DNA of 63,858 nucleotides, counting the filler, from Squatina squatina (lineage: Eukaryota): assembly GCA_031763465.1 (NCBI GenBank). It is 4 parts of 4 records of this genome, joined end to end, with 100 filler letters (N's around TTAATTAATTAA, not from the genome) between each part and the next. Parts side by side here need not be neighbours in the genome. Positions count along the whole stretch, not along the records: positions 1 to 15,589 come from JARFOE010000192.1; 3 more parts are not named here. One strand, given 5' to 3'. The first letter of the stretch is position 1, and each line of letters opens with the position of its first letter. The translations under genes and the position numbers were made by a program. The notes under the pieces are model-generated. The model worked only from the letters and a program-made list of their open reading frames with translations, made no database searches and was not told the origin of the DNA. Of the stretch, positions 1 through 63,858 are shown piece after piece.

Positions 1-92
1 ATCCAATTACAGGGGAGTCACCTTTTATAAGAAATGCAATAACATTTGCAGACGTCAGTGATTAGATCACCAACCTAGAGTTGGTAACCCTA
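1..92. mobile_element. Right end of a non-autonomous hAT-like MITE
   Basis: Ends in TTGGTAACCCTA (81-92), the reverse complement of a TAGGGTTACCAA-type terminus. A related element with both termini lies at 34602-34955. Confidence 0.45.
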
Positions 93-417
93 CACAACCC
101 AACCCCACCCAAACTCACCCTTTCCTAACTCTGACATTTTGTATATTCCCCACTTCACACTCCATTGCTAGCTGTACCTTCAGCTGCCTAGGCCTTAGTT
201 TTGGAATTCTTCTCCCCTGCCACCCCACCCCCACCTCTCTTTCTGATTTTATATCTCTATGAAAAGGCTTGGGATTTTTTTTATAATTTAAGAGGTGTAT
301 AAATGCATGTTAAATAAAGAGCTAACAAATGGCCTCCTGTGCTGTATGATTCTCTGCTTCTACTCTATGTTGTTGTGGTATTTCTTGTGTTAATTTCTTT
401 TGAAATTACTTCAAAAG

Positions 418-594
418 GTATGGCAATGTGGAGGCACCTTGGAAATTGATCCCTGTTCGCACGTAGGCCATGTTTTTCCGAAGCGTGCTCCTTATGCTCG
501 ACCAAATTTCCTCCAAAACACTGTGCGAGCAGCTGAGGTGTGGATGGATGAATACAAAGTACACTTTTATTACCGAAATCCTCCAGCTAGAAAG
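418..594 (+). CDS. GALNT4: Internal exon (177 nt, phase 0/0) of a polypeptide GalNAc-transferase, GALNT4-type sequence, catalytic-domain C-terminal part
   Basis: AG acceptor at 416-417 and GTACTG donor at 595. Encodes [74 protein letters not shown] and RNPPARK match human GALNT4 as remembered; GALNT12 has PKQAPYSRNKALANS and RNPRARL. The GALNT family call is secure, the paralog call less so. Confidence 0.8.
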
Positions 595-699
595 GTACTG
601 AGCAGTGCGATATCCACATTGTGTTCAGCATCCATAGTTTACTGTGGAACCTCCATTATCTGCTGTAATGGGGCAGATCGCTCCATGTGCCCTGAAAAT

Positions 700-1010
700 A
701 GAGGGGAAGAAATTCAACTCGCGCCGGTTTCCAGCGTGAAATGGGTGGTACGATGCGAACTCATGCCTGAAGACGTCGGCCTGGGGCCAGTTTGAAACTG
801 AACCTTGGGCCTCATCTGCATGAAACCAATGATCTGCAGTACAAAAGCCATCCTGATACAGTGTGCCGGTCGGGGCCTTATGAATTTTGATTGGCAGGTC
901 GGTCCGGTGATGGGCATGAGGTGGGGTGAGATGAAGAGGAGGGGGAGTGGCTATCTTGGGCCAGCAGCAACCTGCAGTATTTTTTGTGGAGCCTGGAGGA
1001 GAATTCCTGA
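700..1010. mobile_element. GC-rich non-autonomous DNA transposon fragment (Harbinger-like MITE)
   Basis: Begins AGGGGAAGAAATTC followed by CpG-rich sequence. Similar GGG..AAATT termini occur at 38298 and, inverted, at about 17520-17530 and 56010-56020. Boundaries approximate. Confidence 0.35.
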
Positions 1011-1765
1011 TTTATGTGAAAGCAGATAGGAAAACATCTTGTTGCCTGTTTTTAACAAAACCCCTACACTAGAACTTTAACATTTCAACTTGGAGACCCA
1101 AGTTTTAAAATCATCTCAATTGCTATTCACACCTGTATGTCCTCTGTGGGAGAATTCCTCACTCTCTGCTTTCTGAATAAAAACTCCACAATTTGCCTTG
1201 TCTTCTGTCTCACTGTTTTTAATCTTGATGGTGTTCTGCATTATGGGCTTTGGCCTTCAGCTTAACCTCTCAATAAAATAACGTCATCTGGCAGGCGGAG
1301 TAAAAGCAGGTGCCCTGCTTAACCATTTACTCCTAGCAGGTCAACCAGGGAACTTACCTTTTATGCCACTGTGGAGAAATGCTTTTACTAGACACTCAAA
1401 CTCTCTTAATTGAAAAGGGACAGGGCAGTTGCAAATTGGCTAACTTGTGAGCTGGAAAGAAACAGAAAAAACAATAAAAGAAAAGCTAAAAAAAAAGTTG
1501 CTAATATTTAACTGCAGTTTTGTAGATCAAAGGGAAAATGTTATTTGAATTGCAGTAGAGCCAGCGCGATTGGATCTTTGGTACTTTTTAGATACAAAGA
1601 GCTGGAAACCCCGTTGGGGCACTCACGGGGCAGGAGCCGGCATTTCTCGCACCTGCCCCACTCCGNNNNNNNNNNNNNNNNNNNNNNNNNNNNNNNNNNN
1701 NNNNNNNNNNNNNNNNNNNNNNNNNNNNNNNNNNNNNNNNNNNNNNNNNNNNNNNNNNNNNNNNN

Positions 1766-1921
1766 AATATGAGTATCGAAACCTCCCAACCACTTCTGTA
1801 GTAATAGCGTTTTATAATGAGGCCTGGTCAACACTCCTGAGGACAATTCACAGCGTTCTTGATACTTCACCTGATATTCTGTTGAATGAGCTCATCATAG
1901 TGGATGATTACAGTGACCGAG
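1766..1921 (+). CDS. GALNT12: GALNT12 exon-2 homologue (5' end lost in gap), start of the GT-A catalytic domain
   Basis: Encodes [51 protein letters not shown] plus one G, then donor GTAGAT (phase 1). SPDILL and DDYSDR are GALNT12-type. Confidence 0.8.
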
Positions 1922-3042
1922 GTAGATATAACCTTGTCATTTGCATTGATTCCCTTATTTATCTGAATACTGTATTTGAAGCACAGATATGTACATATAC
2001 ACACATTTGAATTCTATTTGCAAAACAACTCATTAAGAATTTTATTTGAGTTATGTGCTCAGCCTTGGCTGATGCACTGAATGGAAATTTTGAGTTTTCC
2101 TTCTTCTCATCATTTAGTCGCAAAATGTAATCCAAAGATCAAGTGACAGATGTGCAAATGGTATCACTAGAAGCAGTGATGTGCTTCTGCAGTCATTTTT
2201 ATTTATCCAGCTTCAAGTATTACTGATATGAAATTCTACAGTTTTTCAAGATTTTTTTCTAAACAGAAATTATTTTCTGTAGAACTTTGTGCNNNNNNNN
2301 NNNNNNNNNNNNNNNNNNNNNNNNNNNNNNNNNNNNNNNNNNNNNNNNNNNNNNNNNNNNNNNNNNNNNNNNNNNNNNNNNNNNNNNNNNNNAGGTGCTG
2401 AGAGCTGCAATGGGGCGCTCTTGTGAATTCTGCGAACTGTCTCGTGATGCATCTCATTCATCAATTACAGCTTCATTAAATATTTATGAAATTGTATAGG
2501 GATTGTTTTTATTTGACTGTTCTAAAACTTTCATACAAAGTAATGCAGATTGCGGCGATTGTGCTTACATAGCAATACAGCAAGACTTGTCTGTACCAAC
2601 CACTTTGCCCTGATCTTCAGGTTTTATCGTAGGATTCAAACCACATACTAGTCTATTGGATGCCTCTTATTGTCACTCCATCTTGTTTCACTTTGAACCA
2701 CATTTCTTTTCACTAGTTCTGTATGTATGCAGCATTATTTTGAATATTTTTGTTACAACCCTGCAAGTGAACTCAACAAAAAAGATAGCCATCATTTACT
2801 CTTTTTTTCCGGTTGTATTTTGTTTTACTGTGCCATGCATCAATTTCTGATTGAGAAGGCAGTAATTAATTTAAGAAGGTCTACCTTGCAGAATCATTGA
2901 AAGTTCAGATTCCAGAATAGTGCCCTGCAATGTGCAGAGGGTTGGAATGTCATGGCAGCAGACCTTCAAATGATCGCAAATGAAGCTGTGACTCCATTGG
3001 TGTTCTTTTAAACATTGAACATTTTTCTCTTTGTGCTTCTAG

Positions 3043-3198
3043 TTTTTTGAATTCTCTTCACACAATGAAATCCGTTATAATACTCGCCAGCCTGAGGCCT
3101 GCGCTGCAGCAGATGTTGGCAATGATTACCTGACCATGTACCTTTGCCGAGAGAATAACAGGCCTGTGCTTGAAAACCAGAAATTCCTTTTTAAGGAG
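3043..3198 (+). CDS. GALNT12: GALNT12 penultimate exon, ricin-type lectin domain
   Basis: Polypyrimidine tract and TAG acceptor; GTAAGA donor. Encodes FFEFSSHNEIRYNTRQPEACAAADVGNDYLTMYLCRENNRPVLENQKFLFKE (human GALNT12: FFEYTSQKEIRYNTHQPEGC...ENQKFILQE). Not in the ORF track. Confidence 0.92.
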
Positions 3199-3663
3199 GT
3201 AAGACGCGTCCTAAAAGATTTTAAATGTCCTCTTTTTAAAAATACGTATTTAAAGCTACTCCTCTGTTATTCATAGTGCACCTCCAAAGGTTATGATCAC
3301 ATGTATATCTTCTAATTTTCAAGACTTTCCACATTTTCACTAAATGACATGATAATGTGTGTTAAGTATGACACAGCGCAACTGCCTGTCGGGAGTGAAT
3401 GCAAAAATACTCAAACTACAAGTGCCACATACAAGCAGTCTCCCAAGAGAAATACTTCTTGTATTTGGCTTTAAACAATAAATTATTCTATTTTGCATAA
3501 TAGAAATAAATATGTAGTCATATACTTTGGCTTATGTGGTAGGATTATGACAATTGCAGGATATGCTGAGGCGTGATTACAGAATGGCATTCTGCTTGAA
3601 TTATTAATTAGTCCCTGATCTTGATTATTTTTGTTTTGAATAACTTTTTTTGTGTCTTCTAAG

Positions 3664-3804
3664 GATGGCTCAATCTACCATGTCCAGACACAGAAGTGTC
3701 TGCAAGCCATACCTAATGCATTCAGTAATGGTCGTCCAGGACCATTACTACGACCATGTACTGATACCGACCACCAGAAATGGTTCTTTCAAGAAAGAAG
3801 ATGA
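3664..3804 (+). CDS. GALNT12: GALNT12 last coding exon, to stop codon
   Basis: AAG acceptor after a T-rich tract. Encodes DGSIYHVQTQKCLQAIPNAFSNGRPGPLLRPCTDTDHQKWFFQERR then TGA (3802-3804). Matches the GALNT12 C-terminus PLLRDCTNSDHQKWFFKER. Confidence 0.92.
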   Translation, partial: DGSIYHVQTQKCLQAIPNAFSNGRPGPLLRPCTDTDHQKWFFQERR

Positions 3805-3976
3805 CTTGTACATGTTGACATCCATTAGCAGCTTGACAAACCAGAAGAATGCAATGCCTCTCCATAGCTTCAAAAGNNNNNNNNNNNNNNNNNNNNNNNN
3901 NNNNNNNNNNNNNNNNNNNNNNNNNNNNNNNNNNNNNNNNNNNNNNNNNNNNNNNNNNNNNNNNNNNNNNNNNNNN

Positions 3977-5153
3977 GGATGGGCTTCAAGCTCTGCATGA
4001 AGTCCTGAGCCAAGTTGGTGCTAGATTTCTCCATGCTCCTTGACACTGAATGTGGGCTTTCTGGCAAGCTTGCCAATGCACCAAGCATTTTGTTGTGTAC
4101 ACCAATCAGTCTTCATCTGTAGCCTGGTCCATCGAAGCCCTGATCTGAGTCCTCTGCAGCAGAACTCGTGTGCGAGCTAACACCTGTGCTATCCTCGCCT
4201 CCTGCCCTGGCTGCAGCACACTTGTGCCCGATGTCTCACCATGTGCACATCCGCCTCTATGCCATTCTCTAAGATAAGTGCAGTATCAGTTTTTTGAGCT
4301 GGTGGCTGCCAGTGTGAAATCAAATGACAGTGTATCTTCACCATCACTGTCTTCTTGGTCTTCCTCTACTTCCTGGGCAGGTTGCAATTCTTGAGTATCT
4401 GAAAGGAAAAAGGGACAAGGGTAAGGTTGTGATGGGGCAGGGAGCAGTGGGGTGGGGGCGGTGGGAGGGAAGTAAGAAGTCAATGCTTACAACATCTGCA
4501 GCTTGTAAGTCAGGAGAGATTGTGAGATGAACGGCAAGTGGGATATGAGAAAGAGGATTAGGTGTGAGGATACTATCACCTTCAGTTGATTCTGCCCCAC
4601 TGCTGGCTATGGCCTCAGCAGTGGCCCTTTCCATAATGGCCAGCACTGGCTCCTCCATGGGGGTTGGAACATAGAGGTGCGCCTCTCACGCTGTGGTCAG
4701 TTCCTGCTGCCTCCGGTTGTGCATCACCTTCTCTTGCAAGAGAGAGTAAAGTGTGTCAGTGAGTGCTGTGCAATATGTTTGGGTGATGTGGCTGCTATTG
4801 TTGAATAGCTAGCAGTGTATGCAAGCTGTGAAATGTGGGTGTAAGGCTTGCAACAGTACTACATGTGTGAGGTTAAGGTAAGACATAAGAATGTTACGTA
4901 TGATTCCTGATTGAAAGAGATTGTTGGTAGATGAGTGATGGGGGTGTAGTGAATTGAGCAGTGGCTGAGGCTAGTGGTACAGTTGGTAGGATATGACACT
5001 TGAAGATGGATTCACTGACCTTGACTACTTGTGTGAGGTTATTAAACTTCTTGCGGCATTGCATCCAGGTCCTTGGGGATAAACTCCTGGCATTGACATC
5101 CATGGATATCTGTCCCTTCTCATTGTGTGACTGGAGGGCCTCCTGCCCTTGGG
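3977..5153 (-). mobile_element. Degenerate PIF/Harbinger element, intron-containing Myb/SANT DNA-binding gene
   Basis: Minus-strand peptide ...VNARSLSPRTWMQCRKKFNNLTQVVK followed by a GTCAGT donor (5019-5014), then EKVMHNRRQQ.../PMEEPVLAIM and acidic segments with stops. The RT(W)xQCRKK motif is typical of Harbinger Myb/SANT proteins. Confidence 0.75.
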
Positions 5154-7608
5154 NNNNNNNNNNNNNNNNNNNNNNNNNNNNNNNNNNNNNNNNNNNNNNN
5201 NNNNNNNNNNNNNNNNNNNNNNNNNNNNNNNNNNNNNNNNNNNNNNNNNNNNNAACAAAATTGAAAGTAGATATATGAATTCTGTCACAAATCAGTTAAA
5301 GTCATATTTACATCTTATTTATATGCAGCTTTAAAGCACTCCACTCCACGCCAATCTGTTCCAAAGGAACTAACATGGCTGGATGCCACATTACTCAAAT
5401 GTACACATGCTGAGGAACTGAGGTAGCAAAAAACCAGAAGCTTCAGTTATGTTAATTGAATAATGAAAGTCAATGTGCATGATTATTGATTCAAGTTTTT
5501 CACACTGTAAGCTGTATTTCTTACTCATGCATTGTATAGCTGTTCTTATTATTCAAGCTGGTAGCTCAGCTGGTTGACTTCATGTGGATCTACTGAGTCC
5601 TCAGGTTTTGCAGTATAACACTGAGAATCATTTTGCCAGTCAACCAGCATATTTATCGAGCAACACGTGTTCTACCACTCACTTGTGGGTACAGGCTGTT
5701 GAATAATTTCTGTTTTTTTTGACCATCTGTGATCTGAATAAGTGCTCATTCTACAAAATCTCTACTCAGTTCCAGTAGCAACCTGACTTAAAATTCCAAA
5801 ATGAGCAAACTTTAATCACAATACAGAGGTAATTGGAGTTTCTTGCTGTATGAATCAGTGCCATTATAAANNNNNNNNNNNNNNNNNNNNNNNNNNNNNN
5901 NNNNNNNNNNNNNNNNNNNNNNNNNNNNNNNNNNNNNNNNNNNNNNNNNNNNNNNNNNNNNNNNNNNNNNGGAGTCAAAACTCCATAGTGTGCAACTCCT
6001 CTCCACTGCTCACTAACCTCGCACCAGTAAATATTGGGACTATAGAGCTCTCTTTGCCAATCCCCCTTAAATGAGGATATGGATAAAGCAGTTGATGCTG
6101 AGTAAGTAGTTCATGACACTAAACTTGAATGTTAAAGTGGCTGGCAAATTGGAAACACTCTTACCTAGGTCCTTGCACCAAAATGAAGGCAGCCGTCTGA
6201 CATGTAGTTATTGAGGAAACTCTGAGGTTTGTAACCACAGCTACTGGAAGGCATTACATGGAGGCTGGTTGTGTGAATAAAAGGAAGTATTAAGACTGAC
6301 AGTTTTAGACTCGGAGGGTGTTTTAAAATTCAAGAATGCCACTCCAAAGTCAGAACAGTGGAAGTTTCAATCACAAAATTGAGACACCCTGATTAAATTG
6401 GAACAACTGAAAACCATCACCTGTATTCTCCCAGTACATCCCAGTTTTAGCTATATAACTATGCACTTCATATTGTAGCCAGGAAGTGTCAGAAGTACGG
6501 ATGTCTCTGGGATAAAATGTTCCTGTCAAGAGCGTTATTCAGTCTTACACTTTTCAAATGATGTTTTTCAAAATCAGACTTTTCCCATTTGCATTACTTT
6601 TCTTTCTTTATACGCTCTGGCCTATAAATTCTACAGGGGCAGTGTACCAATGAAAGTGCCGAGATGTACCAACCTTATGCTGCAGTGTCAGGGGGAGATT
6701 CCCTCATTTAATTTATTCTAGGGGNNNNNNNNNNNNNNNNNNNNNNNNNNNNNNNNNNNNNNNNNNNNNNNNNNNNNNNNNNNNNNNNNNNNNNNNNNNN
6801 NNNNNNNNNNNNNNNNNNNNNNNNCATGCAAAATCCAAAGCGACCACCCAGATTCTGTAAGAAATCCACAACGCTTCACATTTTCTCAAAAGCTCAGAGA
6901 ATCTTGCCAACTGTTCATGTGGTTCCCACAGGCACTGCAAGTCTTTATTCTTCTACCTGGAATTCAATGAAAAATACGAATCCTCATAGAGGTGGCAGCA
7001 GTGCAAATGGGAGCTTGTTCCTTGAAAGTCTGTTTCAATTAATTCTCGCAGTTCTTCAGAATGATTGACTATAGGGATTAATTTGGCACAGGCTCAAACT
7101 GGAGTGTGGTTGTTTTTTAAAGTGCACTGCAGATCTTTTATGTTCACTTAATCTCTATTCAGCAGTGTTTTAGTTTCCCCAGCATATTGCACATCACACT
7201 GTAAAATACAGGTTTATTGCCTTGAGGGGCTGGAACAATCATGGGAGCAAATTTTATCAAACAGTTTGAGATGTTGGAAAAGGCGCAATAATAAATAAAA
7301 GCAGAAAATCTGGAACAGCTTGGTTGATCAGTCAGCACCTGAAAGATGGGTTACCGTTTAAGTGGGCTCCGGAATGAGTTTTTAATACAAATTATAGAAC
7401 CATAGGTCTGGATTTTAATCCCTACCATCCCCCCAAAGCCCCCAACCCCCCCCCCACCACAAAAGGCAGGAAAAAGTTGGGTGAGGATTAAAAACCGAAA
7501 AAATGAGANNNNNNNNNNNNNNNNNNNNNNNNNNNNNNNNNNNNNNNNNNNNNNNNNNNNNNNNNNNNNNNNNNNNNNNNNNNNNNNNNNNNNNNNNNNN
7601 NNNNNNNN

Positions 7609-8276
7609 ATTAAAGCGACAGTGGCAGCATGGATACAAAATTGACTACAGGTGAGAAAGCAGAGAATAGTGGTGAGCGGTTGTTTTTTCAGACTGGAGGG
7701 AAGTCTACAGTGGTGTCACCTGGGGTCAGTATTAGGATCAATGCACTTTGATATTTATTAATACCCTGTACTTGGGTATACAGGGCATAATTTCAGTAAA
7801 AGAAAACTTGGGATTGTAGTAAACAATGAGGAAGATAACAGACTTCAGGAGAACATAGACAGACTGGTGAAATGAGCAGACACATGGCAGATGAAATTCA
7901 ACACAGAAGAAGTGTGAAGTGATGCATTTTTGTAGGAAGGATGAGGTGAAGCAATATAAATTAAATGGTACAATTTTATAAAAAGTGGGTGCAGGAACAG
8001 ACACCTGGTGGGTGTATGTACACAAATCTTTGAAGGCGACAGGGCAAGTTGAGAAGGCCGTTAAAAAAGGATATGGGATCCTTGACTTTATTAATAGAGG
8101 AAGAGAGGACAAAATAAGCAAGTTATGCCAAGCCTTTATAAAACACTGGTTAGGCCTCTGCTGGAGATGGTGTTTAATTCTGGGCACCACACTTGAGGAA
8201 AGATGTCCAGGCCGTAGAGAGGGAGAAGAGATTTACTAGAATGGTATCAGGGATGAGTGACTTCAGTGCGATTGGC
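7609..8276 (+). mobile_element. CR1-type LINE ORF2 (reverse transcriptase and C-terminal) fragment, decayed
   Basis: Remnants such as WQMKFNTEKCEVMHF and VYVHKSLKATGQVEKAVKKGYGILDFINRG, with frameshifts. Confidence 0.85.
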
Positions 8277-9374
8277 NNNNNNNNNNNNNNNNNNNNNNNN
8301 NNNNNNNNNNNNNNNNNNNNNNNNNNNNNNNNNNNNNNNNNNNNNNNNNNNNNNNNNNNNNNNNNNNNNNNNNNNNATCACGGAAATGTTTTCTTTCCAA
8401 AGTCTTGCAGTAGAGATGTGCACTCCTCCTCCATCTCCAGACCTTGGCCTCCCTAACCCCTTGCAACAGCATAAAAAAAGAGAGAATGACAAATATATTG
8501 ACAAATGAAGACGCAGGCAAAAAGAAAAACTGCAGGTCAAAAAATAATCAATACAGCCTGGTAATCCCTAAACAACTGAAGAACAACAGCTGATTTCAGA
8601 GACTGTCAGAGACTGTGGTATCTCTGACACATAACACATTATTCACAGTTGTGTCAGCAGATTGTGTATATATTCTTCTCTACTTCTGTATTCTGAAGTG
8701 CTCCTGCTGGCACTGTTACAAATATTGATAGCTCAAAGTTCCTTGCGTAAACCTATCAGCACTTTTCAGTTGAGAGAACTAAATGACCATTAAGATAGGG
8801 ATTTATATCAAGGTCTTTCAAAGATAAAAAGTATTACAGAAATCCTTTTTAGTTTACATTGATCTTTAATCTTCATCATCTGGCAATGAAGAATGTGCTT
8901 CAAGTCAGAAAACAATAGCCAGAACAAAAGACATGGGAATGTCGATTCACATTTCTTAATATTTACCTTTTCTGAATTCACAAGAAAGTGATAATGTGGA
9001 TGGAGACATTACAGAACAAATTTCAACACAACCAGCATTATCGGTACCATTAGACCTCTTGCAATTTTCTTTAGTTATTTTAGCAAGTGTGAGTTATATA
9101 TATGGCACATCACTAGATAATCCTGCCAACTATGTCATGCAAAATATTAAAATTAAATGGTTATTTTTTGTGTTTACCAACAGCTTTTCCTAGATTTACA
9201 AGGAACAAAAGATAGATGGAATCAATGAGATTATTTATAATAGGTAATAATGGTCTTGTAGGTAACTTTAATTTCACACAATACTCTGTATAGCAAGACA
9301 TGACTGTAGAAACAAATTCTCAATACTGCTGTCTGCAGGTCTCTTCTATTATACATCCTATTGCTTATGTTATT

Positions 9375-9750
9375 AGGTTGGTGTGGAATTGCGGGTAACG
9401 TCCCCTGGAGGAAGTGGAGTGCAATGCCGGGCGTTCCCACTTCCTCTCGGGGGTGGGACCAGGGCGGGAAGCCCATGAATTTTCCAGCGCTACGCGGCCT
9501 CTCCGTGTAGCGTTGGTGCGATCACAGGGCCCTCCCCTTCCGTTCAAGGGCAGGAGCTCTGCACGGAGCGAGGGGCCTCCACTGCGCCACCGGGGGTGCG
9601 GGGCGCCGTGGCCGCAGTCCGTGCACAGAAGCAGAGAGACGGGTTTTTGCACCTCCGCTAACTCCCGCCCAATTTCGTGGGAGTCGGTAGCGCCCCTCCC
9701 CCCACTCCTCCGGCGAGAAATCGCGTGCGCCCTGTTAGCGACCCCTGAAG
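9375..9750. mobile_element. CpG-rich non-autonomous DNA transposon (MITE-like) insertion
   Basis: Abrupt GC/CpG-rich block in AT-rich context with no recognisable protein. Similar in character to the blocks at 38298-38500 and 55057-55640. Confidence 0.4.
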
Positions 9751-9901
9751 TGCAAATTACAAATTATCTGAACCTCTCCCCCAGAGTCCCTTATTTGATC
9801 CNNNNNNNNNNNNNNNNNNNNNNNNNNNNNNNNNNNNNNNNNNNNNNNNNNNNNNNNNNNNNNNNNNNNNNNNNNNNNNNNNNNNNNNNNNNNNNNNNNN
9901 N

Positions 9902-10090
9902 TGCAGTGCATCTTGTAGATGGTATACACAGTAGCCACAGTGCAACAGTGGTGGAGGGAGTGAATGTTTAAGGTGGTGGATGAGGTGCCAATGAAGTGGG
10001 CTGCTTTGTCCTGGATGGTATTGAGCTTCTTGAGTTACACTCATCCAGGCAAGTGGAGAGTATTCCATCACACTCCTGACTTGTGCCTGT
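9902..10090 (-). mobile_element. Non-LTR retrotransposon ORF2 C-terminal fragment (CR1/L2 superclade)
   Basis: Minus strand reads MMEYSPLAWMS...IQDKAA. Probably the same family whose 3' ends lie at 30170-30407 and 56170-56450. Confidence 0.7.
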
Positions 10091-10094
10091 AGAT

Positions 10095-10550
10095 CTTACA
10101 GTCTCTTACAATCTGTTTTTATATTTCTTGTGAGTTTACTCTCATTCCTATTTTCTCCCTTTTTATCAAATTTTTGGTCATCCATTGCTGGTTTCTAAAG
10201 CTCCCCCAAACCTCAGCTCAGGCTTACTACTAGCTTTTGCAACATTAAGACTATCCTTAATTTCTTTAATTAACCATGGATAGATCACTTTTCCTGTGGA
10301 GTTTTTATTTTTCAATGGAATGTGTATTCGTTGAGAATTTTGGAATACTTCTTTAAATGTCTGTCAGTGCTAATCGACCATCATACCTTTTAATCGAATT
10401 TCCCAATCTACCTTAGCCAACCTGCCCTTCATGCCAAGATAATTGGCTTTATTTAAGTTTAAGACTCTCATTTTGGATTTTAGTATTTCACTCTTAAACT
10501 CAGTCTGAAATTCTATTATTTTATGATCACTCTTCCCCAGAGGATCTTAA
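10095..10550 (-). mobile_element. CR1-type LINE endonuclease/linker fragment
   Basis: Minus strand contains DPLGKSDHKIIEF (the SDH motif of APE endonucleases) followed by LNLNKANY and PWLIKEIKDSL-like segments. Confidence 0.65.
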
Positions 10551-10713
10551 TGGGATTCAGGGTTTTATACATTGAGGCATTGTTCATAAGAACAAGAACA
10601 TGATGTTAACTTTNNNNNNNNNNNNNNNNNNNNNNNNNNNNNNNNNNNNNNNNNNNNNNNNNNNNNNNNNNNNNNNNNNNNNNNNNNNNNNNNNNNNNNN
10701 NNNNNNNNNNNNN

Positions 10714-11030
10714 TTGAATGTGTAGGTTGGGGGGATGGAAGATGAGGACAAGGGAACCCTATTATGGTTCGGGGAGGGAGGGGAAGTGGTGAGAGCAGAA
10801 GTGTAGGAAATGAGATGAATGCAGCCGAGGGCCCTGTCAACCACGGTGGAGGGGAATCCTCGGTTGAGAAATAAGGAAGGCATATCGGAAGCACGAGTAC
10901 AGAAAGTCTTCATCAGAACAGATGCGACGGAGACAGAGAAATTGGGAGAATGGAATAGAGTCCTTACAGGAAGCGGGGTGGGATGAGGTGTAGTCAAGGT
11001 AGCTGTGCGAGTCGGTGGGCTTATAGTAAA
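10714..11030 (-). mobile_element. Penelope-like retroelement fragment (RT C-terminal region)
   Basis: Minus strand reads YKPTDSHSYLDYTSSHPASCKDSIPFSQFLCLRRICSDED, then after a frameshift RASDMPSLFLNRGFPSTVVDRAL. Confidence 0.85.
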
Positions 11031-12249
11031 TAGACTTTTACATCCTGCAGCATTATGCTATTTACCATGCCCCCAGATGAACTAAGGTCACATTCATGCC
11101 TATCTTATCTCCAGTCCTTGCTGTGCTGTCAGCTATTTATATATATATATATATCTGCATCTCAGCTGTACCTTCCTGGGATATCCTTAAATGTATTATG
11201 CAGTTAATGCGTATTGATCTTGGCCTTTTTTTTCATAATGTACCACTTTACAACATAAAGACATTTTAACTGCTCTAAGTATAGGTAATTCCATGGAGAG
11301 GATATGAGTACTAATAATTATGCAGGGATTAGTGGCAGGTGCTGATTTCTATCTTTTTCTCAAAGAGAGTGCAGAAAAATCATGTTGAGAGCTCACCTCC
11401 ATTATGATAATTAGGCTGACCCCAGAAACAGTGGCAGGATCATCATTCCTCTCAGCAGGTGGACACAAGACCCACTCTACTATTTTTCTGTTTAAAATTT
11501 AGCCTATGCTGATATTTTAAATCGTTGCAGTGAAGATCCCTGTATTTCATCAACTTAATCTGAACTGCAGAACGTGCCTTGGGAGCAAACTTTAGAGTGG
11601 AATATTGTTTTAAAGATATAGAGCCATATGGAATTCTTACATTTTTCCACATTTTTCTTTCTGCTGGTAAGGGTGTTGTGTAGACGAAGGCAGTCACTTA
11701 ACCTCTGCTCTTATATCAGGGTGGAGGTGACATTATACTACATGACATTGCAGGAGTGAGTTAAATATTGAGATTTATTTACTAGCTGTTAAAAGCTTCT
11801 GCTGGCAATAAAATCAAGGATCAATTGATATCAATGGGGCAAGCTGCTTCTTCAATTGAGAATGTTCTTATGTAAGTCTAATTTAGCTTGTTAGATCTTT
11901 GCAAATCAACACTACCCTATGCTCAATGATGCATCCATCCACTTCACTCAAGTTGAGCAAATTTCGTGCCAGATGAAAGCTGTTGTAGCCATGGAGAGAA
12001 TGAGTAACAGGCAGAAAAGCAATTGAGGTGGCANNNNNNNNNNNNNNNNNNNNNNNNNNNNNNNNNNNNNNNNNNNNNNNNNNNNNNNNNNNNNNNNNNN
12101 NNNNNNNNNNNNNNNNNNNNNNNNNNNNNNNNNAAAAAAAAAGCATAAACAAAACCTTGATATTTTCTGTCCTTTCTGGGGATTATGGCCAGGGGCTCGT
12201 GTTGTTGGCGATTTCCACACACAGTAGCTGAGCTCTGCTGTATTTTGAC

Positions 12250-13157
12250 CACCCCAATCAGCTTTCCTCTCTACTAACCCCGGAGGTTGAGTTCAATGCG
12301 GTTGAAGCCGAATGTCTGATTTGCTCTGCGTCTGTGTGTAACCTGTGTGCTAACTGCCGCCAACAACATGCCCCGAGTGTGAATAATATCAAACCACAAG
12401 CCCAGATCGCCGAGCGGACTCGCTCCTGAAAGCCCAGACTGGACCACGGCGGCTGTCATCTGCAGTCCCCACTCTGACATTCTTTGAAGAAGCTGACTCT
12501 GGCGATGAAGGACAAGATTTTTTCGCCACTTTGGCTGTCTCTCCAGGGACCCCGTTCTTCAAATCCCTCTCTGCCTGTGTAAGATTTGTTTTTTGGCGGG
12601 GAGGGGGCATTTCCCTGTTATCTATCCTCGTGTTTCAATGGATTGGACAGGATGTGATGGGCGCTGTCGATGAAAGGAGAGGCTAAGTGCTGAGATCTTT
12701 CCCATATTAACACCCAGACCAACACTCTCTGGATGATCGGCGTTGCTCTGCCAGATCTTTCATACTCGCGTGGTGTAGGTTCCCTCCTTTGAACTGCTGC
12801 CGAAATCCTTCTAAAGGAGGTGAAGAAGGCGATATATATATGTGTATATTTATGTATATTTATATTTTTATATACGTGTGTGTATATATACATAAATATA
12901 GTATACTTATTAAGAGAGGGGGCGCCAATCGCCGTTGAAAGACATTGTTCGGGACCCCTCAATAAGAGAAAGGAATGCACTGAACTCGGCTCAGCTCAGT
13001 TCCTGGACCACATCGCAGTACCTTTAGGACGTGTTACGAGAGCCCATCTCGGGAGAGAGCGAGGTAGATAGCGAGCGAGCGACAGCTCCAATGCCAGCCT
13101 TCTGATCCCACGTCTCCATCGGTCGAGCTGTGTGTGTGTGTGTTTTTTCTCCTACAG
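12250..13157 (+). promoter_or_regulatory. CpG-enriched promoter/5' region of the first GABBR2-like unit
   Basis: Higher CpG and GC density immediately upstream of the ATG-bearing exon, with no TE similarity noticed. Contains an AT-rich simple repeat at about 12830-12905. Confidence 0.5.
12505..12578 (+). CDS. Candidate upstream start exon of GABBR2-like unit A (coding part)
   Basis: ATG at 12505 opens MKDKIFSPLWLSLQGPRSSNPSLP+GT up to a GTAAGA donor at 12579. A phase-2 join to the acceptor at 13158 is in frame with the downstream ATG. The exon could equally be 5' UTR, or the frame match a coincidence. Confidence 0.3.
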
Positions 13158-13158
13158 G

Positions 13159-13479
13159 ATGGATCCAGCCCTCAGGACCTACCGATCTGGGCTATTCGCT
13201 TCGGTCTTTTGGCGTTCTCTGGGCCGGCTTGGGACGCTGTTGTTGCTGTGGGGCTGGGGCTGGGGTCCCGACTCGGCTCTGGGACTCAGGAACACCGCCA
13301 TCAGGCTGGATGCCGACTCCAAGCTGCCCATCATGGGGCTGATGCCCATCAACAAGACGCTGGCGGTGGAGAGCATCTCAGAGGGCATCTTGCCTGCCGT
13401 CCAACTGGCCACAGAACACGTCCACAACAGATTCCTCCCAAACACCAGCAAACTGGTCCTGGAGTGGTACGACTCCGAG
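13159..13479 (+). CDS. GABBR2: GABA-B receptor subunit 2-like N-terminal exon A: signal peptide and start of the Venus flytrap domain
   Basis: Encodes MDPALR...LGTLLLLWGWGWGP...KLPIMGLMPINKTLAVESISEGILPAVQLATEHVHNRFLPNTSKLVLEWYDSE, then donor GTATTT (phase 0). Aligns without gaps to remembered human [53 protein letters not shown], about half identical. Strong acceptor TTTTTTCTCCTACAG ends at 13157. GALNT12 and GABBR2 are neighbours on human 9q22.33. Confidence 0.85.
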
Positions 13480-13866
13480 GTATTTGGCACAGTTCTTTTA
13501 TTTATGAAGCTGTGGTTTTATCGCTACCTTTTTTTTCCCCCCAATCTGTTTACAAATGAACATGTAGAGGATTCCAAATGATTTATAATGTTGCCTTTTT
13601 AATACATATGTACATATTCCTCTTTAATATCTCCACACAATGACACGGTGCCAAGTATTAATTTTGAATTGTGGTATTTTGTACAATGCGCAGTGTATGA
13701 ATGATTTAACCCTTCACTGGGATCAGGAGGGATTTGCTGTGACTGTGTCTTGTGGAGTGATTTCGGGTTTTACATTTATTGACCCAGTTTGTCTGTGGAG
13801 CGTGTGTGAGCATGTGGAAAACACTGATCAACACCTGAGCAATAAATGAGAGCAATGGGAATTAGG

Positions 13867-13890
13867 GTGTGTGTGTGTGTGTGTGTGTGT
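13867..13890 (+). repeat. (GT)12 microsatellite
   Basis: Read directly. Confidence 0.95.
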
Positions 13891-14643
13891 CTTCCCTGTA
13901 ACAAAAATGAACGAGCTCCCGAAGCCATTGCATTAACAGTTAACAGCCGCCCGACAAGTGCTGGGAATCTGTTCCCTGCAGGGTGAACGGTTCCAGCAGT
14001 GAACGGGCAGAGCGATGGAGCAGAGACCTGCTCACTGATCACAAGCCGACAGAGCCAGCCAGCCAGCCGCAAACAGTTAACATTGCAGGTCTCCGCTCTG
14101 CCTCTCCCTCTCTCTCACCAGGAGATGTGGGGCAGAGGTGACAACTTAACACGTTTCATGTGAAAAATATTCATAATCACCTCGAGATCTTGTTGAAATT
14201 GTGCTTTTTTAAAAAAAAAAATGCCTTTAACTGAGGAATCGCATAGGGTAGCTTCATTTCCCAGATTTTCTTTTGTTGGCTTGTTTTTAATTTCCATTTT
14301 TTTGTATTATATGTGTATTTGTTTGTCACNNNNNNNNNNNNNNNNNNNNNNNNNNNNNNNNNNNNNNNNNNNNNNNNNNNNNNNNNNNNNNNNNNNNNNN
14401 NNNNNNNNNNNNNNNNNNNNNNNNNNNNNATGGTGTCACCTGTGAAACTGCACCGAGGAGAGAAAACTGGTCTGTAAAAAGAACTGTCCGTTGATAGTTC
14501 TTATTCAATCAATCACTGTGGTTTGCGCAGACAAAGACAGAATGCATGATTCATGCCGAAATGCTGGGCTGTAATAAAACATTGTATTTTTGTCTGCTTC
14601 AAAGTTTCGATGACTTTCTCATAGCAGAACCTTAGCAGGCATA

Positions 14644-14669
14644 ATGAGAGCCAGAGGGAACATCATGAG
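14644..14669 (+). CDS. Candidate start micro-exon of GABBR2-like unit B (coding part)
   Basis: Two in-frame ATGs (14644, 14665), both with A at -3, give MRARGNIM+AG followed by donor GTCAGT at 14670. A phase-2 join to CAG acceptors at 15114 or 15177 is in frame with exon B, which has no ATG of its own. Confidence 0.45.
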
Positions 14670-15114
14670 GTCAGTACCAGAGGGACTGAAATTCAGATTC
14701 GAGGTATTATATTGAAAATAATGAGGAAGTTTTATACCCAAGAAGCCAAAGCTTATTTAAAAACAAAACAATTCAATCAAAGCTTCCAAGATTTTTTTAC
14801 TACCTATTTAAAATAAAACCCTTAATAATTGCTGTCTATGTAGCAATATCAGATTTAGTTGGAATTGCTTGTAGTGAGATTCAATATTGAAATTAATTTA
14901 AAGGCAAATATATACAATAATATGATTACGATGGGATTGGATTGTGAATGATCAGTGCCTGTTACTGAGAGTGCTATAAGTAGCCCAGAGTACAGATCTC
15001 TTTGGGAGAGATGGGATTTATTGAGCAGGTTTGATGTGCAGATTACAGTAATCTGCAGAGCACAGCTCTTTATCCCTTATGACATTCTGACTGATTCCCC
15101 GAGGGACTAACCAG

Positions 15115-15403
15115 GTCCCTGGAACACGCAGAAAAACGAGGAGCGAACAAACTGCTAAGCAGGGCAATTTGGGACAGGTGGTGTGTGCCGATTCTTGGGG
15201 TCTTCTCTCTGCTTGTTCTCAGAGCCTTGGGAGAGCTGAAGAACATTACGATCTTGGGGCTTTTGCCTGTGACTCACACTTCAGGATCCACCAACTTCAC
15301 AGCAGCAGTTCTACCTGCTATCAATTTAGGGTTGGCCTCTGTAAATAAACATCCATTTATACTTGAGGAATATAATCTCCACGTGGTAATAGAAGATACT
15401 CAG
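15115..15403 (+). CDS. Second, more divergent GABA-B receptor subunit 2-like N-terminal exon B (5' boundary uncertain: 15115 or 15178)
   Basis: Open frame ...WCVPILGVFSLLVLRALG-ELKNITILGLLPVTHTSGSTNFTAAVLPAINLGLASVNKHPFILEEYNLHVVIEDTQ, then donor GTAATG at 15404 (phase 0, same position as exon A). Has a signal-peptide-like core plus the IxGLxP...LPAxxL...DT[EQ] pattern of GABA-B flytrap N-termini. Confidence 0.75.
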
Positions 15404-15589
15404 GTAATGTTTCATTAAGATATATTTTCACGTGGATATGACCTGTGTTAAATATTCACTCAAGTGTTACAAAGCTCTGGTTAACATTGATAAAACTTGC
15501 CGAATTCCACTTGAACAGCTGTTATGTAGCTTCTCTGTTAATTATCTACAAAAGTCTATTTTTCGAAGTCTGATAAATGCATCTTTTGA

Positions 15590-15689
15590 NNNNNNNNNNN
15601 NNNNNNNNNNNNNNNNNNNNNNNNNNNNNNNNNTTAATTAATTAANNNNNNNNNNNNNNNNNNNNNNNNNNNNNNNNNNNNNNNNNNNN
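15590..15689. other. Artificial scaffold spacer N44-TTAATTAATTAA-N44
   Basis: Palindromic 12-mer with stops in all six frames at 15634-15645, centred in Ns. Identical structure at 30408-30507 and 49098-49197. Confidence 0.97.
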
Positions 15690-15919
15690 AATTGGCGTGC
15701 GGAAAGAAATTAAGAAAATCAGCGCTAATCAGGGGCCCTAAAGCGCTGAAATTAGCACGTTTTTTTAAAGCTGCCAGAAATTTTTTTTCTATGTCCCGAA
15801 TTGCAGGGCTTTAAGGGGCAGCCCTGAAATGGGAGCTTAGCACTCAACAATTCGTCCATTAGCGCCAGTAACTCAGGGAGGCCTTGGGAACATTACATAA
15901 AAAAATATATTTTTCTTCA

Positions 15920-16330
15920 TAGTTATGAGAAGAGACTTGAGATATTGGGGCTATTTTCACTGATGAATAAAAGGCTGAAAGGAGATTTAATTGAGGTTTT
16001 TAAAATTATGAAGAGTTTTAATAGACAAAACTATGAAAATACTATTTCTTCTGGTTGGAGAGTAAGACCAAGGGTTTATTAATTTAAAATTATTACCAAG
16101 ATAGTGAGGAGAGAAGTTAGGAGAGATTTATAAAAGGATTGTTGGAGCATAGAATGCTTTGGCACAGTGAACCGTTGAGGTAGAGGTCTTTGCATTTTTG
16201 AAGAGAAAATTAGATTAAATAAGACTTGAAGAAGAGAATCATACAAGGCTATGGAGAGAGTGTGGAATAGTGAGATCAATTTTGGATTGCTCTAAAAAAG
16301 AGCTGCTACAGAAGCGATGGCTGATTTTCT
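15920..16330 (+). mobile_element. CR1-type LINE 3' end
   Basis: RLKGDLIEVFKIMKSF...LFLLVGE-type remnant followed by a typical 3' tail. Confidence 0.8.
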
Positions 16331-16756
16331 TCTATTTTATTGTAACACACACTAATATATCAATCATCTGTCACAAATTTATGTTGTGGTGCTTTCGTTT
16401 TGGAAATGCATTCCTATGATACACAGAACTTTCAGACAATTTATGGAGGAAAAAGGATACTTTCCATAAGATAAATTATGATATAATTGATACTCTGCTT
16501 ACACAGTAAAGAGAATCAACCAAATTGTTGGATCATTGAAATAAGTTAGATTGTATTCAGGAAAAAAATCCTCCTTGTGGTGACTTTAAACATCAGTCTG
16601 GATTCATTCCGTTGACTCCTTCTCACCTCTAATTATATGGTTATCTTGCGATTTTGNNNNNNNNNNNNNNNNNNNNNNNNNNNNNNNNNNNNNNNNNNNN
16701 NNNNNNNNNNNNNNNNNNNNNNNNNNNNNNNNNNNNNNNNNNNNNNNNNNNNNNNN

Positions 16757-17530
16757 GCCTAGTGGCTATACGTGAATGAGTTGTACTGCCTTCTTCTCAG
16801 GTAGAGTGCGGTGGTGACCTCTCTGATGCAACAGTGGGCAGCATAATGAGATACATTAAAAATGCTAGCCATGGCACTTTGAAAAGCCCCATTGGCATAG
16901 AAGTTGAGTGCCACTGTGACTTTTACTGCCAGAGAGAGCAGTGGAAGCCCTGCTCTGGGGCTGGAGGTCAGCCTGCAGGAGTTGGCACATTTCCGTTATC
17001 ACCTCCTTTTTGAAGCACAGTCTACGAAGGCATTGCTCATCGGTCATGTGGAGGTAGCTCAAGCAGCAACTGTACACTCTGTGGGCGTACCTCCTTCGAT
17101 GTCCCCTTGCCCTCCGCCCTCTAGGAGGACGCTGCACTGGTCTGGTCTGTGCCACCAGTGTTGCAGGTGGCTCTGGCATGTCAGGTGGTTTTTGGGCTTG
17201 GTCATGCTCAGGAGCTGCTGCTGCCTCACCCTTAGCCTCATTTGCCTCAGCCCTCCTGGCTCTCTGCTGGTTTCGGAGATGTCTTCTGTGCCTGAGGTAC
17301 CTCCATGTGATGTCGGTGGAATTCCCAATCCACTGCTAGTGCAGCCCCCATGGCCGATATCCAGCGCTGGATGCTGAGTTTCTGGCGTTAGAGGTGCAAC
17401 ACCCATTTAGCGCCAGCGTTAACTTGCCCCAAATTAGCCAGCGCTAAACTTAGCGCCCAAAATCAGTGTTAGGCCGTTAACGCCAGTTTAGTGCTATTTT
17501 ATTGCCAAAGAAAAGTACGAATTTGGTGCC
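16757..17530 (-). mobile_element. PIF/Harbinger transposon end with decayed HARBI1-like transposase N-terminus
   Basis: Minus strand reads RVYSCCLSYLHMTDEQCLRRLCFKKEVITEMCQLLQADLQP, then a frameshift to VAVKVTVALNFYANGAFQ...HCCIREVTTAL. Terminus GGCACCAAATTC at 17530, with repeated TAGCGCC/TAACGCC subterminal motifs. Confidence 0.85.
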
Positions 17531-19699
17531 TTTAATGTTTTAACAAAGTTTGAATTTTGCAGTTTAATGATGAATTATTTTCACTGGAATGTAGCAGAAT
17601 TTGGCAACACTAAAAAAAAATGTTGTTTCTTTTACAAAGCTTTCTTAAATAAGATCAATATTCTGATAGGTTTATATTTTCCCCAGTGAGCTGGGTGGAG
17701 TTTAAAAGTCCTGCAAATTATTTTGCTTTCCTTTTGTTTATGCCAATTGATGTGTTGAAGCAATGTTGAGTGAGTGTTATTTTATAAAAATATACGTCAA
17801 GCATTGAGTCACATGCTGCAACATTTGGATAAAGAATTAAATGCTGATCTTGGTTCCTTCACTCTCTGAGCTGTATAGCAACTTCACAGCAGCGACCCGG
17901 TCATCAATGAATTTTATCTTACAAATGAGAAAACCAAACAATAGGCCTTGCTTGTATTAATTCAGGAGACCTGGTGACTTGTAGGCACATTTCTTCCGAC
18001 AGTATGTCATTCATGGAATTAAACAATACNNNNNNNNNNNNNNNNNNNNNNNNNNNNNNNNNNNNNNNNNNNNNNNNNNNNNNNNNNNNNNNNNNNNNNN
18101 NNNNNNNNNNNNNNNNNNNNNNNNNNNNNTGACCTGCTGAGTTTTTCCAGCTTTTTTTGTTTGTAAGGTAATTCAGTTGTCAGTGACTGGATGCAATGCA
18201 CTGGAAAATGCATATATCAGTAAAGAGTAGTATGTCATTAAGACTGCTGCTAGCCATGAACTATAATTATGTATTGCACTACTTAGGATGCACCATTTGT
18301 CCTTTAATTCCTTCATCATCGCAATCATATATTTAGATTTGTGCAAACTGCACTCTAAGTCAGGATTAACCTGGATTTCTACCTCAATATTTTTATTCCA
18401 AAAATGAAAATAAAATGCCTATTGACTGTGCTTTTGGATCCACTCCTTGCTTCCTGTGTTTATCCCTTTCCCACCTGCTTGGCATCCACTTTACTTTACT
18501 CCTTAAAGCGCTGTGAGACAGATTTCTGTATACTAAAACTGTAAGTTGTTGTTGGTAGTCTGTGAATGAAGTACCTGAACTCCTAAACCATACAACAGGA
18601 ATCTTACCAAGATTCTGAAATTATCAGTACTTCAGAGAGAAAAACACTTAATTGATGCAGTATTAATATCAGAACTATTTATTTTAATAGTATGTGCTCA
18701 AATGGCATCTTGTAAAAATATACATTTGAATAAAATGTGAAGTCTCTGTCTTACTGGTTAATCAGTGTTGATTTTGAATTTTAATGTAGAAAGATTAAAG
18801 TTAAACACATACAAAAACTGCAACTAAATGTAATTTATTTACCACTGAATCATCATTTGATAAAATTAAGCTTTTCAAATTCATAACTATTATGCAGTTT
18901 AGATATTCGTGAATGTCAAAATGATCAGTCAACCTGTCATGTTAAGGAAGACTCTGGCAGAGATTAAGAAATCAAAAACTCCATGGAACACTCCATTCTC
19001 TAAATGACCCTTCAAATAGCAAAACAAAGTCAGGGGAAGGGGAATTCAGGCTGTGGCCAAATTAAATCATCATTTATTTTTTCAGGAAGCTGTCAAATGC
19101 ATGTAAATATATCTATAGTGCCTATTAGTTATGACTTTTTTTAAAGGTTAACTTTATCAAATGATGGTACAGTGTTAAATAAATTTATATTTAATATAAC
19201 TTTCTATGTAATAGATGCTATCGCATGGTGCTGCTCATAATGAGTCAAAGGGTGCACTGGCTATGTAAAGGCAGGAAACTTTTGCCACATACAACATGAA
19301 AAATATTTTTGTCCTGTTAGAGTGGAAGTGGTAAGGATACAAGGGCTAATTGATGTTCAGTGAACATTGGTTAAGTTTAGACACAGGTCAATTAAGACAC
19401 TGCAGACATTATGGCTCTTGTAGCTTATGTTTCTGGAGAATTTTTCTGTGTATTCCAAATGACTGCTTTTGTTTGTTTACACATTTTTTCACGTGCGGCA
19501 CAGAAATGTGTATTACATAGTGTTACACAGGCATCTGAAACAAAATGGACAGGATGTTCAGGCTTATGTAAAGATTTTACAGCATTATACGCATTCTGGN
19601 NNNNNNNNNNNNNNNNNNNNNNNNNNNNNNNNNNNNNNNNNNNNNNNNNNNNNNNNNNNNNNNNNNNNNNNNNNNNNNNNNNNNNNNNNNNNNNNNNNN

Positions 19700-19890
19700 A
19701 AATAGCTTAGGTGCTTTCAAAAGGAATTTAGACGAGTACATGACAGGAAAGGGAATAGAAAGATATGCTGAAAGGCTGAGATAAGGCAGATGGTATCGGA
19801 GGAGACCATCACAGTATAAACTGATGGAGTATAAACACCAGCACAGACTAGTTGGGCCAAATTACCTGTTTCTGTGCTGTATATTCTATG
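19700..19890 (+). mobile_element. CR1-type LINE 3' tail
   Basis: GAFKRNLDEYM-type ORF end followed by a ...GGGCCAAATTACCTGTTTCTGTGCTGTATATTCTATG tail. Confidence 0.7.
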
Positions 19891-19899
19891 TGATTGATG

Positions 19900-20500
19900 A
19901 TGAAGCATTTGCAGGAGGATGGGGTGATAGGAGTGTTGGCAGGGGTTATTGAGGGAGATGAATAGCTGTACTTATCCTTTCTGCTCTTGAGGTCATTGAT
20001 CCTCTTCCTACATTCAACCCAAGTCCTTGGAGTGATGCTCCTGGAACTGATTCTGTCAGCCACCTCTATCCAGTCTTGCTGGATATTAGTCCTAGTATCT
20101 GCCTGCAAGTGCTGGGAGCACTATTTCCCTTCTTGCCCTGACCTCCTCCACCAGGACCTCCATGGAGACATTGGAAAACCTGGGTTCAGAGCTCCAACTC
20201 ATAAGTGGTACCAGAACTATACCCACACTTCCAATGAAACCTCAAAGCAGGGAATGCAACCTTGCTTAAAGAGCGCAACCTTGCTTTAAACAGAGTCAGG
20301 ACTTGCGTTGGAAATTGTGCGCATGACATGGGCGGGCTAACAGAATTGTCACGCGATCGGAAGGCCAGTCTGTCAACCTTATTAAGATGAGTCCCGAGAA
20401 TTAAAATGGGCCGGGTCTGATGCCAAAAATATCATGAGAGCTTGGTGCCTGGGTCAACCTCCCTCTCTCCACATGCACAATCTGCACCCCAAGTTAAACA
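19900..20500 (-). mobile_element. Decayed Harbinger Myb/SANT gene fragment
   Basis: Minus strand reads FSNVSMEVLVEEVRARREIV, then after a frameshift QQDWIEVADRISSRSITPRTWVECRKRINDL. Confidence 0.75.
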
Positions 20501-22040
20501 ACATTTGTGAACTACCAACATTGTGAGAGGTTTAGGAAAAGGTACATTTTAGATGTCTGCATAAGCACGAATATCTCTTGATTGTTTTTCATTGTGGTTC
20601 TGCAGACACGTCACTTTTCAGTAATAAAGGTACTATTGTAACTGTTATTTACGTCTGTCAAGCTACAGATTGCATTGGGGAAATAATTTGTGGATATATA
20701 ATTTGTGGCCATTCATAATGAGCCAAATATGCAGCAACAGAGCCCAAGTTCCTGACCAAAAGTTTGTAATTTAATTTAGCTTTTACAACACAACAGCGGC
20801 TAGGGAACTGCTTGACTGCAAAGATAATTTTACTGTGCAAACAGTCAGTAAAAGTTTAACTAGCCTTTTAGTTTTACTGTAAGTACACAAACTACTCATT
20901 TAAAGGACTTTGATATTGTAATCAATTTCCTACAAGCACTGTGACAAAGTGGTGAAGCTCTGCAAAAATGTAAAATTTGATAAAGAACTAATATTTCTTC
21001 AATGATTATATATGTATTTAATGTTTTAATTATAGTTAGTGGTACAGTACATTTGTAATGGTTCAGAGAAAAGGTCAAATACAGAAAATTAATTAGTTTT
21101 TCAAACAATATTTTTTAATTATGAGTGATCTACAGCCCATGTTTACAGGAGAAGCTCCCAGCTGTCAGGTATTCATTGTCTGTCACAGAAACTCTCACTA
21201 AGCCATGCTGGGCTAAGACAGGATTAGAAATGATGAACCGACATGTTCTGTAAATCTTCTCACTCGTGAACCAGTAAGGTGGACCCTGGTACATTTGATT
21301 GGCAGCGTACTCCACTCGGCCAGCTTGCTCTGCTATTGGCTTATTCAACAGGCCTCTGTGGTTGTATTGAATGTCACCTGCTGTGCCCAGCACGTGCCCA
21401 GCCGTCAATTTCCTCACTCACCCCTTGTTGTGGTGCAGGTGCTCAAGCTGAGAGGGGAGGCAGACCATTCATCTGGGTGGCACGTGCAACATTTAGGGCA
21501 TATGGTACCCTAGTTGTGTGTTGAGAAGGATAACTGACGCCAAGCAGAGTCGTCACTAACTTTACAACAGATGGGAAGAAGCACTGCATTCAATATTCAG
21601 ACAGATGTCCACTCATTCCACCTGTCTTATAACTGGGGCAATGTACAGTCAAAAATGTATGCCTGATAATCAACCAGACAGAGAGCATAATTATAAACAA
21701 CAAAACAGCAAATCTTTAAGATGCATGTAATCACTATATAAAATGTGCTTCTATTGCCATGTCTGATCACAATATATGTGGTATGACTTTACCACAGATA
21801 GAAAAATACCAGATAATAGCCTCTTAAACTGATCAGCTCTATTGTGTAAGCGATTGTTGAGGCAATATAAATGCTATTTTTGAACCACAAAATTCCACAA
21901 GGTGATAGTCCTAACGAAGGAATTAGGATTTTATAAATAAATCAAATTAACGTAGAACAGGATTTTTCTTCGATTAGCAGACCGTTAAACAATTTTTTTC
22001 CACAAGAAAACAAATAGCCATAAAGAAAATATATAATGGA

Positions 22041-22567
22041 GTCACGTTTTTTCTCTAAAGTAACAGCATCCCTTATTAATAAATAAAATAAACAATATAT
22101 TTACTAAAATGAATTGAAAAAAATGCAAGTCATTAGAAAGTAATGAAATCATAATTTGTTTGTTTAAAAGTATTATTTTAAAGTATATTTGTACATTATA
22201 CAGAACTAATAAGATATTTCTTTTCTTTGACTGTTCTAATATACTTTTTAATAGTTGTCTTAACTAGTTGGCTTGTGTGGTCACAATTTTTCCTCTAAAG
22301 TAATAGCATCCCATATTAGTATTAAAATAAACAATATATTAATAAAATTAATTGAAAAAATTCACAGAGATATCTTTTGTACATATTTAAAATCTAAATT
22401 GTCAGCATTTTTAATCAAATTTGACAATAAGTAAGGTTATACAGCTCGAACAATGTAAAACACTGTGATGATTTAGAAACTTAGATCGGCTGGAAGATAT
22501 AATTTTGTAATTTTTTTTCTGATGAGCAACAAAATATAGAATATTGTTACTTTAGCATAAATGTGAC
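22041..22567. repeat. AT-rich element with an ~88-nt imperfect direct repeat and an inverted copy of its first ~25 nt
   Basis: GTCAC...CTCTAAAGTAA(C/T)AGCATCCC...TAAAATAAACAATATATT...AATTGAAAAAA starts at 22041 and 22280. The reverse complement GTCACATTTATGCTAAAGTAACAATAT lies at 22541-22567. Confidence 0.75.
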
Positions 22568-36466: not shown

Positions 36467-36482
36467 GCTGTTTGGATCATGA
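36467..36482 (+). CDS. SMIM7: SMIM7 last coding exon (to stop), followed by 3' UTR
   Basis: Branch-like CTAAT, tract TTTGTTTTTTTGTTTCCAG, then G CTG TTT GGA TCA TGA = (V)LFGS*, the SMIM7 C-terminus. Exons 1, 3 and 4 were not seen and presumably lie in gaps. Confidence 0.85.
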
Positions 36483-38297
36483 AACCTATCGATGCTGTGG
36501 AAATGATGCAATTCAGGACACCCCCTGAACTTGGATTTTTAGCAGACTCTTTCCCTTCTCCATTATAATTTCTACATTTGCTCAACTTTGAGGGTCAACT
36601 TTTTCAGTGTCCTTTTCCATACTTACACGTCCAAAGTCTGGTTGTTCTGTAACAGCAGCTACAGAAGAGATAGCACCTGCCCAGTGTAACTATCCCAGAA
36701 TTTTGCCCATACTCCCTGGACAGATCATGTGTTCAAGAAGTTTCCCCCACACCGTGGCACTGCACAGTTGGAAGAGCTGGGTTGCTAGTACTTATCCACA
36801 TAGTTCTGCTTTAGTTCACTCCAGATAAAAACTGATCCAGATCTAAAACTTCAGGCTCTGATGTGCTGCTGAAATCCCCCGGTATAAAAACACTTTTCAA
36901 ATATTAAAATTATGTTGAATTAGGTTGCCGCTATCTCAACAAATTCATTCTGCGTTTGAAGAATTCGTAAACAGGACAATTGTTTTGATATTACAAAATG
37001 ATACTTGTTTTTGTACAGCTAGCTGGTACTGATTGCTCAAACTGCTATCCACAAATGTACTGAGCTGCACAAAATCTAAGAATCTAAGTTTGGAAAGCAC
37101 TGTGCCCACCATTATCACACTGGTCCTGGCTGGCATAGGAATAACAGCTTATTAACCCACTATGTTTGGTAGACTCCAGAGATGGTGAGGTTTTTCTGTG
37201 CCATTAAGCACCAAATTATCAGTTATCATGGAGCAAGGCCTCATCCCGACTCTCAGCACTACAACATCTTTGCCTCGTAATGCAACAGAGCAGCGACTCC
37301 AGTTGTGCAAAGTACATCCCAATTTGTCAACACACTGGTTGAGTTATGTTTCTCATCGAAAAGAATATTTCCTATTCCGCTATTGAATAATGCTCTTTTT
37401 AAACCAAACTTCAGCTACCCAATCTTTTTATTTCAGGCCCTTTGCAAGAAATGGAAACAGTTATTCTCACTTCATTCTGAATGTTACATGTCCAAACCAA
37501 AATTGGAATTCGTCAACTGCTTCTCACTTCTTTTAATGTTTAAAAAGAAAAAGGCTATTTTTACAAGTCCATGTGAAGAGACAGTGTCATGTGGGACTTC
37601 TTTGAGGTGCCTATATCATATTTCCTCCTTCCCGTAAAAGGGTGTAGTATATCACAGATGAGTTAAAAAATGTCATTAAATAATGCATAATGGATTTCTG
37701 AGTTAAAGAAGCTCCAGAAATTACGGCCCGAAGAAAAAATGCAAAAAGTCCCTTTAAATAAGCCAAATCCAAACTGATTGCCCATCTAACTTTACAGATA
37801 TTACTTAACATGTATTAGGCACCAACTCCGAAATAAATTCACAACTGAAACAAATCTGAATTGACTCAGCTCGGTGGATCCCAATTCAGATCATGCATGA
37901 CATTAATTTGGGGAAGATTTCCTCTCTGCTCTATGCACAAGGAAATTGTAAAGCATATGGTGAAATTTCCCAAGGTTTCATGCTGCCAGCAAGTGGCTTG
38001 TTGGAAAATCACAGGTGCACTGACTGCAATTTTCCATCAATTAATGTCAATGGGCAAAAAATGCATCCATGATTTCCTGAAAAGCCATCCCAATGGCGCG
38101 GAAACTTGGAATATTCCACTCATCATTTATAATTAACTTTACGATTTCAGTGCACATAAGCACACAAAGAGAATCTGCTCCCATTTTAGTATCATGCCCA
38201 TTGATTATGCTGCCCCTCTGGTTTAATGATCTTTGTTGTCAGCCATTATAAGGTCCCAATTTAGGTCTATTTTTCTCATTCTGTACATGAAAGCCCT

Positions 38298-38500
38298 GGG
38301 GGGCAAAATTCCCCTATTTTCTCCCATTTAGCACCTCCGAGGAGTGAAAACTAAATCAAAATGGCGGTGCGAGGCATCCATCTTGCCTCCTGGGAAATGC
38401 CCTGGGGGCCCCGGAGGCACAAACCACCGGGGAATTTCACGGGCACGCCAACCCTTTAGTGCTCCACCGCGACTCCTCAGCGCCCCCCGCGCCCACCCGT
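38298..38500. mobile_element. GC-rich Harbinger-like MITE end
   Basis: Begins GGGGGGCAAAATTCCCC, is CpG-rich and is truncated by a gap. Confidence 0.45.
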
Positions 38501-41284
38501 NNNNNNNNNNNNNNNNNNNNNNNNNNNNNNNNNNNNNNNNNNNNNNNNNNNNNNNNNNNNNNNNNNNNNNNNNNNNNNNNNNNNNNNNNNNNNNNNNNNN
38601 TAGGGCTATTCAACTGCTGGTGACATCACAGTCAAATATAATTTTGTCCTCATCCGGCATCAACAAAGTGATTCTGGTGTAGTTTCCGTTCCCTAGCCAA
38701 GTGGCATTGAGGCCAATTGTAATCCATCTATTGCCACCCCAGCTGAGATCTGCTACCTCAGCACAGTCTCACTTACACATTGCTTTTAGCAGCTGAACCA
38801 TCAGGGGAGCTGAGTTAGCCAGGCTTGCCTATGCTGGGCTCAGAGTGGTCTTAGAACCTATATGACATTTGACGCTGCTGAAAATAAACTCCTCAATGGA
38901 ATACTGACATAACAGCTGAATACTTGTACTAACATGCAAATAAGGTGGAAAGATTTCATTTGTTTGACAGACTGGACCTCCTTCTTCCCCAAAATAACCA
39001 ATAATTGCAGGTTTGGATTAATCTCTGTCAGTTGATTGATAATGTGTGATGTCTAATTTATCCTTCAGAGCTGAGTAATCGTTCACAAGTTATATTCTGC
39101 ATCAAATGGGGATTTTCTTAGAAGAGGGTGCACTATTATTAACCCTTTCATTGACACATTTTCCAGCCAGTTTTAACACTATAAATCATCACAGACAAGA
39201 TTCACATTTTGTCAGCCAAATTGGACTGGTAGTGTGTTAGAATACCTGAAAAACTGATTACTCCAATGCAGCATGCTCTTGGCGGCAATTCAAGCACAGA
39301 AGCAATTTTTTTTTTAGCTGACAGAATTGCATGTGCATGTTGAGCATGACTGACTAACCTGAAATCCAGCCTTGTTACACTTGTAATTCTCTGAGGTTAA
39401 TTCTAGCTAATCTGTGTGTGGCAGTTTTACTTTGAGCTGCATGAAACATTTCTTGTCCTCTTATGAAAGAGGAATAGAAAGAAAATTGCCTCATTTTATA
39501 TAAATGAACATGTTTCTTTTTGTCACTTTGGTCAGAGATGAGATTCTTGAATCTATTATTGACTAAAGGGAAATCATTTGCATTGTGTGAAACTGAAGAA
39601 TGGGACGTGATAAACAACTGTTTGCACGTGTATACCAACACATCTGGCCATTTAATGGAGTTTAAAATGGAATATACAGAAAGATGATTTTATTAATAAA
39701 AAATACCACATGTTTAGTNNNNNNNNNNNNNNNNNNNNNNNNNNNNNNNNNNNNNNNNNNNNNNNNNNNNNNNNNNNNNNNNNNNNNNNNNNNNNNNNNN
39801 NNNNNNNNNNNNNNNNNNTTATGCGGTTTGTACTGTAAAATGTGTACATTTTTAGAAACTCCCCCCAAAAATTCTGAAGTTTGAGGCAATTTCATATACC
39901 AGGTGCATCTGAGAAATCCGCACAAAGCAGGCTTGAGTCCCGCAGTCTTTTTGTTAAATTAGTACTCTTGTGCTCACTATTTTTGGTTGATTTCCTTCTC
40001 ATTAATATGATATGTTGGTGCAGGAAAATGAAACAATGTATTTATTGCAAGTAGCGTGGGCATCGAAGTCTTCTACATCAGATGTCGCAAGGGCCTCAAG
40101 TGGAGCAAAGCTCTATCTGCACTGGCTTAACATGCCCAACTTGAGTGCAGAACCACACCTATCTGAGTGCTTATTGCAGGGGCTGCATTTGAACCCAGGT
40201 TCCAGAGGAGAAGGAAACTCCACTCACTGAGTATTTCTGCACTATTCATTGGCTGTGATGGCAATTGCTCCTGAACCTCTGAAACCTCACCCTGAGGAAG
40301 TGGGAGTGCGTCTGATTGAACCTCTCTCCCTCCGAGTGTATCATTGAGATCTGGAAGGAGCATGTGTGGGAGTTGCAGGATTATCTTGCTTCAGTATTTA
40401 GTTAGATTGTACTGTGATGAGTTGATTTTTAGATTGATTTCTCTTTTTAAACTGACCAAGTTTCTGATTTCTTAGACTGCACACGCATTCCTAATTATTG
40501 ACCTATGGGGCATTAAGAAATAGCTTGCCTCTATATAGTACCTTACGTCCTTCAGACACCCGAGAGTGCTTCACCTCCAGTGAATTACAACTTGAAAGGT
40601 CATCACTGTTATGGAGGCAATAGTGTAAAAATATGTGTAGTGTCTCTTAATTCAATGTTGCCTAATTTGAATTCAAATTGTGCAACAAAAAAAAATGCTG
40701 TTTTATTTAAATTGCTTAATTCGAATTACTGAATAATTGAAAAATCAATGTGAATTAACGGATGTACTGCAGTTAACTAAAAACAGCACAAAAACATCTA
40801 GATTGGTACAGCTCCGAAGAATTAAGCTGTAGTTTTTATGTGCCTGCCCGTCCCGTCTGAACTGCCTGGCTACCAGGACCAACTTGTGTCTCTGTCACTC
40901 AATTGTGATTGTTTGAATAAAAATAGCCTCCCATAAATAGTGACTTATGTATCTATGCTTCATGGTGACCTGTTAATCTGCAATACAAAGGTTCCCAGTA
41001 CATTCTGAGAGAGTCTGCTAACTGAGCAAATGGCAGGACTAAATAATGGGATAACACCTCCTGTAAAGTGCCTTGGGATGTTTTGCTATGTTAAAAGGTG
41101 CTGTATAAATGCAAGTTGTTTGAAAGCATTGGGTTTGAAATTCTGCAAGCAGAGCACTTGCTCATGATTTGAATGCTAACTTGGAAATCAAAATACTGTG
41201 CATTCTGTTCTGTTCACAGTCTGTAAAACATGTTCACCAATGTGAGTGGTGTAATCACTAATGTTTTCTGTTTCTGCCTTCCAG

Positions 41285-41359
41285 ATCCGTAACATGGTGG
41301 CGGTGCTGGAGGTGATCTCCAGCTTGGAGAAGTATCCCATTACCAAAGAGGCCCTTGAG
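41285..41359 (+). CDS. MED26: MED26 exon 2 (75 nt), TFIIS-N/LW domain
   Basis: TTTCTGCCTTCCAG acceptor and GTAAAT donor. Encodes IRNMVAVLEVISSLEKYPITKEALE, in frame with the next exon (ETRLGKLINDVRKK). Not in the ORF track. Confidence 0.96.
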
Positions 41360-43356
41360 GTAAATAGTTCCTGAACACTGTGCTCGGGTGGGATCAGAGG
41401 AGAGTAGAGGGAATATGGGGAGCATTCAGGGAGAACATTTTGAGGGCTATTGTGCTACTGCATGTAAGTAAAGTTTTAAGTCTATTGTAGTTCTTGGTTT
41501 TACATGTGCAGCTTGATAAATCACCTGTTAAACACCACCAAGTTGATAAAATGAGATGTCATAGGTAGGGATTTTTTTCTCAAGTACTGTCTTTCATATC
41601 TCCACATAGGCCAGTTTTTCAATTTGTGTAAACCTTTATGCTTGTACGTATCGGCAGCCTTGACTAAGATGGAGACGAAATGGAGAGCAGCTTTGTACCC
41701 AGTGTTCATGATCTTTTCACCGTTTATACTGTGGGGTGTATTCAACAATGATAACTGCATGTGTGTAAGGTTCACACAAGCACAGGTTCTCCAAGTCATT
41801 GAGAGTTTGAAATAATTGCAAATGCATTAAGTTGTGCAGTTAGTACTGCCGTGTCTATTCTTGGGAGATCTGTGGGGCCACTAATGTCAAAAGTGCAATG
41901 GTTGGTTCAGAACTCTCTCCATTTGTAACTAGATCTTTAAGTGGCAGGGCTAACCCAAGTGCTGAAGCAGCGATTTACATTTGTCACCATTGGAACCCAG
42001 CAGTCAGAAACATTGGAGAAATCCTACCCAAGCTGAGTCTTGGTGGCTTCAATGGCACAGAGGTTGTTTTGTTTAAATATTTGCCTCCAGTGCTCTCGTT
42101 GGCTGAGGCAGTCGTATAAGTTAATGAGGTTTAAGAGAACAGCATTGGCAGAGCCTTGAGTGCATGTTGCCTGCCATCTTGGTCTGATTATGGTGAGAGT
42201 CCAAGGGAACCGTAAAAAGAGCTGGGANNNNNNNNNNNNNNNNNNNNNNNNNNNNNNNNNNNNNNNNNNNNNNNNNNNNNNNNNNNNNNNNNNNNNNNNN
42301 NNNNNNNNNNNNNNNNNNNNNNNNNNNTACAAAAGTGAGCTGGTCAGTTTCCTGACCTGGAACTGCTGCTGCCTTTGTAAACGTCTTTCAAAAATTAACA
42401 CACAAGTTTCAAGTACTATTGAATAAGATGGTGAGGCAATATATACACAGAGTTCCTACTGAATAATTGTTGCCTGCATTGTGGTGAGGGACGCAACCCT
42501 TGCAGCATGTCTGGGCCATGGTTGTTTTACTGTCCAACGTTTTTAGCGGACAAACCGCATTAACCTCGTGCCCACTATAAGCGGTGCAGACTGTAGCATG
42601 TTTAGCGCACATTTCCTGTCCATCACACTCCTCTTTTGCACTCATTTCTGTTGCATTTGATGCCTAAATACCTGCATTCTTAATTAACCTCTATGAATTT
42701 ACCCGGTAACCAATTAGACTGTACATCATTAAAGTCACACACTTCAATATTTATGCAAAATATACAAAACAGTGCATCATCCGACTGAGTATTGCCATGG
42801 GCGATTTGTTTATCTTTTTTAAACAAAGCATTACTGGGATCCCAGAGAATATTTACCTTTAGCTCGAGATCCAGACATAGGGCAATAGATGCAACAACAC
42901 AATGCAAGGTTTTGTTTAATTATGAATGGTTAATGAAGTTAAATCTCTTAATAGAAAAAGATTACAGGAAAATGCAATTCAACAAGTAAATGAAGTTGTT
43001 ATGGAGGATTATAGAAAGATATTAAACAAATTCAGGAGTGAGAGGACATTATAAATTTAAGAAACTATAAGTTAAGGGCTGCTGACTAGTGGGCTGGACT
43101 TTTTTCTAAATTACAGCATTGGACATTTTTCTCTGCTGAAGATGCTGTATAAATGCAAGTTGTTGAGACCTTGCGCTGCACCAGTTGCTAACTGAGATGT
43201 GATATTCAAAAAGATGTCCATCCTTGATTCAGCATGAGAGGAAGGCTGGGTAGGGGTAACAAACGATTGAGAAGGGGTCCATGTTGAGGGTTGGATGACT
43301 GCAGGGTTATTCAAGCCCGATCTTTGTTACTGACATTCAGTTCTTTGCCTTTCCAG

Positions 43357-45168
43357 GAAACGAGGCTGGGGAAGCTCATCAACGATGTACGGAAGAAAAC
43401 CAAGAATGAGGAGCTTGCGAAGCGTGCCAAGAAACTGCTGCGGAGCTGGCAAAAGTTGCTGGTCGAGCCAGTCGGCCAGATTGAGTCTGTGCCCAGAGCG
43501 CTACCCAACTCCCCCGGCTCAGCCAATGGTGGAGCTCATGCCTACAAGCATGACTTGCCGTCTCTGGCCACCAGCACTGCAACAGGGGGAGCCAAGCCAG
43601 TACCAGATCTGAAAAGCAAGAATGACGTGCATAACTCCTACTCTCTGCTTGCTGACAAGCAGGGCAATCGGAAGCGGAAAGGGGAACACCGGGATGGCAT
43701 GAAGGGTCCACCATCCAAAGTTCCAAAGGTCAATAATGAACAGNNNNNNNNNNNNNNNNNNNNNNNNNNNNNNNNNNNNNNNNNNNNNNNNNNNNNNNNN
43801 NNNNNNNNNNNNNNNNNNNNNNNNNNNNNNNNNNNNNNNNNNNNNNNNNNNNNNNNNNNNNNNNNNNNNNNNNNNNNNNNNNNNNNNNNNNNNNNNNNNN
43901 NNNNNNNNNNNNNNNNNNNNNNNNNNNNNNNNNNNNNNNNNNNNNNNNNNNNNNNNNNNNNNNNNNNNNNNNNNNNNNNNNCTATTCTGCAGCAGCATGG
44001 AAAGACGGATGATTGTGGGGGGCGTTATCGACCCAGTAGCCCCCGCTGTCAATCATTTAGCCCGAGGACTTTTAAACAAGAGATGTTGGGGAAACCCTCC
44101 ACGACATATGCACCCAAAGGCTCTGTATCTAGCCCATCCCAGAGCTTTACAGGAACATCTGCTCAAGCAGGTTCTGATTCCGATAGGACAACGTCCCACT
44201 TACCCAAGAACAATATTCAGGTGCCATCCCCTGTGCCTGTATTGCAGCTAGCCACGACACCACCTCTGCCACCCCAGGCAAAAGGCTTGCACCCGCCAGG
44301 GACCGAAAGCCCCTTAGATCGGCTAGGACACACACCTGGTTTAGAAACCCTTGGTGAAAACCAATTGCAGCACCATTCTGCGCCAACACTACAGCAGCAG
44401 GACTCACCGTACCCCTCGCACAGCCCCAATTCATCAACTTCACATCGCAGGGAATCCTTGCACAGTCATGAGTTGGAAGCAGCGATGGGAGAGTTGTCCT
44501 CCAATGAGTGTGCCTCTTTTGGTTATGATGGCAAAAAGTCATCCAAGAAAAAATACAGGTCTAGAGACTATCNNNNNNNNNNNNNNNNNNNNNNNNNNNN
44601 NNNNNNNNNNNNNNNNNNNNNNNNNNNNNNNNNNNNNNNNNNNNNNNNNNNNNNNNNNNNNNNNNNNNNNNNNNNNNNCCACAAGGATTCATCTCAGGCT
44701 GAAAGCCCGGTTCCACCTGAGCCCCATCGAACCACCGAAATTGTACAGGAACAGAGGGTAAACTTGCAAAGTACTTTAGATCAAACAAACTGGAAGGAGT
44801 TATCCAAAAATGAAATTATTCAGTCATACTTATCGAGACAGAGCTGCCTTCTTTCATCCTCGGGAGTGCAGCCACCAGGAGGTCACATTGTTGAGTTTCT
44901 ACAGCATGAAAGCCACAGGTATAGCACTAGCACAGAGGCCCGCGAGGTCCACGTATTAGTACCTACCGACTCTCCCTCAGAACTTCCTGGAGTCAGTAGG
45001 GAGATCAAAGACTCGGACGTTCACCGTATACACCAACAACACTGGGCAGGTGTAAACGGTTGCTTGGACAACCATGGCAAATGGTATGATTGGACGCAGG
45101 GCATATCTTTGGACCCTCATGGTGATCAGGGACAATTGCACATACTGCCGTACGTCTGTCTAGACTGA
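43357..45168 (+). CDS. MED26: MED26 (Mediator subunit 26) large terminal exon with two internal gaps
   Basis: Acceptor TTTGCCTTTCCAG ends at 43356. Encodes ETRLGKLINDVRKKTKNEELAKRAKKLLRSWQKL ... NWKELSKNEIIQSYLSRQS ... WYDWTQGISLDPHGDQGQLHILPYVCLD*. Confidence 0.97.
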   Translation, partial: ETRLGKLINDVRKKTKNEELAKRAKKLLRSWQKLLVEPVGQIESVPRALPNSPGSANGGAHAYKHDLPSLATSTATGGAKPVPDLKSKNDVHNSYSLLADKQGNRKRKGEHRDGMKGPPSKVPKVNNEQXXXXXXXXXXXXXXXXXXXXXXXXXXXXXXXXXXXXXXXXXXXXXXXXXXXXXXXXXXXXXXXXXXXXXXXXXXXXXXXXILQQHGKTDDCGGRYRPSSPRCQSFSPRTFKQEMLGKPSTTYAPKGSVSSPSQSFTGTSAQAGSDSDRTTSHLPKNNIQVPSPVPVLQLATTPPLPPQAKGLHPPGTESPLDRLGHTPGLETLGENQLQHHSAPTLQQQDSPYPSHSPNSSTSHRRESLHSHELEAAMGELSSNECASFGYDGKKSSKKKYRSRDYXXXXXXXXXXXXXXXXXXXXXXXXXXXXXXXXXXXXHKDSSQAESPVPPEPHRTTEIVQEQRVNLQSTLDQTNWKELSKNEIIQSYLSRQSCLLSSSGVQPPGGHIVEFLQHESHRYSTSTEAREVHVLVPTDSPSELPGVSREIKDSDVHRIHQQHWAGVNGCLDNHGKWYDWTQGISLDPHGDQGQLHILPYVCLD

Positions 45169-46380
45169 TCGCTAGTGCCCATTTGGCGTGCTTTGAGGTT
45201 TAAGGTCAGCTGGCAGCAAACAAGTGGCTCCCACTTACTGGAAACGAGCAAAAGCCTCCAGAATGNNNNNNNNNNNNNNNNNNNNNNNNNNNNNNNNNNN
45301 NNNNNNNNNNNNNNNNNNNNNNNNNNNNNNNNNNNNNNNNNNNNNNNNNNNNNNNNNNNNNNNNNNNNNNNNNNNNNNNNNNNNNNNNNNNNNNNNNNNN
45401 NNNNNNNNNNNNNNNNNNNNNNNNNNNNNNNNNNNNNNNNNNNNNNNNNNNNNNNNNNNNNNNNNNNNNNNNNNNNNNNNNNNNNNNNNNNNNNNNNNNN
45501 NNNNNNNNNNNNNNNNNNNNNNNNNNNNNNNNNNNNNNNNNNNNNNNNNNNNNNNNNNNNNNNNNNNNNNNNNNNNNNNNNNNNNNNNNNNNNNNNNNNN
45601 NNNNNNNNNNNNNNNNNNNNNNNNNNNNNNNNNNNNNNNNNNNNNNNNNNNNNNNNNNNNNNNNNNNNNNNNNNNNNNNNNNNNNNNNNNNNNNNNNNNN
45701 NNNNNNNNNNNNNNNNNNNNNNNNNNNNNNNNNNNNNNNNNNNNNNNNNNNNNNNNNNNNNNNNNNNNNNNNNNNNNNNNNNNNNNNNNNNNNNNNNNNN
45801 NNNNNNNNNNNNNNNNNNNNNNNNNNNNNNNNNNNNNNNNNNNNNNNNNNNNNNNNNNNNNNNNNNNNNNNNNNNNNNGGGATAAAATCCTTGGGTCTTC
45901 ACGATCTAGGTTTCAAAATGTTTATATTAAAAAAAAAACTACTTTAGGAAGTCAAAGATTTGGTTTGTGCTTTTTTATGCTCCCACCACCAGCCAAAATT
46001 CAAACGTTGACTTTATAATTTTGTTCTCCGCTTTGCTCTCCTCTTGCTTGATCTCCACAAACATTCTCACTTCTCCAAATCCCAAAGTGGAAAAAAAAAA
46101 GAGGGTGCTACTAGTTTGCAACTTTGTACTGTGAGAAGTTGATTAAAAAAAAAAATTTAAAAAAAATTTCAAAAGGAATCTGTTTGTATGCTGGAGATAT
46201 ACTTGTTACCATTCCTTTAGATATTGTTTGCCTTATGGAATCCATCATACCACAACCGCAAAAACAAGAAGCCTTAGTGAATGTACAGAAATTAGACTTC
46301 TGTGTTCCTCACAATGCAGAAGGAATGACTTTGCTATTTGGTCCTTTTAAGTGGACACGTTGTGATATAAATGTGGAAAC

Positions 46381-46386
46381 AATAAA
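46381..46386 (+). terminator. Candidate MED26 polyadenylation signal
   Basis: AATAAA at the end of an AT-rich, TE-free 3'-UTR-like stretch downstream of the stop. It merges into an A run, so it may be incidental. Confidence 0.4.
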
Positions 46387-46583
46387 AAAAAAAAAAATTT
46401 GCACAAAAAAACCTGTCCCCTTTTATTCAGAAAAAACTTCTATGGTGAATCTGTGCTTGCTTACAATAGAGAAGCACTTTTAANNNNNNNNNNNNNNNNN
46501 NNNNNNNNNNNNNNNNNNNNNNNNNNNNNNNNNNNNNNNNNNNNNNNNNNNNNNNNNNNNNNNNNNNNNNNNNNNNNNNNNNN

Positions 46584-47100
46584 GAGAAAGTGGGAACAGG
46601 GTAATGAAGTAGGCGATCAGCCATGATCATATTGAATGGCGGAGCAGGCCCGAAGGGCCAAATGGCCTACTCCTGCTCATAGTTCCTATGTTTTCTATAA
46701 GGGAGTGTCAATGGATGATATTTATATGAACCTCCAGAAGGCATTTGACCAGATTCCATACAAGAGGCTGACAAGAAAGAAAGTGCATGGGATTGGAGGC
46801 AAGCTGTTGACATGAGTAGGAAATTGATTAGGAGGTAGGAGACTGAGATTAGGGATAATGGGCAGGTGTTCTAATTGGCAGGATGTGACTAGTGGTGTCC
46901 CCCAGGGATCTGTACTGGGGCCTCAGCTTTTCGCTGTATTTATCACTGACTTAGATAAAGGAATGGAGAGCCGTGTATCCAAGTTTGCTGATGACACTAA
47001 GTTAGGTAGCACAGTAACTAGTGTAGACAGGAGCAGAAAGTTACAAAGGGATATCGATAGATTAAGTGAGTGTGCAAAGCTGTGGCAGTTGGAGTTCAAT
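46584..47100 (+). mobile_element. CR1 3' tail (46584-46697) followed by a CR1 reverse-transcriptase fragment
   Basis: ORF 46858-47181 contains TSGVPQGSVLGPQLF and SKFADDTKL (RT motifs) and ends at WQLEFN, where a SINE begins. The tail is near-identical to 57490-57626. Confidence 0.9.
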
Positions 47101-47465
47101 AGAAAGAAAGACTTGCATTTCTATAGTGCCTTTCACAACCTCAGGATAAAGCACTTTACAACCAAGCAAGTACTGTTGTAACGTAGGAAACGTGGCAGCC
47201 AGTTTGCGCACAGCAAGCTCCCACAAACAGCAATGTGATAATGACCAGATAATTTGTTTTAGGAGCTGATTGAGGGATAAATATTGGCCAGGACAACAGG
47301 GATAATTCCCTGGCTCTTAGAAATAGTGTTGTGGGATTTTTGCGTCCACCTGAGAGAGCAGACGGCATCTCGGTTTAACGTCTCATCCTAAAGACGGCAC
47401 CTCCGACAGTGGTATGTCAGCCTAAATATTTGTGCTTAAGTCTCTGGAGTGGGACTTGAACTCAC

Positions 47466-47505
<40 letters not shown>

Positions 47506-47510
47506 CCAGC
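47100..47510 (-). mobile_element. Near full-length Deu-domain SINE abutting the CR1 fragment
   Basis: Same sequence family as 31195-31540, plus a tRNA-like head (reverse complement GGCTCAGTGGGTAGCACTCTTGCCTCTGAGTCAGAAGGTTGTGAGTTCAAGTCCCACT). Confidence 0.85.
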
Positions 47511-47878
47511 TATTATTCTCAATCTCTGTTGCCAACGCCATTTCACGTGCAGATATTGAGAAATATGTTTGTTGTCAACTCAGCCACTCATTGACTTTTT
47601 GTTTCGTCCACTTATGCAAACCCCTCTGCCCCTTTAGAGCTGAGATGCTTCAGTCTGCGTGGAATGTATTCACTTGATGTTGTATGTGTGTGCGTGGTGA
47701 GAGATTGGCACCAGATACGCTCAGGACGTGGATATTTCTCACAGTAGTTAGTTTGATGGACTGTTGTACTGCGACGTGAGTAAAGATTGCTGTAAAGAGC
47801 CTGATCGCCATATAGTGGCTCAGGTGAACAGTAGGATTCCATTGATTCTAACTCCCCTCCCTTTGTTTCTCTCCCTAG

Positions 47879-47949
47879 TCAAGGCCACTATGCCTATTTG
47901 GGTGGTCCTTTTGTCCCGTATCATCATGAAGGAGAAGCAGACTATGAAG
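47879..47949 (+). CDS. SLC35E1: SLC35E1 exon 2 (71 nt), triose-phosphate/nucleotide-sugar transporter family
   Basis: TTTCTCTCCCTAG acceptor and GTACGT donor. Encodes (V)KATMPIWVVLLSRIIMKEKQTMK. Confidence 0.93.
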
Positions 47950-48865
47950 GTACGTGGGTCTGAGATTCATAGGGATGAGGGTTTGTTTTGTAACAAACTA
48001 GATTATAGAAATTTATTTTTTCCAGCTCACTCCCAGGCAGCATCCATATCATCCAAGGAAAGCTAAAGGCTAAAAGTTGGAACAAAATAAGTTGGATGTC
48101 CTGCTTTCAATTGTAAATTATATTCTAAATAAAAATTACTAATCTGGATGAGGGTGTTGAATTTTATTTCTTCTTAAAACTTCTTTTGTGGTAATTTTGT
48201 GGGTGTGCTTTGCCCACAAGCTCTGTCTCCTCTCTCCCCTTTCAAAATCTGTGCTGCTCTCAGTGAGAAGAGCAGTTGAGCTCTCCATCTCTGGTGATGC
48301 TACCAGTGTGACTGGCTCAAGCGTGTATCAGTGTTAGAGGAAGGGAGGTGTCCTGTGCCAGAACATCCTGGGGCGCCCACGGGGAGTCCCAGTGATTGCC
48401 ACCATATCCTCTCCCGATGCTGCAGCCAACACAAAGAAAACCTTTACAGCTCCTAGAAGACTGGCTTAGTTGGTACAAATACCTGTGGGAAACAGGCACT
48501 GCTTCAATAGATGAATGGTATCGCAAGAAGCACAGCTTGTCATCCACTCTAAACACATCGAGCCTAGTCATTTTGATAATTGGAGTCAACTTGCTCATTA
48601 TAATCATTCTTTATGAATTCAAAACTTTAAAAGGAAGTAGGGTAAAAATAGAAAACAGTGTCTTAGATTTAGAAGAGTAGGTAGTAAGCAGGGGAGGAAT
48701 TGTTGTTTTCTAAGACTACACTGTCTGTACAACACTTTCAGTATTTGAAACCAAAGAATAGTTGACCCAAATCTCAATGGAGATTAATTGATTAATAAAT
48801 AAAGACTGGTGTATTTAGATAGTACCTTCCATCGTTTCCTAACTGTTGAATTCGCTTCCTGCCAG

Positions 48866-49003
48866 GTCTACCTGTCATTGATCCCTATAATATCTGGAGT
48901 CTTCTTGGCGACGGTGACTGAACTCTCCTTCGATGTTTGGGGACTCGTTAGTGCACTTGCTGCCACCCTCTGCTTCTCCCTTCAGAACATCTTCTCCAAA
49001 AAG
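48866..49003 (+). CDS. SLC35E1: SLC35E1 exon 3 (138 nt)
   Basis: CTTCCTGCCAG acceptor and GTAAGG donor. Encodes [46 protein letters not shown]. Confidence 0.95.
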
Positions 49004-49097
49004 GTAAGGAACTTGCTCTGAAATTCAAGACTTGGCATCTGCCCAGATAAAATGATTGGAGACACTTTGGAAGTTGCATTGGCCTAAATTATTTTTT

Positions 49098-49197
49098 NNN
49101 NNNNNNNNNNNNNNNNNNNNNNNNNNNNNNNNNNNNNNNNNTTAATTAATTAANNNNNNNNNNNNNNNNNNNNNNNNNNNNNNNNNNNNNNNNNNNN
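49098..49197. other. Artificial scaffold spacer N44-TTAATTAATTAA-N44
   Basis: 12-mer at 49142-49153. Confidence 0.97.
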
Positions 49198-49511
49198 AAA
49201 AAAAAACTTTGAACATCTGAAGGGATAAAGTATTAACAAGCAAACCAGAACAGTATAGCAATCATCAAGGCTAACAGAACTGTGCACTGATCAGTGTCAA
49301 GTGAGCTTTGAATCATTCCATTAACTGCTACAACATGAAATGTATGGGCTCTACAAATGAAGTGCTGCATTGAATTCAATACAACAAATGCTTAAAGGGA
49401 TAAAATTAGCGTTTAGGATAAATTCCACTGAAACATTGATATTTATATTCTTTTCTGTTCTATGAACAAAATAATTGCCTGGCTCAAAACATAGCAGTTT
49501 AGTGCAGGTTA

Positions 49512-49724
<213 letters not shown>

Positions 49725-50556
49725 CTAGAAAAATAAGATATACATTTTTTTTCCCCTCCAAAGAGTCATTGCATGCCAAGTCACTTGCACCCCAAAATAG
49801 AATAAATAATCCATGCACACGCCATTTAAACACAATCGGTAGGTTTACCGATCTTCTGTATTATTCTCTCCTGTAAAATACATCAGATAAGACATTCCAT
49901 GCAGCGATCTGGAAATTCAAACTTCTGAAGTTTTGGAAACTGCTTACACTTACAACAGAATACTGGGCCTGATCAGAAATTGTGTCACTGATTCACTTGC
50001 TTGTCAACAAACTGTCATTTGTGGGTAATATGCTTGAATGATTGGTCTATCACACAAATAAAAGTGTCAATTGTTAGCAAGCATCCCATTTCTGCACCAC
50101 ATTGTTGAATAAAAAGCTCAGTGGTGCCAGTCTCCCTGTTCTCAAAACACTAATAAGCAGTGCCTTCCAATCCTAGAAATAGTGTATGTAATGTTCCATC
50201 ATAATTTGAGTTATAGAAGTTAATTTTTCTGCTAGTTTTCTAGGTGGATCCACTTACTAAGTGTGTGTGAATACTTGCTACATTCACGGTTAGGGAAAAC
50301 AAAATGCAAGTGGCCAGAAAGGTTAATNNNNNNNNNNNNNNNNNNNNNNNNNNNNNNNNNNNNNNNNNNNNNNNNNNNNNNNNNNNNNNNNNNNNNNNNN
50401 NNNNNNNNNNNNNNNNNNNNNNNNNNNACAATATGCTTCTCATAGATAAGTGACACGCTATGCAACCCTCCTTATACTATATTGTGCTCTTGCTAAATAT
50501 TATTGCAAAACATCTAAACAATGACAGCCAGCACTACTAGCAACACAACTACCTTA

Positions 50557-51805
<1,249 letters not shown>

Positions 51806-54800
51806 CTATAAACAAAAAGAAAAAAGTAGTGTTAAGTAATGGATCCACAGTCTTTGTATCAAACAATNNNNNTCAATTTTTCACTGCATTCACTTTAGAG
51901 GCAGGGAGAAAACAAACCAGCTAATAGTCCTGTAGGTTTGTGATTCTCTTGGCTTAATGGTACAGGATATTGGAAATGTGTTGCGGAGACTGCAAGGTAT
52001 ATACGTGCCGATCAGCTAAATATTTTCTTGTGCGAGGTGTGCGTCTCCCCCTGCTTTTCTGGCTTTACAACCAAAGCAGTCTAAACAGTGACAGGAACCT
52101 TCTTGGAATGTTGGCGCTGTCGTACAAACCAGAGCACAGCAGCCACTTCTATTTAAAGATCTGAGTATTAGATTACAAGCTTTTGGAGATTAGGGAGGGG
52201 GCTGGAGAAACGCGGATAAAAGGAACTGAAAAAATTAAATCAAGGTTACAATACATACGAGACCTACTTGCTGACCTGGACAATATTGGAAATTAAGCTA
52301 TTCAATTTCAATTTGTACGACTAGGGCATTTTGTGCACCTGCATATTCAGCATAATCTTTCTCTACAACATGCATGTTTAAATTTACTTTTGCATCAAGT
52401 CATTTATTATACAGAAATCGAACTGAACAGAACAATGCATACCGTCACACTTGAGTTTGTATCAAAACATTAGTTATATTGAAAATGGTTCCAGTTCCAT
52501 AATTTACCTAATGAAATGTGCATTACAAATATATTTGTAAAATACTTGGACCCATCTGTGGACAAAACAAAATCAGCAGTCACAAAAAATAAGGTTTTAA
52601 ACTAGTTGTGGACAAAACACTACAGAAAATATATCACTTGAATGGGACTTTTGAAATTTTAAAAATCCATTGTTACCACAATTAGTAAGCAGATTTGCAC
52701 CATTTCTCCACAATGCCTATCCAGTAACCAAAGATAGTACCATTATTATTTTATATGCAGTTAGATGTTTACAGCACTACATCAGTACATTCACCATTGG
52801 TAGTTTGGCGACAACACGAAGTTTGAAGAGAAAGATTTGTTCAGTGGTGAAGCAAAAAAACCCCACTACCGGTGCTATTTCAGTGCTGAAACTAGAATTA
52901 CAGTTTGGGCAGCATGGGAAAGTGTGATATTTAATTGCTGCCTGTGTGATTTCTATGATGGCTGCCTTGAAGCTCTGGATACAAGATTGATTCCCACTCA
53001 AATCAGACCCTCTCTTGTTGCCCAAGAATAAGAAATGCCTCTTACAATCAAGAAGCAACGATGTCCAGATTGATCATATAGCTCGGTGTAATGTTTGCAT
53101 AAACAAAATGAACCAAAAAATGTCTTAAATTCTGAGTTATTTAGCACACCATGTGCATTAATAATCTAAAATAATTCAAGTCATTTTGCAGTTATGACCC
53201 TTTATTTTTCAAGTTCTACCCCCCTCCCAATTATCAGGCATATAAATCTTAATGGAATAAACTTAATCAAGCACAAAATAAATCTTTCAGCTCCTCTGGG
53301 TTAAATATTAAGCAGGGTAAGCACTTCAAATTTACCCAAATCTCCCCTTCTGGATTTAATGCATGACAGAACAGATGGTTCTTAGAAAGGGATAAGCAAG
53401 TAGACATGTCCAAAATTTGCATTTCATTTTTGAAGCAAAAATTAGATTTAGAATGAGCTATTTCTTAGTCCTACCATGAATGTGTCCATTAATTGAGTTG
53501 TGAGGCCACTATCTCCGTTTAATGAACTTCCACATACCAAAGAGCATCTTATATGAATCTTATTCTGATTTCAGGGGTTAACAAACAAAATGTGAATATT
53601 GTTATGTCTGACCTCATTCTTACTGTTTACAAGTGACCAAACTGTTCAATACAAGATGGAAGTGTTCTTGTCAGGATCAGAAAGTTAAAGAAGAGTTTTC
53701 AGAATCATTGCTGTTTACAGCTTGGTTTAAATGCTGAAACACATCTATGATCACTCTTTGGCCAAACTTCATGATTCTAGCTCAGCACAACGCCTATATT
53801 TCTTCTGCAACCTTATTTAACTTTTTAACTTTCTGATCCAAAGGCAGCGATTTCCTCTTGCAGATAGGTGGTTTGATCACTGATAAACACCGAGATTCAG
53901 AAAACCCTTAACAAGTATTCGAAATGTGTTTCCAAATTTAGTTAGTAAAACATTGTGGAAAATTTTCATGAAAGACAACAGATATAGTCGATTATTTCTA
54001 GGTAGTTTAAAAAAAGTTTCCTCATTTGAGCTACAAAAAAAACTATATCTGATTGCCATGTAGCTCAGTATCTTTACAGTGCGTAAATAAGTGTGTAATT
54101 AATTTTCCAGTCAAGCTTCCTGTAAAATGGTCAGAGGATAGATCAGTCCATTTAATATTTTCTTAATTTAAAAGACTCTGAAGCAAACCTTTGAAGACTG
54201 CCGCAGAATTTTGGTACTTTAAAATATGCAGCTTGCTTACAGCTTTGTGCCAAGAAAACATTTTTATGGTTCCATACAATAAATTTATTTTCCTGATTCA
54301 TAAAGGCTTGTGAGAGAAATGAAATTCAGTTTGCATTTGTATGTTAAGCTGTATGTAATATTTGTAAAAGCCACTTAACTCAATACAGAACACTCGTGAT
54401 ATAAAAAAAACAAAAAGGTCTTTCACGAAAAGATATTGATGTGCAATTGGTCCAAACAGCTAATGTGTTGTTTGGGAGAACATTGATCAGTGAATGCAAA
54501 ATATTCAGTGCTCAAAAAGGTAAAACAAAGTCAATAGTACCTTATCAGACTCGCACATAAGAGGAATACTAAGTCTAACTGATTAATTGGAGAACAAATA
54601 GGGATTTAGGAAAGATTTCTATCTACTAGGAATCTGGTAAATATGCATATAAATAGAGTGCTACAATTTACAAAATAAATGAAGTTTTTTTACATTTTGC
54701 ACCAATACATTCTTGAATTGTCCTGTGTTTTTGCACTTCGGACATCAAACACTCAGCTATACATTTGCTATAAACCTGCTGTTGGCCTACAGAAGTCAAT

Positions 54801-55056
54801 TCCTGCCGACTTAACATAAACCTTCAAAAAAGGCTCGCAACATGATGTTTGGGGGATTACTCACGAAGGTGTACGTGGTCCTTTGTTGGTTTGGGGCTTG
54901 TATGTGAATGAGTGGGTGCAGCTCTTGTACAGATACTGATAGCAAACCATTTGGGGNNNNNNNNNNNNNNNNNNNNNNNNNNNNNNNNNNNNNNNNNNNN
55001 NNNNNNNNNNNNNNNNNNNNNNNNNNNNNNNNNNNNNNNNNNNNNNNNNNNNNNNN

Positions 55057-56020
55057 ACCCCATAGCGCAGCCCCGCGACCCCCATTTGCATCGCTGGCAA
55101 TCCGCAACTGGAATTGGTCCGTGGCTCACCGGCAAGGCCCGCGTCGTTGGCAACAACAGTTAAAGAGGAGACGCTAACGTCGCTGGCCGCCATTTTTTCA
55201 CATTGGCCTACTTCCGCGTCAACCGGTCGGCCCCTAGTGACGCTGCCGACATTTGCCGGCATGTTCTCTGGCGTACTGGCCTTTTCCACCTCCCACCCGG
55301 CTCCCTGGCAGTCCAGTGGCGGGCCCCGGGGCTCCGTCGCCTCAGCCGACGGCCCTCCCCTTTAACACAGGGGGGCGGGGCCACAGCTGACGCCAGCGCG
55401 CTAGTCTCGGCAACATGGCGCTAACCACGTTGCCAATGCTAGGCTGCATTCGCCGGCTGAGCGCCAAGTCAGTGCTAGGTCAGCGCTTCATTAGGGCTGC
55501 CTCGGTGTGCTGACCCGAAAAAAAACAACAAAGCTCCCAATTGGGGGGTCGGAAGACAACGCTCTGGGGCCGGCGCTAAAGTCGCAAGCCTCGGACCAGT
55601 TCACCCCCACCCGACTCTGGCGCTGACCAATTGGGCCCCCATTAAAAAAAATGTACAAAATGTCTAATTAAGTTGGATTTTAATTAATTTTAAATATGTA
55701 AACTAATTTTTTCACTTATTTAATACATTTTTGTTTTTTTGGTTGTGTGATTGGTCGGCCCGCCCACGCGATCCCAGAGACGCTTGCGAAGCACCAGCTT
55801 TCCTGGGACACGTGGTCTTCTACGCTGGCCTTCGCATAGAGACCCAGGACCAGATGTCTGTGAAATTCCCGGGACCCAAGGTAACTTCGTAAAAAAAATT
55901 CTGGTCGGAGGCATCCATCGGCGGGAAGTCCCCGACCGCAATTGTAGGGCCAATGGGTCTTTGTTTCAGCTTTCTCTCTTACACGTGCCCTAAAAATTTC
56001 ACCGACACACAATTTGTGCC
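55057..56020. mobile_element. One or two CpG-rich non-autonomous DNA transposons (Harbinger-like MITEs)
   Basis: GC-rich blocks with repeated GGCGCT(A) motifs ending in CAATTGGGCCCC (about 55640) and CAATTTGTGCCC (56020). No recognisable protein. Confidence 0.5.
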
Positions 56021-56169
56021 CAGACATCAGTCAAGGATTCCTGAACCAATGCTTCAAGATTTTTCCTAGTGCCCCAAACTGTCAACAAGCAATGGTAATC
56101 CACAGTTCTGACTGACAGATTCTGAAATGAAAATATTAGTTGGTGTACGTAAGAAAATAAAAGCAGACC

Positions 56170-56450
56170 AAATCCGCGACCTCTACCACCGAGAAGGACA
56201 AGGGCAGCAGGGCAACGGGAACACCACCACCTCCAGGTTCCCCTCCAAGTCACACACCTTCCTGACTTGGAAATATATCGCCGTTTCTACATGGTCACTG
56301 GGTCAAAATCCTGGAACTCCCTACTTAACAGCACTGTGGGAGTACCTTCACCACACGGACTGCAGCGGTTCAAGAAGGCGGCTCACCGCCATCTTCTCAA
56401 GAGCAATAAATGCCAGCCTTGCCAACATCCCGTGAATGATTAAAAAAAAA
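56170..56450 (+). mobile_element. Non-LTR retrotransposon 3' end with A-rich tail
   Basis: Same family as 30170-30407; ends ...CAATAAATGCCAGCCTTGCC...CATCCCGTGAATGATTAAAAAAAAA. Confidence 0.8.
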
Positions 56451-57489
56451 CATCATTTCCTAAACACAGGGAAACATAAAATTGACAAAAATGAATATTG
56501 TTACTTTTTTGGGGGAAAAATCCAGCTTAATAAGTAAACACTATAAGAATAGATGTGAAAGAGATTTAGAAATAATTGGCTGTCATAAGCCAGATAAACA
56601 ACAGAGAAATCAAACAAAATTAGGCAATGTGGAAAAGATATGATTTTTTTTTGTACATTTGCTTAACACTCCTGCAAGCAGGAACTGCAAATAAGAAACG
56701 GCAGATGGCAGCTAACAGTGGCATTATTTATGAGTGTCAATGTCATCACGTTTGTTTTGTTCTTGCCAATTGAGGTAATTTGAATGCGATCACAATTGGA
56801 ACTAACACGGCTGTTCCAGATATGGAGCACCTGTCTAAAACAACAAGCTACGAGAGAACTCTCAATGCACCTCCGCTGATGGGAGGCAGCAGAAAAATCT
56901 GCCTCCAGTAATTCGAAAGAATGTGAGTATCTAAAGTGCAAAGGAACGCAGATGGAACGAGAGTGCAAAGAAGACTTCAGTGTTTAAAACAAGGGTATTA
57001 TTTTGGATACTTAAAAAAATCAATAGAGTGTGACGTTTCGGCAAACTTGACTTTTATGAATACCTTCTATCGAAATGATTCATGTCTTTTAGTAAAATGA
57101 AATCACTTTTTATCATGACTCAACCACATGCTGATCAGAAAGGTTCTGAACTGCAGGCACCTGCTGCCAGATAATCTTGCAGATACTGTACATCCAGACG
57201 CATTTAAAAAAAAATAAGTTGCCGAATAAAAGCATTATGTTGTCACAGCACATTGGTGTTCCAGCACACTCACAGTACAACACAAGATCATGCCATGATT
57301 GCACATGTAGCAAGTTGCCAGTTTGTGCCATTGGGCAAAAGCACCAAGGCGTAGCTACTTCTTTAGAGGGAAGAAGGGAAACGTGGCAAGTGAACCACCC
57401 CAGGCTGTTCCTGCACATTCTCTGGTGTCTGGTCCCAGCAGCAGTACGATCAGAGGCCCAAGAACAGGTAAATCAACTGTTAAATTTTT

Positions 57490-57626
57490 GGAATCTGAGG
57501 GAATCAAGGGATATGCGGATCGGGCGGGAAAGTGGAGTTGAGGTCGAAGATCAGCCATGATCTTATTGAATGGCGGAACAGGCTCGAGGGGCCAAATAGC
57601 CTACGCCAGCTCCTAATTTTTATGTC
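57490..57626 (+). mobile_element. CR1-type LINE 3' tail
   Basis: GIKGY-type ORF end, then GATCAGCCATGATCTTATTGAATGGCGG...GGGGCCAAATAGCCTAC. Matches 46584-46697. Confidence 0.8.
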
Positions 57627-58519
57627 CTCAGCCAGGAGCTTGTAACTGTCCCAGGGAGCCCTAAAGGGTGAAAATACAGTGTTAGAAAGGAGAGGGAGAG
57701 CAACTACTTTGATGAAAATAACACCATTTGGTTTGAATGCATAAATTCCATTGATGAATTTGTACAGGAACCCTTTTCCTATTTAATTTAACTAGCTTCA
57801 GATCCCTGTACATTTGGTAAATTGAAGCTTTTGGAGCTCAGTGTTCCACAGCGCATGTTGGCAGAGTTTGAAAGCATTTTATAAATGTGTTGAATTATTT
57901 TTCGGGAGGGATGGGGAATTTCTGAAGCTTCATTTGTTAACTGAAGTAGGACTAGAAGTCAACACCCTCAGGAGTGGTGATTGGAATGCAGTGTGCCTCA
58001 CTGATGAGGCAGGTTTAAATCTCTAAAAATTAGAATGTCAATCATTTTTAACACCGTCAAGAGATAAAATTCCTTCCAAATTGGACAATAAATATTATTG
58101 ATCATTATCAGTTGATTGCTTCACTCTCATATTTGTGATTTAATCCCGCTGTTTAGGCAGTTCAAGCTGCAGTAGCCTTGTCTTATTAGTAAAATGGGGA
58201 GGGATGTCAGTCAATCATGTTGTTCAGGCTATTGTAGTTTGAATTCTTATTGCCAACAATAATGTTGCTTCCCTTATTTCATGTGATTTGTTCCACGGGA
58301 TGATGCCAAAATGAAGACAGTGGCGGCAGCTGGGTGTTTCAATCCATGACATCATTAGTGGAACAGTCCATTGAGAAAAAGGGGATACATATTTAGCAAT
58401 TCAAGACCTTGGAAAGAGAGAGTTACTTGAGGAAGGATTTTTGGCCAACCCTTTTCTGTTTCTGAGGGACAAGAGACCTTTGTCATTTTCTCAACAATTA
58501 TATCAATCTCATCATAATA

Positions 58520-58624
58520 CAAAAGCAAAATACTGCGGATGCTGGAATTTGAAAGAAAAACAGAACATGCTAGAAATACTCACCAGGTCAGGAGAAAGAA
58601 AAACAGAGTTAACATTTCAGGTCG
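58520..58624. repeat. Short interspersed repeat (probable Penelope terminal sequence)
   Basis: AAAAGCAAAATACTGCGGATGCTGGAA...AGAACATGCT(A/G)GAAATACTCA motif, with related copies near 7290-7350, 18130-18160 and 59948-60040. Confidence 0.5.
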
Positions 58625-58934
58625 NNNNNNNNNNNNNNNNNNNNNNNNNNNNNNNNNNNNNNNNNNNNNNNNNNNNNNNNNNNNNNNNNNNNNNNNNNNN
58701 NNNNNNNNNNNNNNNNNNNNNNNNGCACAGGGAATGTACCCTGAGTCCAGTTTGCACCAGCATGCTGGCACAAACCAATTTCTAGGCAATTGTTTCTGAA
58801 GCCCCACTGATGGCATAAGGTTTTGGAAAATTTCACCCTATAGTTCTAGCATCTCTAATTATAACTAAATTCATAAAATAATTTGTGTATTATTTCAAGG
58901 CAGTTCTGCTAAGGTCTGTGTCAACTGGTGTAGG

Positions 58935-59065
58935 GTATGGTAGCATTGTGGTTATGTTAGTGGACTTGTAATCCAGAGGTCTGGACTAACAATCTGGGGA
59001 TTTGAATTCAAATCCCACCACAGCAGTTTCAAGGTCACCTCAAGCTTGATAAATGACCATAAATC
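58935..59065 (+). mobile_element. tRNA-derived SINE 5' fragment
   Basis: A-box-like GGTAGCATTGTGGTTA and B-box-like GAATTCAAATCCCACCA. Does not fold as a full tRNA. Confidence 0.55.
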
Positions 59066-60039
59066 CTAATGTCAGATAGCCACTAGAACATTAGGAACAA
59101 TATATATTTGTTCTCGGGTGGATACCTGTTCTGTACTTCTTCAACAATTATAATATTCATTGTCCCTTAACCTATTTCATTGCTGAAATCTGCCACACTC
59201 TTCTTTGTCAAAATTTATATTTTGTCTTTTTTTCTGGGCAACTCCTCGATGTATTTCATAAGGCCCCAAAGAATCAATATTCTGTGTTCCCTCCGGCCAA
59301 TGCCACACTCTAAAAATTGAACAACTCTATAGAACATCCCTTGAGCATAATTGAGTTATCCAACCATAAGAGTACAGTCAATCAATGACTGCCTCTCCTG
59401 CGATTGTCCGTTTTATGAGAACAGCTGGAGGTCAGTGAGACATATGCTAATTGTTGTAGCTTTACTCGAAACATGTCCAACAGAGGCTGCAGAAAATAAT
59501 GTAGCTTCTGAATTGTTGATAGCTGCTGCATTGCAGTCACTTTTAAAAATTATTGTTACAAATATTTAGATATTATTTAAAAGTAAACAGACAATTTTAC
59601 ACAAAAGTGAAATGCTGGAATTTCACTTGTTTTCTTTAAAAAAATGTTGTTTGTGTACTTTGGGGTTTGTATCTTTTGCAGCAGCTGTGATTTTTTGTTG
59701 TGTATAATTTCATCTGCCATATAAGCTCATAATAAATACATACTCTGAAGATAGCAGGACTGGTAGATAAGGCGGTTAAGAAGGCATATGGGATACTTTC
59801 CTTTATTAGCCGAGGCATAGAGTGTAAGAGCAGGGAGGTTATGCTTGNNNNNNNNNNNNNNNNNNNNNNNNNNNNNNNNNNNNNNNNNNNNNNNNNNNNN
59901 NNNNNNNNNNNNNNNNNNNNNNNNNNNNNNNNNNNNNNNNNNNNNNNAAAAGAAAATGCTGGAACAAATCAGCAGGTGATCTAAGTATTTCCAGCATTTT
60001 CTATTTTTATTTCAGATTTCCAGTATCTGCTGTATTTTG

Positions 60040-60500
60040 CTGAAGTTATGTTAAACTTGTATATCACCTTGGTTAGAACACATTTGAAGAATTGTGCATA
60101 GTTCTGGTCTCTATTATAAAAAAAAAATAGAGGCATTGGTGAAGGTGTGAAAAAGATTTGCAAAGATGATACCATCTACTGAGAAGATATTTATCAGGAA
60201 AGGCAGAACAGACTGGGGCTGTTTTTCTCTTTTTAAAAAAGAGAGAAATCTGAGGGGTGACCTGATAGAGTCCTTAGATAATGAAAGGGTTTGTTGGGTC
60301 GTCGTAGAGAAAATGTTTCCACTTGTGGGGGTCCAAGACTAGAGGTCATAAATATAAGATTTTCACTGATAAATCCAATAGGGAATTCAGGAGAAACTTT
60401 TTTACCTAAAGACTGGTAAGAATGTGGAACATGCTACAACAAGGAGCAGGTGAGGCAAATAACATGGATGCATTCAAGGGGAAGCTAGATAAGCAGACAA
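60040..60500 (+). mobile_element. CR1-type LINE 3' fragment
   Basis: LYITLVRTHLKNCA, LRGDLIE and KTRGHKYKI-type remnants. An upstream piece of the same ORF lies at 59745-59847. Confidence 0.8.
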
Positions 60501-61247
60501 AACAAGTACCAAGATGCTCCCAATCATCTCACTTCCAATATCAAAGAGAATCTTTACTGGCACTCTGAGGTGCACTGTCAGTGACACCAGCCCTGCCATC
60601 AACCTGTTTCGGAGCTATCAATGACAGACCATAACTTAAGGGTTTCCGCATGCGCCAAATCCCGAAGTTGCGGTCAGTTTCAAAAGCAAATGACAGCGAA
60701 CCCTGCCATTTCGCCGTCATCCTGACTGGAAATTCTAGACCAATAGAGATTCGGCACATGGAAGGGTAGAGTTACAGAAAGAGATTGACAAAATGTGGGT
60801 AAAATAGTTATAACAGGGAGATGAACAAGGGAAATTGTGTGAAAGCTAGAGAAAAGATAGAAAGAAGAAAACATGCAAGAGACAAACCGAAGGACACAAA
60901 TTGAGAGAAAAGTTGCAGGAAGAGAGAAGCTATTTATTTTATCCGTGAGCAACACCGTAATGTATGTATGTGCGTGTGTTGAATATACCAATAACAATAC
61001 ATTCAGAAATGTATCTAATGTATTTAACTTTTCAAAAGTTTTGTAAATACTGAATGTGATTTGCTATTATGGAATGGAAGTCATTGTGATTAACTTCAGT
61101 TATCATTTATGGCAATCCTGTTTCCTGTTGTTAAATTAATTTTCTTTATTCATTTATAGCTGCCCCCTTGATCTCATGAAGCTTTACTTTAGCTGAAAAA
61201 TGTTTGTGAGGTTAGTTAATTGTTTCTTATGATTTCTGCTTTGCTAG

Positions 61248-61373
61248 GCATACGCTTCAGGATGCGACGTAGTGATTCTTGGAAGTGACTTTGAATGTGT
61301 TCAGATCATCCCAGGTGCTAAACAAGGAAACATCCAAGTTGGCTGTGTGGAATGCTCCCTTCAGCAAGGCAGA
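61248..61373 (+). CDS. DMXL2: DMXL2 (rabconnectin-3 alpha) exon 2, 126 nt
   Basis: TTTCTGCTTTGCTAG acceptor and GTATGA donor. Encodes AYASGCDVVILGSDFECVQIIPGAKQGNIQVGCVECSLQQGR (human DMXL2: AYGSGCDIVILANDFECVQIIPGAKHGNIQVSCVECSNQQGR). Linked to MAPK6 as on human 15q21. Not in the ORF track. Confidence 0.92.
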
Positions 61374-62546
61374 GTATGATATTTTTATTTGATCACTCCC
61401 AATAATGTATTGATGAAGGCTTGTCATATTTTTGGGTTTTAGCACTATGTTTTACCTTGTGTCAAAAACTTCTGTGACAGATGCAGTGCATAATACATTT
61501 AGACTTTGTTCATTATGGCTATCTTATGATTGTGCTTTGTCTGAGAAATATTTAACACTATTCTGTCTCAGGATTCCAAATGAACCTTTAGGGACACATC
61601 CTCTAGGTCCAGAGAGCTTAAATGTGGGTATGCAGAACCAAGGCTGGGGGACACCCACATATCTGCAGGGGTACTGGTGAAGTTTAATCAGATAAAACTA
61701 TGCTGTTTACCTGAGCAGATAACTGGTAAGCTTCCTTCTGTTTGAACAGTTTGGACTAACCCTACCAATTGAGACTTTAGCCTGTTGGGTTATCTAGATT
61801 GATTTGGGCATCCTAGCCTTAAGTAAACCGAGATGGCTAGTTGATCATGAGCAGTTCCCTGGAGTACAGTCTGCCTGTTTGGCTCAACTATTGAATTACC
61901 AATTCTGCCCTGGTGGCTTGACTTGNNNNNNNNNNNNNNNNNNNNNNNNNNNNNNNNNNNNNNNNNNNNNNNNNNNNNNNNNNNNNNNNNNNNNNNNNNN
62001 NNNNNNNNNNNNNNNNNNNNNNNNNNNNNNNNNNNNNNNNNNNNNNNNNNNNNNNNNNNNNNNNNNNNNNNNNNNNNNNNNNNNNNNNNNNNNNNNNNNN
62101 NNNNNNNNNNNNNNNNNNNNNNNNNNNNNNNNNNNNNNNNNNNNNNNNNNNNNNNNNNNNNNNNNNNNNNNNNNNNNNNNNNNNNNNNNNNNNNNNNNNN
62201 NNNNNNNNNNNNNNNNNNNNNNNNNNNNNNNNNNNNNNNNNNNNNNNNNNNNNNNNNNNNNNNNNNNNNNNNNNNNNNNNNNNNNNNNNNNNNNNNNNNN
62301 NNNNNNNNNNNNNNNNNNNNNNNNNNNNNNNNNNNNNNNNNNNNNNNNNNNNNNNNNNNNNNNNNNNNNNNNNCCGTATGTGTGACTATATCACAAGTTA
62401 AACCGCAGTGATATTGCATAACACGATGCTTACTGAAGTAAAATTGAATTTTATTGCAGGGAATTGGTGTGACCTCTATTATACACACATGACTATAGGA
62501 CCATGTGAGATCAGTGAATAAATAGCTTTAATTGTGTCATTTTTAG

Positions 62547-62618
62547 ATTGCTGCTTCTTATGGGAACACTGTTTGCATTTTTGAGCCAGTACCTGTAAGC
62601 CATTACAAAAGAAAACCT
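62547..62618 (+). CDS. DMXL2: DMXL2 exon 3, 72 nt
   Basis: TCATTTTTAG acceptor and GTGAGT donor. Encodes IAASYGNTVCIFEPVPVSHYKRKP, continuing exon 2 in frame (human: IAASYGNAVCIFEP). Not in the ORF track. Confidence 0.92.
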
Positions 62619-63858
62619 GTGAGTATTCATCACTTCACCTATTCCTTTAAACACTTATTATAATGTAATCCTTTGTTAATTTTCATTAAGGGTAATGCTA
62701 TTATCCGATAACTTTGTCAACTTAGACTGTAGTTGTAAACTACCGACAGTATCTTAAACTATATTTTCTTCACTTATTTATGTGGCAAGAGAGAGGAAAT
62801 CATAATTTTTTCAGCTAGAACTTTACCATGCACAAATTAAGCGGTTCCACTCTTTGTTTTAAGGTTATTTTTTTGATTTATATCAGTTATGTTACCCCAA
62901 AAAAAAATGTTTTTTCTAAATGTTGGTATCTAAATTTAAGTCACCGCTGGAAGGTCTTTGCATCCTTTGGGTTCTGCTATTGTCCAAAAAAGATAGGCTG
63001 AGGCTTTGCTGCTTAAATAAAATTAACTGGTCTAGAATGGGGAAATTATAGTTTCATCATGGATAACTGAGAAGCATGTCAAGACCACACAAACCTCTTC
63101 CTCATACCAACTCCCAGAAGAGGAACCTTCCAGGAAACCTTGGAGAAAGACTTATTCAGTTCAGTTCAGTTCAGACAAAATCCCCCATTGAATCAAAATC
63201 TGCACTTATGCAGATGTTGCTTTAGTTTTAAACAGTAAACAGCCTGTAGTAAGCTTTATAAAAAAAAAACTTCCAGTGAAATATTTCTCCCTTGCTGCAA
63301 ATCAGGTAACTTCTATCCAACAAGCTGGTACAGTATCTGAGAAAGTAACAGCCAGTAGAGCTTCATACTTGCGCCAGTGCACCAATAATGATCAAACCTG
63401 AAACGTTGAATTCTAGATCTTTGTTGCTTACGCTGAGAAAAGTCAAGTATTCTTGCAAATCTGATGGAACCAAACTCAATAAAAAAGCATCCAGCAGCTA
63501 CTTCTACATTTTAGTCTCCCTCAAAAATGGGAGAAAGATAATTGAAAGATAATCTGCTATGCTGATGCCCCCAATTAGTAGCTGTGCCAGTTTCTTAAAC
63601 TGTGCTGTTTTTAAATGAAGCTAGTATAGGTGTGTTCTCTTTTAATATGACATGGCAGTTGGCATCAGTGGTATTCTGCGTGCATTTAATTCATGTAGTT
63701 TCACAAAAGCCACTAACGAAGTCCGTATAAGGGTAGTATTATGGCACCATACTATACTGCTGCATCATGACAGTTTAATGGTCAGTAGTGGGGAAAATGC
63801 TCGAGTCCATTATAAAAGATGTAATAGCAGAGCACTTGGATAACAGTGACAGGATCGG

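Follow-up and report, generated by a model that had tools for sequence, protein, structure and literature searches.

For GABA-B receptors, N-terminal isoforms have been described for the GABBR1 gene, from which GABA-B1a and GABA-B1b arise by alternative transcription starts (PMC13242166). The two forms differ in that two sushi domains are present or absent before an unchanged flytrap (PMC7411975). In the covered parts of two reviews, the diversity of GABA-B receptors is attributed to GABA-B1a/1b and to accessory proteins, with one GABA-B2 ectodomain (PMC13242166, PMC7411975), and the covered parts of these two and of a third review (PMC3920572) describe no alternative N-terminal GABA-B2 ectodomain. 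In the literature searched, mostly without subscription journals, no description of an alternative GABA-B2 N-terminal isoform was found; a term search gave no isoform passage in the searchable part of a lamprey cloning paper (PMC5143684), and a preprint on the evolution of the GABA system does not mention sharks in its main part (10.64898/2026.09.08.749565). A different route to N-terminal isoforms is given by N-terminal substitutions derived from tandem exon duplication, in which homologous 5' coding exons are used from alternative promoters; in the sections covered, KCNAB1 is an example of this class, and the clustered protocadherins and UGT1A are multi-copy cases (PMC8373072).

The window analysed here is the whole stretch of 63,858 nucleotides from Squatina squatina (assembly GCA_031763465.1). 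A reading of this DNA made earlier from the sequence alone had reported two exons, A and B, each opening a GABA-B2-like protein and each ending in a phase-0 GT donor at the homologous residue; both exons, both donors, the sequons named for them (NKT and NTS in A, NIT and NFT in B) and the 100-N gap between them were found again (Table 1). Exons A and B are very probably two homologous first coding exons of the single gene GABBR2. It is likely that sharks, lizards and birds make two versions of the outer domain of the receptor, with one annotated in human, since public models join either start to the same receptor body. The B isoform is already present in automated annotations under X-numbers, which lowers the surprise of the finding, and is apparently undescribed.

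Table 1. Features of the GABBR2 first exons and of the artificial joins, with positions in the window
Feature	Positions	Strand	Detail
Polypyrimidine tract and AG acceptor, one base 5' of the ATG	13130..13157	+	...TTTTTTCTCCTACAG/GATG
Exon A, canonical GABBR2 coding exon 1	13158..13479	+	ATG 13159; coding 13159-13479
Phase-0 GT donor of exon A	13480..13481	+	ends ...WYDSE; A-type models join exon 2 (CDNAKG...)
100-N scaffold spacer between exon A piece and exon B piece	14330..14429	.	sequence
TATAAG, candidate promoter element about 185 bases upstream of the B start	14975..14980	+	consensus match only
Start-codon position of exon B	15161..15163	+	AGG in the window; A at -3, G at +4
Exon B, very probably an alternative GABBR2 first coding exon that arose by duplication	15161..15403	+	81 codons
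67-base core of exon B, no listed difference in four relatives' runs	15255..15321	+	run comparison
N-F-T-A motif, N-glycosylation sequon, just 5' of the first helix	15293..15304	+	invariant in B-type sequences
Phase-0 GT donor of exon B	15404..15405	+	ends ...IEDTQ; B-type models run on DTQ/CDNAKG, same exon 2
Artificial join ending the GABBR2 scaffold	15590..15689	.	linker N44-TTAATTAATTAA-N44
Stop-codon linkers N44-TTAATTAATTAA-N44 (stops in all frames)	15590-15689, 30408-30507, 49098-49197	.	sequence

The window consists of 43 short pieces with a median of 1237 bases and is not continuous DNA. The joins are mostly 100-N spacers, and three are stop-codon linkers. Because the window is built of spacer-joined pieces, the distance of 1.7 kb between A and B is a scaffolding artefact. 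The contig of a relative extends upstream of 14434 with letters that are absent from the window, and the piece carrying exon B is the last one before the stop-codon linker. By tblastn and by a profile search of 2719 translated segments, no further exon of GABBR2 or of another GABA-B gene was identified in the window. The fragmentation, the last place of the B piece and the lack of any other GABA-B exon suggest that the order A then B is probably a product of reference-guided scaffolding. Gene distances and some exon orders in the window are thus artificial, a point to be considered for every finding from this record.

Several other coding segments were identified in the window. Exons of a polypeptide GalNAc-transferase lie at 394-795, 1768-2007 and 3640-3801 (+), not in coding order, with domain evidence from PF00535 at 1768 and from a weak ricin-type lectin fragment (PF00652) at 3640; a ricin-type lectin is the usual C-terminal domain of these enzymes. 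In human, GALNT12 adjoins GABBR2. One linker-bounded block contains TRIC/TMEM38 (30843-31226, -), MED26 (43288-45168, +) and an exon of the TPT family, SLC35E-like (47752-48063, +), genes which adjoin one another in human as well. Two exons of a MAP-kinase-type protein kinase are found at 49512-51189 (-), and these resemble MAPK6/MAPK4. Transposon remnants are represented by a reverse-transcriptase fragment (PF00078, 46828-47181, +) and by Myb/SANT-like fragments at 19851-20120 (-), a weak match to PF13837, and at 4897-5151 (-), recognized by eye only.

Exon A codes for a signal peptide followed by the first strand, the helix and the second strand of flytrap lobe 1. In a search with exon A, all seven matches were named GABBR2, with 73-92% identity over 100% of the query; the best was from Pristiophorus japonicus (92%), and Scyliorhinus GABBR2 was 90% identical. 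The PDB matches were to GABA-B2 exclusively. Judged by these matches, exon A is the usual GABBR2 coding exon 1 of cartilaginous fishes. The sequon NTS is kept in 8/8 chondrichthyan A sequences, and NKT is not conserved. The models of catshark and elephant shark reach a few residues upstream of the exon A ATG, and these extensions end in Arg. A leader exon of phase 2 probably precedes exon A in sharks, since it would fit both the strong acceptor in front of the ATG and the Arg-ending extensions.

Exon B codes for a signal peptide of about 25 residues, followed by a strand-helix-strand segment of the flytrap. Its most hydrophobic 9-mer is ILGVFSLLV. The sequon NFT is kept in 15/15 B sequences, and NIT is not conserved. 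AlphaFold models gave a mean pLDDT of 30.0 for P0033 and 44.6 for P0060, values which are too low, so that the models were set aside as evidence; in P0060 the B segment is drawn with a strand at 29-34, a helix at 47-64 and a strand at 73-78, mostly below 50 pLDDT.

At its start position, exon B carries AGG in the window, with surrounding bases that are favourable for a start codon, and the frame from 15095 to 15415 is without any Met. Relatives carry an ATG at this position in run X6 (a loose end) and a Met in the zebra-shark model. The chance that the AGG is a base error or a rare allele is just short of even, a recent real loss of the start is a serious possibility, and translation from another start is unlikely. 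An alternative reading of B as an internal exon, entered in phase 2 from a pyrimidine tract and the AG at 15221-15222, was rejected, since relatives show Met or ATG at 15161; the three changes within 15206-15222 were two synonymous and one L-to-F. As a separate observation, the DNA for the hydrophobic signal core of B (15200-15222) also reads as a pyrimidine tract with CAG in phase 2. This CAG is possibly a cryptic acceptor, use of which would remove the signal peptide of B.

Five relatives' runs each contained the piece with exon B as a single collinear contig. In four of these runs, 15170-15437 contains no stop and no indel, and pN/pS for exon B was 0.57, 0.45, 0.40 and 0.49. The variable sites avoid a central core of 67 bases (Table 1), and when the 27 variable sites were placed at random 100000 times, an invariant gap of this size arose just 14 times. 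Outside the core the constraint is modest, since the divergence of B is about that of its flanks (in run X1, 16 of 198 exon bases differ from the window, compared with 86 of 1125 bases in the complete piece). Of six changes found in the window only, four are synonymous (p 0.04), which suggests that exon B was under selection until recently.

These data bear on the alternative that B is a conserved copy of exon 1 which is dying or not translated, and that the B isoforms are annotation artefacts copied between species. The AGG at the B start in the window would fit such a copy, as would the pN/pS of 0.40-0.57 together with a divergence near that of the flanks, and B is missing from 27 of 28 named chondrichthyan models. 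However, the open frame, the signal peptide, an M-x-x-W start, the sequon and the phase-0 donor are retained from sharks to birds, and a dead exon would not keep such features over this time; the same intact exon is carried by unannotated genomic contigs, and only 3 of the 27 variable sites fall on second codon positions (p 0.008). A dying copy is therefore quite improbable, and B as an alternative first coding exon is the preferred reading.

The mature parts of A and B share 13 of 53 residues (25%), and their alignment score was reached by none of 5000 shuffles. Taken with the two phase-0 donors at the homologous residue, A and B are, by comparison of sequence and splice phase, homologous exons. 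A search of the PDB with the single sequence of exon B gave GABA-B2 of the fly as best match (E 0.1), with NPR-A at E 1.2 only. When a profile of B sequences was used, GABA-B2 chains were found at E 1e-6 to 7e-6, followed by GABA-B1 at 5e-3 to 1e-2, and at E<=1 the matches were 8 GABA-B2 and 7 GABA-B1 sequences and nothing else. An assignment of B to the flytraps of natriuretic-peptide receptors or guanylyl cyclases, which the sequence-only reading had named as the result that would speak against it, was rejected, as these families are absent from the profile matches. The resemblance of B to invertebrate GABA-B subunits, which the sequence-only reading had put forward, is real in the profile search (fly GABA-B2, E 1e-6) and weak for B alone (E 0.1). 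Drosophila GABA-B2 (PDB 9jqx_B), the best match of B in the structural library, shares with it the end H..IL..Y.L...DTQ; however, it has T-G-R-G-V, as in the A type, where B has N-x-T-A.

No Pfam family was found in exon A or B. A search of the Atlas returned small unnamed clusters only, one of them with ANF_receptor on 10% of its members, which serves as a lead only. With B alone, a word-indexed protein search gave none among 223 candidates. A full HMMER search with B gave 8 matches, five of which were unnamed single-exon open reading frames of 44-75% identity, ending in D[TS]Q at the donor; P0011, P0015 and P0016 were repeat-rich, spurious matches and were excluded before alignments and counts. 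An intact B exon is thus also present in unannotated genomic contigs (P0010, P0012-P0014, P0017).

For the age of the two exons, a maximum likelihood tree was calculated from the 54 columns of the mature segment in 24 sequences. Shark and lizard A sequences were grouped together, as were shark, lizard and bird B sequences, with UFBoot values of 99 for the A/B split and 93 for the B clade. In agreement with this, the identity is 46% between shark B and lizard B, 28% between shark B and lizard A, and 42% between shark A and lizard A. The N, T and A of the N-x-T-A motif are invariant in 15/15 B sequences, and the motif is absent from 9/9 A sequences. Of 18 B-type proteins checked, 17 open with M-x-x-W, placed 32-35 residues ahead of the first motif that is conserved. 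Since the motif and the start are common to the B sequences, a single exon duplication that predates the divergence of cartilaginous from bony vertebrates is the best reading of these sequences, although not a proven one. A switch that is real but has two origins, one in cartilaginous fishes and the other on the line to reptiles and birds, is very unlikely. It draws on an AU test over the 54 columns, in which a topology uniting all shark sequences of both types was not rejected (delta lnL 6.2, p-AU 0.167), and on the HMMER and B-profile searches, in which no named B-type protein of an amphibian, a coelacanth or a ray-finned fish was found. Against two origins, shark and sauropsid B share the N-x-T-A motif, the M-x-x-W start, the leader length and an insertion of one residue relative to A, and the maximum likelihood tree favours a single origin.

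What follows the two starts was obtained from public gene models. In Stegostoma tigrinum (zebra shark), GABBR2 isoform X3 (XP_048376906.1) opens with an orthologue of B, identical at 58 of 81 residues, and runs on into the normal exon 2 (CDNAKG...). Its body is identical to that of the A-type isoform X1 in the RefSeq models (839/839 residues), and from its residue 29 onward the whole protein aligns with human GABA-B2 (E 0); in the clustered database this B-type isoform sat in a cluster represented by an A-type protein. For Anolis carolinensis, the bodies of the gene models X1 (A) and X2 (B) are likewise identical (834/834). In both species the A and B isoforms carry the same gene name and are listed on a contig of the same size (163,087,018 in the zebra shark, 256,973,922 in the green anole). 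A profile of 7 B sequences identified 6 more proteins among 8000 candidates scored, four of them full-length B-type GABBR2 proteins from Zonotrichia albicollis, Otus sunia, Anolis sagrei and Anolis carolinensis, and cluster members added B-type GABBR2 of Corvus, Phaenicophaeus and Tinamus. Among 39 fetched proteins with an exon-2 start, a sample shaped by the searches made, A opens 25, B opens 10, and other leaders open 4; the 10 B-type models represent the zebra shark, anoles (two species) and birds (five taxa), and in named chondrichthyan models with an exon-2 start B was found in only 1 of 28. All joins of B to exon 2 are those of computer-made gene models.

Of the two explanations that the sequence-only reading had offered, alternative first coding exons feeding one receptor body are supported by the identical bodies in zebra shark and green anole, and a tandem second gene of the GABA-B2 type found no support, as no second body was seen in the window or behind any of the 10 B-type models. 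The feature that this reading had placed in sharks is wider, as it is seen in models of lizards and birds too. A second, tandem gene of the GABA-B2 type, with B as its first exon and a separate body, is extremely unlikely. Such a gene would fit the low identity of A and B (25% over the mature residues), the fragmentation of the window, in which the sequence behind B cannot be followed, and the slightly closer resemblance of B alone to fly than to human GABA-B2. However, all 10 B-type models with a body enter the ordinary GABBR2 exon 2, B-type and A-type bodies are the same in two species, none of the 2719 translated window segments holds another GABA-B exon, and the word-indexed, HMMER and B-profile searches contained no separate B-type receptor.

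Two further observations were made on the gene models. In Zonotrichia albicollis and Anolis sagrei (P0061, P0066), it is the RefSeq isoform labelled X1 that opens with exon B. The models of bamboo and zebra shark (P0033, P0036, P0030) differ by an insert of 8 residues in the region of the second extracellular loop, giving bodies of 839 and 831 residues; this insert represents a second small splice choice.

For two homologous first exons of one GABBR2 gene, the choice of B would be made by a second promoter in the first intron. Such a promoter is probable, since B has its own start position, a signal peptide and an upstream TATAAG, and it would act as in the N-terminal class of duplicated exons (PMC8373072); a choice between promoters is suggested by the lack of a phase-0 acceptor that would let B follow A. 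Use of B would exchange the signal peptide together with the opening strand-helix-strand of the GABA-B2 flytrap and leave the rest unchanged; the secondary structure of the exchanged lobe 1 segment is presumed from the human structures. Exon 2 onward, with the membrane domain and the C-terminal tail, would be common to both isoforms, so that both should pair with GABA-B1 and couple to the G protein.

In GABA-B1b, Trp65 is required for ligand binding, according to the parts covered of PMC7411975 and PMC12499500. The Asn of the B sequon adjoins the position of this Trp65, as read without gaps from the end points of alignments and not from a structure. The cleft of GABA-B2 is described, in the part of PMC7411975 covered, as having no known ligand, and it is held to raise agonist affinity and efficacy. 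The predicted N-glycan of the B isoform would be positioned at the rim of this empty cleft. There it would alter surface partners, trafficking or the potency of agonists, and it would not make a new ligand site. Glycan wedge scanning was reportedly described by Rondard et al. in 2008. At the level of a guess, B may be an isoform restricted to certain tissues, with changes in its trafficking, partners or potency. The wider scenario, in which an ancestral promoter switch of jawed vertebrates gave two GABA-B2 flytraps and hence two GABA-B heterodimers, with the B glycan, retained from sharks to birds, at the mouth of the cleft producing a tissue-specific receptor of different GABA potency or different extracellular partners, and in which this switch was lost in mammals, is put forward tentatively and is doubtful as a whole.

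A natural second version of part of the flytrap in sharks, lizards and birds offers a ready-made swap test for the role of the GABA-B2 flytrap. Work on GABA-B receptors of songbirds or reptiles may unknowingly use the non-mammalian form, since several bird and lizard reference models open with B. The loss in mammals that had been proposed from the sequence is consistent, for human only, with one catalogue of duplicated human exons, in the covered part of which no GABBR gene was found while positive controls were (PMC8373072).

In comparison with the described systems, the models show ordinary GABA-B2, the class C GPCR encoded by GABBR2, in exon A and in all that follows B. The difference to the known GABA-B2 is that the first approximately 54 mature residues of lobe 1 are present in two versions, which are 25-30% identical to each other. 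Drosophila GABA-B2 is a whole single subunit, whereas B is an alternative exon. The arrangement of A and B resembles the N-terminal class of tandem exon duplications in that homologous exons precede the same downstream exons in gene models. In contrast to the human cases of that class in the covered part of the catalogue (PMC8373072), A and B are found in sharks, lizards and birds and seemingly are absent from human annotation. With GABA-B1a/1b, the locus has in common that N-terminal isoforms are provided for a GABA-B subunit. A switch of the GABA-B1a/1b type was rejected for A and B, because they are homologues, each of which provides the beginning of the flytrap. Unlike GABA-B1a and GABA-B1b, A and B replace a part of the flytrap itself by a homologous duplicate, and they do so in the other subunit.
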